DNA from: an uncultured Acidimicrobiia bacterium
GTDB lineage: Bacteria > Acidobacteriota > Terriglobia > Versatilivoradales > Versatilivoraceae
Length of the DNA: 64,000 nt
NCBI GenBank assembly: GCA_963786955.1
Contig: CAWBAT010000005.1
Span: 32,001-96,000, forward strand
Reading direction: 5' to 3'
Part shown: positions 1 to 64,000 of the stretch, piece by piece
How the letters are laid out: every line of letters begins with the position of its first letter
Numbering within the stretch: position 1 is the stretch's first letter
The notes under the pieces: generated by a model
What the model saw: the letters and a program-made list of their open reading frames with translations, nothing else
The model's database searches: none
What the model was told of the DNA's origin: nothing
Position numbers and translations under genes: made by a program

Positions 1-2
1 CG

Positions 3-992
3 GCCACCCGCCCAGTCCTTGAGTTCGCGACAGCCATGATCAGGCAAGTGGCCAGGCTTTTACCCCTTCCACTAGAGATTTCTTTCTATATGGTGACGCT
101 TGTGATGGGTCCACTTTTGGGCAGTTTCATTACTGAACCGGCCGCAATGACGGTAACTGCCTTGATTTTGAGAGATCGATTTTTCAAGCGGCAGATGTCT
201 AATTGGTTCATGTACCTTACTTTAGGCGCATTGTTCGTGAATGTCTCTATTGGCGGGGTCCTTACTCCCTACGCCGCGCCACCGGTGCTAATGGTGGCAG
301 GCACCTGGAATTGGGACTTCAGCCATATGTTCTGGCAATTCGGCTGGAAAGCAGCCATCGCCACAATGCTCAACACCCTCTTGGTGGCGATCCTTTTCTG
401 GAAGCAACTGAAACAATTGACTCCAACCCAGTCATCCAATCAGGTGCCCCTGTCGCCGCTGTGGCTGCAGGTCCTGCACCTGATATCGTTGGGACTGATA
501 GTGATGACGTCACATCATCGAGCGATGTTCATGGGGATTTTTCTTTTCTTTCTCGGACTCACGACCATCACCAAGGAATTTCAAGAGGAGCTCAAACTGA
601 GACAAAGCCTCTTAGTGGCATTTTTCCTTGCAGGATTGGTCGTATTAGGGGGACTGCAGCGCTGGTGGTTGGAACCACTCATTCGAAGCTTGGATACGCT
701 GCCTCTGTTCCTGGGCGCGGCGACCCTGACGGCCTTTACCGATAATGCCGCCTTAACTTTCCTCGGCTCACAGATTCCCAACATGGGCGATACGCTCAAG
801 TACGCGCTGGTGGCAGGGGCGGTTGCTGGAGGTGGACTGACCGTTATTGCGAATGCCCCCAATCCTGCGGGGTTTGCCATTCTGCGTGAGAGCTTCGGCC
901 CCGAGGGGATCAGCCCAGCCCGGCTATTCGCGGGCGCTTTGGTCCCCACACTGATCGCGCTGGGCTGCTTTTGGTGGTTGCCGTTTATATAG
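3..992 (+). CDS. Putative Na+/H+ antiporter (DUF1504-type membrane protein), 5'-truncated by window edge
   Basis: Highly hydrophobic ORF with family motifs GSFITEPAAMT, NVSIGGVLTPYAAPPVLMVA, TDNAALT and GGGLTVIANAPNPAG. The frame is open upstream of ATG 36 (ATRPVLEF) to the window start. Confidence 0.8.
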   Translation, partial: ATRPVLEFATAMIRQVARLLPLPLEISFYMVTLVMGPLLGSFITEPAAMTVTALILRDRFFKRQMSNWFMYLTLGALFVNVSIGGVLTPYAAPPVLMVAGTWNWDFSHMFWQFGWKAAIATMLNTLLVAILFWKQLKQLTPTQSSNQVPLSPLWLQVLHLISLGLIVMTSHHRAMFMGIFLFFLGLTTITKEFQEELKLRQSLLVAFFLAGLVVLGGLQRWWLEPLIRSLDTLPLFLGAATLTAFTDNAALTFLGSQIPNMGDTLKYALVAGAVAGGGLTVIANAPNPAGFAILRESFGPEGISPARLFAGALVPTLIALGCFWWLPFI

Positions 993-1084
993 CAGCTTAC
1001 AAAAACCTTTCGATGTCGGACTTTACTTCATGAGATTTTAGAGATTTCGTAACTTTCATGGTTGAGTGCTCATTATCCTAATTC

Positions 1085-3391
1085 ATGGTAAGCTTTATTG
1101 AAACCATGCTTTTTGGATGGAAACCTAGCACCGACACCATTGATCTCTTTGTTCTCTCCGGCTTCGCTTTCGCGCAGCCTGTCTTTGATTTGCTTTCTAA
1201 GAACGCCTCTTTTCTTGTTGCCCACCAATCCAAGCCGGTCGATATTATTCTGCTTGTTTTGGCTTTGTGCCTGGTTGTTCCAGTTACACTGGTATGCCTG
1301 GAAAGCGGGGCATCACTGATTGGCCTCAGGTGCAAAAGAACCACCCATATCATTCTCGTGGCTTCTCTGGTAGAGGTAATACTGCTGCCGTTTCTGAAAC
1401 GTTTGGAATGGCTGCCTGGGATTGTCTTGCTGCTTGTCTCACTAGCGCTGGGCTTGGCTTTTGCTCTGACCTACTTGAGGTTCCGGAGCAAACGAGTATC
1501 ACTAATCATTCTCTTTCCGACGCTACTGCTTTTCCCCGTGCTGTTCCTGGTCAAATCACCTGTATACAGAGCAGTTATGGGCGGGAATAATTCCAGCGCG
1601 GTTTATCCAGAGATCCATTCGCCGCCGCCGATTGTAATGGTCATCTTCGACGAGTTCCCGCTTGTCTCTTTACTGGATGAATGGCAAGGAATCGACTACG
1701 AACTCTACCCTAATTTTGCAGCCCTCTCGAAAGGGGTCACTTGGTACCGTAATGCCACATCGGTCGCCGAAGGCACGCATAACGCCATGCCAGCGATATT
1801 GGACGGGCTGTATCCAAGCTTAGATATTCAATTGCCCAATGCCATAGATCACCCCCGGACCTTGTTTACTCTGCTCGGAGGAGCTTACGATTTCCATGTA
1901 ATTGAGAACAATACTCGGCTGTGTCCGCATCAACTGTGTGGAGACATGAAAGGGAAGATTTCGCTTTGGCGGCGGACGTATGAGCTGTGGCTGGACGTGA
2001 GCGTACTCTTTGCTTATCTTCTCCTTCCCATTGATTTGACGGCCGGTCTGCCGGATATATCGCAATCATGGAAAAACTTCAGAATTACCCCGGGTGCATC
2101 ATCCGAGGCCAAGAATTTCCTAACGAATTACCACAAGCTGATGAAGTGGGAGGACCGGCCCGCGGTATTCAAAAGATTTGTGAATTCTATCGAATATTCT
2201 TCAAGACCTACTCTGCACTTCCTGCATGTTCTCCTCCCTCATGCGCCCTGGGAATACCTGCCTTCCGGGGAGAAGCATAGTCCTGACGCAACCGTCGGCA
2301 GCGAGAGCCTCAAATCTCAAGATGGTGAGAAGTATCCCTTGCGGTGGACCAATGACTGGCCAGTAACAGCGCAAGCCTACCGGAATCATCTGCTTCAAGT
2401 TGGGCTGGTCGACCACCTGGTTGGCGAGCTTATTGATCATCTCAAAAGCATTGGACTTTACGATCCGTCTCTAATTGTGATCACGGCCGATCATGGGGTG
2501 AGCTTTCGCACTAATGAGTTCCGCAGACGGGTCTCTGCCGCCAACTATGCCGATATCATGTCCGTTCCGCTTTTTATCAAACAACCCTACCAGAAAAAAG
2601 GTCGAGTGGATGATCAGAACGTTGAAACCATCGATATTCTACCTACTATGGCTGATATCCTGGGCATTCACCTGTCGTGGAAGCTCGATGGGCAGTCAGT
2701 GCTGAACCTCCCACCATCAGCGAAGAATGAAAAGAACTTTTTTGGTGAAAACGGCAGAATCGTGATTGCCTCCCCGATGATGCAGGCAAGATCCTATGCA
2801 GTTCGGCAAAAGCTGAGGGCGGTTGGTGTGGGCGGAGGGCTGGATAATATCAACTCAATCGCTACGCCCAGTGAACTCATTGGACGGTGTGATATGCGAA
2901 TTGATGACTCCGTTCCGCCGACAAACACCCTGACTACCGCTCAATACAAGTGGGGGGATCTTATTCAATTGGCGAAGGGGGGCAACGGCAAGTTATATCA
3001 AGCTGAGGGTTGGGGAGATGCAGAACACCAATTCACCTGGATTGACGGGAAAAGGGCCAGGATTATCTTACCTATTTCCAATCCGCAGTCAGCAGTGAGC
3101 TTATGGATGCGCCTTGGCGCCTACGTGGTCCCAAGTATCGTGGATAGACAGAAGGTTCGTGTCCTGGTGAATGATCAGTTTCTAGAAGAATGGGTCATAC
3201 GATCTTCGGATTTTCACGAACGCATACTCTTCATCCCCAAAGAAATGCTCGGGAGTTCGAAGAGTCTAGTCATCACCCTGGAGGTGCCCGAAGCCGTGTC
3301 TCCACTTAACATTGGCACTGCAGCTGACCCACGTGAACTTGGAATTGCAGCAGAGTGGATGAAATTATCTTCGCAAGAAAGCTGCCAATAA
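1085..3391 (+). CDS. Membrane-anchored sulfatase/LTA-synthase-fold (alkaline phosphatase superfamily) protein, paralog 1
   Basis: About 5 N-terminal TM helices, then metal-site motifs VIFDEFP, HVLLPHAPW and ITADHG plus DILPT. Thr (EGTHNA) sits at the nucleophile position instead of CxPxR. C-terminal GWGDAEHQFTWIDG...DPRELGI beta-sandwich domain. Confidence 0.8.
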   Translation: MVSFIETMLFGWKPSTDTIDLFVLSGFAFAQPVFDLLSKNASFLVAHQSKPVDIILLVLALCLVVPVTLVCLESGASLIGLRCKRTTHIILVASLVEVILLPFLKRLEWLPGIVLLLVSLALGLAFALTYLRFRSKRVSLIILFPTLLLFPVLFLVKSPVYRAVMGGNNSSAVYPEIHSPPPIVMVIFDEFPLVSLLDEWQGIDYELYPNFAALSKGVTWYRNATSVAEGTHNAMPAILDGLYPSLDIQLPNAIDHPRTLFTLLGGAYDFHVIENNTRLCPHQLCGDMKGKISLWRRTYELWLDVSVLFAYLLLPIDLTAGLPDISQSWKNFRITPGASSEAKNFLTNYHKLMKWEDRPAVFKRFVNSIEYSSRPTLHFLHVLLPHAPWEYLPSGEKHSPDATVGSESLKSQDGEKYPLRWTNDWPVTAQAYRNHLLQVGLVDHLVGELIDHLKSIGLYDPSLIVITADHGVSFRTNEFRRRVSAANYADIMSVPLFIKQPYQKKGRVDDQNVETIDILPTMADILGIHLSWKLDGQSVLNLPPSAKNEKNFFGENGRIVIASPMMQARSYAVRQKLRAVGVGGGLDNINSIATPSELIGRCDMRIDDSVPPTNTLTTAQYKWGDLIQLAKGGNGKLYQAEGWGDAEHQFTWIDGKRARIILPISNPQSAVSLWMRLGAYVVPSIVDRQKVRVLVNDQFLEEWVIRSSDFHERILFIPKEMLGSSKSLVITLEVPEAVSPLNIGTAADPRELGIAAEWMKLSSQESCQ

Positions 3392-4075
3392 CCAGTAACC
3401 ATTATTCACCGAGTCCCACACAAGCGTTCAAAATTCAACCACTTGTCAAACAGGTAAAACATTTGCACAGGGCGGGTTCCTGACCTTAAAGGATTTCCCT
3501 ATATGAGGATACTTTTCTTGGCTAATGAAAAGATCAAGGTTTTGTTAGCCAACTCCCCAATCTCGGTGAATGTCGATAATAGGCCGAATATCTACAGCTG
3601 CCGGACACCATTGGATGGCAGAAACCGATCATGGAATTCCAAAATCATCTCTTAAAAGTCTATTCCGATTTCTCTACTGTTCGGCCTATGTGATCAAAAG
3701 TGAATGAGGTGGTGGAGGGCTGGAACGGGCAATTGCTCAAAGGATCACTTGCTGGCATAATGTGATGATAATGTCTTAAACGCTGGCTACATTAGTCTTA
3801 TGACTGAGATCCCGTTTCCTTCAGCTATGAAGGTCGGGTCGTTATCGAAGTATTTGGGCTCAGGAGGATGGTCGCACCGAATATATCGCAGCTAAAACAC
3901 ACACTGGCTGCTGCTTGACGAGCGTCATGGACCAGAGGACCAGCATTGTAATCAGCGTTGCACGAACGGTAAAGAGATGGCGCTGCGAAGGCTGACACCG
4001 TTTCCTACTATAAGAACAGGATCAAGCCGGACGATGTTCTTCTACGGATCAGGAGGCTGGGATTGGGGGGGATGA

Positions 4076-4312
4076 ATGAAAATGACTAAGAATTTGGTCA
4101 TACTTGTTGCACTAATCACTTTGCTTAATCTAGTTTTTCCGCAGCGAAGCTATGCGTATATAGATCCTGGAAGCGGAAGCTATTTTCTGCAAATCCTCGT
4201 GGCTGGATTACTAGGCCTCCTCTACTCAATCAAACTTTTCTGGGCCAGGATTCGAGTCTCGCTCGCAAAGTGGGCACCTGGCTTGAAAATTTCAAAATTT
4301 TTCAAATCGTGA
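4076..4312 (+). CDS. Small secreted/membrane peptide with YIDPGSGS motif
   Basis: Signal-like N-terminus ending SYA, then YIDPGSGS, a hydrophobic helix and a basic tail. G-rich RBS upstream. Its stop overlaps the next gene start (GTGA at 4309-4312). Confidence 0.8.
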   Translation: MKMTKNLVILVALITLLNLVFPQRSYAYIDPGSGSYFLQILVAGLLGLLYSIKLFWARIRVSLAKWAPGLKISKFFKS

Positions 4313-5742
4313 AATCAGCTCTTCCGTTCGAAAACTTGATCCACCCTTTGCGGGAATCTTTCCGAGATCCCAGTGGCTTTCTCTACCTTAGAGGTGAGAC
4401 GCTCTTGCGGCAGGTTAACTCTCGCTCCCGAGAAAACTACGACGGTTTGATGACTTCAGGCCTCTATGATCTTTTGACTCAAGCGCAATTATTGGTGGCG
4501 CATGAAGAAGAGAGGATTGAGCAGGCAGCCACGGAAGAAGCGTACAAAATTCTTCGTCCGGAGTTGATCCCATTTATCTCATATCCTTATGAATGGAGTT
4601 TCAGCCAGCTCCAAGACGCTGCGTTGCTTACCCTAAGGATCCAAAAAGAATCACTGGGGCTGGGGATGTCCCTCAAAGATTGCAGCGCGTACAACGTCCA
4701 GTTTCGAAATGGCCGACCGATTTTTATCGATATCCTCTCCTTTGAAAAATACCAGGAGGGACGACCTTGGATTGCTTACAGGCAGTTTTGCCAGCACTTT
4801 CTGGCACCCTTGGCATTAATGGCTTATACGGACGCTCGGTTAAACCAGCTCTCCCGCGTTCATATTGATGGCGTCCCCCTCGATTTGGCCAGTTCACTCT
4901 TACCTTTTCGGACACATGCTCGATTCGCGTTGCTCTTTCATATCCATCTTCACGCAAAGTCGCAGAGGCATTTCGCGAAGAGAACTGCTCAGCCAACCCG
5001 CCGCAGAGTGAGCCGGCATGAGGCTCTCGGTTTGATAGACAACCTGAAAACCGCGATTCAAAGAATGAAATGGCAGCCTCTCAGCAGTGAATGGAGTGAT
5101 TACTATGCGGCCACCAATTACAGCACTGAGGCGTTTCTCTCGAAGAAGCAACTGGTAACTCAAATCCTGAAGGAGGTCAACCCCCGCCCGTCGATCATAT
5201 GGGATCTGGGATCCAACACCGGTGAGTTTAGCCGTTTAGCCAGTGAGATGGGAATCCAAACCATTTCTTTCGATGGGGATCCTGCTTGCGTTGAAAAGAA
5301 TTATCTGGAATGTAGAAATCGCGGTGAGACACATCTCCTCCCACTTCTACTTGACTTGACCAACCCAAGCTCAGGCCTTGGCTGGGAAAACGGTGAAAGA
5401 CGGTCCATTTTAGAACGAGGGCCCGCAGATGCTGTTCTGGCCTTGGCTTTAATACACCACCTGGCCATCGCAAACAACTTGCCCTTGTCGAAAATTGCGG
5501 CTTTCTTCGGGCGGATTTGTCGTTCACTGGTTATCGAGTTTGTGCCAAAGACCGATTCACAAGCCGCAAGACTGCTAGCCACTCGAGACGACGTCTTCGA
5601 GAACTACAATCAGATGAATTTCGAGCAGGAATTCAGTGGGTTTTTTAAGATCAAATTATCGGCAAACATATCTGGCACTCAGAGAACTATCTATTGGATG
5701 GAGAAAATCATCGAGTCACAATGTGACTCTCCCCTCAGTTGA
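4309..5742 (+). CDS. NoeA-like class I SAM-dependent methyltransferase with N-terminal kinase-like region
   Basis: SFRDPSG N-terminus, ISYPYEWSF, LKDCSAYNVQF...FID, SAM motif I WDLGSNTGEFS, LALALIHHL and IEFVP. Start placed at GTG 4309 (translational coupling) rather than 4270. Confidence 0.8.
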   Translation: MKSALPFENLIHPLRESFRDPSGFLYLRGETLLRQVNSRSRENYDGLMTSGLYDLLTQAQLLVAHEEERIEQAATEEAYKILRPELIPFISYPYEWSFSQLQDAALLTLRIQKESLGLGMSLKDCSAYNVQFRNGRPIFIDILSFEKYQEGRPWIAYRQFCQHFLAPLALMAYTDARLNQLSRVHIDGVPLDLASSLLPFRTHARFALLFHIHLHAKSQRHFAKRTAQPTRRRVSRHEALGLIDNLKTAIQRMKWQPLSSEWSDYYAATNYSTEAFLSKKQLVTQILKEVNPRPSIIWDLGSNTGEFSRLASEMGIQTISFDGDPACVEKNYLECRNRGETHLLPLLLDLTNPSSGLGWENGERRSILERGPADAVLALALIHHLAIANNLPLSKIAAFFGRICRSLVIEFVPKTDSQAARLLATRDDVFENYNQMNFEQEFSGFFKIKLSANISGTQRTIYWMEKIIESQCDSPLS

Positions 5743-5854
5743 GAAGCGGGAAGTCACGGTCGCCCAGTAGATAGATTCGTCCCTCCATTTTCTTGATTCT
5801 CATTTAGCTCTTTCGTTCTACCCTCCCTCAGGGTCGAGAAGAGAAAGATTCGGT

Positions 5855-8446
5855 ATGAACACTAGAACTGAGTTTGCATTAAATGCGACTGACATTTTAG
5901 TCTTGTGCGCATTTGGGATTGCGCAACCCTTCTTTGATGTGCTCTCCAAGAATTCGAGCTTTTTCGTCATCCATCGAACTTCGTCTTTAGGAATTTGTTT
6001 CGTGGCGATAGTCCTGAGTTTCTTTATCCCTGGCTTTTTGGTGGCCATTGAGGCAATGGTTAGCCTCTTGGGGAGAACAAAGCTACGTGTGACACACTCT
6101 CTCGTCGTTGCCTTTCTCATCGCTGCGGCGATTCTCCCTTTCACGAAAGGGATCCCTGGAATCAGTGGAGGTCTGAAAATGGTGGCCGTCTTATCGGCCT
6201 CATTGGCAGGTTCCTTTGCTTATATTAAATTCAGAACCCGTAGCCTTTCCTTGGTTTTTCTCCTACCAGCCGTACTTATTTTCCCCCTCTTGTTTTTGTT
6301 CCATTCTCCTGTGAGCAGGCTCCTTTTTCAAGAATCCCATTGGCAGCTGGAGGCTCATAAGGTCCGAAACCCTGCCCCCATCGTCATGGTGATCTTTGAC
6401 GAATTTCCTTTATCCTCACTCTTGAACGAAAAGAATTTGATCGATGCTATCCACTACCCCCATTTTGCCTCATTGGCAGCGGAATCCACTTGGTATCGCA
6501 ACGCCACTTCGGTCAGTGATGGCACGCTCAACGCGGTTCCAGCGATTCTCGATGGGATGTATCCGAAGCCTGGACTGGGACTACTGCCAAATGCCGATGA
6601 TCATCCTCGCAACTTATTCACACTTCTGGGAAAAAGCTATCAACTGAATGTCCACGAAAGCAATACTCGACTATGTCCGGCAGAGCTGTGCGAGGAGCAG
6701 AGTATGATCCCACTTTCGCAAAAGATTGAGAGACTGGTGGAAGATCTCTCGCTGATCTACCTTTACGTCCTTCTCCCATCGGACTTGACCCATCGCCTCC
6801 CGAGCATTTCAAATTCCTATAAAGATTTCTTGGAGACGAAGGTCAATGCTGTTCTCAATCCCGACACCCTCGACCGTTACCATGAACTCATGGAGTGGAC
6901 CGGCCGGCCGGCAGCCTTCAGTACCTTTGTTGAATCCATCTTACCTTCGAATAAACCCACGTTGCATTTCCTGCATATCCTGCTTCCTCATGCTCCCTGG
7001 CAGTTTCTTCCATCAGGGAAGAAATATACGTTTGACGATAAGATAAGGGGCGTGGTTGGACCCAACGAGATCGGAAAAGACCCAGATCAGTGGACCAGTG
7101 ACCCTTGGCCTGTAACCCAGGCGTACCAGCAACATTTACTCCAGGTAGGGTTCGTCGACCGTCTAGTGGGAGATCTGGTCAAGCACTTGAAAGATGCGGG
7201 TCTTTATGAGTCGGCTCTGATGGTTATGGTCGCCGATCATGGATCGAGCTTCCGTCCTGGTCTATCACGCAGGAAACCTTCACCCTCCAATTTCCCAGAC
7301 ATCCTCTCTGTACCTCTATTCATCAAGCTCCCCCAGCAGACCAAAGGGAAAATTGACGATCGAAATGTGGAGACTGTGGATATCCTGCCAACCATTGCCG
7401 AGCTACTCAATACAAAGATGACGGGGAAAACGGAAGGACAATCTTTTGCTTCTTCCGAATTGCCCGAGAAACCGCGGAAAACCTTCATCGTCAACACTGG
7501 CGAGCAAATCGTTCTGAACGCCAATGATTTTGCGGGTTTGGATAAAGTGGGTTACAAGATTGATTTGTTTGGACCTGTAGAAGACAAGGAATGGCTCTTT
7601 CGAGTGGGCCCAAATCATGAAATCGTGGCCCGGCCATTGAGTAGTTTCGACAAGATCGGAACATCTCAAGTCAGGTGTGAGGTGGACCGGGTTAACCACT
7701 ATAGCAATGTCAACCCGAAAGGCAACTTCTTGATAACCAGATTAGACGGTACAATTTACGATCGGAAACCAACGACTCCCACTCCCATAAATTTGGCCAT
7801 TGCGATCAATGGCGTGATCCAGGCCGTCACCACCTCATTCCGAGAGAGAGACGTTGAAAGATTCTCCGCTCTCTTGCCTGAGTCGGCGTTTCGACAAGGT
7901 CATAATAACGTAAGGGTCTTTATGACCGAATCGTCCAGTGCTTCTGTTCTCCACGAGATCTCGAAGAACAATCTTCCTGTTTATCATTGGGATTCTCTGG
8001 TCAACTTCACGACCAACGGCAATGGAAAACTATACCAAGGATTAGGGTGGGGGGAGGCAGAGGACGTCCACACCTGGACGGTGGCACGTCAAGCCCATCT
8101 TGTATTTCGCTTCCTTGCGCCGAAATCTTCGATCATTTTAACAGCCCGATATCACCCCTATCTGGCCCCTGGCAAAGTCCCGGCCCAAAAGGTAAATGTT
8201 TTTTTCAATCGCCGGCTTATTAAGGAGTCTCAGACGGACCATCCTGGCGACCAGAACTTGACTGTTTTAGTCCCACACGAATGTTTTGCCGATACAGGTG
8301 TTTCGGTCGTCACCTTTGAAATTCCCACTGCGGTTGCCCCAGCCAGCATTGGGAGGGGACCTGATGAACGTCTTTTAGGAATCGGCGTTAAATGGTTGAA
8401 GCTAACGCCCGTTAAAGGGTCGTCTGCGTCCTTACCTCCCCAATAG
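5855..8446 (+). CDS. Membrane-anchored sulfatase/LTA-synthase-fold protein, paralog 2
   Basis: Clear paralog of 1085-3391 (AQPFFDVLSKN, VIFDEFP, WYRNATSVSDGT, HILLPHAPW, VADHG, DILPT), with an extra internal domain before the same C-terminal GWG..E..TW domain. Confidence 0.8.
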   Translation: MNTRTEFALNATDILVLCAFGIAQPFFDVLSKNSSFFVIHRTSSLGICFVAIVLSFFIPGFLVAIEAMVSLLGRTKLRVTHSLVVAFLIAAAILPFTKGIPGISGGLKMVAVLSASLAGSFAYIKFRTRSLSLVFLLPAVLIFPLLFLFHSPVSRLLFQESHWQLEAHKVRNPAPIVMVIFDEFPLSSLLNEKNLIDAIHYPHFASLAAESTWYRNATSVSDGTLNAVPAILDGMYPKPGLGLLPNADDHPRNLFTLLGKSYQLNVHESNTRLCPAELCEEQSMIPLSQKIERLVEDLSLIYLYVLLPSDLTHRLPSISNSYKDFLETKVNAVLNPDTLDRYHELMEWTGRPAAFSTFVESILPSNKPTLHFLHILLPHAPWQFLPSGKKYTFDDKIRGVVGPNEIGKDPDQWTSDPWPVTQAYQQHLLQVGFVDRLVGDLVKHLKDAGLYESALMVMVADHGSSFRPGLSRRKPSPSNFPDILSVPLFIKLPQQTKGKIDDRNVETVDILPTIAELLNTKMTGKTEGQSFASSELPEKPRKTFIVNTGEQIVLNANDFAGLDKVGYKIDLFGPVEDKEWLFRVGPNHEIVARPLSSFDKIGTSQVRCEVDRVNHYSNVNPKGNFLITRLDGTIYDRKPTTPTPINLAIAINGVIQAVTTSFRERDVERFSALLPESAFRQGHNNVRVFMTESSSASVLHEISKNNLPVYHWDSLVNFTTNGNGKLYQGLGWGEAEDVHTWTVARQAHLVFRFLAPKSSIILTARYHPYLAPGKVPAQKVNVFFNRRLIKESQTDHPGDQNLTVLVPHECFADTGVSVVTFEIPTAVAPASIGRGPDERLLGIGVKWLKLTPVKGSSASLPPQ

Positions 8447-8823
8447 ACCTTAGGATAGGGAGGATCGGGTGATTCGAGAAGCAGCCGTTCATTGGGTCGC
8501 TCGAGTCTTGTAGGGTGGTTCCAGTGAAAGCACATCTCCCCGGAGCCTGAAGCTCTGCGTTCGCCGTTCCGAAATGCGTTTGTCTGGATGCATATGGACG
8601 TGGGGGCGGCTGGCTCGCCTTGCCCAATCAGGGAGGCCAGCGTCACAGAAAACATGAAACTGGCAAGCCACCACCAGTAAAGGATGTGCATACCGAGTGA
8701 TGTTGAGATGCAAAGCATGCTGGAAGATGTGTGATAATTCTAACTTAAGGTTACTCTCTGGCAGAGTTCGGAGAATATTTGATCCAGTCGCCACAGTATC
8801 TTCCCTGTGATCTTCCGGGGGAA

Positions 8824-10699
8824 ATGATGAATATCAAAGGAAGTCTCGGTGCTGAGTACGATGGCGCAGATCATTGCCGCTTCTGTGTCTGGGCCCCCGC
8901 AGGCAAACACTCTCGAACTTCATTTACTCGAACCGATGGATTGTTACCTGAAAATGGAGAAGAACCATTCAGGTTACTTCAGCATTGAGATTGAGGGGGT
9001 TAAGCCCGGAACCCTTTACTTGTATCGGATTGACGGTTCCATTGAACGGCCTGATCCAGCCTCAAGATTCCAGCCTCAAGGGGTGCATGGCCCCTCCCAG
9101 ATAGTCGATTCGCGTTTCACATGGGAAGACCATCAATGGCACGGTCTTCCACTTCAAAATTACATCCTATACGAGCTTCACGTAGGAGTTTTTTCGGAAG
9201 AGGGAACCTTTTCTGCCATTATTTCAAAGCTTGCTCAATTGAAATCCCTTGGAATAACCGCTATCGAGCTGATGCCAGTGGCGCAATTTTCCGGTAGCCG
9301 GAACTGGGGATATGACGGGGTCGATCTGTTTGCTCCCCAGAATTCTTACGGTGGTCCGGACGGACTCAAAGAACTAGTCAATCGGTGCCACCATCAGGGA
9401 ATTGCTGTGGTATTAGACGTCGTGTATAACCATCTAGGGCCAGAGGGAAATTACCTTGCAGACTACGGCCCTTATTTTACTAACCGATACGAGACTCCGT
9501 GGGGATCAGCCATTAACTTTGACGGGCCGAACAGCGATGATGTCCGGCACTTCTTTGTTGAGAATGCGTTGTACTGGGTCAGCGAGTTTCATATCGACGC
9601 CCTCCGTCTAGATGCAATCCATTCCATTTTCGATCATACCGCTGTTCCTTTTCTCGAAGAGCTCGGCGAGGCCGTTCACCAGCGAGCTCAAGAGCTTAAT
9701 CGTCAAATTTACGTGATACTCGAAAGCTCGCTCAATGACACTCGAGTCATCCGCGAAAGAGAATTGGGGGGATATGGACTTGACGCACAATGGAATGATG
9801 ATTTTCACCATTCTTTAAGGACACTGTTAACCAATGACCGCGCCGGATACTATTGTGATTTTGGCGAAATCCGGCAATTTGCTAAGGCATACCGTGAAGG
9901 TTACGTTTATTCGGGAGAATACTCCGGTTATCGTGGTCGTCGTCATGGAAATTCGTCAAGTTCCATTCCCGCCGAGAAGTTTGTTGTGTATTCACAAAAC
10001 CATGACCAGGTAGGAAACCGTTTGCTGGGAGATCGTCTCACCCAAATGGTTACGTTCGATGGTCTGAAACTAGCTGCCGGCGCTGTATTACTTTCCCCGT
10101 ACATCCCATTACTCTTCATGGGCGAAGAGTATGGGGAGACTGCCCCCTTCCTGTATTTTGTCAGTCACTCCGACCCCGTCTTAATCGAAGCTGTGAGGAT
10201 GGGAAGAAAAAAAGAATTTGCCTTCCTTGCCTGGAAGGGGGAGCCCCTTGACCCACAGGACGAATACGCCTTTCTGAGGTGCAAACTTGATCATCGGCTT
10301 GCAGAGAGAGAGCCGCATAAGATTCTTTTGGAATTTTATAAGGAACTCATCCGGTTGCGAAAAAGCCAACCAGCCTTGGCACTCCTGAGCAAAGAGAATA
10401 TCGAGGTCGTCGGAATGGAGGAACAAAAGGTACTTTATCTGCGGCGGTGGAATGGGGATGAAGAAATAATCTGCGTTTTCAATTTCAGCAATGGGAAAAT
10501 TTCGGTCACTCTTCCGGTCCCACCAGGTCGTTGGGTTGCCTTGCTGGATTCTTCAGAGCATCGGTGGTTGGGACCTGGAAGTTCTGTTCAGGAAGTCCAG
10601 AACTCAAAAGGAGAAGCCGTTCTTCCCTTGAATCCCAAATCTTTGGTGATGTATAAGAAGGCTGTGACAACTGAAGGGTCCCACTCAGTAAAACCTTAG
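8824..10699 (+). CDS. treZ: Malto-oligosyltrehalose trehalohydrolase (GH13), frameshifted near N-terminus
   Basis: GH13 TreZ motifs YELHVG, RNWGYDGV, DVVYNHLGPEGNYL, LRLDAIH and QNHDQVGNR. The typical N-terminus (LGA...RFCVWAP) lies in another frame and joins if one C is removed from the C5 run at 8894-8898. Confidence 0.9.
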
Positions 10700-10800
10700 T
10701 CCAGCAATCAGCAAATAAGATTGAACTTTATTTTTTTCTTACAATCGGACACCGGGTGTAGAAACAACTCGCTGGGCATTGATCGTCCAGACGGTCTTTA

Positions 10801-11490
10801 AAATCCCCCAGCTATTTCCGCCGACTCCAAGTAGATACTTCCTGCATTCAATCCAATCAGACCCTAGCCGTAATACTGTTGTTGACCAGCCCCTGCAACC
10901 TGACAGCCCTTCACCAGTGAATCAGGGGTGAGGTCGAATGGTAATTCACTCGTGAGAATCAAGATACAAACAAATAATCAGGGAAATCACTCCAGGGCTG
11001 TATAGATCATTCAAGAGAGAGGGATTAGAATAGAAAGAGAGTGGTTAGATTCCAGCACAGGCCTGCTGGAAGGCGACAGTAGAAGGCATTCCCGCGCCAA
11101 TACGGGGGCGCTTCGAGAGGAGGTTTTATGAGGTTATCTGCAAAAGCTTTGGCACTTGCTATGGGTATTCTTTGGGGAGGGCGTCTTTTGTTCGTTGGAC
11201 TCATCAACTTGGCCTCGCCTTCTTACGGGGTTAATTTTCTGGCAGGGATGAGTTCTGTCTATCCTGGGTTTCATGCCGCCCGAACTTTTGGAGACGTCTT
11301 AGTTGGCACCGGTTACGGAGTCGTCGATGGTGGTATAGGTGGTTTCCTTTTCGGTTGGCTTTACAATGTCTTCGCTGTTTGAGGGGCCCAGAAAGTTGTC
11401 GAAGTTTACGAACTAGGTAAAATCAAGGTTTATGCTCTCCAAGGGATCGATGTTGACCTTTATGATCGTGAACTTATTGTCTTACTTGGG
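10801..11490. repeat. Copy 1 of diverged duplicated cassette (upstream region + small membrane gene + ABC ATPase remnant)
   Basis: Colinear nucleotide similarity to 15309-16160, e.g. cagggaaatcactccagggctgtat, gggcgcttcgagaggagg and cgtgaac.tat.gtcttacttgg. Confidence 0.9.
11128..11382 (+). CDS. Small membrane protein (family sometimes auto-labelled holin-like), copy 1
   Basis: Strong RBS gaggagg. 84 aa with hydrophobic helices and the YPGF / DGGIGGFLFGWLYN motif. Near-identical copy at 15632. Confidence 0.8.
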   Translation: MRLSAKALALAMGILWGGRLLFVGLINLASPSYGVNFLAGMSSVYPGFHAARTFGDVLVGTGYGVVDGGIGGFLFGWLYNVFAV

Positions 11491-11523
11491 CTCCCGGGAA
11501 ATGGCAAGAATACATTACTTCAC
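11395..11523 (+). pseudogene. Remnant of LolD/MacB-type ABC ATP-binding protein N-terminus
   Basis: Manual translation VVEVYELGKIKVYALQGIDVDLYDRELIVLLGLPGNGKNTLL contains a degenerate Walker A. There is no start and no continuation. Confidence 0.7.
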
Positions 11524-11569
11524 GGAGACGTACCGGTCAGAGATACCGCGAAACCACAAAATACGTTCG

Positions 11570-12754
11570 CTAGAACCTATAGTCTGGTAGATTGATGTCG
11601 TCGCGCAGGTCGCGGCCGATGAAAAAATCCGCAAAGAACGGGATCCGCAACAGCCGGGTGACAAGGTTGCGGAAAGTGATGCCGAAGGTGCTCTTCGGGG
11701 CGAATGAGGAAGCGAATTTCGCTGCCGATTCCTGCTTGCGCTTCAGGAACGGCATCATGCGTTCCTCATAGCGAGCGAAGGCCGTGATGTGATCACCCCC
11801 GCAATCTTGAAGTTCGCCCGCGAGCACATAAGCCTCAGCCATGGCAAGCCCTGATCCTTCGCCGGCAAGGAGGGAGACACAGGCCGCGGCATCGCCGATG
11901 AGCGCGGTGCGGCCTTTTGTCCAACTATGCATTCGAATCTGGCCGACATGGTCGAAATAGACGCCGCTGGCATCCTGCATTGCCGCAAGGATCCGCGGGC
12001 ATTCCCAGCCGATATCGGCAAAAACATTTGTCAGTACCGACTTGCATTCTTGGTCGGTCGAAGGCCTTTTGATAGTCAAGTACTCGTCACGAAAAATGAA
12101 GAGAAAGAGCGTCTTGTCGTCGCGCATGGAGAACCGTGAAATCTGTCGTCCCGCGACCCCGTGGCTGACAGAGACGAGTTCATCGCGCGGTCGATAACCC
12201 TCTACCTGGAATGCGGCGACGTGATAGCCGAGTGAGAATTCAAATCTTGCTTCATGCCCGAACACAAACTGGCGGACGCGCGAATGCAGCCCGTCGGCGC
12301 CGATGACTAGATCGACTTCGCGCGGGACGGCATGATCAAAGCTGACATGCAAGTAGTTACCCTCATCTTTGATCCTAGCGATGGAGTCACCGAAGATCGT
12401 CTCGACCTTTCCGTCAATTGCACGGCAAATCGTAGCCGCAAGATCGGAGCGCCGTAGGCTCGTGAAACGGCCTTTGGTTAAGCGGTCGAAAACGTCCGTC
12501 GTGAAGCCGCCCCTCTTGCGGCCGTAGCTGTCCACGAACCGGACCTCCCTCAGCTGGTAACCCAGCTCTCTGATTCGCGGGATCAGCCCCATCTTCTCGG
12601 CGATGTCGTAGCCGACTCCCCAGAAATCGATGACATAGCCGCCGCTGCGAAACTGTGGTGACTCCTCGACGAGTAGCACCTCATGACCGGATTCCCGCAG
12701 CCAATATGCGAGTGTCGATCCGGCGATGCCGGCCCCGTTGATTGCAATCCTCAT
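11570..12754 (-). CDS. FAD-dependent oxidoreductase/monooxygenase (UbiH/FAD_binding_3 type)
   Basis: MRIAINGAGIAG Rossmann motif, GADGLHS and LIGDAA motifs. Start placed at ATG 12754. Confidence 0.9.
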   Translation of the reverse strand: MRIAINGAGIAGSTLAYWLRESGHEVLLVEESPQFRSGGYVIDFWGVGYDIAEKMGLIPRIRELGYQLREVRFVDSYGRKRGGFTTDVFDRLTKGRFTSLRRSDLAATICRAIDGKVETIFGDSIARIKDEGNYLHVSFDHAVPREVDLVIGADGLHSRVRQFVFGHEARFEFSLGYHVAAFQVEGYRPRDELVSVSHGVAGRQISRFSMRDDKTLFLFIFRDEYLTIKRPSTDQECKSVLTNVFADIGWECPRILAAMQDASGVYFDHVGQIRMHSWTKGRTALIGDAAACVSLLAGEGSGLAMAEAYVLAGELQDCGGDHITAFARYEERMMPFLKRKQESAAKFASSFAPKSTFGITFRNLVTRLLRIPFFADFFIGRDLRDDINLPDYRF

Positions 12755-12822
12755 GTACGCCCCCCTCGGACCCATCGGGCCGCGCGGCAAAACGTTCCCT
12801 CCCGAAGGATACCAGATAGGAG

Positions 12823-13035
12823 ATCCCCAAGTTTACGATTCATTTCCATTCCTCCGACAAGAGGGCTCCGGCTGAAGAGGTGTACGCGGTAGTGAGTTAC
12901 CATGGGCATTGGTTCTGGATTGATGATCGTGACTTGTCGTCCATGCGAGGCTTGGCCTTTCTGCTTGGGCTATTTACATTGGCGGAATCTAGTCCAATCG
13001 TTCCTCCCCCATCGTTAACCACTTCCAGACCCTGA
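12823..13035 (+). pseudogene. C-terminal fragment of a conserved hypothetical (lipo)protein
   Basis: Manual translation IPKFTIHFHSS...VSYHGHWFWIDDRDLSSMRGLAFLLGLFTLAES...stop reads as a protein C-terminus but has no start codon or RBS. Confidence 0.5.
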
Positions 13036-13591
13036 CATAATGACAGCCGGCCCACTTCCATGTTGTCTGTCCGGGGCTAGGTGGCCAAACCGCTTTCGCT
13101 GAAATGAACCTCGCGTTCAAACATCATCTATCAAATATAAATCAAAATTCATTCCGCTACTGCCTAGTCCCATTGCGATTTTGGCAACTTGGCTGTTTAC
13201 CATTGCCTTGCTTTATAAATTTACGATCACCCCCTTCCACTATTTAGCGCTATGGTTTCCGTAAACCTCGTTTCAAGAAAATTTATTCAAACTCCCCGGC
13301 AAAGTAGAGATCATTGTTGCCTTTTGGGCCAGGGTATTAGTAGCAAGCATTGGAATTATGAAAGTCAGAGAAGAAGCTGTCCGATTTGTTGAATGCTCAA
13401 ATTCTACTTAACGCGGTTTTGTATTCACCATCTTATCCGTTGCGGCCCCCGCCAAGTGATTGGACTAACCCGTGAACTGGACTGTGCGGCACCGGGTTAA
13501 CGTTTCCCAACCTGCCTTTACAAACTAGATTAGTCACCCAGCACAAGTGCCAGAACGTTATACTTCGTGTCAATTCGCGACATCAACAATA

Positions 13592-14212
13592 TTATGCTGA
13601 GAGGTAAGCTCCCGGGTCATCGAAGTGGGATTTTTCGCCTTTAGGCCATTGATAAAGGACGCTTGTATCAACCACAATTTTACCCTCGGGATTCAATTCA
13701 ATTTTTGCCCGATCCATGGGGCGGGGGGCAGGACCCTCGAAGTTAATTCCATCGTTGTCGTATCCACTTCCACGACAAGGAGATTTGAACTTGTTTTCAC
13801 TAGGCTTCCAATCAGGCGTACATCCAAGATGTGTGCACCGAGCATAAATCACGAAGATCCTACCTGGATCATGCACCACCCAAACCCGGTAATCCTTTTG
13901 GAACTTCGTGTGTACTCCAAAGCCAAAGTCCGAAGGGTAACCAATCGTAAATACGGTACTGGGCTCGTACAAAACACGCGGGAAGAAGAAACGCAAGAAC
14001 ATGAGGAGATTCGTACCTAGGAATCCCAGAATACAGGTAGTGGTGATCCATCTCCTGCGCTGAACGACGTCCAACGGCTTCCCGCCAAAAAGCTTCCGAA
14101 GAAAAGAACCAAAGGTAATTGTTCTATGAGCCTCGCGGATCGCACCAGCACTTGAGACAGTCGGTATATTGGGGGCCGTAGAGGTAGGAGAGCCTAACTT
14201 TGAGTTTAGCAT
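13592..14212 (-). CDS. Rieske (cytochrome b6f/bc-type) iron-sulfur subunit homolog with altered box II
   Basis: RRRW Tat-like motif with TM helix, box I CTHLGC and GPAPRPM. Box II reads SPCRGS rather than CPCHGS. Confidence 0.8.
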   Translation of the reverse strand: MLNSKLGSPTSTAPNIPTVSSAGAIREAHRTITFGSFLRKLFGGKPLDVVQRRRWITTTCILGFLGTNLLMFLRFFFPRVLYEPSTVFTIGYPSDFGFGVHTKFQKDYRVWVVHDPGRIFVIYARCTHLGCTPDWKPSENKFKSPCRGSGYDNDGINFEGPAPRPMDRAKIELNPEGKIVVDTSVLYQWPKGEKSHFDDPGAYLSA

Positions 14213-14242
14213 GTTTTCACCTCTTCACCTTGCAGATGAAAA

Positions 14243-14949
14243 TCAGGCGATTGAAAGTAACTCCCGGTTCAGCAACTTCCCGATCTCGCCTCTTTTCATC
14301 GAGAATGGACATAGCGTCCCATCGCGCTCGAGCGGAGAATCGGGGTAAATGCCTTCCATTCCGGATACCATCAGAGGACACAGATCAACAGCATGAAAAA
14401 CAACAAGGTCGGCATTGTGCCGGCCTGCCTCAGCGGCGCCAGACTCAACCGCAGGGAGGGAAGGATCAGAAAAGTCGGTAGCGGTCAGTACCCTTCCCAG
14501 AGAAGAGGGCCTTGCCACCAAGACGGGACAGTGCGCGTATCGTACCACCAGCTCTGCAGCTCTGCCCAACATTGGCACCCCTTGGCGATCAACCTTTCCC
14601 CCGACGACTACGGCTCCCGCATCAATGTTTTCGGCCCCTCGGAGTATTCCTGCATAAACTGTCCCTTGCTCGATTGTAATGACGACTTGGGTTGTTATAC
14701 GACCTGCCACCTTTTGAATGCGCTCCAGAAGGGCGCTGTAAACCCCAGCCTCAAGTTCGGCGAGCTTTAGAGCGTCGTCGAGACGAAGGTGCGGGAACAG
14801 AGGCCTCACCTCAAAATTCTCGGGGAGACATGGCAGACATGGAGCTCGACGTTGTATGAACAGGCAAGGTTGTGAGCTTGCAGAAGGGTTCCATGGGATC
14901 CTTCGTCAAAAGCCACGGCCGCCATGATCGGACGATTGATCTGAAACAT
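14243..14949 (-). pseudogene. Universal stress protein (tandem USP), frameshifted and C-terminally truncated
   Basis: RBS then MFQINRPIMAAVAF...ELHVCHV, a frame switch near 14815, then LGRAAELVVRYAHCPVLVAR and a second domain start VLTATDFS that degenerates. Confidence 0.7.
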
Positions 14950-15269
14950 GCCCTCCCTCCTCAGAAAAGCCTCTTCATCATGGACTCGATCCAGTTCTGC
15001 GGCACTGAAAGTTACGCTATCGAGAACCCGAACACGCTTCTTATTAAGATTCCCCCCAGCAGGCTTCGGTTGTACAGGATTGTCCCCCTCGCCTCTGACA
15101 ACCTCTGCGATACGGTCTTGAAATGTCAATGCAACGAATGGTCTTCATACTGTTTACAATTCCGTGCGCTGCAACCTCTTTGAACTTAGATCAAGCGTAT
15201 TGAGAAATGATTGAAATCCGGTAAAGATGGGATTTCGCTGGAGAGTGGGGTAGCACGCTTTCCCCTGCT

Positions 15270-15357
15270 GCTTACGTTTCAGGTCGTTTTCGCGAACGTG
15301 GAGCCAGGAAATCCGCCCAGCTGTTTCCGCCGACACCAAGTAAATTACCTCTTGCAT
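15270..15357 (-). pseudogene. Possible HlyD/RND membrane-fusion-protein fragment
   Basis: YLVSAETAGRISWLHVRENDL resembles the biotinyl-lipoyl-like half motif (vsa.vsGrI..l.V.egd.V). A degenerate homolog lies at about 10801-10850. Confidence 0.35.
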
Positions 15358-15631
15358 CTAATCCAATCAGACCTGAGTCTTAATATGGTTGTTGACCAAC
15401 CTCTACAAATTGATAACCCCTCCGTGAATCAGGCATGAAGTCGAATGGGGATTCATTCATGAGGATCAAGATACAGTCAAATAGTCAGGGAAATCACTCC
15501 AGGGCTGTATGGTTCATTCACGGGAGAGAGATTACAATAAAAATGGAGAATCTAGCTCACGCTTGGAGGTGGAAGGGGGAAGTAGGGGGCATTTTCCCCG
15601 ACCGATACCGGGCGCTTCGAGAGGAGGATCT

Positions 15632-15898
15632 ATGCGATTATCTGCAAAAGCTTTGGCATTTGCCATCGCTGTTCTGTGGGGAGGGGGCCTTTTGTTCGTT
15701 GGACTCATCAACTTGGCCTCGCCTTCTTACGGGACTAATTTTCTGGCCGGGGTCAGCTCCATCTATCCTGGGTTTCATGCCACCCGAACTCTGGGAGACG
15801 TCCTGGTTGGCACTGGTTACGGAGTCGTCGATGGGGGTATAGGCGGTTTCCTTTTCGGCTGGCTTTATAATGTCTTCACTGGAAGAGGAGACCGTTAG
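15632..15898 (+). CDS. Small membrane protein, copy 2
   Basis: RBS gaggagg, then MRLSAKALAFAIAVLWGGG...; near-identical to 11128-11382. Confidence 0.8.
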   Translation: MRLSAKALAFAIAVLWGGGLLFVGLINLASPSYGTNFLAGVSSIYPGFHATRTLGDVLVGTGYGVVDGGIGGFLFGWLYNVFTGRGDR

Positions 15899-16007
15899 TA
15901 CTGTGCTCTCTCTACTCCAGCTCTCCCCGGCGCATGGTAGGCGCGGCGGTTTTCGGAATCAATCCGAGCACGCCCGGCAAACTCGAACGAGTCTTGCATC
16001 GGCGATC

Positions 16008-16160
16008 ATGTCGGAAATTATTAGTAGTTCTTTGGAAAACGCCCCCGTATTCAATACCCGCGAGGTCGTCAAAGTTTACGACGTGGGTGAAGTCTAGGTC
16101 TATGCCCTCCAAGCCGTCAGTTGCGACCTTCATGCTCGTGAACATATCGTCTTACTTGGT
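16008..16160 (+). pseudogene. ABC ATP-binding protein N-terminal remnant, copy 2
   Basis: MSEIISSSLENAPVFNTREVVKVYDVGEV*VYALQAVSCDLHAREHIVLLG has an in-frame TAG at 16095-16097 and ends before Walker A. Confidence 0.7.
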
Positions 16161-16242
16161 TTTTCTGCCTAAACCCCCATCAGGGCTGTATTGTCGTTCA
16201 CGAGTGAGCCTAGTAATGTTGGATTGTAAGGGGGAAAGAAGT

Positions 16243-16259
16243 TTGGCATGCAGCTTGAT
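16243..16259 (+). promoter_or_regulatory. Possible sigma54 -24/-12 promoter
   Basis: TTGGCATGCAGCTTGAT matches TGGCAC-N5-TTGC with correct spacing but GA at -12. It lies upstream of the small ORF at 16326. Confidence 0.3.
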
Positions 16260-16325
16260 TAGGACTGATCTAAACGTTGACGATTTCTATTTTTGCCTCG
16301 TCCCTGACTTTTAAGGAGTTTTGTC

Positions 16326-16565
16326 TTGTTAGGACTACTTATATTGGTGGCTTTTTTCCTTGTCATAATCGCACTTCATTTTCTCAGGTTAGTGACTTCG
16401 AGAAAGCAAGCAGAACTGGACCCACGTGAGTTTCAGTTGTGGTTTCAACGATACTACCTTGGAATGACTGGCTCCTTGGACGCGCCTGCCGACATCTCTC
16501 TACGGCATGAAAGACCAGAGAAAAATCGGCAACTGGATACAAGTATCAAGGCTGCATTCAGATGA
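16326..16565 (+). CDS. Hypothetical small membrane protein
   Basis: RBS aaggag, TTG start and a single N-terminal hydrophobic helix. Confidence 0.5.
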   Translation: MLGLLILVAFFLVIIALHFLRLVTSRKQAELDPREFQLWFQRYYLGMTGSLDAPADISLRHERPEKNRQLDTSIKAAFR

Positions 16566-16789
16566 CCCAATCAGTCATCCCCATCGCCAATAGCCCAGGA
16601 GGACGTCTTTTAATGGCTTGCCAAATAAGGTGAGGCGGAAATTGATGATGAAATGCGTTTCGCGTTGAGGAAGATGTATGATCAGGAATTGCCAAACTTG
16701 ATAACCGGATTGTTCGTCTTAGGCACCCCCAAAATATGAATTTGCGTTGCATCAATAAGAAAGACACTTTGAATCTTGCAACTTAAAAA

Positions 16790-19673
16790 CTACTTTAAGG
16801 ATAACTTGGCGACCACTCTAGAGAGCACTTCATCGCCTTCAAATGAAGTTCTACATTGGTCTTCGCATTGCTTCCAAAGATTCTCCAACATGATAAGAAT
16901 TGCCTCGGTGTTCTCACTATAGAGCCGCTGTTTTGGCTTAGCGACGAGGGCTTTCCGGGCTGATTCCAACAATTCCCGGACGACTCAGAAGGAACATTTT
17001 CTGATTTGGCAAAACAGGAGTCCGAATGCGTGGAGAGTCCTTTCCAATAACGACCGGCTTCTGCGATTGCGTTCAGCTGAACTCAATCCTCGAGGGGTTG
17101 GGTCCAGGGCAGTGATTTGGGTACAAACCTCAAGACGATTCTGAAGTGTCTGGTCATCCGGGTTTCCTCTTAACGCATTACGAAATGCTTCTTCTGCAGA
17201 GAGATAGTTCTGTTGCGCAAACTCAGCCTCACCCAAGCCAGCATAAGCTTCGGCGTCTTCTTTATGTTGTCGCAACAGCTCTCGAAACGGCTCTGCCGAT
17301 TCCTTTGCTGCGCTCAAATCAAGCAACAGGCGGCCAATTCGCTTCTCGAGCGTTGGTTGTCATGTGCTTGTTCCGCCAGCGACAGAAGTTCCGTCGTAGC
17401 CTGCTTTTTGTTGCCATTCTTGAGCAGGAATTCAACGAACTCAAGACGGACCTCCGTTGGATTTTCTGGCGAATTGCTCTGCCAATGACCATAGATCGCG
17501 CGATGATAATAGACCATGGCTTCTTGGTTTTTGTTTTGCTGAGCTGCCATTCTTGCCAGACCGAGATTTGCGACCCCATTATTGGGGTCTTCTTGCAGTA
17601 ATTCGTGGAAATAGTCTTCTGCTTCATTGGGCCGGTTCACCTTCAGCAGTGTCATCGCCAACGCAGTTCGATGCTCTCGGCTGTGCGAGACGGACAGTGC
17701 ATTGCGGAATTGCTCGACGGCATCCTCGTTCCGACCCTGCTGCACAAGTTCATTGCCACCTTAAAGGCCTTCTCTGCCTGGGTCCGTCTTTCCGAGTGGT
17801 AGAAATAAATAAAGAAGCCGGTTAGCAAAAACAGACCCATCAGCGCAGCCGAAATACCCGCTAACAGTGGCACAGGAGAAGTACTTGGCTCCTGGATAGT
17901 CTCCACAGACTGGCGAGATTGATTACCGAGGCCGTAGGCATCCATAATATCCTTCAGGGAAACGGTACCCTTCAGTTCCCGGAGATTAGACCGGCCCACG
18001 ACCGGAAGAATTTTCAATCCTGTAGCTGCCATTCTTCGCATGACCACATCTAGTGGATGATCGTCATGGACATGAGGGAAATTTTCTGCGGTGAGAGGTG
18101 AGTCCGAATCAAGTAGAGCCAGAAGGTCGCCCAAGGACGTTTCACCCTGCCCTGCTTGTACGGCTTGCTCCAGTTGTTCCAGCGATATCATCCCCAATAA
18201 CCCGTGCTGGCCAATCACGGGCCAAGCAGACTGATCTTCCCGATTTAGCATCGGTAGGACAGATATCGTTTTGTCGTTCGCATTGAGAATTGTTCTGGCT
18301 GGATGCATGGCGTTTCTTGCGATCAGAAGCCCTTCCCGCTGCCGGACATATGAGGGAATATGAATTCCTTCCTGATGCTGCAGTGCCTCGTAAATCGGTT
18401 CACGCTGAAACCGGTAGGATATAAAGTAACTGAGCAGATTGGAAATCATGAGCGGAACAATGATGGAATAATCACGCGTGACCTCAAAAATCATGATGAC
18501 TGAAGTGAGAGGGACTCGGATGATCCCGGCAAACGCCGTTCCCATCCCTACTAAGGCGTAGACTCCGACACTGCCCGTGTAGTCTGGGAAAAAGCTGTGG
18601 GCTATGCTGCCCACTGCCCCACCCAGCATGGCTCCAATGAATAGGCTTGGCCCAAAAATACCCCCTGCATTTCCTGATGCATAACAGGTAGCCGTGGCAA
18701 CAACTTTGAGTATTACGAGCAATAGCATGATGCCCAGAGTCAACTGCCCGTTGAGTGCTCTGCTCACATGGCCGTAACCCACACCCAAGACCTCGGGGAC
18801 AAACCAGCCCAAACCCCCAACCAGGGTTCCACCGACAGCCGGGAGAAACCAGCCGCACCATTTGGGAAAAGACATGAAATATTTGCGGAGATAGAGGAGA
18901 AGCTTGACGAAGACCACGGAAACAAACCCACCCAGGATTCCCAGCACAGCGTAATTCAAGATCTCCCCTGGATGCACAAGCTGGTAGGCAGGAACATGAA
19001 AAAGGGGCTCATTGCCGAGAATCGTGCGCATCACCATCCAGGAAGTTGCAGAACCCAGCACGATCGAACCCAATACCCGGGCGTTCATATCTCCCATTAC
19101 CTCTTCGAGAGCGAAAAGGACGGCGGCAATCGGGGTGTTGAAGGCAGCCGCCAGCGCGGCGGCTGCTCCAACAGGGAACAAAGCTTTTACTTTGTTTGGA
19201 TTTAGTCCGAGTCTCCGACCGAGCACTGAAGCGATCCCTGCGCCTACATGTACTGAAGGACCTTCTCGCCCTAGCGCGATTCCACTCGCCAGGGAGATTG
19301 ATGAACAAATGAACTTACCCACAGTCGTACGCAAGCTGATATAACCGTCATGAATAAAAAGAGCGGCCTTGGTTTGGGGAATTCCGCTGCCGCGAGCCTG
19401 AGGGAAATATCGTTGAAGCATGAGCCCTGCGATCAGAGATCCGAGAATTGGCACAAGAAGACGCCGCCAAGCGGCGCCCCCTGCAGGGTACATCCGAGAA
19501 GCCAGGTTCTCGGTTAATAGGATAAAAGCCACGACCACCAATCCCACTATGGCGCCAATAATGAGTGTTAAAACTAAAAGTATCTTATCCTCGTGCTGAC
19601 GAATTGTCTCAGCGTTGGTCCAAACGCGAAACCAACGTACCCAGAAAGGTGCGGGTGTGATCTCTGTTTCCAT
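16790..19673 (-). CDS. ClC chloride channel/antiporter with CBS domains and C-terminal TPR extension (frameshifted)
   Basis: ClC motifs GSGIP, GREGP, AAFNTPIAA and GGIFGP, then a CBS pair and an extra TM helix. TPR-like ORFs 17745-17314 and 17326-16985 and a tail at 16972-16790 continue it through frame switches. Confidence 0.8.
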
Positions 19674-19725
19674 GTATTTCCCAAGCCTTAGCGCAGTAAC
19701 GAAAAGAGCCGTACCGTATCGACTC

Positions 19726-22086
19726 TCAATGAATCGCTTTAGTCACTTTTGTAGGTGCCGTATTTGCCTTCGGCAGATCAAAATCAAAACCAGGATAGGC
19801 GATCCGGCTGTGATAAAAGCTGGACAAGGTTTCGAGAAAACTGAAAGTGATCCGCTCAATATCCGCCAGGGTAATTTCGCACTCCGAGAACTGCCCATCC
19901 TCAGCCGCAGTCGAAACGATTGTTTGAATTAAGGCGAGGAGTGTCTGCTGATTATGTTCTCTCAGTGTGCGGGCCGCGGCTTCGACTCCGTCTGCCAGCA
20001 TGATGATAGCCGCCTCCTTACTCTGAGGTTTCGGTCCAGCATAGCGGAATTCTTCTTCATTAAGATGTATCGCGGCCGTTCCTGCCAGTTTCTTAGCCTT
20101 TTCAAAGAAAAAAGAGAGTGACCTGGTCCCATGGTGTTGCGGGATGATATCAACAATGGGCGGCGGCAGATTGGCTGATTCAGCCATACGCACGCCCTGA
20201 GTCACATGTTCTTTCAACAGTTTGACACTTTCCTCAGGACTCAATCGTTCATGCGGATTTTCCCCTTGCTGGTTCTCAACAAAATACTCTGGATGTAGAG
20301 ACTTCCCAATATCGTGATAAAGACAAGCTACTCTTACGAATAATGGATTAAGCCCTATAGTTTTGGCCGCTCCTTCGGCCAAAGTCCCCACAGCGATGCT
20401 GTGGTTATAAGTTCCCGGCGCCTTGAGAATCAACTCCCGAATCAAAGGTAAGTTGTGATTGCCAAGCTCAGACAGGCGAATCTCGGTGGTCACTAGGAAC
20501 AGGCGTTCAAGGAGCGGCAAGGAAAACACCAGGAGACTGGCATTAATTGGTCCAGAAAGAAACGCTAACGTGGCTCCAAAAATCCCGATCTGAAAATCCA
20601 TGGGCACACTTTCAGACATTTGAAGAAAAAGAAACAGCCCCACGGCTACTAAACCAAGCTTAAACCCGGATGCGACTATGCCCACACGCTGCGCGGCATT
20701 GCGCACGGTTAGAATTCCAACCAGGCTCGATATCAGAACATAGAAAAAGCCTGAATAATTGCTTTGTGCGGCTTGCCCTAACAACACGCAATTAATAATC
20801 AGGAATACCAGAGCAATGCGCTCTTCAGTGAGGAGCGCCATCAACATACCACCCAAGGCAAACGGAAGGGCAAAGAAGAAGTAGGACTTCTCACTGAGCG
20901 GAGGTGCCACGAAATTCCTGCTGAGGGAGTCATAAACAAACCAAAAAACCTTCACCAATAGAATGTTGAAGATCAAGAATGACACTGCAGAGGGCAAGGA
21001 GCTTGTCAAAGCTCCATTGCCCTTTAGAAAATGGCCGAAGGAATAAAGAGAAGCTCAGTAATAGGAAAGTAAGCAGGACTGTCATAGCGCTCACTTTCTT
21101 TAGGGAGAAGCGGTCGGGAGTAAGGTTCCGAACCGCTTCAATCTGATAGAGTTGGTCAGATGAGACTTCGTCCCCTTGTCGAAGGATCACTTTCCCTTTC
21201 TTCAGCTGACGCAAAACAGGGTCGACGTTTGCCGCAGCTTCGATCTCTCGTGCCCGCGTCATTTCCAAGTCAAACTTCAAGTTGGGCGCGACCAATCCTG
21301 TGAGAAAAGACTTTATCAACGCCACTGAGCCTGAATTGAAAAAGTTGCTCTGGTCGAGAAGGCCACTGATCTGTATTCGAGCCTGATCCATAGTCAATAA
21401 GCGGCTAACAGGGACAGTTACCTCTTTGGCAGAAACACTATTGACCACTTCAATAATTTCCTTCTTGCGGAAGATTTTTTGTTCTTCCTGAACGATATAA
21501 CTTGAAAATACCTTTTGCAGGATCGTCACAATGGATTGCTCCATGTCGGTGCTAAAGCGTTCTTGAACGAGAAGAGCACTCAATTCTTCGTTTATCGGCC
21601 CAGGGATTAGATGACTCAATTCAGCAGTTATTTGGACCTTCAATTCGTGAGGTATTTTCTTGAAGAAACGGCGTGAAGCGGGTTTGGAAATGCCGTGCTG
21701 AGATTTGAATCCCGGCAGATTCCAGATCATGTCGGCATTGGTTGAAAGCATTTTTGACCCTTGAAATTTGACCATCCCCCAGGAGAGGATCAAAGCGGTA
21801 TACGGGCAACACATTTTCACGAGCGCGTACCTTCTGACTCTCGGTAGCGGCTTCGTCTTTGATTAATACATCATATGGGACGACAACATCGCGCACGGGC
21901 GATGTCACCAATGGAATATCGAGGTGCGTTAAATCCCTGGTGGTCTGAAAAAAGGAAACTCAGGAACCCGGAAATGAAAAACACGACGAAGAGAATTCGA
22001 AGCAAGCGGTAAACACTAAGCTTCTCGATTCTCTTGTCGCTCAAACAGAAGCTTTTTGAGAGCTTTGCGAGACCTGTAATCTTCAT
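19726..22086 (-). CDS. 7TM-HD (HDIG) phosphohydrolase, PgpH-like, split by three frameshifts
   Basis: APGTYNHS, YHDIGK, YFVENQ, PQHHGT, FRYAGPKPQSKEAAIIMLAD and HSRIAYP. The extracellular 7TM-HD-type domain (GDIA..DV, KKGKVILRQGD) is in adjacent frames. Confidence 0.85.
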
Positions 22087-22537
22087 AACAAGGTTTCAAC
22101 TAGAGCTGGAAGGCCTCCCCATGAACATTTCCCCGCCTGCAATAATATACTGAAATTGTTTGCCTTACTAACCACTACAGAAGATTTCCCGCCAATATCC
22201 CGTCTTGCCTGTATTGTACGTACCCTCCTTGTATCCTAATCTAAACAGTAGAAGGGGATCGCAGTGAAGCAATGGCTGCGAACTTGATTTAAGTGGACGT
22301 AGTGCGATTAGTTCTATTGATTGTCCTTATTGAGCTGGGAGTACTGGGACTCGGATTGATTTGGGCGGCCCTGCTGACATTTCTTGGAAAAGACACGTAC
22401 ATCCGTCATCGATCTCCAAGATAGGGGCATTCCATTTACGCCCAAAAACACACTGTAGAGGCCTCGTTCTCTTCTAGAGTTTCTGATCTGTCCATTCTGA
22501 GTTGATACGAATTTTGAGTGCTTGAAAGGAAAATCCC

Positions 22538-23775
22538 ATGGCAGATTTCTATCAAACTGGGGTCGTCACGACACTGCACCGCTTCAAACCTAATAATGAT
22601 CTTCCCCATCTTGAGCGAAGAACTTGAGAAATTCTCAAAAAACACTTCAATCTCCTTAGTCTTGCCGGCTCTCTATTCCGAGTTTCAAAGGCCAGCTATG
22701 AAAAAGATCCTCGAGGAGCTGAAGCGGGTTCGTTATTTGCGTCACGTCGTTTTGGCCCTAGCCAGAGCAGATCAGGAACAGTACGAAGAAGTCAAATCAA
22801 TGCTCTTCGATCTCCCGCAGGACGTTACGATCCTGTGGATTGACGGAGATCGAATTCAAGCTCTCTTTCAGATGCTGGAAGAACATGGACTTTCGGCTAG
22901 GAGGCGACGGTAAAGGCAGATCCTGCTGGCTGGCTTACGGTTATTTATTGGCTTCAGCTGATTGCGACGTGATCGTATTGCATGACTGCGACATCGTGAA
23001 TTATGACCGCCTGTTATTAGCCCGCCTTTGCTATCCAGTAACTCATCCAAACCTCGGATTTGAGTTCTGCAAGGGCTATTACGCGCGCGTCACCGACAGA
23101 ATGCATGGCCGCGTAACTCGGCTCTTCATGGCGCCGCTCATTCGGGCAATGGAAAGCATGTACCCTACGGCGCCTTTCTTGAAATTTTTAGATAGTTTCC
23201 GTTATCCCTTAGCCGGCGAATTTGCTATGAGAGCCGATCTGGCGCGTGTGAATCGAATCCCCGGCGACTGGGGCCTTGAAATCGGCGTTCTTGCGGAAGT
23301 CTTTCGGAATTGTGCTGTCTCACGGATCTGCCAAGTGGATCTCGCCGACACCTATGAACATAAACACCAGGCACTGTCAGAAGACGATCCAACCAAAGGG
23401 CTGCGCCGTATGGCGACTGACATTGCCAAATCACTATTCCGTACTCTTGCCGCTGAGGGTTTGGTCTATGCCCAAGGCTCATTCAGGAGTCTGGGGGTGC
23501 GTTATGTCCGGATGGCAGAGGATACGATATCCCGTTACTACGCAGATGCGATGCTGAATGGGTTGAAGTTTGATCGGCATGGGGAGGAGCTGGCGGTGGC
23601 CACATTCGCTTGTAGCCTGCGTCAAGCGGCCGAAGAATTTACCCAGGATCCACTCGGACTTCCGCTTATCCCCAACTGGAACAGGGTGGTTGCGGCGATC
23701 CCTGAATTTTTTGAACTCTTGCGAATGGCCGTGGTTGCAGACAACCAGATGGGTGTTTGGAAGAGAGGAGATCAA
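22538..23775 (+). CDS. gpgS: Glucosyl-3-phosphoglycerate synthase-like glycosyltransferase (frameshifts near 22615 and 22900)
   Basis: Family N-terminus MADFYQTGVVTTLHRF, then GKGRSCW, HDCDI, FCKGYY, GRVTRL, YPLAGEF, WGLEIG, YEHKHQ and IPNWNRV. No stop before the next domain. Confidence 0.75.
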
Positions 23776-25129
23776 ATGCAGGAGATAGTCATGCCGCCCG
23801 ACGCTGTCCGGGCGGCCAATGATTTGCGCCAGGCTGATATCGTCGTCGGGATTCCCAGTTATAACAACATTCGAACCATTCGCCACGTCGTGCAGGCTGT
23901 TCAGACGGGATTGAGTAAGTATTTCCCCCAGTTTAACTCGGTAATTATTAACTCAGATGGCGGCTCGAAGGATGGTACCAGAGAGGCTGTCTTGTCTACC
24001 CGAATCGAAGACTCTCATCTGCTGCTTCTCCCGACTCCACTCTTTCCGATACACCGGCTCTCATTCCCTTATCATGGAATACCCGGGAAAGGCAGCGCCT
24101 TCCGCATGATTTTCCGTTTAGCTGAGATATTACAGTCCAAAGTATGTGCCGTGGTCGATTCGGACCTGCGTTCCATCACGCCAGAATGGGTCGATTCGCT
24201 GGTACGTCCCATTCTTCTTGGCCAACTATGATTTTGTGGCGCCTTATTACCACCGTCATAAATACGATGGGACGATCACCAATAGTATTGTTTATCCTCT
24301 GACTCGATCTTTATACGGACTCGATGTGCGGCAACCGATCGGGGGAGATTTTGCGATTTCGGCTCGCCTGATTTCTCGCTATCTCAAAAGAAAGGATTGG
24401 GAAACCGACGTTGCCCGCTTTGGAATTGATATTTGGATGAGCACCATCGCCATGGCTGAAAGATTCCGGGTCTGTCAGAGTTTTCTCGGGGCGAAATTGC
24501 ACGATACCAAAGATCCCGGCTCTGATTTGAGCGCCATGCTGCACCAAGTTGTCGGCAGCGTCTTCACTCTCATGCAGGAATATGAACCTGTTTGGCGAGA
24601 AGCAGAAGGAGAGCGAACCTGTCGACCTCTTTGGGTTTCGCTTTGATGTGGGTTTGGATCCCATCGAGTAAACGTGGATCGTATGTTGAGAGCTTTTCGG
24701 AACGGCTGCCAGGAATTGGGAGAAATATGGTCCTTAGCTCTTCAGCGTGACACCTATGAGTCTATTTTGAAAAAGGGTCTAAACATAGGCAGCGATCCTG
24801 CAGAATTTCATCTTGAAGACGAGCTGTGGGTCCGGGTGATCTACGATTATTCGGTTGCCTACAAGGAGCAACCGATTGAGCGTGGCCATTTGCTCCGCGC
24901 CTTGACGCCTCTGTATCTGGCCAAGGTTGCCTCATTCGTGCTCGAAACTGAACATATGCTGCCCGCTGAGTTTGAAGGAAAAATTGAAAATCTATGCATT
25001 TGCTTCGAGAGGCTAAAACCTTATTTGGTATCACGCTGGAATGGCAAGATTGGGGAGGTATCCCTCGAAAAAGCTGCGGTCGATGGGGGCGAGGCCAAAA
25101 AGATGCAAGCAACAACCATGGGGGTATAA
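23776..25129 (+). CDS. ggs: Glucosylglycerate synthase-like GT2 glycosyltransferase (frameshifts near 24220, 24610 and 24669)
   Basis: RBS gaggag + ATG 23776, then VGIPSYNN, SDGGSKDGT, YHGIPGKGSA, DSDLRSITPEW, RHKYDGTITN, RQPIGGDF, FGIDIWM and PLYLAKVASF. Confidence 0.75.
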
Positions 25130-25132
25130 TCT

Positions 25133-25837
25133 ATGTTCGAAACTCTACGTCATATCCTGGAAATCACTCTCGAGCGGCTTTCTACCCAAATCACGATTTA
25201 CCTACCGGGGCTTCTAGCCGCATTAACCATTGTGTTGGGGGCCTATGTGATGGGCCGTTTGACCCGCTGGGTGATGAACAAGATCTTCAAAGGGATGGCG
25301 CTCGATCGCTTTTTACAACAGAGTGGTCTATCAACCTTGTTAAGCCGGTCAGGAAGTCTGCACTCAACACGTTTGGTTGCAGAATCCGCCTATTGGGTCA
25401 TTCTCCTTGTGGGCCTGTTAACGGGATTGAGCGCCTTTAATACCAATATCACGACACGCATGACCGAGACGGTTGTGCTCCTTTTTCCAAAACTAATCAC
25501 GGCAGCCGTTATCCTTCTCGTAGGCGTTTGGCTTGGCCAATATCTCGGCCGAAGCACACTCGTGTGGGCTGTGAATGAAGGGCTTCCCTTTGCAAGACGA
25601 ATTGCAACTGGAGTACGAGTGGCAATCCTTTTTGTAGCCGTCGTTGTGGTTGCCGATCAGCTCAACTTTGCCCGAAACGTCTTTCTTTCGGCATTTCTGA
25701 TTTTGGCCGGTGGAGCAGTCCTCACAATCAGTTTGATTCTTGGTCTGCGAAGCCGTGACTGGATCAGTCAATTCAAGCAGGGCAAGGACTCCCATTCTGA
25801 GGAACCACTCGAGCGCTCTTTCCGTCGTCATATTTAG
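25133..25837 (+). CDS. Mechanosensitive-channel-associated TM-helix (CmpX-like) membrane protein
   Basis: Two copies of the conserved YLPGLLAA / FPKLITAA TM-helix motif; no full MscS beta-domain. Confidence 0.7.
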   Translation: MFETLRHILEITLERLSTQITIYLPGLLAALTIVLGAYVMGRLTRWVMNKIFKGMALDRFLQQSGLSTLLSRSGSLHSTRLVAESAYWVILLVGLLTGLSAFNTNITTRMTETVVLLFPKLITAAVILLVGVWLGQYLGRSTLVWAVNEGLPFARRIATGVRVAILFVAVVVVADQLNFARNVFLSAFLILAGGAVLTISLILGLRSRDWISQFKQGKDSHSEEPLERSFRRHI

Positions 25838-25916
25838 CAGGATGTGGGGCATGTCCTCATAGGCAACATGATGACAAACAAAGAATCCTACTTCGCCACG
25901 AAAGGAGAGGACAGGC

Positions 25917-26897
25917 ATGAATGATGCGAGAAGAACCGATCACGTGTGGTCAGTGATACTTTCTGGAGGAGAAGGCGAGCGCCTCCGCCCCTTCGTTCAA
26001 CGCTGGCTTGGTCGCCCCAAACCAAAACAATATTGTACATTCGTGGGGAAAAGATCGATGTTCCAGCATACGATTGCCCGGGCAAATCTGATTAGCGAAC
26101 CAGAGAGGACTGTCACCGTAATCAGCCACCATCATCTCTCCGAGGCGATACTGCAGCTTGACGATAAGAACTACCGAAATATGATCCTGCAGCCTACAAA
26201 CCGAGATACTGCGGCAGGTGTTTTCCTTGCCCTCTCTCACGCAAGCGTGCACGACCCGTCGGCAACCGTTGTCATTTTTCCTTCGGATCACTTTGTGTTT
26301 CCGGAATATCGATTCCTAGAGGCAGTCAGGAGCGCGGTTCGGGCCTCAGATCTCTTTCCGGAAAAAGTGTTCTTGTTAGGCGTTTCACCCGGCAATCCTG
26401 AGGTTGATTACGGGTGGATTCGGAGACGGAATCAATTGGGCTGGGCCGATGAGTTTCGAGTCGATGCAGTCGAGTCTTTTCTGGAAAAACCGAGCCTGGA
26501 AATTTGCAAAACCGCCATGAAATCAGGGGCCCTTTGGAATACCATGGTGCTCATTTCCAGAGCGGAAAATTTATGGAAATTGGGTCGACAAGTCTTTCCC
26601 GACATTATTTCTTTGTTTGAGAAGTACAAGGACGCGATTGGGTCGGATCATGAGAAAGCGGTTCTTGATTCCATTTACGAATCCATGCCGAAGAGAAATT
26701 TCTCGGCGGATTGTTTGCAGCGTTTTCCAGAGGAGCTTGCGGTCATTGAGCTCAATGACATCCTATGGTCCGACTGGGGTCGTCAGGAACGGATTGTGGA
26801 GACCCTCCGACGAATCGGCCGAAAACCCTCTTTTAGGGTGTTGGGATGTGAAAAATCCCGAAAAGGCTTATCGGACTTTAGGGCAAGCGAAATTTAG
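25917..26897 (+). CDS. Sugar-phosphate nucleotidyltransferase (mannose-1-phosphate guanylyltransferase-like)
   Basis: ILSGGEGERL, PKQY, QPTNRDTA, PSDH, FLEKP and WSDWG. Confidence 0.85.
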   Translation: MNDARRTDHVWSVILSGGEGERLRPFVQRWLGRPKPKQYCTFVGKRSMFQHTIARANLISEPERTVTVISHHHLSEAILQLDDKNYRNMILQPTNRDTAAGVFLALSHASVHDPSATVVIFPSDHFVFPEYRFLEAVRSAVRASDLFPEKVFLLGVSPGNPEVDYGWIRRRNQLGWADEFRVDAVESFLEKPSLEICKTAMKSGALWNTMVLISRAENLWKLGRQVFPDIISLFEKYKDAIGSDHEKAVLDSIYESMPKRNFSADCLQRFPEELAVIELNDILWSDWGRQERIVETLRRIGRKPSFRVLGCEKSRKGLSDFRASEI

Positions 26898-26936
26898 CAA
26901 CGGTTGAATTGAAGACAGCATCAATCGGCAAACACG

Positions 26937-27104
26937 ATGAACTTGGATTCTATTTCAGTATTTTGCAGGCACTTAAAAGAGTTGCTTAGCGAAAAATGGG
27001 GGACTGTATTTCACAATGAATCAGCTGTAAGAAAAGGAAAAGAGGGACAACTCCTAGGATCGATTCAAATGAGGTACGGAAGGACACGCAACGACGCTGC
27101 GTGA
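26937..27104 (+). CDS. csbD: CsbD/YjbJ-family general stress protein (below ORF-track cutoff)
   Basis: Manual translation MNLDSISVFCRHLKELLSEKWGTVFHNESAVRKGKEGQLLGSIQMRYGRTRNDAA matches the CsbD pattern EKWG...GK..QL.G.IQ.RYG. Confidence 0.65.
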   Translation: MNLDSISVFCRHLKELLSEKWGTVFHNESAVRKGKEGQLLGSIQMRYGRTRNDAA

Positions 27105-27276
27105 AACAATAGGAAGATGGAGCAGAATGCCACTGAGAATAATTGAATCTTAATGGATTACGAAGCGGATTCGTAGCTCTATGTGCGCCAGATGTATTAA
27201 CCAGAAGGAAGTCGTGAATTCAAATACAGTGGGCTCCGATTCCAAAGTCACTGGTTCCTTTGGAAGAAAGCGAATC

Positions 27277-28083
27277 TCAATGTTCGGCAGCGGTCATCTC
27301 GAGAATCGCATCATTCCAGCCCTCAGGGCCCGGCTGCGCGGTGAGGCGCGCTGCTGGGAGATGAGGCATGATCTTTTCTGAGTGAATTGATCTAATCAAG
27401 ATGGGAGTGTCGACCAGTCGCAGAAAAGGCAAATCGTTAAAACTGTCGCCTAACCCAATTGTGTAAATGTGGGGATCCAGCTTTCCATAAAGATCATTAA
27501 GAGCCTGAACCGCCGCCGCTTTATCATTGCCTCCCAGGATATGGTAGAAACGCCCACCCCGTGTCCATTGCTTGCCCTGTTCTTCAATGGCTTTCAGCAA
27601 CAACTCTCCCCTTTCCCTGTCCAAAATCTTAAAAGGCTCATCAAATTCCCTCTTTTTGGCTGCTTCTGCCTGTTCCATCGGGATTCCGCAAACAGTAGCA
27701 ACTTCTTCGACCGTCATCTCGTGAAAACCTTTCACTTTGCACTGACTTCTCCGAGACGCCAACATTAAGGCTGAGACCAGGGATTGGTATGGATCACCCA
27801 GTTCTATGAGATCATAGCCATCTCGTGGCTTGGCTCTTTGAACTGCAAACGGGAAATAGGCTTTTGGAATGAAAACGCCACCGCCATTTTCCACCATAAA
27901 TGGGTCCCGGTTGTTCAATTTGTCGCGCCAAAATCCTACTTCTGATCGTGTTTTGCTGGTAACGAGGATGAGTGGTATCCTCTGAAAGTGGAGTTGGTTG
28001 AGAGCTGGTTCGGCCGGCGTGAACGAATAAGTGTCGTGATCCAGCAGAGTTCCATCAAGATCGGTATAAATAAGTTTCATCAT
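27277..28083 (-). CDS. mpgP: Mannosyl/glucosyl-3-phosphoglycerate phosphatase (HAD-IIB)
   Basis: TDLDGTLLD, TSKTRSE, VENGG, REFDEPF, GGRFYH and GLGDSFND. Confidence 0.9.
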   Translation of the reverse strand: MMKLIYTDLDGTLLDHDTYSFTPAEPALNQLHFQRIPLILVTSKTRSEVGFWRDKLNNRDPFMVENGGGVFIPKAYFPFAVQRAKPRDGYDLIELGDPYQSLVSALMLASRRSQCKVKGFHEMTVEEVATVCGIPMEQAEAAKKREFDEPFKILDRERGELLLKAIEEQGKQWTRGGRFYHILGGNDKAAAVQALNDLYGKLDPHIYTIGLGDSFNDLPFLRLVDTPILIRSIHSEKIMPHLPAARLTAQPGPEGWNDAILEMTAAEH

Positions 28084-28173
28084 ACCCGAAGCTTAACAAG
28101 GAATTATCGGTTGATCTATCCAGCCATGGTTGTATTTAATATCTCAATTCCACAGTAGGCCAAGAGGATTTTC

Positions 28174-29517
28174 ATGACACGACGGTCGTGGCCTGTCCTG
28201 ACGATCGGTTTTGGGATCTTGCTGACGCTAATCATGATCTTGGGCGCAGAAGCGATCCGCCGAGTTCAGCGAATCAATAACGAGATCGCTTCCATCCAGC
28301 AAAGATTTCAACATAGCGACAGCGTTTTGAGTCACGTGAGGTCTCAGGTTTATCTTTCTGGAATCCTGATACGTGATTTCTTGCTTGATCCTTCCAGCTT
28401 AGGTGGTGCTTCCATTAAAGAACAGCTTGTCGAGAATCGCTCCTCTATTGACCAGCAATTGGATGGACTTGAGCCGCAATTGAATCCTTATGAAGCGGAA
28501 CTGTTGAAGCGCCTGCATAAAGAAGTTGATCATTATTGGGAGAGTATGGACCCCATTTTTTCCTGGACTGTTCAAGAAAAGGCGGCGTTGAGCTCCTTTT
28601 TCTTGAGGAAGCAGGTCCTGCCGCGTCGTGAGGCGGTTCTATCCATCGCCGACCAAATCCGCAAAGTGAATGAATCCAATTTCGAACGCCAACGAGAAGG
28701 GGTTCGTCAAAGCTGGGCAAATTTTCATGGCTTTCTGATCCGCGTGACTGGCATTTCTTTGATTCTAGGTATTGGAGTGGCAGTCGTAAGCGTCTTACGG
28801 ATGCATCGTCTGGAATTCCATTCTGAGCAGCAACGGCAGCAGTCGGAACAGACCAAAGCGGACCTGCGTCGGCTTTCCCAGCAATTAGTACGGACCCAGG
28901 AACATGAGCGCACGTTGATCTCCAGAGAATTACATGATGAGGTAGGACAGATTCTGACCGGCTTGAAAATGGAACTGGGGAACCTGGAAAAGGTTCGACA
29001 CACCAATGGGCCCGAATTCCGAGAACACCTGGAAGGAGCCCGCAGTCTCGGCAGTCGAGCTCTTGACGTCGTTCGCAACATGGCCATGGGACTGCGGCCC
29101 TCCATGTTAGATGACTTAGGATTGGTGCCAGCCATTGAATGGCTGTCTAAGGAATTCTCCCGGCGGAGCAGAATTCCAGTTGATTTGCAGATTGACGGCA
29201 AACTGGATCACCTCTCCGACATGCACCGAACTTGCATCTACCGGGTGGTCCAGGAAGCTTTGACCAATTGTGCACGGCATTCTCAGGCAAAGAATATTCA
29301 AATCAGCTTACATGGCGACAGAGACTTCCTTTCATTAGCCATTCGGGATGATGGGGTCGGGTATGACAGAGCGAAGAGGTATTCCGGCGGTATAGGGTTG
29401 ATCGGTATTGAAGAAAGGGTTAAAGAATTAAATGGAACCGTTGAGATTGTTTCCCAGCCGCACAAAGGAACCTTGATCCAAGTGAAAATTCCCCATAGCA
29501 AGGAAGTGGAAGTATGA
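28174..29517 (+). CDS. Sensor histidine kinase (four-helix sensor, HisKA_3)
   Basis: Two TM helices, SRELHDEVGQ, LRPSMLDDLGL, QEALTN and DDGVG. Confidence 0.92.
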   Translation: MTRRSWPVLTIGFGILLTLIMILGAEAIRRVQRINNEIASIQQRFQHSDSVLSHVRSQVYLSGILIRDFLLDPSSLGGASIKEQLVENRSSIDQQLDGLEPQLNPYEAELLKRLHKEVDHYWESMDPIFSWTVQEKAALSSFFLRKQVLPRREAVLSIADQIRKVNESNFERQREGVRQSWANFHGFLIRVTGISLILGIGVAVVSVLRMHRLEFHSEQQRQQSEQTKADLRRLSQQLVRTQEHERTLISRELHDEVGQILTGLKMELGNLEKVRHTNGPEFREHLEGARSLGSRALDVVRNMAMGLRPSMLDDLGLVPAIEWLSKEFSRRSRIPVDLQIDGKLDHLSDMHRTCIYRVVQEALTNCARHSQAKNIQISLHGDRDFLSLAIRDDGVGYDRAKRYSGGIGLIGIEERVKELNGTVEIVSQPHKGTLIQVKIPHSKEVEV

Positions 29518-30164
29518 AGCCCATCCGTGTACTCCTGGCTGATGATCACGGCGTCGTGCGCAAAGGGTTGCGTTTCATGCTGGAGCAGCAACCGGGGATG
29601 TCGGTAGTGGGAGAAGCCTGCGATGGGAGAGAAGCCGTGAAGCTGGCCGCAGAACAGAACCCTGACGTCGTAATCATGGACATTGGCATGCCTATCCTCA
29701 ACGGGATCGAGGCGGCTGCGCAGATTGTGAAACGAAATCCAGATATTGGCGTGATTTTTCTGAGTATGCACTCAGATGAAAGTTACCTATTACGAGCCTT
29801 GACTGCGGGAGCCAAAGGTTACTTGCTGAAAGATTCAGCAGAAACTGATTTGGTGAGAGCTGTGCAGGCTATCGCTGCCCATAAGCCTTTTTTCAGTCCG
29901 GCAATTGCCAATACCCTTCTTGAAGATTACTTGCGCCACCTACAGCAGAAAGGGATACAGGACTCCTACGACCTGCTGACCGAAAGGGAGAAAGAGATCC
30001 TGCAACTCATCGCGGAAGGTAAGTCTAACAAAGAAGTGGCGACGTTGTTGAATATTAGCTTGTACACCGTTGAAACCCACCGCACTCATATTATGCAAAA
30101 GCTAAACCTGCATAATACGGCTGAGATCGTTTTGTATGCTGTTCGCAAGAAAATCATTTCTTGA
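29514..30164 (+). CDS. NarL/LuxR-family response regulator
   Basis: LLADDH, MDIGMP and an LTEREKEILQLIAEG HTH; ATGA overlap with the kinase. Confidence 0.95.
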   Translation: MKPIRVLLADDHGVVRKGLRFMLEQQPGMSVVGEACDGREAVKLAAEQNPDVVIMDIGMPILNGIEAAAQIVKRNPDIGVIFLSMHSDESYLLRALTAGAKGYLLKDSAETDLVRAVQAIAAHKPFFSPAIANTLLEDYLRHLQQKGIQDSYDLLTEREKEILQLIAEGKSNKEVATLLNISLYTVETHRTHIMQKLNLHNTAEIVLYAVRKKIIS

Positions 30165-30238
30165 GTGGCTGCGAAACTAGATTCAAAAAAATGGTGAGGC
30201 TATTTTCTTCCTTTTGGATTCCCGAGACTTGGAAGACT

Positions 30239-32092
30239 CTACTTAGTAATTAGCTCACACCGGGGACGCACGCTTATGGACTTGAATTCTTTTAATTGGA
30301 CGAGCCCGGGCTTGGACCCTCTTGGTTTAGACACATACTTGCGTCGCGTATGATGCACCTCAACTTTATTGGCATTTCGGGCCTGACTAAAATAGGCGGC
30401 TACTTCCGCCGCTTCTCTGAGGGATTGTTGCGGCGCAGAATCCAACCTTTCTGGATTGCGTAAGACAACATGCGAGCCTCCATAATCGGCGACATGAAAC
30501 CAAAAATCATCCGGATTTGCCAATTTAAATGTCAGGACATCATTTTCACGGCTATTTTTCCCCACCCAGATTTCCATTCCATCGGTAGACGAAAAAATTC
30601 TGGCTGATTTCTTGATTGAAGTCAGTTCGGTCTGGGCTTTGTGACGGCGAACGGACCGGGTTCCAAACTTTGTAATTTCGGAAGAATTTTTTTTCATCTC
30701 TTTGGCTTGAGTCTGGGAGGGAGGTTCATCCAATGTTTCGCTCGCCTCAGCGGAACGAGCCAGGCGATCCAGGTGTAATTCAAGGTTTGAGATTTCCAAG
30801 TCCAGCGTGTCTATGCGTCTCTGGATCACGGGGATTGCACGATTGGCCTTTTGAAAGAGTCGGGCATAACGATTTGCATTCTCGATGAGACTGAGCTGGG
30901 GATTGAGAGGAATCTCGATTGCGTGCATTGCCGCATCAAACAAGTCCGGAATGGTCTTCTGGACACTTCCTTTTTGTGCCTTATCAGGTTGCGCATAGAG
31001 AAGATTGGAATATTTTTCAAAAATGCCATATCCCAAATTCTTCTGCAAGTCCTCGCCTAAACTCTTTTTGAGTCGAAGCTTCCTCTTAAGAGCCGCCGTC
31101 AGTTGAGATTTAAGAGTCTGTGCTTTCCTCTGAACCGGCCCAACAGCGCGTGAATTTTGAAATAGTTCAGTGGCCAGTTCATTCACAGTGGGAAAGATTT
31201 TATGGCGGCAAGAGGCAAGATGTTCCAAAGGAATTGGAGAGGGAACTTGTGGATGATGGCCCACAGGGCTGATTTCCATTGAATTTGCCAGTTCGGTCAG
31301 AGGGTCTGGCGTAAAGTAAATCCGAGGACTGAAAGGTCCCGCTGAAAAGCGCCGGCAGAGTGACTGAAACTCGGTCCACAAAGATTCAATTGTTAAGCAT
31401 CGCCTAAACTGCAATTCGTGTCTGAACGCTGGGGTAAGCCCTAATATCTGGGCCATTGGGTCAAGGCTCAAGGGTTGGAGGTTTGGGCCATGACTTTCCT
31501 CCCCCTCAGAGACTCGGGCGGTTGTTGCTAGGTTCAGGCCAACTTGGATGGTCTGTGTCCCGGTAAATAGACCTACAAATTGAGATTGGGTGATGTTGTC
31601 CACTTGATATTTGCCGACGGGGGGAACGTGCCGATAGGGGCTTTTCCCGCTTCCTCCGCTATCTGTAACGGGAAAAGCCGAGGCGATCACTTCATCGGAG
31701 GCATCGAGGAGGAACAAGTTGAGCCTATGAGGAATCAGTCGAATGACGAGTCGAAAACGCTCTGGCTGATTCGAGAGAGAAAGTTTCTCAACTTCTAGAA
31801 TAAGGACGCGATCGGCCGTTTCTTTGCTGAATTCAACCACTCTCCCACCTTGAACTTTCTTTCTTAGAATCATCAAAAAGTCTGAGGCCTCTGACTGCAA
31901 CGGAACCTCTCGATCCGAAAGGAAAAGGATTGGGGCGGTCGGGACCAGCGAGATAATAAAAGACTTGGGGGGTGCTGGGCGTAGACTGAGGACGAAGGTA
32001 GGATCTGACGAGCACCGAATTTTCTGGATCGAGCGATCGAGCAGCGCGGGACGAATTTCCCGAAAAAGTGCATTGAGACAAAGGTTATCCAT
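30239..32092 (-). CDS. rqcH: Rqc2/RqcH (FbpA/NFACT) ribosome quality-control protein
   Basis: NFACT-N start MDNLCL, IPLNPQLSLIENANRY, and NFACT-R VGKNSRENDVLT, FWFHV..GGSHV and AAYFS. Confidence 0.85.
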   Translation of the reverse strand: MDNLCLNALFREIRPALLDRSIQKIRCSSDPTFVLSLRPAPPKSFIISLVPTAPILFLSDREVPLQSEASDFLMILRKKVQGGRVVEFSKETADRVLILEVEKLSLSNQPERFRLVIRLIPHRLNLFLLDASDEVIASAFPVTDSGGSGKSPYRHVPPVGKYQVDNITQSQFVGLFTGTQTIQVGLNLATTARVSEGEESHGPNLQPLSLDPMAQILGLTPAFRHELQFRRCLTIESLWTEFQSLCRRFSAGPFSPRIYFTPDPLTELANSMEISPVGHHPQVPSPIPLEHLASCRHKIFPTVNELATELFQNSRAVGPVQRKAQTLKSQLTAALKRKLRLKKSLGEDLQKNLGYGIFEKYSNLLYAQPDKAQKGSVQKTIPDLFDAAMHAIEIPLNPQLSLIENANRYARLFQKANRAIPVIQRRIDTLDLEISNLELHLDRLARSAEASETLDEPPSQTQAKEMKKNSSEITKFGTRSVRRHKAQTELTSIKKSARIFSSTDGMEIWVGKNSRENDVLTFKLANPDDFWFHVADYGGSHVVLRNPERLDSAPQQSLREAAEVAAYFSQARNANKVEVHHTRRKYVSKPRGSKPGLVQLKEFKSISVRPRCELITK

Positions 32093-32666
32093 GATGCAGA
32101 AACTCAGGCCTTCTCAAAATTCGATAGAGCAATGAAACGGGCAATCCCACCACGTTAAAAAAACATCCTTCGATACCCTCGATAAAGCGTGCAGCCTTCC
32201 CTTGACTCGCATAGCCCCCAGCTTTATCAAATGGTTCGCCCGTCTCCAGGTAATCCTCAATTTCTTCCCCCGAGAGTTCAATGAACCTCACGATAGTGCG
32301 CGCGGCATCGACAACGACGGTTTCTCCTTTTAGAACACATAGCCCCGTAATGACTTCATGGGACCGGCCACTGAGCCTCTGGAGCATCCACCTCGCTGCT
32401 TCCGGGCTGCCCGGTTTCCCCAGGACATGACCTTCGCAGACAACGACCGTATCGGCACCGATGACTAAAGACTCAGGGCGGATAAGACGGATCGCCATGG
32501 CCTTTTCTTTGGCTAAACGCTGCACCATCTGGGAAGGAGATTCCCCCGGCTGCTGAAATTCTTCAATCTGACTGGGAATCACTTCAAAATTGCTGCACAA
32601 TAGGCCGAGCAAGTCCCGGCGTCGGGGAGAACTTGAAGCAAGAACCCAGGGTCTGTTTTCAATCAT
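32085..32666 (-). CDS. maf: Maf-family nucleoside triphosphate pyrophosphatase
   Basis: LASSSPRRRDLL, IGADTVV, LGKP, DKAGGY and NVVGLP. Confidence 0.95.
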   Translation of the reverse strand: MIENRPWVLASSSPRRRDLLGLLCSNFEVIPSQIEEFQQPGESPSQMVQRLAKEKAMAIRLIRPESLVIGADTVVVCEGHVLGKPGSPEAARWMLQRLSGRSHEVITGLCVLKGETVVVDAARTIVRFIELSGEEIEDYLETGEPFDKAGGYASQGKAARFIEGIEGCFFNVVGLPVSLLYRILRRPEFLHHG

Positions 32667-32749
32667 TTGTTTTCGTCCGTAAGTTTAGTTTACAAGTCCA
32701 AAAGCGGTATGATACAAAAACTTCTTAAGTCTTCTGCCGAAGGAGGGGG

Positions 32750-34138
32750 ATGAAAGATCTCAAGAGTGGTCTAAAAGTCATCATCTTGGTCCTGGTTTTA
32801 GCCGCCCTCGATGCCTCATTCGAGGCGCAAACCAAAGAAGCGCCGAATTCTGCTCCCGAAGCTTCCAGTTTCGATATCAGCATTTTTTTTACGGGGAACA
32901 TTCAAGGTAATATTGAACCTTGTGGCTGACCGCGCAATCCCGCGGGCGGTCTGGCTCGCCGTGCTCAGATTCTAAACGAAATTCACTCCGAATATCCGGA
33001 TAAGTTTAGGATAGAAGTGGAGATCGGGAATTACATGCAGAACCTTGGACCGGACCGGAGAGTGAAGAACAAATGGGTATTACAAGGTATGAAAAAACTG
33101 GGGGTTGAAATCCTGAACGTAGCCGAATCCGATATCGATGAACTCGAGGCTCAAGGGGTTGACTTCAATGCAGACGACCGATTTATTTCTGCGAATTTGA
33201 TCTCTTCCAAGACAAATTCTCCTCTCCTGAAACCATACCTTGTCAAGCAGATCGCCTTGCCAGAAACGCAAAAAAAATTCAGGCTCGGATTCTTGGGCCT
33301 CTCGGCGCGGGAAGGTTCCTACAAGACGGATAAGAAGGGTTATCTATGGGCCGATCCGATGGTAAGCGCCAAACAATGGATTCCAGAACTCCGGAAGAAA
33401 TGTGATTTTCTAATCCTTCTGGCCTGCATGCCTTCCAAAGACTCGGTACAATTGGCAGTCGATAATCCCGAGGTCGATGTTATTTTGAATGGTTTCAAGC
33501 ACCAGTGGAGTGACCCGCCCGCCAAGATCAATCAATCCACGATCATTTATGCAGAAGATGAAGGAAGAATTCTGGGTGAGTTGCGATTGCGTATCGCGGG
33601 GAAAGAAAAAGCGGAGGTGAATTCCGTCAATCATATCCTCACAAAAGTGGTGAAGGATGACCCCGAAATGGCCGCCTATGTAGCCCTTGCCAAAGAAGAA
33701 ATTACAGAACAACAGCGGATCCTGGCGAATGAGAAGCCTCTAATAACGGCCTCATCAGAACTTCGGGTCAACTCACCTTATCTCACCGCTAAGTCCTGTG
33801 AGAATTGTCACGCATCGGCTTACGAAGTATGGCAACACTCCAAGCATGCGAAAGCTATTGAAATTCTAAAGCAGGTGAAGAGAGAATTTGATTCATCCTG
33901 TGTGGGTTGCCATACGACCGGCAAGGGGAATGTCGGGGGATTCGTAGATCTCAATCAGACACCGGAATTGGCCAACGTCCAATGTGAGGCTTGCCATGGC
34001 CCGGGACAAGCCCATAGCGCCAAGCCGACCGAATCTAAAATGCTTAAACTCAATCCATCAGCCTGCTTGCAGTGCCACACAAGATCGAATAGTCCAGAAT
34101 TTGATTTTGCAACCTATTGGTCAAAAGTAAGACATTAG
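32750..34138 (+). CDS. Probable selenoprotein: signal peptide + UshA/5'-nucleotidase-like domain (C-G-U) + tetraheme cytochrome c (c554-like) domain
   Basis: RBS aggagggg + ATG 32750 is in frame with the tracked ORF at 33017. The only interruption is TGA at 32927-32929 (codon 60) in GNIEPCG-U-PRNPAGGLARRA. Four heme motifs follow: CENCH, CVGCH, CEACH and CLQCH. Confidence 0.85.
32930..32962 (+). promoter_or_regulatory. Bacterial SECIS-like hairpin immediately 3' of in-frame UGA
   Basis: Stem GCGGGC (32942-47) pairs with GCUCGC (32954-59), closing loop GGUCUG. It begins 12 nt after the UGA. The same apical GGUCUG sequence occurs in the E. coli fdhF SECIS. Confidence 0.75.
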
Positions 34139-34278
34139 CCGCTGTTACGCCTCGCCTTTGCTTGAATGATGGGGGGGGGCCGCCGAATGGTGCACTGGGT
34201 GCAGGGCGAATTTTCCAAACGGGCAGTAAGGGGTTCTGGTTCACCCTCCTTTAATGAGAAGAACGGAATGAGGCAATC

Positions 34279-34710
34279 ATGGATCAGTTAGGAACTCTCC
34301 TCCGTCAGGCTGCCAATTTACTCCCGCAACGACAGGAACTGAAGGAGTCCTTGGCTCTGGCACTCTGGGAACAGGCCGTGGGAGAAGCGCTGGCGAAGAA
34401 TACAAAACCACTGCGATTGTACCGCTCGACGTTGATCGTTATAGTGCCCTCGCAGGCATGGAGAAAAGAATTGCACCTCATGAGAACTGAGATCGTCACA
34501 AAAATAAACGAGAACGCCGGATTTCGATTGATCCAAGATGTTGAGTTCCGCGTCGACCCAAATTTTACAGTTCTCCCCGCTACCCCACCTCAGGTCGATT
34601 CAGAAACCCCTTCAAGGCCGCTGGATTTACCGATAGAGGCCATTTCCGACCAAGGCCTTCGCGACAGCTTGGTGGCAGCTGCCTCCAGTTACCTTCAACG
34701 AAGTAGATAA
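34279..34710 (+). CDS. DUF721 (DciA-like) protein
   Basis: WEQAVGEALAKNTKPL...LIVIVPSQAWRKEL pattern. Confidence 0.85.
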   Translation: MDQLGTLLRQAANLLPQRQELKESLALALWEQAVGEALAKNTKPLRLYRSTLIVIVPSQAWRKELHLMRTEIVTKINENAGFRLIQDVEFRVDPNFTVLPATPPQVDSETPSRPLDLPIEAISDQGLRDSLVAAASSYLQRSR

Positions 34711-34719
34711 GGATTCACT

Positions 34720-35022
34720 ATGAAAATTGGCCCCAATGAAGTCGAATATGTAGCCAAGCTGGCAAATCTGGCTATAACCGAAGAAGAGAAAAATACGTTT
34801 ATCGGGCAATTGAATTCCATCTTGGAATATGTGGAACAATTGAATCGTGTAGACACGAGTCAGGTCGAACCCACCGCTCAAGTGGTTTACGCAAAAGCCA
34901 GCACAGAGTCCATGCGAAATGACTTGCCTCAGGTTACCTTCTCGCAAGAAGATTCGCTGCAAAACGCGCCCTCAAAAGGCGCGGGGCACTTTAAGGTCCC
35001 CAAAGTCATTGCGGATCGATAA
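34720..35022 (+). CDS. gatC: Asp/Glu-tRNA amidotransferase subunit C
   Basis: EVEYVAKLANL, LNRVDTSQVEPT and NAP...FKVPKVI. Confidence 0.95.
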   Translation: MKIGPNEVEYVAKLANLAITEEEKNTFIGQLNSILEYVEQLNRVDTSQVEPTAQVVYAKASTESMRNDLPQVTFSQEDSLQNAPSKGAGHFKVPKVIADR

Positions 35023-35075
35023 TTCAGTTTTACCCGTATTCCATAAAATCTTAGGAAAAGTCGTTATAAAGGGGA

Positions 35076-36527
35076 GTGTTTGTGGATTCATCGGAAACAA
35101 GAATATCCAGAATCAGAGCCTCGATCGAGAAGGGAGAAATCTCTGCTGTTGAGGTCTGTAAATCTTACCTCAAGTCCATTGAGGAGCGCGATCCGCAAAT
35201 TCATGCCCTTATTCATTACAACCCCGACATCGCTCTAGCCCAGGCCGCTCAGATCGACAAACGGCGGGCAGCTCGGCAGCCTTTGCCCCCGCTGGCCGGA
35301 ATTCCCATTGCCATCAAGGATAATATTTTGATCGAGGGCCAGCGTTGTACTTGTGCTTCGAAAATTCTAGAGAATTTTGTTGCCCCGTACAATGCCACGG
35401 TCATTGAGAAACTCTCGTCGGCTGGGGCTGTATTTGTCGGCAAGGCGAATCTGGACGAGTTCGCGATGGGGTCTTCCACAGAAAACTCAGCCTTCTTCCC
35501 AACGCACAATCCGCTCTCCCTCGATTATGTACCCGGTGGGTCAAGTGGAGGTTCAACCGCAGCGGTTGCAGGTAAAATGGCCGTTGCCGCATTAGGTTCC
35601 GACACGGGTGGTTCCATCCGCCAACCTTCATCTTTTTGCGGCGTGGTAGGGCTTAAGCCGACTTATGGACGAGTGTCGCGTTACGGACTGGTGGCGTTTG
35701 GTTCATCCTTGGATCAAATCGGGCCGATCGCAAATCACGTTGAAGATGTCGCTCTACTTTTAGGGATTCTGGCCGGTAAAGACTCTCATGATTCGACATC
35801 TCTAAATGTCGAAATTCCGGACTATCTCGCCCAGCTCAACGCCGATATCAAAGGCACCAAGATTGGATTGCCTCGAGAGTACTTCCAAGCAGGAATTACA
35901 GCCGATGTGCATTCCAAAATTCGCGCCGGTCTTAAAGTGCTGGAGGATTTAGGTTGCGAATTAATTGAAATTAACCTCCCCCATACGGACTTTGCCATTG
36001 CCTGCTATTACGTCGTGGCAATGGCTGAAGCCAGCTCTAATTTGGCACGCTTTGACGGGGTACGATATGGCTTGCGGATTCAAGGTAATGGCAGTCTGAC
36101 CGAAATGTACCGTCAGACTCGTGACCTTGGGTTTGGGGCTGAAGTCAAACGCCGCATTATTCTGGGAACGTTCGTACTCAGTTCAGGATACTACGACGCT
36201 TATTACCTGAGAGCTCAAAAGGTGCGCACATTGGTCAAGCAGGATTTTGATAAAGCCTTTGAGAAAGTAGATGTCATTGTTTCTCCGACTTCGCCCACTC
36301 CGTCGTTTCGTTTGGGCGAAAAAAGTAATGATCCTCTGGCCATGTACCTTTCTGACATTTTTACGATAACGGCAAACTTGGCGGGAATCCCAGGGATCTC
36401 AGTTCCTTGCGGTAAAAATGCTCAGGGATTGCCAATCGGTATGCAATTACTGGGAAAGCATTTTGATGAATCGCGCCTACTCAATGTTGCGCACACCTTC
36501 GAAATGGCGGGTGGGTTTACGGTTTAA
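35076..36527 (+). CDS. gatA: Glu-tRNA(Gln) amidotransferase subunit A
   Basis: Amidase signature GGSSGGS, GSDTGGSIRQP, SSNLARFDGVRYG and EVKRRIILG. Confidence 0.97.
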   Translation: MFVDSSETRISRIRASIEKGEISAVEVCKSYLKSIEERDPQIHALIHYNPDIALAQAAQIDKRRAARQPLPPLAGIPIAIKDNILIEGQRCTCASKILENFVAPYNATVIEKLSSAGAVFVGKANLDEFAMGSSTENSAFFPTHNPLSLDYVPGGSSGGSTAAVAGKMAVAALGSDTGGSIRQPSSFCGVVGLKPTYGRVSRYGLVAFGSSLDQIGPIANHVEDVALLLGILAGKDSHDSTSLNVEIPDYLAQLNADIKGTKIGLPREYFQAGITADVHSKIRAGLKVLEDLGCELIEINLPHTDFAIACYYVVAMAEASSNLARFDGVRYGLRIQGNGSLTEMYRQTRDLGFGAEVKRRIILGTFVLSSGYYDAYYLRAQKVRTLVKQDFDKAFEKVDVIVSPTSPTPSFRLGEKSNDPLAMYLSDIFTITANLAGIPGISVPCGKNAQGLPIGMQLLGKHFDESRLLNVAHTFEMAGGFTV

Positions 36528-36765
36528 TCAGGTTGTGTCTTTTTCCGGTTCGACCTTATGCTGCCGAAGCAAGAACTTCCCTGGGGCGGTGATGTCCTTC
36601 AGAGTTCCTCGCCATTGCGAACGGAGGCCTTACTCTTTGGAATAGGTCCAGCCGTGTTCCAGGAGAAGACGTATTCGATAAGCGATGCTGAGTTGCGTCT
36701 CTCGGTAGCTGGAGAAGGCTCCGTCCCCACAGGATGGACTGGTTGGCCATCAAGTGTGGCTTCCT

Positions 36766-38757
36766 ATGGAACTGATCGCAGAACTTAAGTTCTACGGATT
36801 CGCTCTCAGTGCTGCACTGCAATTCACACTCCTTACCCTGGTCAAGCGCAATCGAAGGCTCGAACGGTTGGAGAGGGTCTTCTTTGTATTGATTGCCTCC
36901 TTCTTTGTCTGGAACTTCTCAAACTTTCTGTTGCTTCTGTTCAAAAAGACGGCCAACCCCCTGAGTGAGTTCCTCTTGGATTTGGTGGTCGCACCTATGG
37001 CCTTCTGTGTTTTCGCGCTCCTTCCTTCCCAACTGCTCCATTTTCATCTACTTCTGCAAGACCGGGTCTTAACTGCGCCTATCTTCAAGGTGAGAAGATT
37101 CTGGCAGACGATTCTTTATGCGCCAGTCCTGTTTTTGCCCTTTGCCTTTTGGAATTTTGTCGCTTCGTACATCCCGCAATCTTCAGTATTGGCTGGTTCT
37201 AAGTATGTGCAGCCTTATGCAGGGTGGTTTTGTATTGCGTTGCTCGTGTCGACGTGTATTCAACTGAAGATTCTGTTCCAGATCAGGGCACGCGAAGAAC
37301 GTATCTTGTTCACGATCTTAGCCTTGATTTTCATATCGGTGGCCTCCCTTTTCTTCTATGCCTATTTCATCTCTGACTTTTACGTCCAACTTCAATCCGG
37401 TGGAACACTAGAAGCGGTTTTGATGCTTTGGTCAATTTTGCCGAGCGCCCTATTAGGCTACTACGTCTTCCGACACAGTTTCTTGGAAATTGCTGTCCGA
37501 AGGGGGATTGGATTTCCCATTGCGGCCGCTTTCCTTTTATTGGTCTATCTCATTAGTGTGCGTTGGTTGAGGGACTTGATGACGTTCAATCAGTTGCCGG
37601 AGGGATTGGCAGAAGCAATCTTAATCCTCGTTTTGTTCCCATTGTTGCAGCCACTGACGCATTGGATTGACTTGTTTTTTGATCGACTTTTTTCACGCGA
37701 GATTTCTAAGTTCGAACGAATGGCAAAACGGGTGGAGGAAATATCCAGGTCCAAGATGGAGATCCATGAGCTATTGCCTCTGATCGAAAATTTGCTGCAA
37801 CAGGAACTGGGTCTCAAAAACCCCCATCTCACCCTGGAGTCCAAATCATTGGGTTCGAGCGAAGTGGCCGATGCGGAAAATGTGATGATTGCGGGGGCCG
37901 AAGAGGTTCTAGTCTTGAAAGGAAAAGGGATAAGCGGGAATATAAGGATTGAGGAAGATCCTGAAAAGCTCAGTAACGAACAACAAGCCGGTCTCAGATA
38001 CCTGATGCCGCAAATTGCTGCAGCCATTGAGACCTGCCAGCTCCTGGAGGGGAAAATTCGATTGGAACGTGAATTGGCAGAACATTCAAAAATGGCGAGC
38101 CTGGGACAAATGGCGGCATCTATTGCTCACAATATCAAGAATCCCTTGAGCTCTATTAAAACGATCGTACAGCTGATGCAGGAAGATGGTGAGCTCACGG
38201 AGAAATACAGCCGGGATCTCTCTCTGATCAATAGTGAAATTGATCGTTTGACTTCGAGCGTCACTCAATTACTTAAATTTTCGAAGCCTGGAATTCTTTC
38301 AAACACCAGCGTGGACCTGGCAGAGGTGCTGGAAAAGATTGTAAGAATTTTTGCTCCCGACGCAGAACAAAGAGCAATAAAACTCGAATTATCTCTGGCC
38401 GAGCGCCCTCTAAAGGTCAAAGGAAACGATGAAGTCCTGGTAGAACTCTTCCAAAATCTGATCGTCAATGCGCTCGAGGCAACTCCGGATCGAAGCCTTG
38501 TGACGATCAAGGGGGAGGTTGTACGGAATGAAAAGCAACCGATGATCCTGGTTAGAATAGAGGACGAAGGCCAAGGGATTCGCCCCGAGATTCTAAAACA
38601 GATTTTTAAACCATTTTTTACGACCAAGCAAAAAGGGACAGGATTGGGTCTGTCTGTGGCGCAGCGTCGAGTCTCAGACCTCGGGGGAAATATTGATTGT
38701 TTGAGCCCGATTTCCCATCGCGGAGGAACACGTTTTGAGGTGCGATTACCTGTCTGA
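36766..38757 (+). CDS. Multi-TM sensor histidine kinase (HisKA)
   Basis: Polytopic N-terminus, IAHNIKNPL, NLIVNA, EDEGQGI and PFFTTK..GTGLGL. Confidence 0.92.
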   Translation: MELIAELKFYGFALSAALQFTLLTLVKRNRRLERLERVFFVLIASFFVWNFSNFLLLLFKKTANPLSEFLLDLVVAPMAFCVFALLPSQLLHFHLLLQDRVLTAPIFKVRRFWQTILYAPVLFLPFAFWNFVASYIPQSSVLAGSKYVQPYAGWFCIALLVSTCIQLKILFQIRAREERILFTILALIFISVASLFFYAYFISDFYVQLQSGGTLEAVLMLWSILPSALLGYYVFRHSFLEIAVRRGIGFPIAAAFLLLVYLISVRWLRDLMTFNQLPEGLAEAILILVLFPLLQPLTHWIDLFFDRLFSREISKFERMAKRVEEISRSKMEIHELLPLIENLLQQELGLKNPHLTLESKSLGSSEVADAENVMIAGAEEVLVLKGKGISGNIRIEEDPEKLSNEQQAGLRYLMPQIAAAIETCQLLEGKIRLERELAEHSKMASLGQMAASIAHNIKNPLSSIKTIVQLMQEDGELTEKYSRDLSLINSEIDRLTSSVTQLLKFSKPGILSNTSVDLAEVLEKIVRIFAPDAEQRAIKLELSLAERPLKVKGNDEVLVELFQNLIVNALEATPDRSLVTIKGEVVRNEKQPMILVRIEDEGQGIRPEILKQIFKPFFTTKQKGTGLGLSVAQRRVSDLGGNIDCLSPISHRGGTRFEVRLPV

Positions 38758-38832
38758 AAAGTAGTAAGAAGAGGTCGCAGACGATTTCAGGCTATAGTAC
38801 CAGGAGAGCAAATCGTACTTTCACCCCTGAAG

Positions 38833-39030
38833 GTGTGAAAGAATTGGTTTCGGCGACGCTCTGCGAGAGTCCCCCTTGGTTAAGGGGGACTCTCGGGGGC
38901 AAGGTAGGGCGGTCTCGCTGAGACCGCCGACTATAGTTTCGGCATCGCGGCGCGCACGGCGTGCGCGCCCTACCAGAACGACCGCCCCCTCCTTATCAAG
39001 GAGGGGAACCAAAATTGAATTTTTTCACAC
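38833..39030. mobile_element. MITE-like element with terminal inverted repeats enclosing REP-like palindromes
   Basis: GTGTGAAAGAATT (38833) and AATTTTTTCACAC (39018-30) form a 12/13 inverted repeat. Inside are CCCCCTTGGTTAAGGGGG, GTAGGGCG...CGCCCTAC and CCCCTCCTTATCAAGGAGGGG hairpins. Confidence 0.6.
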
Positions 39031-39119
39031 ATTCCCTCAGCGAGAGGATCCAGGGATGGAATGTACTGTGTGTCCAAGAAATAACTCTGCAATTTTCGCC
39101 TATCAATTGGGTGAGGCTC

Positions 39120-40517
39120 ATGATCAGAATTTTGATTGTCGATGATGAAGAAGCGGCACGTTACGGTATCCGTCGTGCCCTTGAAAACAAAACGATGGAA
39201 CTATTGGAGGCCTCCAGCGCCGAACAAGCACGGGATGTCATCAAGAACTGTCGTCCCCATATTATGCTCACTGACATCAATATGCCCGGTGAGGACGGCC
39301 TGTCTTTGCTTCACAGCTTGAAAGACGATCCTCAGAAGCCACTGTCTCTCATGGTTACAGCGTTCGGCAGCGTTAAAGTGGCCGTCGAAGCCATGAAAGC
39401 GGGGGCTTATGATTATGTCGTGAAACCATTCGAAATCGATGAGCTGCGATTGGTTGTCGACAGGGCCGTTGAGAGGGTTCGACTTGAAATTGAGAATCAA
39501 CAACTCAAAAAGCAAATCCTTTCCGAGGGTAATTTCGGTCGAATGATTGGGAAGTGTGCCCGGATGCAGCAACTTTTTGAGACCGCAAACCAAGTGGCAG
39601 CGAGTGATGTAACTGTCCTGATCTATGGTGAAAGTGGCACGGGAAAGGAGTTACTGGCAAAGGAGATTCATGATCGCAGTCCCAGGAAGAAAGGACCATT
39701 CGTCGCAGTCAATTGCGCGGCGCTTCCAGAAGCGCTGATCGAAAGTGAGTTGTTTGGACATGAACGGGGTGCCTTCACCGGTGCTCAGGACTTAAGAAGA
39801 GGGAAATTTGAATTGGCTCACGGAGGAACGATCTTCCTCGACGAGATTGGAGATATGAACCCACTCACTCAAGCCAAAGTTCTGCGCACCCTTGAAGAGA
39901 GAAGAGTTGAGCGGCTCGGAGGGAGCCAATCCATACCGGTCGATGTCCGTATCATTAGCGCAACTCATAAGAATTTAACAACAGAGGTCAACGACGGAAG
40001 ATTTCGCCAGGACCTTTATTACCGCTTGAAAGTTCTCACCTTTGAAATTCCACCTTTGCGGCAACGGCGGGAGGATTTGCCGATTCTGATCCAGACTTTT
40101 CTCGATTTGTATTCGGCACGTCACAAGAAAGACCCGGTCCGCCTGACTTCAGAGTCCTTGGGATACTTGAAGGAGTATGACTGGCCAGGCAATGTCCGTG
40201 AACTCAGAAACATCATTGAGGGATGTGTTGTTTTGAACCGCTCGGGGGAAATCGAGGCCGTGGATTTGCCCCAGGAACTTTTGAAGAACAGACCCGATCA
40301 AAGACCGATGGGAGCTATGGACAAGGATCACTCCAGTGTCGAAGGGCTCTTCACGTTACCCTATAAAGAAGCGAAACGCGAGTTTGAGGGACGCTATATC
40401 ACCGCAAGGCTTCAGGGGAATCGGGGGAATATCAGTCGCACAGCGGCTCAGGTTGGTCTACACCGTCAAAGTCTGCAGCAAAAATTGCGCGAACTCGGAA
40501 TCCAAAGAGGAGAGTGA
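39120..40517 (+). CDS. Sigma54-dependent NtrC/AtoC-family response regulator
   Basis: MIRILIVDDE receiver, GESGTGKE, ELFGHERGAFTGA, FLDEIG, WPGNVREL and a Fis HTH. Start placed at ATG 39120. Confidence 0.95.
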   Translation: MIRILIVDDEEAARYGIRRALENKTMELLEASSAEQARDVIKNCRPHIMLTDINMPGEDGLSLLHSLKDDPQKPLSLMVTAFGSVKVAVEAMKAGAYDYVVKPFEIDELRLVVDRAVERVRLEIENQQLKKQILSEGNFGRMIGKCARMQQLFETANQVAASDVTVLIYGESGTGKELLAKEIHDRSPRKKGPFVAVNCAALPEALIESELFGHERGAFTGAQDLRRGKFELAHGGTIFLDEIGDMNPLTQAKVLRTLEERRVERLGGSQSIPVDVRIISATHKNLTTEVNDGRFRQDLYYRLKVLTFEIPPLRQRREDLPILIQTFLDLYSARHKKDPVRLTSESLGYLKEYDWPGNVRELRNIIEGCVVLNRSGEIEAVDLPQELLKNRPDQRPMGAMDKDHSSVEGLFTLPYKEAKREFEGRYITARLQGNRGNISRTAAQVGLHRQSLQQKLRELGIQRGE

Positions 40518-41680
40518 TATTGAACGATTGCCTTCGAAGACATCTGATCGTTTCCTTGAGTATTCTCTTCGGTTGTTGGCTATGCTCGAGCCAGCTTGTC
40601 GCAGATTCCCATCCTTTCGAGATGACTCCCGAAACGGCCCAGATTCTGCATAACGGTCTTAATCGGATGTACCAATACGACCTGAAAGAAGCAGACAATC
40701 TTTTTGACGACCTCATTCGGCGTTTCCCCGAACATCCGATCGGCTATATGCACAAGGCTGAGTTGGCCTGGTGGAAAGCTTTGATGGACACCAAAGATGA
40801 AGGGCTCAAAGAAACGTTTCGCCGTTTTAATGAACAGGCGTTGCTCAAAGGGGAAGAGAGCTTGGCTCGGAATCCCAAAGATTTCTATGCCCTGCTTTAC
40901 CTCGCAGGGACCTATGGCAATCAGACAAGATTCAATGTTTATATTACGAGAAGTTATTTTGGCGCTATGTCGTCAGGGCTAAAGGGGTATAAATATATCA
41001 AGTCGGCACACAGCCTCAGACCGAGCTATGTCGATTGTCTGATCGGGCTAGGTGCATACAACTACTTTGCAGGGGCCGTTCCTCTGGTCATTAAGCCCTT
41101 TGTCGGGATGTTCAGTGCTCCAGGCAACAAGACCGAAGGCATTAAGCAGTTGGAGCGGGTAGCAGCAAAAGGCGAATTCGGCCAAATTGAAGCGAGAACC
41201 GTGCTGCTTGGCATTTATTTGAACGAAAAAAGTTGGGGGCGGTATCAGAAAATCTTAAGGCAATTAATCGCAGAGTTCCCTTCAAATCCTGTCTTCTATG
41301 CTTGGCTAGCGGTCCCTTTCATCACGCAAAAGCGATGGAGTGAAGGAATCCAGCAGTTTTCAGAATTGATCGATCAAAGCAGCTCCAACAGCGCGCGGGC
41401 AGGCCAGGGTTACGCTTTTTACCAGAAGGGACGTCTCGAACTCGAGAAGGGAGATCTAGCGAGCGCGATCAAGAGCTTCAGCCGGATTCTCGATAGGCCA
41501 TCGAATGATGATAATCTGCTCGCCCGAACTCTCTTATTGCGGGCTTATGCCAATGATCTCTTAGGAAACCGGGATTCGGCTTTGGCAGACTATCATGCAA
41601 CGATTGGTCTGCCCAATGTGGAAGACACGCATCGAAAAGCTCAACAATTCTTGAGCAGTCCCTACCTCGGACCACATTAG
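40514..41680 (+). CDS. Secreted tetratricopeptide-repeat protein
   Basis: Signal peptide, helical TPR-like repeats and a GLGAYNYF motif. Confidence 0.7.
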   Translation: MILNDCLRRHLIVSLSILFGCWLCSSQLVADSHPFEMTPETAQILHNGLNRMYQYDLKEADNLFDDLIRRFPEHPIGYMHKAELAWWKALMDTKDEGLKETFRRFNEQALLKGEESLARNPKDFYALLYLAGTYGNQTRFNVYITRSYFGAMSSGLKGYKYIKSAHSLRPSYVDCLIGLGAYNYFAGAVPLVIKPFVGMFSAPGNKTEGIKQLERVAAKGEFGQIEARTVLLGIYLNEKSWGRYQKILRQLIAEFPSNPVFYAWLAVPFITQKRWSEGIQQFSELIDQSSSNSARAGQGYAFYQKGRLELEKGDLASAIKSFSRILDRPSNDDNLLARTLLLRAYANDLLGNRDSALADYHATIGLPNVEDTHRKAQQFLSSPYLGPH

Positions 41681-41793
41681 AGACTGCCTTCTGAAGTTTG
41701 CTGACAGACTAGATCTAAGAGATACTGGAGGAAGTTATTCAGTCTACTTCACAATCAGGAGAAGAGAAGCTTCCTCTGTTCTCAAAAGGGGTA

Positions 41794-42660
41794 ATGATCT
41801 TCAACCCTCATGCTGGTGGAATGCGGGGAGGGAGCAGGAAAGTCGAGTTCATTTCAGATGCGCTCAGAGCACTGGGTATTAAGCTGCAGTTGCTTTCTAC
41901 TCGCGCACCAGGGGATGCAACGATTCTGGCACGAAGGTTGGTTGAGTCGGAATGCCAACTCGTCGTGGCGTGCGGGGGTGATGGCACGATTAATGAAATC
42001 ATTGGCGGAATGGCTGGGAGCCACGTGCCCCTCATGATTTTCCCGGGCGGTACAGCCAATGTGCTAGCCAATGAGATCGGTTTGCCCAAAGACATCAGAC
42101 ACTGCGTCCAGTTGCTTTGTACAGGAAGTCTGCGTCGAGTTTCGCTGGGGAAAGCCGGTGCTCGCCACTTTGCCGCGATGGCAGGCATCGGTGTTGACGC
42201 CGGAGTGGTTGAGGCAGTGAATCCCGCTTTGAAGCGGAAGATAGGGCAAGGAGCTTTCTGGTTGGCAGGTTTTCAACAACTGGCCCGATATCATTTTCTT
42301 CCCTTTGAAATACAGGTGGACGGACACTCTCATTCTTGTACATTTGCGATCATCAGCAAGTCTAGATGGTACGCTAGCCGGTTTCAACTCACCCCTCGCG
42401 CCAGTTTGTTTTCTGATACTTTCGAAATCTGCTTGTTCCACAGCACGAACCGCTGGCGGTACCTCACCTATTTGCTCTATTCGAGTTTTGGTAAACATGA
42501 GTTTCTACAGGACGTGACGATTCTTCAAGGAAAGAACATCAAGGCCGTTGGACCCGACCAGGTCATGGTTCAGGTTGATGGGGAGCTTATTGGAACCCTT
42601 CCACAGGAGTTCCAGATTCAAGAAGATGCACTCACACTAATCATGCCCAGCGACCTCTAA
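41794..42660 (+). CDS. Diacylglycerol/lipid kinase family protein (YegS/DgkB)
   Basis: NPHAG, GGDGTINE, PGGTANVLA and QVDGE. Confidence 0.92.
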   Translation: MIFNPHAGGMRGGSRKVEFISDALRALGIKLQLLSTRAPGDATILARRLVESECQLVVACGGDGTINEIIGGMAGSHVPLMIFPGGTANVLANEIGLPKDIRHCVQLLCTGSLRRVSLGKAGARHFAAMAGIGVDAGVVEAVNPALKRKIGQGAFWLAGFQQLARYHFLPFEIQVDGHSHSCTFAIISKSRWYASRFQLTPRASLFSDTFEICLFHSTNRWRYLTYLLYSSFGKHEFLQDVTILQGKNIKAVGPDQVMVQVDGELIGTLPQEFQIQEDALTLIMPSDL

Positions 42661-42829
42661 TACAAATGTAATCAATAATGTTCCAAAACCGGCGCGCGCC
42701 CCCCCTCAGGTCCCCGGTTCATACAGCACAAGGGGGGAAGCAAGTACCTCATTGTCCCCCATAGCACAAGGGGGGACTTTAGGGGTGTGAAGAATTAGTG
42801 GCAAACATCAAATAGTGCGACTGCATTAG
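42657..42829. repeat. Dispersed repeat family A (C-run/G-run hairpin + GGCAAA...CTGCATTAG tail), copy 1
   Basis: Shares GGGGGGACT...AATTA..GGCAAA...CTGCATTAG with 60297-60365 and 63868-63942. The left end CTAATACAA is an imperfect inverse of CTGCATTAG. Confidence 0.7.
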
Positions 42830-42849
42830 GAAAAGACACAAAGCCTCTA

Positions 42850-44337
42850 ATGAAGCTGAAAATATTGTTTTTTTTCATGGCCACCTTTTTATTATGGCTA
42901 ACCTTGGCAATCGTGAGGTGGGGGCAGCCTTTCCCCTGGCAGGTCATTCTTGCCGATCGAATCGATCGCAACCAGGACGGGAACGTTGATTGCTGGCGTC
43001 TTAAGGATACCAAGAGCGGTGAAACCATCATTGAAAATGACACCAATTCTGATGGCCGTGTCGACCAAATCCAGTGGGGGAATCCCCATGGAAGAGTTGT
43101 CGACCTCTCCGACACCGCGACGAGTGATACGAGGCGGAAGAAGCTGATCGTTTGTCTCGATGGGGTCCCTTATGAGGATATGGCTTATCTATGGGATCAT
43201 GGTTACTTTCGTGAATTTTCCCGGCCCGGTAAGCTCATTAGCGTATTCCCATCATTGAGCGACGTCGCCATAACGAATGTTTTGCACACAGCACCTGTAC
43301 CGGGTTATGAGAATCTTTATTTTGACATTGCCAAAAACAAAATTGGCGGGGGGGCATTCAGCACGGTGTCCAAAATTCGGATGCCTTATCTCGACGCTCT
43401 CGATTATGACGAACCAGGTATCTTCAAAGGGTTGGCTTATATTCTTCCCCTTAAGACCTATCATGCCGATTTAGGCCGATTCTCCAAAAGGCTCGCTGAG
43501 AAAGAGTTCCTGACTTTCAAGTCACACATCTGCTCTACCGATGCCATCTGTCATGTTCTAACCCGGGAGGCGTTTCTGAATTACATGGTCGAAACTGACC
43601 GCATGCTGAGGGAAATTTTTGTTCGTTATCATGGCAACTTAGACTTTTTGGTTTTTTCAGACCATGGTAATAGTCATGTCACAAATCATCGTGTAGACCT
43701 GGATGGATACCTAGCCCAGTTCGGTTTTCGAATCGAGTCTTCTATTCGAGATGAATGGAGCGTAGCGATCCCAAAGTTCGGCCTCGTGGGAGCGATGCCG
43801 GTTTATTCGCAGAGCCAGAATACGAAGCGACTGAGCCAAGTCCTGGCCGATTCCGAAGCAGTCGATTTCGTTGCTTATCTGGATGATGGGAAAGTGCGCC
43901 TGTTATCTTCGAAAGGGGAAGCGCTGATCCGTGCAACGGGTGAAGGAAATCGGCTGCGGTATGAAGTGCTCAAAGGAGACCCTCTTGACCTCAAGCCAAT
44001 AGTCGAGCAAATGACTCAGCGTGGTGTCATCGAATCCGATGGATATGCATCCCGAGAGAATTGGTTTTCCTACACGGCAGAACATGAATACGCGGATGCC
44101 TTGAACGCCCTTTATTCTGGCGTCACGAACCATGTCACGAACCGGGCAAGCCTGATTGTGAGTTTTAAAGACGGTTATCATTATGGCAGCCCTTTCTTTA
44201 ATAGACTCGTAACCATGCGCTCGACTCATGGAAACCTTCGCAAGAGTTCCATGACAGGATTTTATATGCGCAACGGCCCGATGCCGCAGAAAGTCATGGC
44301 TGCCCGGGACCTTTTGAGAGAAGAAATTGTACGATGA
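42850..44337 (+). CDS. Alkaline phosphatase / nucleotide pyrophosphatase-family protein with N-terminal EF-hand-like repeats
   Basis: N-terminal TM helix, DRNQDGNVD and DTNSDGRVD loops, and LDGVP, FPSLS, FSDHG and STHG metal/nucleophile motifs. Confidence 0.75.
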   Translation: MKLKILFFFMATFLLWLTLAIVRWGQPFPWQVILADRIDRNQDGNVDCWRLKDTKSGETIIENDTNSDGRVDQIQWGNPHGRVVDLSDTATSDTRRKKLIVCLDGVPYEDMAYLWDHGYFREFSRPGKLISVFPSLSDVAITNVLHTAPVPGYENLYFDIAKNKIGGGAFSTVSKIRMPYLDALDYDEPGIFKGLAYILPLKTYHADLGRFSKRLAEKEFLTFKSHICSTDAICHVLTREAFLNYMVETDRMLREIFVRYHGNLDFLVFSDHGNSHVTNHRVDLDGYLAQFGFRIESSIRDEWSVAIPKFGLVGAMPVYSQSQNTKRLSQVLADSEAVDFVAYLDDGKVRLLSSKGEALIRATGEGNRLRYEVLKGDPLDLKPIVEQMTQRGVIESDGYASRENWFSYTAEHEYADALNALYSGVTNHVTNRASLIVSFKDGYHYGSPFFNRLVTMRSTHGNLRKSSMTGFYMRNGPMPQKVMAARDLLREEIVR

Positions 44338-44491
44338 AAAACTTTTTCACCCCACCGAGAAATCCTGGTGGGCGTCTCCAAGTATAGCGGGCGCTTTCAT
44401 CGGCGGTCTCGGCGAAATAGTCCTACCTGAAAGCCGTAGCGGGGCGAGCTGTTTATCCCCCGGGTGGCGCACATTGGTTCGCAACTTAGTA

Positions 44492-45373
44492 TCAATCTTC
44501 TTTGAGCTTGACGTCTGCAGTAAACCTTCTAAATTCACGGAACTCAATCAAGTTACGAGAACTCAATCGATTCTGGTTTTCTCGAATCACGAGTTCCGCC
44601 GCTATGGGAAGAAGAAAGGACTGATTTTCCAATCCGGCTATGGCCCTATAACCATACTCAGTCGTGGTTTCTGAGTAGAGAATTGGAAAGTTTCTGGGGA
44701 GTTGGAGTGTATGTTGACTGATTCTGAGAATGCTCCGATTTCGTGCATCAACCCAAATCCTTCCCTGATAGGCCACCTTGAGTGAATATGAGTTCTTGTA
44801 GGATATTGTCCAGGCAGAACTTTCCCGAGGCACTGAGAATCCAATGACTACAGTCTGAACCCCTCGGAACTGCTCCTCTCCTTCTTTCCTAAATTTCGCC
44901 TGAGTTTCGGGAATGAAGAGTGAACGCAAGATACTGCCAAATTCCCCGATCGAAATCACATTACCAAGCGATTCAAAACGCTTGGTAACCGGCCTTCCAT
45001 TAATCTTGATGTTGGAGTAATTCTCCTGCTTTTGGTTATAGCCCAATTCGGATTCCACAATGTCCTGGCTTTGCCATTGATTGCCCCCAAGAGGATCCTT
45101 AAAGCGACGGGTGATCTGCCGGCAAATAAAATCTGGCAGATCGTCGGTGAACTGCAGCGCTCTCTTCCGGACATCGTTTAAGAAAGCATTCCATTCCGTT
45201 GTCTGAGCTTCCGCCGTGTTTGTTGCAAGGCGTGGCAGTTCCTGCGGAGATAAGAGGAGGAAAGCAAACAGATTAATCTGCTGTACCCCACAAATAAAAA
45301 AGGTTCTCAAGAATCTAGAAAGGAAATGTTGGGGTGTCGGGATATGAAGCGGCGGCTGTTGTCCTGGTTTCAT
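44492..45373 (-). CDS. Conserved hypothetical exported protein
   Basis: LPDFICRQITRR, SIGEFGSIL, GRIWVD and NLIEFREFRRF pattern in a long intact ORF; start uncertain. Confidence 0.7.
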   Translation of the reverse strand: MKPGQQPPLHIPTPQHFLSRFLRTFFICGVQQINLFAFLLLSPQELPRLATNTAEAQTTEWNAFLNDVRKRALQFTDDLPDFICRQITRRFKDPLGGNQWQSQDIVESELGYNQKQENYSNIKINGRPVTKRFESLGNVISIGEFGSILRSLFIPETQAKFRKEGEEQFRGVQTVVIGFSVPRESSAWTISYKNSYSLKVAYQGRIWVDARNRSILRISQHTLQLPRNFPILYSETTTEYGYRAIAGLENQSFLLPIAAELVIRENQNRLSSRNLIEFREFRRFTADVKLKED

Positions 45374-45507
45374 ACAATCGCAAACAAATAGTAGCGCCGT
45401 TTGACTCTGGGGTTTCTGGTTAGCCCTCTTGGGGAACTGTCTGTTTCTACAGCCGCAGAGTTAGAAAGCAACTCTGCGCTACGGTTATGGGACCGGGAAC
45501 ATGGGTG

Positions 45508-46218
45508 TTATGGGCAGGGACTCTGCCAAAGCGCGTGGCCAACAAAAAAAGGTCCGAGAGATTGGATAAATTCGGAGGTTTGGCGAGTCTTACGCATGGT
45601 CTGGACAATGTGTGAAAGGGGGTGAAGGTCCTTGCCAATTAGGCCAATCAAAAAATCGTTGTCGTGCGCATCCAGCCCGTGAGAAGCCAGTCGGATGTCG
45701 TGGGCGAGGTCGGCATCCCCGTAAGCTCTTCCTATTGTGCCATGTTCCTTCAAAATGCCGCCTTGCTCTTGAGGGGTTAACTTTGCGAAAGTTCCCGAGC
45801 GTCGCAGGGGATACCAAATAGCCCAGGGCCAAGAAGGATTCAGAGCCGTTCGCCGCGGTTTGTGCAAGAGCCAGTCTGCCAGATCCGGTTCATATCCGGA
45901 AGAGTAGGAGCGACCCATCATCGTGAATTCTAATTTTTGACTCAGGCTGCGGAAAGGGTCTGTATTCACAAGGTCCCTTAGGGTCGTTACAAAGAAGACG
46001 GGATCCTCGTGCATTGTGAGGAGCCCAACCCCTCGAGGATCGTTCACGTCCTGGTAGAGTACCGCCTGCGTGTGCCGCTGCTCCAGGGTTGAGGCCAGCT
46101 TTCCTGAATCCAAGCAGCCCCCAAATACTTGAAGTTGCATGAAAAGGCGACGGTCCAGTACTTGTTGGTTTGCACCGCGCTCTTGAACGTCCGTCTGACT
46201 TTCCAAAGTCTGAGACAT
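45508..46218 (-). CDS. Chlorite dismutase / coproheme decarboxylase (Cld/ChdC) family heme protein
   Basis: WYPLRR...EHGTIG proximal His region, HGLD..DNDF, MRKT..TS and GPFFVG. Confidence 0.85.
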   Translation of the reverse strand: MSQTLESQTDVQERGANQQVLDRRLFMQLQVFGGCLDSGKLASTLEQRHTQAVLYQDVNDPRGVGLLTMHEDPVFFVTTLRDLVNTDPFRSLSQKLEFTMMGRSYSSGYEPDLADWLLHKPRRTALNPSWPWAIWYPLRRSGTFAKLTPQEQGGILKEHGTIGRAYGDADLAHDIRLASHGLDAHDNDFLIGLIGKDLHPLSHIVQTMRKTRQTSEFIQSLGPFFVGHALWQSPCP

Positions 46219-46235
46219 AAGGTGTCCTTTTTCCT

Positions 46236-46376
46236 CTAGGATCTCGTTTTTTGACCCAACCGTTCTTGGACTTGAGTTAAATCTTCCTGAACCCGGCGTT
46301 GCCGTTGGGAGAGGCTAAAAATGTAGCCGAATAGTAAAATCCAAATCGCTGAGTACGCGGCAAACAAATAATTCAT
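46236..46376 (-). CDS. ccmD: Heme exporter protein CcmD (not in ORF track)
   Basis: Manual translation MNYLFAAYSAIWILLFGYIFSLSQRQRRVQEDLTQVQERLGQKTRS (46 aa); overlaps the ccmC stop. Confidence 0.85.
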   Translation of the reverse strand: MNYLFAAYSAIWILLFGYIFSLSQRQRRVQEDLTQVQERLGQKTRS

Positions 46377-47089
46377 AAGGTCCCCCTTCTTTGGGTTTCT
46401 AATTGTCGCTGCAAGGCTTCAACGGCCTCTTGTGAACTCTCCAGATCAGTCCGAATTCTCCACAAGTAGAAATACAAGAAAGTAAATGCGGCGAGTGAGA
46501 GAAAGAAAGCGATTTTCATATGGGGATCGAGTCCCGAACCCTGGCCTCCTGCCATGACCGGGGAAGGATGCTGTGTCCGCCACCAGCGATTAGACATGTA
46601 AACAATCGGGACATCTATCGCCCCAAGGATTCCGAAAATGGCCGACAACCTGGCCCGTTGTTCCGGAGCCTCGATCAGGCGTCGAAGCATGATGTAGCCC
46701 ATATAGATCAGCCAAAGGACGAACATCGACGTTAGCCGCGGGTCCCAAGTCCACCAAATTCCCCATACGGGTTTCGCCCAGAGGGGCCCAGTGACCAGCA
46801 CGATGGTGGCGAAAATAGCGCCGACTTCGGCAGCGGCGGCCGCCTTAATGTCCATCTTTCGCGTTCCTGTTATTAAGAAAAGAGCGCTATAAACAAAAAC
46901 GGAAAGGATGGCCAGGAAACAGATCCAGGCTGAAGAAACGTGGAAATAGAAGATCCTTTGCACGTCGCCCATGGAAGCCTCGGTAGGCGCGTAGAGAAAA
47001 ATTGCGTAGATGGCGCAGAGCATCGTAACAAAGGTTAAGAGTGCCAGGACTTTCTGTGATTTCACTTCAGCCTCCTTCAGAAAAGTCAT
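46373..47089 (-). CDS. ccmC: Heme exporter protein CcmC
   Basis: RIFYFHV, WWD motif WAKPVWGIWWTWDPRLT and WWRTQHP. Confidence 0.95.
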   Translation of the reverse strand: MTFLKEAEVKSQKVLALLTFVTMLCAIYAIFLYAPTEASMGDVQRIFYFHVSSAWICFLAILSVFVYSALFLITGTRKMDIKAAAAAEVGAIFATIVLVTGPLWAKPVWGIWWTWDPRLTSMFVLWLIYMGYIMLRRLIEAPEQRARLSAIFGILGAIDVPIVYMSNRWWRTQHPSPVMAGGQGSGLDPHMKIAFFLSLAAFTFLYFYLWRIRTDLESSQEAVEALQRQLETQRRGTL

Positions 47090-47193
47090 CCCCCCATTCC
47101 ATGTGCACGGGCGATGGCCGGGAGCCAATTCTCCAATGACGCACCCCAAAGCCGAAGGGTCACTCTGGTTGATCCCCTCCAGTTTCTCATTTT

Positions 47194-47871
47194 TTATTCC
47201 TCTAATACAAAATCAAATAGAAGGAAAGGGAGGGTCACGAAGATCACATTGTAGACTACAAGAAATCTCAACCAGAATCCTAACGCTTCGCCTGGGGGAT
47301 CCGTAAAGACCGCGGCGGTGGATTCCACTGCCCCAACAACGGCTGGCAAAACGACGGGAATGAGCAACACTGGTAGCATGACCTCACTCATCCGGGTGTT
47401 CATGGCAATAGCGGACAGAATGGTGCCCACGGAGACAAAGGCGAGAGTCCCCAGAAGGGTAATCAGCGACAACCAGCCAATCCTTGGCAACAAATCAAAG
47501 TTAAAAAACAATGCGAAACAGAGAAGAATAACGCCGTCTGCGATCAGCATGAAAACTAAGTTGGCCAACATCTTACCTAAGAAAATAGTGCCCCAGCCTG
47601 TTGGAGCCATCAGCAAACCCTGCAGGGAATCGTTCTCCCTCTCTCCGGCAAAAGATCGATTCAATCCCAGTATCCCAGCAAAAATAAAGGTCATCCAGAG
47701 AAGTCCAGGACCGAATCTTTCCGTTTCCTGGCCATCCGGTTCAAAAGCAAAGTGAAACATCAAGATGACCAGCAGCCCAAACATCAACATAGACGTCAAG
47801 GCATCCTTTGTCCGGTATTCGATCAGGACATCTTTCCAGAAGATGGTAAACGATTGGCTAAGAAATTTCAC
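47194..47871 (-). CDS. ccmB: Heme exporter protein CcmB
   Basis: WKDVLIEYRT, FAGEREND.LQGL and LPVLLIP. Confidence 0.95.
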   Translation of the reverse strand: MKFLSQSFTIFWKDVLIEYRTKDALTSMLMFGLLVILMFHFAFEPDGQETERFGPGLLWMTFIFAGILGLNRSFAGERENDSLQGLLMAPTGWGTIFLGKMLANLVFMLIADGVILLCFALFFNFDLLPRIGWLSLITLLGTLAFVSVGTILSAIAMNTRMSEVMLPVLLIPVVLPAVVGAVESTAAVFTDPPGEALGFWLRFLVVYNVIFVTLPFLLFDFVLEE

Positions 47872-48595
47872 GTGGGCGCTCTCTTAGGAATCTCTTGTAT
47901 TTTTCGCGAACCGAAGCATAGCCTTCCCTCATTTCCTCCACAATCCTCCCGTGCTCAACGATGGCCCACCGCCCTGCGCCATCCAGGCCTTGTTCCAAAT
48001 CGTGCGTTGCCATGATTACCGTTTTTTGATTCCCTACAAAATCCTTAAGCCACTCCCCCAACAACTCAGCGGCTTCGAAATCCAGGCCCGCGAACGGCTC
48101 ATCCAGTAGCAAGATTTCCGGACCGTGAAGAACGGCTCTCGCTATCGCCAGCCGTTGCTGCATTCCTCGAGAAAACCCACCTATTTGACGATGAGCCTGC
48201 TTCTCGAGCCCAACCCAGTGCAATGTTTCCTGGATGCGGCCCTCAGGATGCCGCATTTGATACAGCTTGGCGAAAAATAAGAGGTTCTCGAAGGCGGTTA
48301 AATGACGATAGAGAAAGCTGCTATGGGCCACAAATCCGAGACGAGAACGGATTTTTTCGGGATTCTTGAGCACGTCGATTCCGCACACGTACACTCTGCC
48401 TACATTAGGTTTAACAATTCTAGCGATTACCCGAAGTAAGGTGGATTTTCCCGCCCCGTTTCGCCCCAGAAAAACGACGAAATCTCCTGGATGAACAGTC
48501 AGGCTAACTCCCTGAAGAGCGACCGTATGCCCGAACCATTTCTCGACGTGTTCAACCTGAACGCAGGGCTGTGCCTGATGATTTGGAGATTTCAT
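47858..48595 (-). CDS. ccmA: Heme ABC exporter ATP-binding protein CcmA
   Basis: GRNGAGKST, FSRGMQQR and LLLDEP; directly upstream of ccmB. Confidence 0.9.
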   Translation of the reverse strand: MKSPNHQAQPCVQVEHVEKWFGHTVALQGVSLTVHPGDFVVFLGRNGAGKSTLLRVIARIVKPNVGRVYVCGIDVLKNPEKIRSRLGFVAHSSFLYRHLTAFENLLFFAKLYQMRHPEGRIQETLHWVGLEKQAHRQIGGFSRGMQQRLAIARAVLHGPEILLLDEPFAGLDFEAAELLGEWLKDFVGNQKTVIMATHDLEQGLDGAGRWAIVEHGRIVEEMREGYASVREKYKRFLRERPREIS

Positions 48596-48627
48596 GGAAA
48601 AAATGTTTGTCCGCTAAGTCCAAAGGG

Positions 48628-48761
48628 TAGCCACGATCAATCCCAAGGGGATTGATCGTGGGCCTTTTCAATCAGGTAGAATTTACTTGGACAAATAAGA
48701 TCTAAAATGCGGATACCTAAAACCTACGATGAACGAAGAAATCGCTTTCATCGTGGCTACC
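48628..48761. repeat. GTAG-type REP doublet in inverted orientation
   Basis: GTAGCCACGATCAATCCC..GGGATTGATCGTGG followed by the inverse CTACGATGAA...TTCATCGTGGCTAC. Confidence 0.7.
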
Positions 48762-48872
48762 AGAATATGTATATGCCGAGACTTGCCGGACAGCCAAATG
48801 TTTTCCGTATATGAACGCGCCAAATCCCTGGGGAATTGAAGATTTCTGCATGCGGAGTCCAATATCTCCTCT

Positions 48873-49988
48873 TTATCCTCGCTTGCGTTTCAGTTCCGTC
48901 TTGGACTGGGCTTTCTGCCATAAGGCAAAACCCAGCGCCAATGCGAACAAACCACCAAAACCTGCGAGGATATAATTCTTCATCTCGAAAACCGGGTTCG
49001 CGAGACGAACCACCTTAATCCCGGAAGTGTCTGGTTCTTGTTCCATACCTTCCGCCGAGCCCTTTTCATTCTCCTCGGAAACTTGTGGAGCATCCCCTGA
49101 GATTCTGAAACTCAATTGAGCTTCCTTCCCGGCCGAGACAACTTCGTAAGAGGCTGCTTTGGTAAGGGAATCCGGACCGGTTGGTTTTATCCCCTGGCCT
49201 GTGAGCTGAAGATCAGCCGGAAGGACCAGCAATCGGATTTTTTCCGGGCCGTAGAAAAACCGCTGTTTGAAATCTCGCTGATTGGTTGGATAGTTTACCT
49301 TGTAGGAAATCCTGATTTCATTAACCCCAGGCTTCATCGGAGAATGAACCGCATACCCGCCCTCCTTGCGCAGGGTAGGTTTCTGAGGCAGTGGAATTCC
49401 GGCAAGACCCACGACCGCTACACTGAGTTCGCTGACTAGGTCGGGAGTGGGAGTATCAAACAGAAACGTTCCGCCTGGAAGTACCAACGTCTTCTTGGGA
49501 TCCTTTTCGTTCGTGAACAGGTATTGCTGCTGAACAAAAAGTTGATTGCCACTTGCCTGAGCCAGCATCACGGGTAAAGAAACCCGGATTCCTTCCATAC
49601 TCTCGGTCGGTTCGTAAACGACCAATCTCACGGGAGCACTCAGATTCTGATCCGGCGTAATCGTGAGGTTGTAATTCACGCCATGATAGATTGCACGCAG
49701 CAACCAGTGCGGGGTTTGGACCCCTTCTGCCAGGGTAAAATGAAATTGACCATTGACGTTCGTTAAAGTATCCGAATTATTTTGCATGCCTTCACCGAGC
49801 ACTAGCAATTCCACCTTTTGACTGGGAACAGGATGATTGTTCGTACCGTTAATGAGCACGCCCTGCAAGGCTCTTTCGGCGCAAAGGTCGGCAGATGAAG
49901 CCAGGCAACCGAGGAAAGAAAGGAAGCAGAGAAAATATCGAACCAGCCAAGAAGAGGTCCTTGCGGCAAGAGGGTTATTAGGATTCAT
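48873..49988 (-). CDS. Hypothetical exported beta-sandwich protein with C-terminal TM anchor, within ccm operon
   Basis: Signal peptide, GVLINGT...TNVNGQFHF carboxypeptidase-regulatory-like start, and a C-terminal TM helix with basic tail. Confidence 0.7.
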   Translation of the reverse strand: MNPNNPLAARTSSWLVRYFLCFLSFLGCLASSADLCAERALQGVLINGTNNHPVPSQKVELLVLGEGMQNNSDTLTNVNGQFHFTLAEGVQTPHWLLRAIYHGVNYNLTITPDQNLSAPVRLVVYEPTESMEGIRVSLPVMLAQASGNQLFVQQQYLFTNEKDPKKTLVLPGGTFLFDTPTPDLVSELSVAVVGLAGIPLPQKPTLRKEGGYAVHSPMKPGVNEIRISYKVNYPTNQRDFKQRFFYGPEKIRLLVLPADLQLTGQGIKPTGPDSLTKAASYEVVSAGKEAQLSFRISGDAPQVSEENEKGSAEGMEQEPDTSGIKVVRLANPVFEMKNYILAGFGGLFALALGFALWQKAQSKTELKRKRG

Positions 49989-50026
49989 TCACAACCAATC
50001 GATTTGCTGAGATTTTCACGGGTGAG

Positions 50027-50386
50027 CTATTTCTTGGACTTTTTGCTACTCTTAAGAACTGCCACAACTTTGGACTCCCCCGGGCTCTGGAGACTTTCAG
50101 GCTTTAAGGATTCGATCTCACGCATGATTTGGTAAGCCTCGTGACTGAATTCTTCGCGTAAACGCTCATAGTCAAGTTCAGAAAGCTTGCCCATTTTATA
50201 TTCAAACTCAAGGTCTTTGATGTTTTCGTAGATTCTCTCTTTCCTTCTATGGAGACGTTTTAGAGGGCTCGGGTTCCCTTCCAGGCTTCCCATAAATGGA
50301 TTCTTCGCCGTAGCCAACATGGGGCGAAACACAAGCAACAAGGTCGCCAAGGTAACAAGAGAACAAACAATATAAACCGAAGTCAT
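50027..50386 (-). CDS. CcmI-N-terminus-like small membrane protein
   Basis: TM helix then IKDLEFEYKMGKLSELDYERL; located after ccmH. Confidence 0.65.
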   Translation of the reverse strand: MTSVYIVCSLVTLATLLLVFRPMLATAKNPFMGSLEGNPSPLKRLHRRKERIYENIKDLEFEYKMGKLSELDYERLREEFSHEAYQIMREIESLKPESLQSPGESKVVAVLKSSKKSKK

Positions 50387-50405
50387 CCTTGTCCTTCCGA
50401 TTCAA

Positions 50406-50933
50406 TCAAGAATCGAAGTCTTTCAGTTCCTTCTCAATCTGCTGCTGATAGGGTTCCGGGACAGCAGGGGCTGCACCATGACCTTCCACCGCCAAGGCCG
50501 GTTTCCGCCGAGCCCATACCCGGATCAGGAAGTACACTAGCACAAAACCAAGGAACAGCATCACAAACGGCATAGTCCAGGCCGTCAAATCAAACCCATG
50601 CGTCGTTGGGGCACTCAAAATCAAATTACTATACTTCGAAACAAAGATGTCCCGAATCTGCTGCCGGCTTTTTCCTTCTTTCAGATAGGCGGCTATTTCC
50701 TGTTGGAGTGGAACTCCTGACTCGCAATTGACCATTCCGCAAGCGTTGAGCTGATGATTACAGCCGCATTGGCAAACAAAATCTTCAGCCACTTTCTTAA
50801 CTTCGGGCGAAAAAGCCTGAGCGTACACAAGTGGGACAGATCCCATCACCAGAAGGATGAATATGGAAAATACCTGTCGGTATGTCCTTCCAGACGTAAG
50901 ATTTTGAAAGCACCAAGAAAATTGCATCTGCAC
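50406..50933 (-). CDS. ccmH: Cytochrome c biogenesis protein CcmH (Cys-rich variant)
   Basis: Signal peptide, CQCGC...C....C, GKSRQQI...KY...ILSAP, AWTMPF and a TM helix. Confidence 0.85.
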   Translation of the reverse strand: MQMQFSWCFQNLTSGRTYRQVFSIFILLVMGSVPLVYAQAFSPEVKKVAEDFVCQCGCNHQLNACGMVNCESGVPLQQEIAAYLKEGKSRQQIRDIFVSKYSNLILSAPTTHGFDLTAWTMPFVMLFLGFVLVYFLIRVWARRKPALAVEGHGAAPAVPEPYQQQIEKELKDFDS

Positions 50934-50944
50934 CGCACCACAGA

Positions 50945-52978
50945 CTACGCCTTTATGAGGAGTTCCTTGACATCCAGTTTGACTTCCTGCTCTTTCCGTA
51001 AGGTCTTTTCATGCCGGTCGGGAAGCAGACAAATCAATGTTCCCACCATAAATACAAAAGCCCCTAGCCAAACCCAGGCGACCAGAGGGTTCAGAAAGAC
51101 GTGAATAATCGCTCGACTTCCGTCCTGATTGAAACCCAGAACCACATACAGATCCTCTTTCAAGGTCGAGCGCAAAGCGACTTCGGTGGTCGCTTGTTCA
51201 CTGGAACGATAGAAGCGACGTTCAGGCTTCAACGTCTTAATCTCTTTTCCGTCTCGATAAACCTTGATGATGCCCACTTCAGAAACAAAGTTGGCATTTT
51301 CCGTTTCCTTAATATCCTGCAGTTTCAGCGTATAGCCGCCAATCTCAACTTTGTCGCCCTTCACCATTTCTTTCTGAACTTCACGATTAAACCCGGAACC
51401 TGCAAACCCTACGAAGAGGAATACCATTCCCATATGCACGACGTAACCACCGTAACGACGCGTGTTACGAAAGGTCAGAATCCAAAGCGCCTGTGCATAG
51501 CTTTCTCCTTGCCGGCGGCGAGCCACCGCACCTCGATGAAACTCAGCCAGGATCGTGCAAGCCACAAACACGCACAGGACCAGGCACATAAAGGAATAGA
51601 AATTTCGCATGCCAAAAACTAAAAATAAAATTCCAACCACAACTGAGACGAGGGTAGGCATTGTGAAATTTCTTCGCAAGCTTTGCACAGAGGTCTTCCG
51701 CCAGGCCAGTAATGGCCCAACGCCAGTCAAGAAAAGCAGGAAGAGTCCTATCGGCACTTCTACTTTATTGTAAAAGGGTGCGCTGACCGTCCGTTTTTCA
51801 TTTTGGAAAAACTCGGAAATGATCGGGAAGATAGTCCCCCACAGTACCGCAAACATGGAACCGAGCAATGCTAAGTTGTTGAAGAGGAAGCTGCTTTCGC
51901 GAGAGACCACGGAGTCGAGGCGATTTTCACTTTTCAGAGCGTCGAGCCGCGTCAGCAAAAGGTAGAGACAAGACCCAATCAAAATGAACAGGAAGCTCGA
52001 AAAGAAGGGGCCGATCGGAGACTGGGCAAAAGCATGGACCGAAGAAACAATACCACTTCGAGTTAAGAACGTCCCAAAGATGCAGAGCAAGAAGGTCGAT
52101 AAGATAAGAACCATATTCCAAATCTTCATCATCCCCTTGCGCTCTTGCATGATAACCGAATGGAGAAACGCCGTGGCCGTCAACCAGGGCATCAATGAAG
52201 CGTTCTCTACTGGATCCCACCCCCAGTAGCCTCCCCAGCCTAATACCACGTAAGCCCATTTGGCACCTAAGAGAACCCCGATGCCCTGAAAAAGCCAGGG
52301 GACCATCATCCAGCGGCGAGTAATTCGAATCCATTCGTCGTCTAGGTCACGCGTGATCAAGGCCGCGATAGCGAATGCAAATGGGATCGTGAATCCGACA
52401 TACCCGGTATAGAGGACAGGGGGATGAATCACCATGGCCCAATATTGCAGCAGGGGATTGAGTCCCCTCCCATCCATGGGCGTAAATGGAGTGGCTGCCG
52501 CTCCTGCCCGGATTACACCAATCTGGTCAAAGGGGTTAGCCACAAAGTTGTTCAAGAGCAAAAAAAAGCCGGCAACTATGGCAATCACGCCAACCACATA
52601 AGGCATGAGATGACGGTTTCTCTTCCGATTCTGCATTACGGTTATAAAGGCGTAAATGCATAGAATCCAGCACCAGAAGACCAGCGACCCTTCTTGCCCA
52701 CCCCAAAGAGCTCCAAACTTGTAATACCAGGGCATGGCCCGGCTACTGTTTTGAGCTACAAATTGAAGGTTAAAATTGTTACTTAACAGTTGATACCAAA
52801 GTGAGAAAACGGTGAGCGTCACAAGGATGGACATTGCGATCACTGAATTTTCAGCGGTTTCGACTAATCGCCGGTGTCCTATTGCCCCCCCCAGAAATGA
52901 TCCGACAGCAGCATAACAGGCAAGGCAAAAAGCAAATAATAAACAGAATTGCCCGAAATCACTGACTAAGGTGAGCAT
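50945..52978 (-). CDS. ccmF: Cytochrome c heme lyase CcmF
   Basis: WGGQEGS, GLNPLLQ, HPP, WAYVVLGWGGYWGWDPVENA, RSG..SVHAF and RRYGGYVVH. Confidence 0.97.
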   Translation of the reverse strand: MLTLVSDFGQFCLLFAFCLACYAAVGSFLGGAIGHRRLVETAENSVIAMSILVTLTVFSLWYQLLSNNFNLQFVAQNSSRAMPWYYKFGALWGGQEGSLVFWCWILCIYAFITVMQNRKRNRHLMPYVVGVIAIVAGFFLLLNNFVANPFDQIGVIRAGAAATPFTPMDGRGLNPLLQYWAMVIHPPVLYTGYVGFTIPFAFAIAALITRDLDDEWIRITRRWMMVPWLFQGIGVLLGAKWAYVVLGWGGYWGWDPVENASLMPWLTATAFLHSVIMQERKGMMKIWNMVLILSTFLLCIFGTFLTRSGIVSSVHAFAQSPIGPFFSSFLFILIGSCLYLLLTRLDALKSENRLDSVVSRESSFLFNNLALLGSMFAVLWGTIFPIISEFFQNEKRTVSAPFYNKVEVPIGLFLLFLTGVGPLLAWRKTSVQSLRRNFTMPTLVSVVVGILFLVFGMRNFYSFMCLVLCVFVACTILAEFHRGAVARRRQGESYAQALWILTFRNTRRYGGYVVHMGMVFLFVGFAGSGFNREVQKEMVKGDKVEIGGYTLKLQDIKETENANFVSEVGIIKVYRDGKEIKTLKPERRFYRSSEQATTEVALRSTLKEDLYVVLGFNQDGSRAIIHVFLNPLVAWVWLGAFVFMVGTLICLLPDRHEKTLRKEQEVKLDVKELLIKA

Positions 52979-53097
52979 AACTCATAATCCTTACTCTGAA
53001 ATAGATTTGATGGAATTGAAATGGCAGCTACTAACGCGAGCGCAAACAGAGTGTCAGGTTTTCTCTATTGCAATCTAACAAGTCGATCGATGCTTAC

Positions 53098-53508
53098 TTA
53101 ACTCTTTCCCGGTTTCGTATAGCTGGCTTCGTATTTAGAAGCGCATTTTGCCTGGATTTTAAGGGCCTCGAAGCTTCCATCGGCCTTCAAATGCCCTTCG
53201 GCCAAAGCCTGGGCTCCGTCTTTGAAGGTGTCCGGCAGAAGATCCTTTCCTATGTATCGGACAGGAAGGATTTCACCCTTTTGCTCCAGTCTGAAATTCA
53301 CCCCACCTGGAACCTGCTCAATGCTTCCGTTGACAACATTTCCAGCCACCCGCAGACGTTTGTTGAAAGCCTCACCCTTCATTTGCCTGAGTTCATCAAC
53401 TGTTTTGTAGTAAGCGAGACTTTCATTGAAACCACTGAAGCCAAGCCAAATAATGGCCCCAACAATGATCAGACTTCCCACCAGGAATTTAATTGCCCGT
53501 TGATTCAT
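53098..53508 (-). CDS. ccmE: Heme chaperone CcmE, CxxxY type
   Basis: YY.TV.E, LRVAG.V, LPDTFKDG and AKCASKY. Confidence 0.93.
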   Translation of the reverse strand: MNQRAIKFLVGSLIIVGAIIWLGFSGFNESLAYYKTVDELRQMKGEAFNKRLRVAGNVVNGSIEQVPGGVNFRLEQKGEILPVRYIGKDLLPDTFKDGAQALAEGHLKADGSFEALKIQAKCASKYEASYTKPGKS

Positions 53509-53689
53509 ATTGTCATTTTCCCCTTAATCCATCCCTGCAGGAAACTCATGCCTTTGTGATAACGCAATTTCATTCTAACATCCTGCGGGAGATTTTTCCA
53601 AAATGAATCCATTGAATGACTTGGATGTTACGGGCCGATTCCCCCACCGAGGTCTAATTACAAGCGGCCAACTTCAAGGAATCGCCCAA

Positions 53690-53822
53690 TAGGTCGCTGA
53701 AAAACTCTTTGTAATCGGGGTCGCCGACCCCAGTTTATATTGCCGGGACCAACGGTCCCGGCTACAGCTGCAGACTTGAGAGAAGCATTTACTTTGCCAG
53801 TGTTTATTTTTTCTGCAATCTG
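53690..53822. repeat. REP/MITE-like element
   Basis: GGGGTCGCCGACCCC and GCCGGGACCAACGGTCCCGGCTAC palindromes between loose inverted ends AGGTCGCTGAAAAA / TTTTTCTGCAATCT. Confidence 0.55.
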
Positions 53823-54004
53823 TCTGGGTTTGTGCAGCGAAGCTCAATTCCTACAGCGCCTTAAGAAGGTCACGCCTGTTCGCCTGAATGAGTTGTATCT
53901 CCTTGGGCTGTGTACAAATTGGTGAATCTTACACAGGGACCGCTGAGTTTGGCCCGAAAGATCGGGGGCAGGAGGGTGACCTTGCGAATAAGCGTTCATT
54001 TTTT

Positions 54005-54032
54005 TTGACTCACAGCGAAAGACAGGTATCAT
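54005..54032 (+). promoter_or_regulatory. Putative sigma70 promoter
   Basis: TTGACT-N16-TATCAT ending 15 nt before ATG 54048. Confidence 0.4.
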
Positions 54033-54047
54033 GTTTTCTTAAACCTT

Positions 54048-55985
54048 ATGATAGAAACACGAAAAACCATCTGCAATCGTGATTGTCCTGACGCCTGCAG
54101 TATTGTCGCCACTGTTGAGGATGGGAGAGTGACGAAGATACGCGGAGACAAGGAACACCCCGTCACACGCGGGTTCCTCTGTTATCGGACCAGTCTCTTT
54201 CTCTCAACCCAATACTCTGCAGACCGAATCAAAACCCCGCTCTTGCGCCATAACGGAAAATTCCATCCGATCACCTGGGATGAAGCATTGGATATGGCTG
54301 TCGATCGATTGACGCGGATTCGAAACGAATCCGGGCCAGCGGCGATTTTTCACTACCGGAGCGGGGGCTCACTCGGCATGTTGAAACTTTTGTGCGACTA
54401 CTTTTTCGAGCAGTTTGGCCCTGTGACGATCAAGCGCGGGGACATCTGTTCCGGAGCGGGAGACGCTGCTCAGGAGCTCGACTTCGGTGAAGAGGACAGT
54501 CATGACCTCTTCGATCTCCTCAATTCGAAAAATATCGTGCTCTGGGGGAAGAACGTCTTCACTTCCAGCCCTCACATCGTTCCAGTCCTCATGGATGCCA
54601 AGGCGAAAGGTGCGAAACTGATTCTGATTGATCCGGTCTCCCACAAAACAACCAATCTCTGTGAAAGATTCATCCAGCCGCGTCCAGCCAGTGATTTTGC
54701 GTTGGCGATGGCGGTTGCTCAAATTCTTTTTCGTGAGGGCTGGACGGATCCAGAGGCGTCAAAGTACTGTGAGCACTTCGATGAATTTCGAATACTCGCT
54801 GCCCGGAAGACCCTAGGCGAGTGGTGCGAAGAGGCCGATGTCTCTCCCGAAGTAGCTCTGGACCTGGCCCGGCGTCTGGGGCTCGAAAAACCGACGGCGA
54901 TTTTGGTAGGTTGGGGGATGGGTCGGCGGAGAAATGGAGGAGCAATCGTTCGGGCTCTCGATGCACTTTCATCGATCTCCGGCAATATTGGAATCCCCGG
55001 TGGAGGTGTTTCATTCTATTTTAAACGCCGTGGCGCCTTTGACCTCTCTTTTGTCAAGGGTGAGACCATTGCGCCGCGAACGGTCTGTGAACCTCTGTTT
55101 GGACCGGAAATTCTGAAGATGGATGATCCACCCGTCCGGGCCGTCTGGGTCACCGCCGGGAACCCGGTCGTGATGCTGCCGGAATCGTGGACAACTGTTC
55201 AGGCCTTAAGCTCTCGGGAATTCGTCGTTGTGGTCGATTCATTCCTCACCGACACGGCACGGCTAGCCCATTTGGTTTTGCCCACGACTACCTTGCTGGA
55301 GGATGACGATCTGCTGGGCGCCTACGGCCATCACTGGATTGGGGCATCCACGCCGGTGGTTCAACCTCCTGAGGGAGTCAAAACTGACCTGGAGATCATG
55401 CAAGGCTTAGCAACACGAGTAGGATTGAGCCACCTCATGGCTGGATCAGCACGAGAGTGGAAGCAGCGGCTGATTGCCTCCAAACTCAAACCGCGAGGTG
55501 TGACATTAGAAAAGCTTGAGCAGGGTGCCGTTCGCAACCCAATTCCTCCGAAAATTCTCTTCGAAGACCGGCGTTTCCCTACCCCCTCTGGCCGGGTCAA
55601 CTTGATCACAGAAAGCCCCGCTCCCAGTGAATCATGCTCCGAATTTCCTCTTTCCCTCATGTCAATATCGACGGAGAAGTCTCAGTCATCACAATGGGCG
55701 ATGAAACAAGACGGTTACGCCGTTGCCACAATTCATCCAGAGACCGTGCCGGAAATACCTGATGGAGAACTGGCTCGTCTCGAGTCGGCTGTTTCCTCAA
55801 TTGTCGTCCGAATTCACCACGATTCCAGGCAACGCCGGGACATCGTCCTGATCCCTAAAGGGGGCCACCTCCATGCGGGTCGCTGTGCCAATGCGCTCTT
55901 GCGCGCGCGGACAACCGACATTGGTGAAGGCGGTGCCCTTTACGATGAACGCGTCAGAATTGTTCAACTGCAAGAGAGTATCTAA
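54048..55985 (+). CDS. Molybdopterin-dependent oxidoreductase with N-terminal 4Fe-4S domain
   Basis: CNRDCPDAC...GFLC, ICSGAG, LWGKN, DTARLAHLVLP, FPTPSG and a C-terminal molydop-binding domain. Confidence 0.92.
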   Translation: MIETRKTICNRDCPDACSIVATVEDGRVTKIRGDKEHPVTRGFLCYRTSLFLSTQYSADRIKTPLLRHNGKFHPITWDEALDMAVDRLTRIRNESGPAAIFHYRSGGSLGMLKLLCDYFFEQFGPVTIKRGDICSGAGDAAQELDFGEEDSHDLFDLLNSKNIVLWGKNVFTSSPHIVPVLMDAKAKGAKLILIDPVSHKTTNLCERFIQPRPASDFALAMAVAQILFREGWTDPEASKYCEHFDEFRILAARKTLGEWCEEADVSPEVALDLARRLGLEKPTAILVGWGMGRRRNGGAIVRALDALSSISGNIGIPGGGVSFYFKRRGAFDLSFVKGETIAPRTVCEPLFGPEILKMDDPPVRAVWVTAGNPVVMLPESWTTVQALSSREFVVVVDSFLTDTARLAHLVLPTTTLLEDDDLLGAYGHHWIGASTPVVQPPEGVKTDLEIMQGLATRVGLSHLMAGSAREWKQRLIASKLKPRGVTLEKLEQGAVRNPIPPKILFEDRRFPTPSGRVNLITESPAPSESCSEFPLSLMSISTEKSQSSQWAMKQDGYAVATIHPETVPEIPDGELARLESAVSSIVVRIHHDSRQRRDIVLIPKGGHLHAGRCANALLRARTTDIGEGGALYDERVRIVQLQESI

Positions 55986-55998
55986 TCCAAGCGCATTC

Positions 55999-56255
55999 GG
56001 CCCTGAAAGAGCCACGCCCTGGGTAGATGTAAAAAGGTCGATTTGCCCCCTATCCCTGAGGATTGAGCATGCCCAACAATTTTCGTGCTGGACGCCAGGG
56101 ATGTTTGAGACCCTCACACCGAGCCAAGCTTTTGGCTCTGAAAGGGCCATGCATTGTAGCCCAGGGCAAGCGCGTTAGCGCGCCGCCCTGGGTAGATGTA
56201 ACAACCGAATTGCCCCTCTCCCCACGCTCCCAGCGCTGGGGAGAGGGGATGGGGA
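55999..56255. repeat. REP-like repeats
   Basis: GC.CTGAAAG.GCC and CGCCCTGGGTAGATGTAA each occur twice; also GTAGCCCAGGGC...GCCCTGGG and CCCCTCTCCC...GGGAGAGGGG hairpins. Confidence 0.7.
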
Positions 56256-56394
56256 GTGGGGGATAGACATTTCTTGCACATTTTCTATTAAGGATTAAAT
56301 ATACAAAGGGGAATTGCCACAAAACCTATTGCGTCTGTAATAATACAGGGATGAAGAATGCCTGTATCCGTGTCGACCACCATCGGAGGCCACC

Positions 56395-57243
56395 ATGCGA
56401 AAACAAACTCTACTGTTTTGTCTCTGTTTCGTAATGGTCTTTTTCCTGTTACAAACCACACTGACCACGTCGCCTAGCGACGCAAATCTCCCACCCTCTG
56501 AAGACACTGCTCATGCCGCCTTGGAAAAGTCTCCCCGGCACGGCGAATACGTGGATATCAAACTGCCAGGCAGTCAGACGTCCATCAAAACCTGGGTAGT
56601 CTATCCAGAGCGAAAAGAGAAAGCTCCTGTGGTCATTGTCATCCATGAAATTTTTGGACTAAGCGAGTGGATTCGCTCAGTGGCGGATCAGCTTGCCAAA
56701 GACGGATTCATTGGAGTGGCGCCCGACTTGATTTCCGGCAAAGGACCCGGTGGAGGCAACACCGATTCCGTGACCAGCCGTGATGAGTTGATTAAAATGG
56801 TTCGAGGGCTGACACCCGATGAGACCACTGCCCGGCTGAACGCCGTTTATGACTTTGCGTTGAAAATCCCGGCTGGAAACCAAAAGATCGCGACCATCGG
56901 CTTTTGCTGGGGTGGAGCCACCAACTTTCTCTATGCCCCCCAGCAGCCCGGGCTCTCGGCTGCTGTGGTTTATTACGGCACCTCTCCCGAAATCAATGCT
57001 CTGACCGGGATCAAAGCTCCCGTGTTGGGCTTATATGGAGAGAATGATGCCAGAGTGAATGCCACCATCGACGCCGCCTCCTCTGAGATGAAGAAGCTGG
57101 GGAAGACTTACCAAGTCGAAATATTCAAAGGCGCCGGACACGCTTTCTTGAGAGCCCAGTCGGGACAGGATGGGGCTAATTTGAAGGCAGCAGAATCTGC
57201 CTGGCCCCAGATGCTGGCTTTCCTGCGCAAATACACGAGCTAG
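56395..57243 (+). CDS. Dienelactone hydrolase family protein (exported)
   Basis: IHEIFGL, GFCWGG, VVYYG, GENDARV and GAGHAF; signal peptide. Confidence 0.92.
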   Translation: MRKQTLLFCLCFVMVFFLLQTTLTTSPSDANLPPSEDTAHAALEKSPRHGEYVDIKLPGSQTSIKTWVVYPERKEKAPVVIVIHEIFGLSEWIRSVADQLAKDGFIGVAPDLISGKGPGGGNTDSVTSRDELIKMVRGLTPDETTARLNAVYDFALKIPAGNQKIATIGFCWGGATNFLYAPQQPGLSAAVVYYGTSPEINALTGIKAPVLGLYGENDARVNATIDAASSEMKKLGKTYQVEIFKGAGHAFLRAQSGQDGANLKAAESAWPQMLAFLRKYTS

Positions 57244-57271
57244 AGACAGCCCGCCGCGTCGCGGCTGGACC

Positions 57272-57531
57272 GTAGCGCGGACCCGATATGTGGGTCCGCG
57301 GCTTTTTACCCTATTTCAGGAAAAGTGTCTAGCGCACCAGAGTCGCATTCTGACTCTGCGGCCTTCTGAGGAAAGTGTTTTGCGCACCGCCCTTCCCCCA
57401 AAGCCGCGGAGTTAGACAGCAACTCCGCGCTACCTGCTTCTCATTTCAGGAAAATCCGCAGAGTCGAAAATTGACTCTGATACTTGCTTTTTGGATTAAC
57501 AAGACGACAGGCAAGGATGCCTGTCGCTACA
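57272..57531. repeat. GTAG-type REP cluster between convergent genes
   Basis: GTAGCGCGGACCC..GGGTCCGCGGC, the inverse GCCGCGGAGTT..AACTCCGCGCTAC, and GACAGGC..GCCTGTCGCTAC. Confidence 0.75.
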
Positions 57532-57543
57532 ATGTCTGGAACA

Positions 57544-58845
57544 CTACTCCAGTTCGGTTTGTCCAGGTACGGCCACAGGTGGAACAGGTAGATTCCCAAA
57601 AGTCAGATCCTTAGGCATCAATTCAATCTTAGAATTAAGAGCCTGCTCCCATGTGACCGCTTTGCCGGTGTAAGCAGACATCCGGCCCATGATAGCTGTC
57701 AGAGTGCTTTCAGCCACGTTTTTCAGCTCATTGATCGGCTTCCCACTGCGAATGCTGTCGATGAGATCAATATGTTCCTGTAAGTAAGAATCCACTTCTT
57801 TGTCCGTAAACTGCCAGTTTACGGCCCCTTTAATCACATATTGATGGCGATCTTCAAATACGGCACTCCCCTTTGTGCCCACTACCGCCTCAGAAACGTT
57901 TTTTTCACATCCTTCAATCTGGCGGGCCATACTCATCACGTGCACTCCCTTCGGGTACTCGTAATCGATGGCAAAGTGATCAAAAATTTGGCCGTATTCC
58001 GGGGCGGTGCGGACTTGTCTTCCACCCATGCCGACGGCCCGAACCGGATGACTTTGCGTTGCCCAATTGATGACATCCAGATTGTGAACGTGTTGTTCGA
58101 CAATATGATCCCCGGACAGCCAAGTGAAATAAAGCCAATTTCTGAGCTGCCACTCCACATCGCTCCAGCTAGGCTGGCGATCTTTTTTCCAAAGCCCCCA
58201 CTGGTTCCAGTAACAACGCCCCGCCACAATGTCTCCGATCGCTCCTTCATGAATCAATTTCATGGCTTCTTTGTAACTCCTCTGGTGCCGGCGTTGAGTA
58301 CCTACCGCAATGGATAGCCCTTTAGCGTTGGCTTCCTCATATACCTCCAAGCAAGTCCGGATGCCAGGACCATCCACGCCTACCGGTTTTTCTGCAAAGA
58401 TGTTCTTCCCTGCCGCAACGGCAGCCTTGAGATGCAATGGCCGAAAGCCGGGAGGGGTGGCAAGGATGACGTAATTGATGTCACAAGCCAGAACTTTCTG
58501 ATAGGCATCGAATCCCACAAAACAGCGATCTAGAGGAAGGTCTACAGTGCCGGGATTTTTTTCCATGAGGAACTTACGGCCATCATTTAAGCGATCCTGA
58601 AAGAGATCTCCCAACGCCACTAACTTGACATTGGGCGCCGCATGCAGTGCCTGGTCGGCCGCGCCTCGCCCGCGGCCTCCGCAGCCGATCAACCCGACTC
58701 GAATCATGTCGCTACCGGCCGCGTGCACGGCTGTCAATTCCCCTAGGCGAGAGGCAACTGACGCTCCGAGAGCCGCAGCCGAGGAATGCTTTAGAAATTC
58801 TCGACGGGAGGCAAGACTACCTTCCCTGACTATTTTTTTCTTCAT
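57544..58845 (-). CDS. Tat-exported Gfo/Idh/MocA-family oxidoreductase
   Basis: SRREFLK Tat motif, GLIGCGGRG, ATPPGFR, AEKP and SGDHIVEQHVH. Confidence 0.93.
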   Translation of the reverse strand: MKKKIVREGSLASRREFLKHSSAAALGASVASRLGELTAVHAAGSDMIRVGLIGCGGRGRGAADQALHAAPNVKLVALGDLFQDRLNDGRKFLMEKNPGTVDLPLDRCFVGFDAYQKVLACDINYVILATPPGFRPLHLKAAVAAGKNIFAEKPVGVDGPGIRTCLEVYEEANAKGLSIAVGTQRRHQRSYKEAMKLIHEGAIGDIVAGRCYWNQWGLWKKDRQPSWSDVEWQLRNWLYFTWLSGDHIVEQHVHNLDVINWATQSHPVRAVGMGGRQVRTAPEYGQIFDHFAIDYEYPKGVHVMSMARQIEGCEKNVSEAVVGTKGSAVFEDRHQYVIKGAVNWQFTDKEVDSYLQEHIDLIDSIRSGKPINELKNVAESTLTAIMGRMSAYTGKAVTWEQALNSKIELMPKDLTFGNLPVPPVAVPGQTELE

Positions 58846-58912
58846 GACCCGTTGTTCTCCTTTTTTATTTTAGCTATGACAAAAAAATCGTCGATGAATG
58901 GTCTCTTCCATT

Positions 58913-59959
58913 CTACTCCTTAGTCACTTTCGATTTTAATCCCTTCAGATTCTCCTGCTCCTCCAAAGGCCGGACGACGCGGAAGCCTACAAAGGTCGCA
59001 TTGGTATGCCACCAAATGCTCTTCGGCTGTTGCGGGTCGAGCATACTCCAATCATCATTCGAAGCCCGACGGGCTGCCGACCGAAGCATAGATGCTTCAT
59101 CATCCCAGGAACCACCTCGGACCACATGGGGGTATTGCCTCTCCGTTGGGATGAAAACTGGAGAAAGCGCCGGGGTTCTATCCTTGAATGTCGAGTAGAA
59201 TTTAGGATCGTATTCATCCAGGACCCATTCGGCAGCATTTCCGTGCATATCGAATAAACCCCATGGGTTCGGCTTTCGCGTTCCAATCTTTTGAGGTTTG
59301 CCGCCCGAATTATCCACATACCAGGCATAGTCTTTGAGGCTGGCTGCATTGTCACCAAAAGAGTAAACCGTTTGGGTGCCCGCGCGGCAGGCATATTCCC
59401 ACTCCGCCTCCGTCGGCAGTCTATAAATTTTTCCAGTCTTTACGGAGAGCCACCGACAATACTCCATTGCCGCATGGTGGGTGATACAGATGACCGGCTG
59501 CCCCTCTCGACCCAAGCCAAAAGTTTCATCGGCATAAGGAGGAGTGGGGCGCGTCACGGCATCGGCAGACTTTTCACTCTCTGGCTGTGAATTCAAATCG
59601 ACTCCTTGCTGCTTCTTTTTCTTAACGTCGAAACTGAAGGCATAGAGGTCGTATTCGTTCCAGGTGACTTCGGTTGTGCTCATCCAGAAGGGGCGGATGG
59701 TTACCTCGTGTTGAGGGACCTCATCCGGAAAACGTTTAGCCTCACTTGGAGGGCTGCCCATCATAAAGGATCCACCCGGTATGGGGACCAGCTCGAATTT
59801 CACGGCAGTACCAGGGATGGTTTCGACATAAGGCTGCATTGACTTGGGACTTCTTGAGTCCTCACCGTAAACAACCATCCCAGGGCGTTCGTTGGCCGCA
59901 GCAAGGAATAGGACGAGAATGACAAGAAAAGTTCCCGAAATGAGAAAATGCAACTTCAT
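58913..59959 (-). CDS. FGE-sulfatase (SUMF1/EgtB/PvdO) fold exported protein
   Basis: Signal peptide, IPGGSFMMGS, RLPTEAEWEYACRAG, PNPWGLFDMHGN..EW, RGGSW and GFRVV. Confidence 0.9.
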   Translation of the reverse strand: MKLHFLISGTFLVILVLFLAAANERPGMVVYGEDSRSPKSMQPYVETIPGTAVKFELVPIPGGSFMMGSPPSEAKRFPDEVPQHEVTIRPFWMSTTEVTWNEYDLYAFSFDVKKKKQQGVDLNSQPESEKSADAVTRPTPPYADETFGLGREGQPVICITHHAAMEYCRWLSVKTGKIYRLPTEAEWEYACRAGTQTVYSFGDNAASLKDYAWYVDNSGGKPQKIGTRKPNPWGLFDMHGNAAEWVLDEYDPKFYSTFKDRTPALSPVFIPTERQYPHVVRGGSWDDEASMLRSAARRASNDDWSMLDPQQPKSIWWHTNATFVGFRVVRPLEEQENLKGLKSKVTKE

Positions 59960-60241
59960 CGGATGGGCTCCTTGGTACACAGTTTTATAAATACGGTGAC
60001 CTTTCAGGTACGATGTGACAGAAGTCCGTGTTGTTGCTGGCCCCGCTGGTGAGATTTATGGCCGAATGGATGTAAGAGAGTGCTGAAAAACAGATCTGCC
60101 AAAGTCTAATCAAGTATTGCGTCACTTCGAGCTCGCTCGATCAAACGTAAATTCTAGCATCCACGGGTAACGCCTCAAAGAGAAACTTCGAGAGATGTGA
60201 ATGAATGGTTGAATACGGTTGTGCAGGTGAATCTGGCGGAG

Positions 60242-60365
60242 GTTATGCAGTTCCGTAATCCAAACGCAATAAGTAATGTTAAAAATACGGGGCGGACCCT
60301 TGTCAACGGGGGGACTACTGGGGGGAATAATTACAGGCAAATAACAAGTAATTCGTCTGCATTAG
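60242..60365. repeat. Dispersed repeat family A, copy 2
   Basis: CCCTTGTCAACGGGGGGACTACTG...AATTACAGGCAAATAAC...CTGCATTAG. The left end GTTATGCAG is an imperfect inverse of the right end. Confidence 0.7.
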
Positions 60366-60398
60366 ATTATAATTTCAGCCGTTAATAGGGTTTACAAA

Positions 60399-61607
60399 AT
60401 GGATCGTATTCCTCGGAAGGGAGCCGATGGCTCTTTGAATTACAACGCCGCTCCTCTTCTGCGAGTATTCCGCTCACTGGCGCTCTTTTTATTTTTTTGG
60501 TTGGCCATCGCGGACATCCCAATAGGCCACAATTCCCGAATTCCGTGTCAGGCCGGGGTCAACGACCCCGGCTACAGGAATTGGCCGGGATCAACGACCC
60601 CGGAAACAGTACTTACCATGAACTTATTCAACTTCGTACTAGGTTCTGAACGTCAAACCCCTTTAAGGCGTTTTGAATTTACCGAGCCTATCATGGGAAC
60701 GACTGCTCGAATTGTGCTTTATGCACCGGATGCGCAGTTGGCATTGGAAGCTTCGAGGACCGCCTTCGAAAGAATGGCAGCGTTGGAAAACAGGCTGAGT
60801 GATTATCGTCCTGAGAGCGAATTGAACCAGCTTTGCCACCATGCGTTGGAATCGCCCAAGCCTGTTAGCCCAGACTTGTTCGAGGTTCTGTGGGAAAGTC
60901 AGACTCTCGCAGAAAAAACCGGGGGGGCTTTTGACGTTACCGTGGGCCCAGTCGTTCAGTTGTGGCGTCGGGCTAGAAGGCAAAAAGAATTGCCCACCCC
61001 TGATCGATTGGCAGAAGCCCGGAAACTTGTGGGGTACAAGAAATTACAACTCGACTCACGGTCTCAAACAGCCCATCTTTTAATCCCTGGAATGAAATTG
61101 GATCTGGGTGGGATCGCCAAAGGCTATGCGGCCGACGAGGCGCTAAGAGCCCTTCAGCGTAAAGGGATTGAAATGGCTCTCGTAACCATTGGAGGAGATA
61201 TTGCACTGGGTGCACCCCCGCCGGAGAAATCTGGTTGGCGGGTTGAGATCAACCCCGGCCCAGCGTTCAAAGCGAAACCATTTAAACCCTTGTTGTTGAG
61301 CCATGCAGGGGTTTCTACCTCGGGAGATGCCGAGCAATTTGTTGAGATTTCAGGCAAACGTTATTCCCACATTGTTGACCCCAGAACAGGCATGGCTTTG
61401 TTAGGCAATCGCAGTGTCACCATCGTCGCTTCAAACGCGACCGCCTCAGATGCATTGGCGACCGCGCTCTGCGTGATGGGCCCCAAAGCTGGTCTGCGAT
61501 TCATTCAATCTCAACCACGCGCTGAAGCTCTGTACCTAGAAGTTGTCGATGCGAAAATTAGGGTGTACAAGTCGAAAAATTGGAAAACCTTGAAGACCGA
61601 AGAGTGA
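60399..61607 (+). CDS. apbE: FAD:protein FMN transferase ApbE
   Basis: MGTT, GAFDVTVGP, DLGGIAKGY, GGDI, STSGD, YSHIVDPRTG and DALATA. Start uncertain (60399 or 60618). Confidence 0.93.
   Translation: MDRIPRKGADGSLNYNAAPLLRVFRSLALFLFFWLAIADIPIGHNSRIPCQAGVNDPGYRNWPGSTTPETVLTMNLFNFVLGSERQTPLRRFEFTEPIMGTTARIVLYAPDAQLALEASRTAFERMAALENRLSDYRPESELNQLCHHALESPKPVSPDLFEVLWESQTLAEKTGGAFDVTVGPVVQLWRRARRQKELPTPDRLAEARKLVGYKKLQLDSRSQTAHLLIPGMKLDLGGIAKGYAADEALRALQRKGIEMALVTIGGDIALGAPPPEKSGWRVEINPGPAFKAKPFKPLLLSHAGVSTSGDAEQFVEISGKRYSHIVDPRTGMALLGNRSVTIVASNATASDALATALCVMGPKAGLRFIQSQPRAEALYLEVVDAKIRVYKSKNWKTLKTEE
60551..60609. repeat. Tandem pair of REP-like palindromes within the 5' part of the apbE ORF
   Basis: GGCCGGGGTCAACGACCCCGGCTACAG and GGCCGGGATCAACGACCCCGGAAACAG; same family as the intergenic copy near 53742. 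Confidence 0.75.
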
Positions 61608-61644
61608 TCCTTACCAGACTCAGGCTGAGTTGGCTGGAATCTGG

Positions 61645-61812
61645 ACTCTCATTAACCCCTCGATTCATCGAGGGGTCACCAAGTTACCCTGAGTTCTACC
61701 AACCGTTTTAACGGTTCCTTCACCGGACCACTGCAAAAAAAACCGTTAAAACGGTTCGCTAATGACATAAGACGTCGCTTACCCCTCGATGAATCGAGGG
61801 GTTAATGAGAGT
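61645..61812. repeat. Nested perfect inverted repeat (REPIN-like)
   Basis: The 32-bp ACTCTCATTAACCCCTCGATTCATCGAGGGGT has its exact reverse complement at 61781-61812. Inner pair AACCGTTTTAACGGTT / AACCGTTAAAACGGTT. Confidence 0.9.
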
Positions 61813-62040
61813 GGGTGATGCGACGAGCCCTTTGAAGCGCGCGCATTCTACGTATGACAACGCGACATCCGGGACATCCCCCATGCAACCCTTCAAAGGG
61901 GAATTCTAGTGCGGCAGGTCGAGAGAAATTCAGGTGGAGCGGGCCTGCGCCTTCCACCAATTGCAACGGCGTCGCAGAGTTCCGCCCTCCAGCCACTATG
62001 TTCCGTTGGAGGGTCGAGCTCCTGCGAGACCGAGTTGCCC

Positions 62041-63756
62041 CTACAGTTCACCCTTTCGGATTTGGTCCACTGAATAATTCGCAGCTCGAGCCGTTAGCGC
62101 CATATAAGTTATGGAGGGATTTTGGCAGGCGGATGACACCATGCAAGAACCATCGGTCACGAAAAGGTTTTGGATGTCGTGCGTCTGATTCCATCTGTTC
62201 AGAACAGACTTCTTTGGATCCTCCCCCATCCGGGCGGTCCCCATTTCGTGAATTCCTTTTCCAGGAGGGGCGGGTTTTGATGTCCCAGTAGTCTGAATAT
62301 TCTTAATTCCACAGGCCTCCAGCATCTCTGCAGCCTGTACACGGATATCCTTGTACAATTGAAGTTCGTTCTCAAACCAATCTGCGCTGATGTGCAGAAC
62401 CGGGATGCCCCATTTGTCCACGACATTCTTATTAATCTCTACTTTGTTTTCAAAGTAGGGCAAACATTCACCGAAGCCTGACAGAGAAGCGTACCATTCC
62501 CCTGAATCTGTCATGGCCTCTTTAAATTCCACACCAAACCCCGATGGCATCGGACTATCCAATTCAGGCAGCTGGAACGCCCCTTTAAATCCTGGCCGAT
62601 GGCTCCCACCCTGAAATCCATAGCCTCTCAGAAATTTTGGATGCTTGGTTTTGACATTTTGGAATCGTGGGACATAAATTCCATTGGGGCGTCGCCCAAC
62701 GTCATGATATTTTTCGAGTCCTGGAAAATCTCCTTTGGCCCGCAAACCGTAAAGATGATCCATCAAGTAATGACCCAAGACCCCACTAGAGTTTGCCAGT
62801 CCATTGGGATAGCGGGGATTGGCCGAGTTCAGAAGAATCCGGGTCGATTCGAGTGTCGAGGCACATAAGAAAACCAGTTTCGCTCGGAATCCATATTCTT
62901 GCATCGAGACGCCATCGACCACTTGAGCCCCGGTGACACGGTTGGTGTTTTTGTCATAGGTCAGGCAGCGGACCACACTATAGGGCCGCAAAGTCAGCCG
63001 GCCTGTCGCTTGGGCCGCGGGTAGGGTTGAATTCAGTGTACTGAAGTACGATCGCGTGATGCAGCCTTGCTCGCAGGGACCACAGTAATGACATGGAAGA
63101 CGCCCGTTTAATGGTTCAGTCAAAATGGCTGTTCTGCCAATCGTCAAAATTCGTTCGCCCTTCCAATTATCTCGGATGCGATTGCGAAGCAGCCATTCAC
63201 CACAGCTCATCGCCATGGGTTTCTGAAACCTCCCATCCGGAAGGTGCGGGATGCCCTCTTTCATTCCGCTGATTCCGATGAATGATTCAACATAGTCGTA
63301 CCAGGGTTCAATGTCTTTGTAGCTAATCGGCCATGGAATCTCCCAACCATCCTTCTCATTGGCTTTGAAATCGAGGTCACTCCAGCGGTAGACCTGGCGG
63401 CCCCACATGATGGATCGCCCGCCGACATGTCTTCCGCGGAAGTAGAGATAAGGCTTATCTGCGGGAGTGGTGTAGGGATTCTCTTTGTCCTTTACGAAAA
63501 GATGATGGTTGTATTCACGGCAGGCGTAACACTGCCGTTGAATCGGATAATTCTCCTCCATGAATTTCAGATCTGTAAGTCCACGATACCGCACATCAAA
63601 GGGCATCTTGTGTTCGGAATAGTCAATGTTGGGATCTATGGTGCGCCCCGCTTCGAGCAGCAAAACTTCCAGACCTTTCTCTGTTAGCTCTTTGGCTGCC
63701 CATCCTCCTGTAATGCCAGAGCCGATCACGATTGCATCATAGAGCTTGGTTGCCAT
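62041..63756 (-). CDS. GMC-family oxidoreductase (glucoside 3-dehydrogenase-like flavoprotein)
   Basis: IGSGITGG, GGRSIMWGRQ, Cys cluster CHYCGPC, HYLMDH, HEMGTARMG and QNPSITYMA. Confidence 0.93.
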   Translation of the reverse strand: MATKLYDAIVIGSGITGGWAAKELTEKGLEVLLLEAGRTIDPNIDYSEHKMPFDVRYRGLTDLKFMEENYPIQRQCYACREYNHHLFVKDKENPYTTPADKPYLYFRGRHVGGRSIMWGRQVYRWSDLDFKANEKDGWEIPWPISYKDIEPWYDYVESFIGISGMKEGIPHLPDGRFQKPMAMSCGEWLLRNRIRDNWKGERILTIGRTAILTEPLNGRLPCHYCGPCEQGCITRSYFSTLNSTLPAAQATGRLTLRPYSVVRCLTYDKNTNRVTGAQVVDGVSMQEYGFRAKLVFLCASTLESTRILLNSANPRYPNGLANSSGVLGHYLMDHLYGLRAKGDFPGLEKYHDVGRRPNGIYVPRFQNVKTKHPKFLRGYGFQGGSHRPGFKGAFQLPELDSPMPSGFGVEFKEAMTDSGEWYASLSGFGECLPYFENKVEINKNVVDKWGIPVLHISADWFENELQLYKDIRVQAAEMLEACGIKNIQTTGTSKPAPPGKGIHEMGTARMGEDPKKSVLNRWNQTHDIQNLFVTDGSCMVSSACQNPSITYMALTARAANYSVDQIRKGEL

Positions 63757-63799
63757 GAAGGTGGACTTCCTTCAACAATGAGATTTGACTGCAACGATT

Positions 63800-63990
63800 C
63801 AGGAGCAAGGAACAGGGAGCAAGGATCAAGCAAAAGACGAACGGAGCAGGGACGTACCCTCCTCAAGTCCCCCCTTGTCAGAGGGGGGACTACTGTTGGG
63901 TAAAGAATTACTGGCAAACAACATTTGACGCTTCTGCATTAGTGCTTTGTCCCTATTCCCTGTTCCCTGTTCCTTGTTTCTTGTTTCTAA
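63800..63990. repeat. Repeat family A copy 3 flanked by inverted heptamer tandem repeats
   Basis: CCCCCCTTGTCAGAGGGGGGACTACTG...CTGCATTAG (63868-63942), with GGAGCAA/GGAACAG heptamers on the left and CTGTTCC/TTGTTTC heptamers on the right. Confidence 0.7.
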
Positions 63991-64000
63991 GCCCTTCAAC

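Follow-up and report, generated by a model that had tools for sequence, protein, structure and literature searches.

The question raised by this locus is whether a reading frame that is broken by a single TGA codon is one gene, with TGA read as selenocysteine (Sec, U), and what kind of protein that gene would encode. The locus lies at positions 32750-34138 on the forward strand of the window, by which we mean the whole stretch of 64,000 nucleotides that was analysed. We consider it very probable that it is a single gene for an exported selenoprotein of 462 residues, in which a nucleotidase-like domain is joined to a four-heme cytochrome (Table 1).

Reading frame and coding limits

When TGA was translated as U, a single frame of 462 codons was obtained, running from the ATG at 32750 to the TAG at 34136-34138, with no frameshift and with one internal stop, the TGA at 32927-32929, which is codon 60. 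This codon stands in the context EPCG-TGA-PRNPAGGLARRA, where residues 56-60 read E-P-C-G-U. The first-pass annotation of this DNA had placed the start at the same ATG and had reported a single blocking TGA and four CxxCH motifs, and the sequence agrees with it. The long frame begins with MKDLKSGLKVIILVLVLAAL, in which basic residues are followed by a hydrophobic run of 11 residues. Residues 4-25 are a helix in the AlphaFold model, and a hydrophobic segment is present also at the N-terminus of relatives, as seen in an alignment of 24 full-length sequences. The ORF obtained with translation table 11 starts at GTG 33017, encodes 373 aa with the N-terminus MEIGNYMQ, and has no hydrophobic leader.

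A true stop at the TGA would leave a 373-aa cytochrome translated from GTG 33017 as the product, perhaps along with a 59-residue peptide from 32750-32929. Table 11 does yield both ORFs, and all 68 relatives among the matches listed (46-99% identity) appear in public gene calls as proteins of 259-392 aa, none of them covering more than 84% of the long frame; however, automatic callers yield such shortened calls at any Sec codon. Furthermore, the 373-aa form lacks an export signal although periplasmic heme attachment is required, its start would fall midway in the modelled UshA fold, past the first strand and helix, conservation of the coding sequence 5′ of the TGA reaches relatives as distant as 39% identity, and homologues have Cys in place of the TGA. 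Taken with this evidence, termination at codon 60 is hardly credible.

Table 1. Features assigned to the locus, with positions in the window and the evidence for each.
Feature	Position	Strand	Basis
Full selenoprotein gene, 462 codons and stop, codon-60 TGA taken as Sec	32750-34138	+	Open frame; NF041198 match on both halves, 259.6 bits
Shine-Dalgarno-like purine-rich stretch AAGGAGGGGG, immediately 5′ of the ATG	32740-32749	+	Sequence; putative function
Predicted N-terminal export signal or membrane anchor, ~residues 1-26 (K2, K5, K9, then VIILVLVLAAL)	32750-32827	+	Sequence; modelled helix; relatives
UshA/5′-nucleotidase/SoxB-fold domain, ~residues 41-330, degenerate metal-ligand motifs	32870-33739	+	Foldseek, PDB profile search, pLDDT
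C58-G59-U60 motif, predicted Sec codon TGA at 32927-32929	32921-32929	+	Conservation, TGA/Cys alternation
Candidate SECIS hairpin GCGGGC-GGUCUG-GCUCGC, 6 bp stem, 6 nt loop	32942-32959	+	Folding, pairing, synonymous constraint
G66-G67-L-A-R70-R71, invariant Gly-Gly and Arg-Arg just past the Sec loop; candidate anion-binding residues	32945-32962	+	Conservation; predicted role
Tetraheme c-type cytochrome domain, ~residues 345-462	33782-34135	+	PF13435, 1bvb match, CxxCH conservation

Predicted selenocysteine at codon 60

Judging from sequence comparisons, the TGA at codon 60 almost certainly encodes selenocysteine. A Cys/TGA alternation at this codon, a check proposed in the first-pass annotation, was indeed found: Cys occupies the column in all 24 full-length database relatives aligned, while TGA is present at 61 of 80 named genome loci, and in every relative examined the column holds either TGA or a Cys codon. 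Within the phylum 24 of 29 loci have TGA and the other five a Cys codon (23 of 28 have TGA if L033, which comes from an unpublished genome, is left out). All 23 distinct sequences of the window's own clade carry the TGA, and so do seven of seven independent metagenome contigs of 39-98% identity, which also conserve the coding sequence on the 5′ side of the TGA. The in-frame UGA thus aligns with Cys in homologues and has conserved sequence on either flank, as expected of a bacterial selenoprotein gene, and the residues themselves are strictly kept: C58, G59 and U/C60 are each 100% conserved among 107 sequences. A tree of 107 rows, 84 of them Sec and 23 Cys, requires at least nine changes of the Sec/Cys label, and the 20 rows of the window's clade are all Sec.

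The genome also holds the Sec machinery that the first-pass annotation had proposed to look for. It encodes selA (540 bits), selB (364 bits) and selD (382 bits), each scoring above its own cut-off, and a tRNA-Sec (68.7 bits), which ARAGORN likewise reports as tRNA-SeC with anticodon tca. Of the 33 open frames in the window with at least 250 codons, 13 end in TGA, so that a general reading of this codon as sense does not apply here.

An origin of the TGA in faulty sequencing or assembly, or in a mutation that recently turned the gene into a pseudogene, has a practically negligible probability: the bare stop codon and nothing more speaks for it, but the same TGA recurs in the seven metagenome contigs, the own-clade sequences and the 61 genome loci, and the 462 codons have no other stop or frameshift. 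The base call of the TGA is based on the independent metagenome assemblies and not on sequencing runs. The runs listed were 22, mostly sediment metagenomes, and two DNA and two RNA runs were examined as assembled contigs. In the DNA assemblies one low-depth contig of 156 nt overlaps the TGA, near the contig end; contigs of the RNA libraries cover 32700-32857 and 32974-33269, not the TGA, and do not prove transcription.

A SECIS-like hairpin had been proposed within 32927-32970, and our candidate lies inside this stretch. Its stem begins 12 nt and its loop 18 nt after the UGA, with a folding energy of -10.9 kcal/mol, and the loop falls within the 16-37 nt that PMC10778597 gives, in its passage on spacing, for the apical loop of bacterial SECIS elements. 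Across 23 own-clade sequences 99.3% of the cells are paired, yet the hairpin never varies and therefore has no covariation support; part of its conservation could be attributable to the very conserved peptide that it encodes. Constraint at synonymous sites supports the hairpin. Four-fold synonymous sites at codons 61-72 have an entropy of 0.70 bits versus 1.48 bits elsewhere, with none of 20,000 permutations as low, and the eight 12-codon windows of lowest entropy in the gene all begin at codons 56-66, which places the hairpin in the most synonymously constrained stretch of the gene. Distant Sec-type relatives have a hairpin of their own, with 88.8% paired versus 79.4% in shuffled alignments (none of 500 reached this value) and three pairs changed on both sides.

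Other comparisons of the hairpin gave little signal. The register of the distant clade (columns 33-51) was weak when applied to the window's clade (63.6% paired versus 60.9% shuffled), with a U·U mismatch in the window, and the own-clade hairpin was weak in the mixed alignment (67.8% versus 65.3%). Folding energy was unremarkable at 32920-32990 (z = 0.03) and at 32940-32961 (z = -1.16; 25 of 200 shuffles fold as well), and energy alone was set aside as uninformative for a SECIS assignment. When 32880-33020 was scanned against Rfam with an E limit of 10, no SECIS family was reported, the sole match being a chance one to hsp17 (E 5.2). Taken together with the machinery genes, decoding of UGA codon 60 as Sec by the genome's own SelA, SelB, SelD and tRNA-Sec, aided by the hairpin at 32942-32959, is strongly supported.

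Nucleotidase-like domain, hemes and proposed mechanism

The UshA-type fold claimed for the N-terminal domain was recovered by structure comparison, where the best Foldseek matches were 3ivd, 1oie, 1ush and 2wdc (E ~1e-18 to 1e-17), and a PDB profile search matched 5′-nucleotidases at E 4e-26. The AlphaFold model gives the domain a pLDDT of mostly 84-98; the Sec loop (residues 60-63) is below 50, and the heme domain is also modelled with low certainty. With UshA, 5′-nucleotidase and CpdB (1ush, 3ivd, 4h2i) the domain shares its fold over ~320 columns (E ~1e-18, TM ~0.5), and it keeps the GG-AR helix and the glycine of the GD motif. It differs from them in having no conserved His ligands, in a Cys-Gly-Sec insertion in the loop after strand 1, and in a tetraheme domain where they have a C-terminal nucleotide-binding domain.

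Calcineurin-like metallophosphoesterases bind two metals through the ligand motifs DxH, GD, GNH, H and GH. We mapped these positions through an alignment to 5h7w, in which motif I, at positions 50 and 52, lies outside the printed alignment and was inferred. The window's protein has N50/Q52, E91/N94, A125-E126-S127-D128, C226 and F249 there, that is, N94 in place of the GD aspartate and A-E-S-D for G-N-H-E, and the dimetal ligand set of metallophosphoesterases and 5′-nucleotidases is not present. Family-wide, positions 52, 226 and 249 hold His in no more than 28% of the sequences, and none of the three is His in the window's protein. The N-domain residues conserved at 80% or more are E56, C58, U/C60, R70, R71, N149, D219 and D243, with no classical His ligand among them; G66 and G67 are 100%, R70 99% and R71 97% conserved in 107 sequences. 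The eight Pfam families that matched with E of 0.1 or less include neither PF00149 (Metallophos) nor PF02872, and the heme domain stands where the C-terminal 5′-nucleotidase substrate-binding domain (PF02872) would be. By alignment, then, the UshA-fold domain of this family is one that has lost the nucleotidase His ligands. Acidic residues survive at E56 (81%), D/E91 (91%), D/E128 (99%), D219 (91%) and D243 (88%), and the last four may still provide a single metal site.

SoxB (2wdc; TIGR04486) has the same fold as this domain. It is a periplasmic protein with a dimanganese site, and its pathway also uses c-type cytochromes. The shared fold of UshA and SoxB, a weak TIGR04486 match (E 5.6e-9) and the D retained by some relatives at positions 50, 91 and 94 could be taken to mean that the domain has remained a hydrolase like UshA or SoxB, dependent on metal and acting on a nucleotide or sulfur ester, with Sec and hemes as accessories. 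We find this highly unlikely, as the TIGR04486 match reaches 34.8 bits where 550 are required and the classical His ligands and Pfam families are absent as described above. No Sox genes were seen in the neighbourhood of the gene.

Four hemes of the cytochrome c554 type, as claimed in the first-pass annotation, are supported by four CxxCH motifs (33797-33811, 33899-33913, 33983-33997 and 34064-34078; 99-100% conserved) and by PF13435 (Cytochrome_C554), which matches residues 349-417 with 65.1 bits against a cut-off of 20.8. Cytochrome c554 itself (1bvb) was matched in the profile search at E 2.2e-19. It likewise has four c-type hemes (1bvb/1ft5), but whereas c554 has 211 residues, the window's domain has ~118, aligned to the first ~100, and is fused to an enzyme-like domain; for cytochrome CycA (NF043010) the protein scores 47.3 bits versus a cut-off of 400. 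Besides the CxxCH motifs only three His are conserved in the heme domain, H366 (100%), H422 (99%) and H462 (96%); it has no conserved Met, and Y456 is 83% conserved. The Ccm genes expected downstream were located at 46373-53508 on the reverse strand, 14-21 kb away, and are of System I.

We tentatively propose, with somewhat less than even confidence and on sequence grounds, that the protein carries a Cys/Sec redox centre on a former phosphoesterase domain and that this centre is wired to four hemes. From established knowledge, the hydrophobic N-terminus would direct export, and the downstream Ccm system would attach four covalent c-type hemes. The nucleotidase-fold domain would have ceased to work as a phosphoesterase with two metals. 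In the loop that follows strand 1, normally the place of the metal site in that fold, it would present the invariant Cys58-Gly-Sec60 beside the invariant Arg70-Arg71. Cys58 and Sec60 may then form a redox-active selenol/thiol (selenenylsulfide) centre for a small, probably anionic, extracytoplasmic substrate, and the four hemes would pass electrons to or from a periplasmic electron-transfer pool. The thiol, metal or metalloid substrates suggested in the first-pass annotation are hypothetical.

Cys/Sec might instead be a ligand and not a free redox pair, either as the sixth ligand of a heme without a conserved distal His or in a new mononuclear metal site with acidic residues, and catalysis would take place there. 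Four CxxCH motifs against three further conserved His and no conserved Met are consistent with such a role, as are the conserved acidic residues E56, D/E91, D/E128, D219 and D243, and Cys-ligated catalytic hemes occur in SoxAX and TsdA. However, the fourth heme may be five-coordinate or bound by a non-invariant residue, and Y456 could serve as its ligand; we hold this alternative to be unlikely. Quite unlikely, in our analysis, is also a new class of extracytoplasmic selenoenzyme, in which a metallophosphoesterase scaffold without its dimetal centre would set the Cys-Gly-Sec loop and two invariant Arg against the one heme without a conserved distal His, where Sec or Cys58 would ligate or gate the heme and heme-coupled Se-S or S-S chemistry would be carried out on thiosulfate, sulfite, selenite or a similar oxyanion. 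The parallel would be with SoxAX and TsdA, whose fold is unrelated. The loss of the nucleotidase metal site, the invariant C-G-U and R-R, and the count of four hemes versus three conserved distal His narrow the hypotheses, among which we prefer the redox centre wired to hemes. They offer a starting point for the biochemistry of what may be a periplasmic selenoenzyme of a new type, and they overturn nothing known.

Family and gene neighbourhood

The first-pass annotation had remarked that the family concept was not new, and rightly so, as a curated model (NF041198, 'UshA_like_PCGU') exists and 'COG0737, UshA-like, CxU' selenoproteins stand in a list of Zhang & Gladyshev, 2008 (PMC2398784). They also appear in tables of reviews from 2022 and 2026 (PMC9312934, PMC13188914), the latter being the only publication in which we found NF041198 among the text available. 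In the available text of the 2008 paper the words 'heme' and 'cytochrome' are absent, and its passages on the family do not mention hemes. Literature searches for selenocysteine with multiheme and nucleotidase found none, and those for an Acidobacteria selenoprotein with cytochrome c554 found nothing relevant.

NF041198 shares with the window's protein a P-C-G-[U/C] motif near the N-terminus of an UshA-like domain, the Sec/Cys alternation, and both domains: of its 519 positions, 11-276 correspond to the N-domain and 357-518 to residues 297-453. With Cys in place of Sec the protein scores 259.6 bits against the curated cut-off of 275, and in a genome search its halves score 133.4 and 115 bits; full-length relatives reach 203-267 bits, nine of nine below the cut-off. 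Because of these scores we place the protein, with the mainly Acidobacteriota group to which it belongs, in a sister branch whose members the curated rule would leave unnamed; membership of the UshA-like C-x-U family, in a branch just under the cut-off, is strongly supported. The family is widespread, with 562 or more loci in genomes of several phyla, and is predominantly Sec-type. The fusion to a heme domain is not peculiar to this gene; it is the standard NF041198 architecture and that of these loci. NF049981 ('UshA_like_Sel_2') is also an UshA-like selenoprotein with Sec near the N-terminus, but it has CxxU and not CxU, and it matches residues 44-136 only, at 31.5 bits against a cut-off of 140.

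Since the branch lies under the NCBIfam cut-off, public records hold its members as N-terminally shortened, signal-less "multiheme cytochromes", which lack both the putative catalytic motif and the export signal.

The neighbours of the gene are housekeeping genes (Maf, DciA, GatCAB, NFACT) and give no pointer to a substrate. The cross-phylum neighbours, LptD-like, HU and an RNase T-type exonuclease, are all housekeeping as well, with no redox partner among them. Of the 35 loci for which ~1 kb or more of sequence lies 5′ of the gene, 29 have Maf as the divergent neighbour on that side. In the set of 80 named loci, however, Maf is almost confined to those labelled Acidobacteriota, and for this reason Maf was rejected as a functional partner and its position read as lineage synteny.

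Gene structure and the TGA at codon 60

The 462-codon frame is interrupted by a single internal stop, the TGA at 32927-32929 (codon 60, context EPCG-TGA-PRNPAGGLARRA). Translation table 11 splits it into ORFs of 59 codons (32750-32929) and of 373 codons starting at GTG 33017, the latter devoid of a hydrophobic leader. The sequence, with its four CxxCH motifs, is as the first-pass annotation had described. The N-terminus of the long frame reads MKDLKSGLKVIILVLVLAAL, and the AlphaFold model places a helix at residues 4-25; this segment is a candidate cleaved signal or N-terminal anchor. System I attaches hemes covalently outside the cytoplasm, and the selenoprotein would therefore have to be exported; among the alternative readings, only the long frame contains the leader.

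Features of the gene, of the RNA following its TGA and of the neighbourhood (window coordinates)
Feature	Position	Strand	Remarks
Start ATG	32750	+	directly after AAGGAGGGGG
Long frame, 462 codons	32750-34138	+	read from the sequence; TAG stop codon at 34136-34138
Four CxxCH motifs	33797-33811, 33899-33913, 33983-33997, 34064-34078	+	from the sequence
Candidate own-clade hairpin	32942-32959	+	GCGGGC-GGUCUG-GCUCGC; 6 bp stem, GGUCUG hexaloop; own-clade consensus fold
Predicted distant-clade hairpin	32950-32968		columns 33-51 of alignment A2, 8 columns further on; 7-8 bp stem and triloop
Maf-like gene	32085-32666	-	divergent upstream neighbour
ORF, 293 aa	44492-45373	-	beside or in the ccm cluster; no Pfam match
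Chlorite-dismutase-family ORF	45508-46218	-	in or beside the ccm cluster
ccmC, ccmB, ABC ATPase at ccmA position, ccmH, ccmF, ccmE	46373-53508	-	window genes
ORF, 371 aa	48873-49988	-	between the ccmA-like gene and ccmH; no Pfam match
Molybdopterin oxidoreductase, N-terminal Fe4S4 domain	54048-55985	+	just past ccmE

Selenocysteine and cysteine among relatives

When used as a protein query, the read-through product retrieved 561 relatives. All 68 of those listed at 46-99% identity are annotated with lengths of 259-392 aa and reach no more than 84% coverage of the query; short public calls of this kind are the expected outcome when a gene caller restarts after a common TGA. The first-pass annotation had proposed looking for Cys/TGA alternation at codon 60, for conservation upstream of the TGA and for Sec machinery, and all three were found. 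In 24 of 24 aligned full-length relatives (~30-36% identity) C-G-C occupies the position of C-G-TGA, within a strongly conserved block, and three more aligned rows begin with MGGLARR, immediately past the motif. In the phylum set, 106 of 401 genomes had a match (a tally that counts two flagged genomes), and among the 29 non-self loci compared codon 60 was TGA in 24 and a Cys codon in five; one TGA-type locus, L033, comes from a genome flagged as unpublished; leaving it out gives 23 of 28, and nothing claimed here depends on it. Loci in named genomes number at least 562, and the best 80 of them divide into 61 with TGA and 19 with a Cys codon; among these 19 are two doubtful regex matches, and one locus is ambiguous. 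On a FastTree tree of 107 rows (84 Sec, 23 Cys; L033, L093, L061, L064, L136 and L139 left out, two identical-row pairs from overlapping collections kept) the Sec/Cys label changed at least nine times, five of the changes being forced by well-supported branches, and the window's clade consists of 20 rows, all Sec.

A base-call error at the TGA is ruled out, since all seven metagenome contigs (at 98, 88, 73, 49-50 and 39% identity) carry the TGA as well, with conserved coding sequence upstream. TGA is also not a general sense codon here, because it terminates 13 of the window's 33 long open frames. The source genome encodes SelA, SelB and SelD, each over its curated cut-off, and a tRNA-Sec with anticodon tca. 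We regard the selenoprotein identity taken alone as close to certain, and the overall statement on the protein as a real selenoprotein as highly probable.

Several minor observations were made. The selA, selB, selD and tRNA-Sec genes lie on separate contigs or far apart (contigs C8, C4, C2 and C5 of genome G000), with no single sel operon. One locus, L131, seemingly has two family members: there is a TGA motif near position 221 and, at the main match, a full-length copy of the Cys type. The two may be tandem paralogues. Four own-clade records labelled Acidimicrobiia (L070, L071, L080, L084) have nearest relatives labelled Acidobacteriota or Terriglobia, and their bins may be mislabelled.

Candidate hairpins following the UGA

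The SECIS-like hairpin suggested in the first-pass annotation gained support from synonymous constraint but not from folding energy, which was unremarkable 3′ of the TGA in two tests (z = 0.03 and z = -1.16), nor from Rfam, which had no match for this RNA stretch. In the window's own clade the stretch is almost invariant across 23 distinct sequences. The candidate stem begins 12 nt and the loop 18 nt past the UGA, the latter within the range of 16-37 nt given in the accessible text of a review (PMC10778597). Its cells are paired in 99.3% of cases with zero variation, and because it never varies, pair counting lends it no support. Synonymous-site constraint can support it: in 19 full-length own-clade genes the four-fold degenerate sites of codons 61-72 had a mean entropy of 0.70 bits vs 1.48 at 29 such sites in other codons (0 of 20,000 permutations gave so low a value). 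When the gene is scanned in 12-codon windows, the eight with the strongest constraint begin at codons 56-66.

In the distant clade, the remoter Sec-type members, the predicted hairpin begins ~20 nt past the same UGA and, as judged from the alignment, has real covariation: it is paired at 88.8% vs 79.4±1.4% in shuffles (0 of 500 reaching 88.8%), sliding the partners gives 27-56%, and in three pairs both sides have changed. Each hairpin is only weakly supported in the sequences of the other group, and the two branches appear to use different, overlapping hairpins. Among Cys-type loci, L039 still has the distant-clade hairpin, and others have lost it.

Family, probable vestigial metal site and gene surroundings

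The UshA fold and heme domain named in the first-pass annotation were recovered by several searches. The AlphaFold model has a mean pLDDT of 75, with high values over residues 40-330 and low ones at residues 60-63 and in the heme domain. Structures that match it at E ~1e-18 to 1e-17 are those of Thermus SoxB, E. coli UshA and further 5'-nucleotidases. Searching PDB sequences with a profile leads to the same result for the N-domain (5'-nucleotidases 4e-26, SoxB 2e-9) and likens the heme part to cytochrome c554 (2e-19). Pfam recognises only the heme part (PF13435, 65.1 bits). The best NCBIfam match, NF041198 ("UshA_like_PCGU, UshA-like (seleno)protein"), scores 259.6 bits vs a cut-off of 275, its profile positions 11-276 matching the N-domain and 357-518 the heme domain. 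Since nine of nine full-length relatives score similarly (203-267 bits), the window's group is, by profile scores, a sister branch of this curated family with the same architecture.

That the CxU family had been predicted earlier, as the annotation stated, is borne out in print: "COG0737, UshA-like, CxU" was reported in 2008 with 76 Sec-type and 92 Cys-type Global Ocean Sampling sequences (PMC2398784), and the family is listed in a 2022 review (PMC9312934) and, under NF041198 and citing PMC2398784, in a 2026 review (PMC13188914). The accessible parts of these three papers do not mention hemes ("heme" and "cytochrome" have 0 occurrences in the text of PMC2398784), and a literature search found no report of a UshA-like/heme fusion; the NF041198 profile nevertheless embodies the two-domain architecture. 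Because the family is in print and the profile covers both domains, the gene is a further member of a selenoprotein family already known from prediction, below the NF041198 threshold and publicly mis-called, and does not represent a new kind. Added here are the loss of His ligands, the C-G-U plus R-R signature, the count of three histidines for four hemes and the two hairpin positions in two branches.

The family motifs DTGD, GERE, LLAN and AAH align with DAGD, GNHE, LGHS and GGH of a 5'-nucleotidase, motifs that provide metal ligands. Among 107 family sequences, the three His-ligand positions hold His in at most 28%. In the window protein they are occupied by Q52, C226 and F249, while N94 takes the place of the GD aspartate and A-E-S-D that of G-N-H-E, the mapping of motif I being one that we infer. 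With the nucleotidase fold kept and these ligands replaced, retained hydrolase activity seems very improbable. Conservation in the N-domain lies instead at C58, G59, U/C60, G66 and G67 (100% each), R70 (99%) and R71 (97%), followed by N149 (92%), D219 (91%), D243 (88%) and E56 (81%). We tentatively propose, as a possibility to be taken seriously, that the vestigial metal site would house a redox-active pair of Cys58 and Sec60, that an adjoining Arg-Arg patch would bind anions and that the four hemes would ferry electrons between the pair and the periplasmic pool. Beside its four CxxCH motifs the heme domain conserves just three more histidines (H366, H422, H462) and, in the family alignment, no methionine. 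We consider it unlikely that Sec or Cys ligates the heme for which no distal His is conserved, or that it is a ligand of a new mononuclear metal site.

The ccm cluster lies downstream, as the annotation had stated. In the window the gene is surrounded by NFACT, Maf (divergent), DciA, GatC and GatA, a context that gives no help on mechanism. Of the 35 related loci whose upstream sequence is long enough, 29 have a Maf-like divergent neighbour, among named genomes almost only in Acidobacteriota-labelled loci, and DciA lies downstream in the window and in several relatives. Outside Acidobacteriota (loci L109-L147) the surroundings are conserved in 16-18 loci, all on the same strand: the gene is preceded by an LptD-like ORF and a DNA-binding protein of the HU type and followed by a protein with an RNase T-type exonuclease domain.
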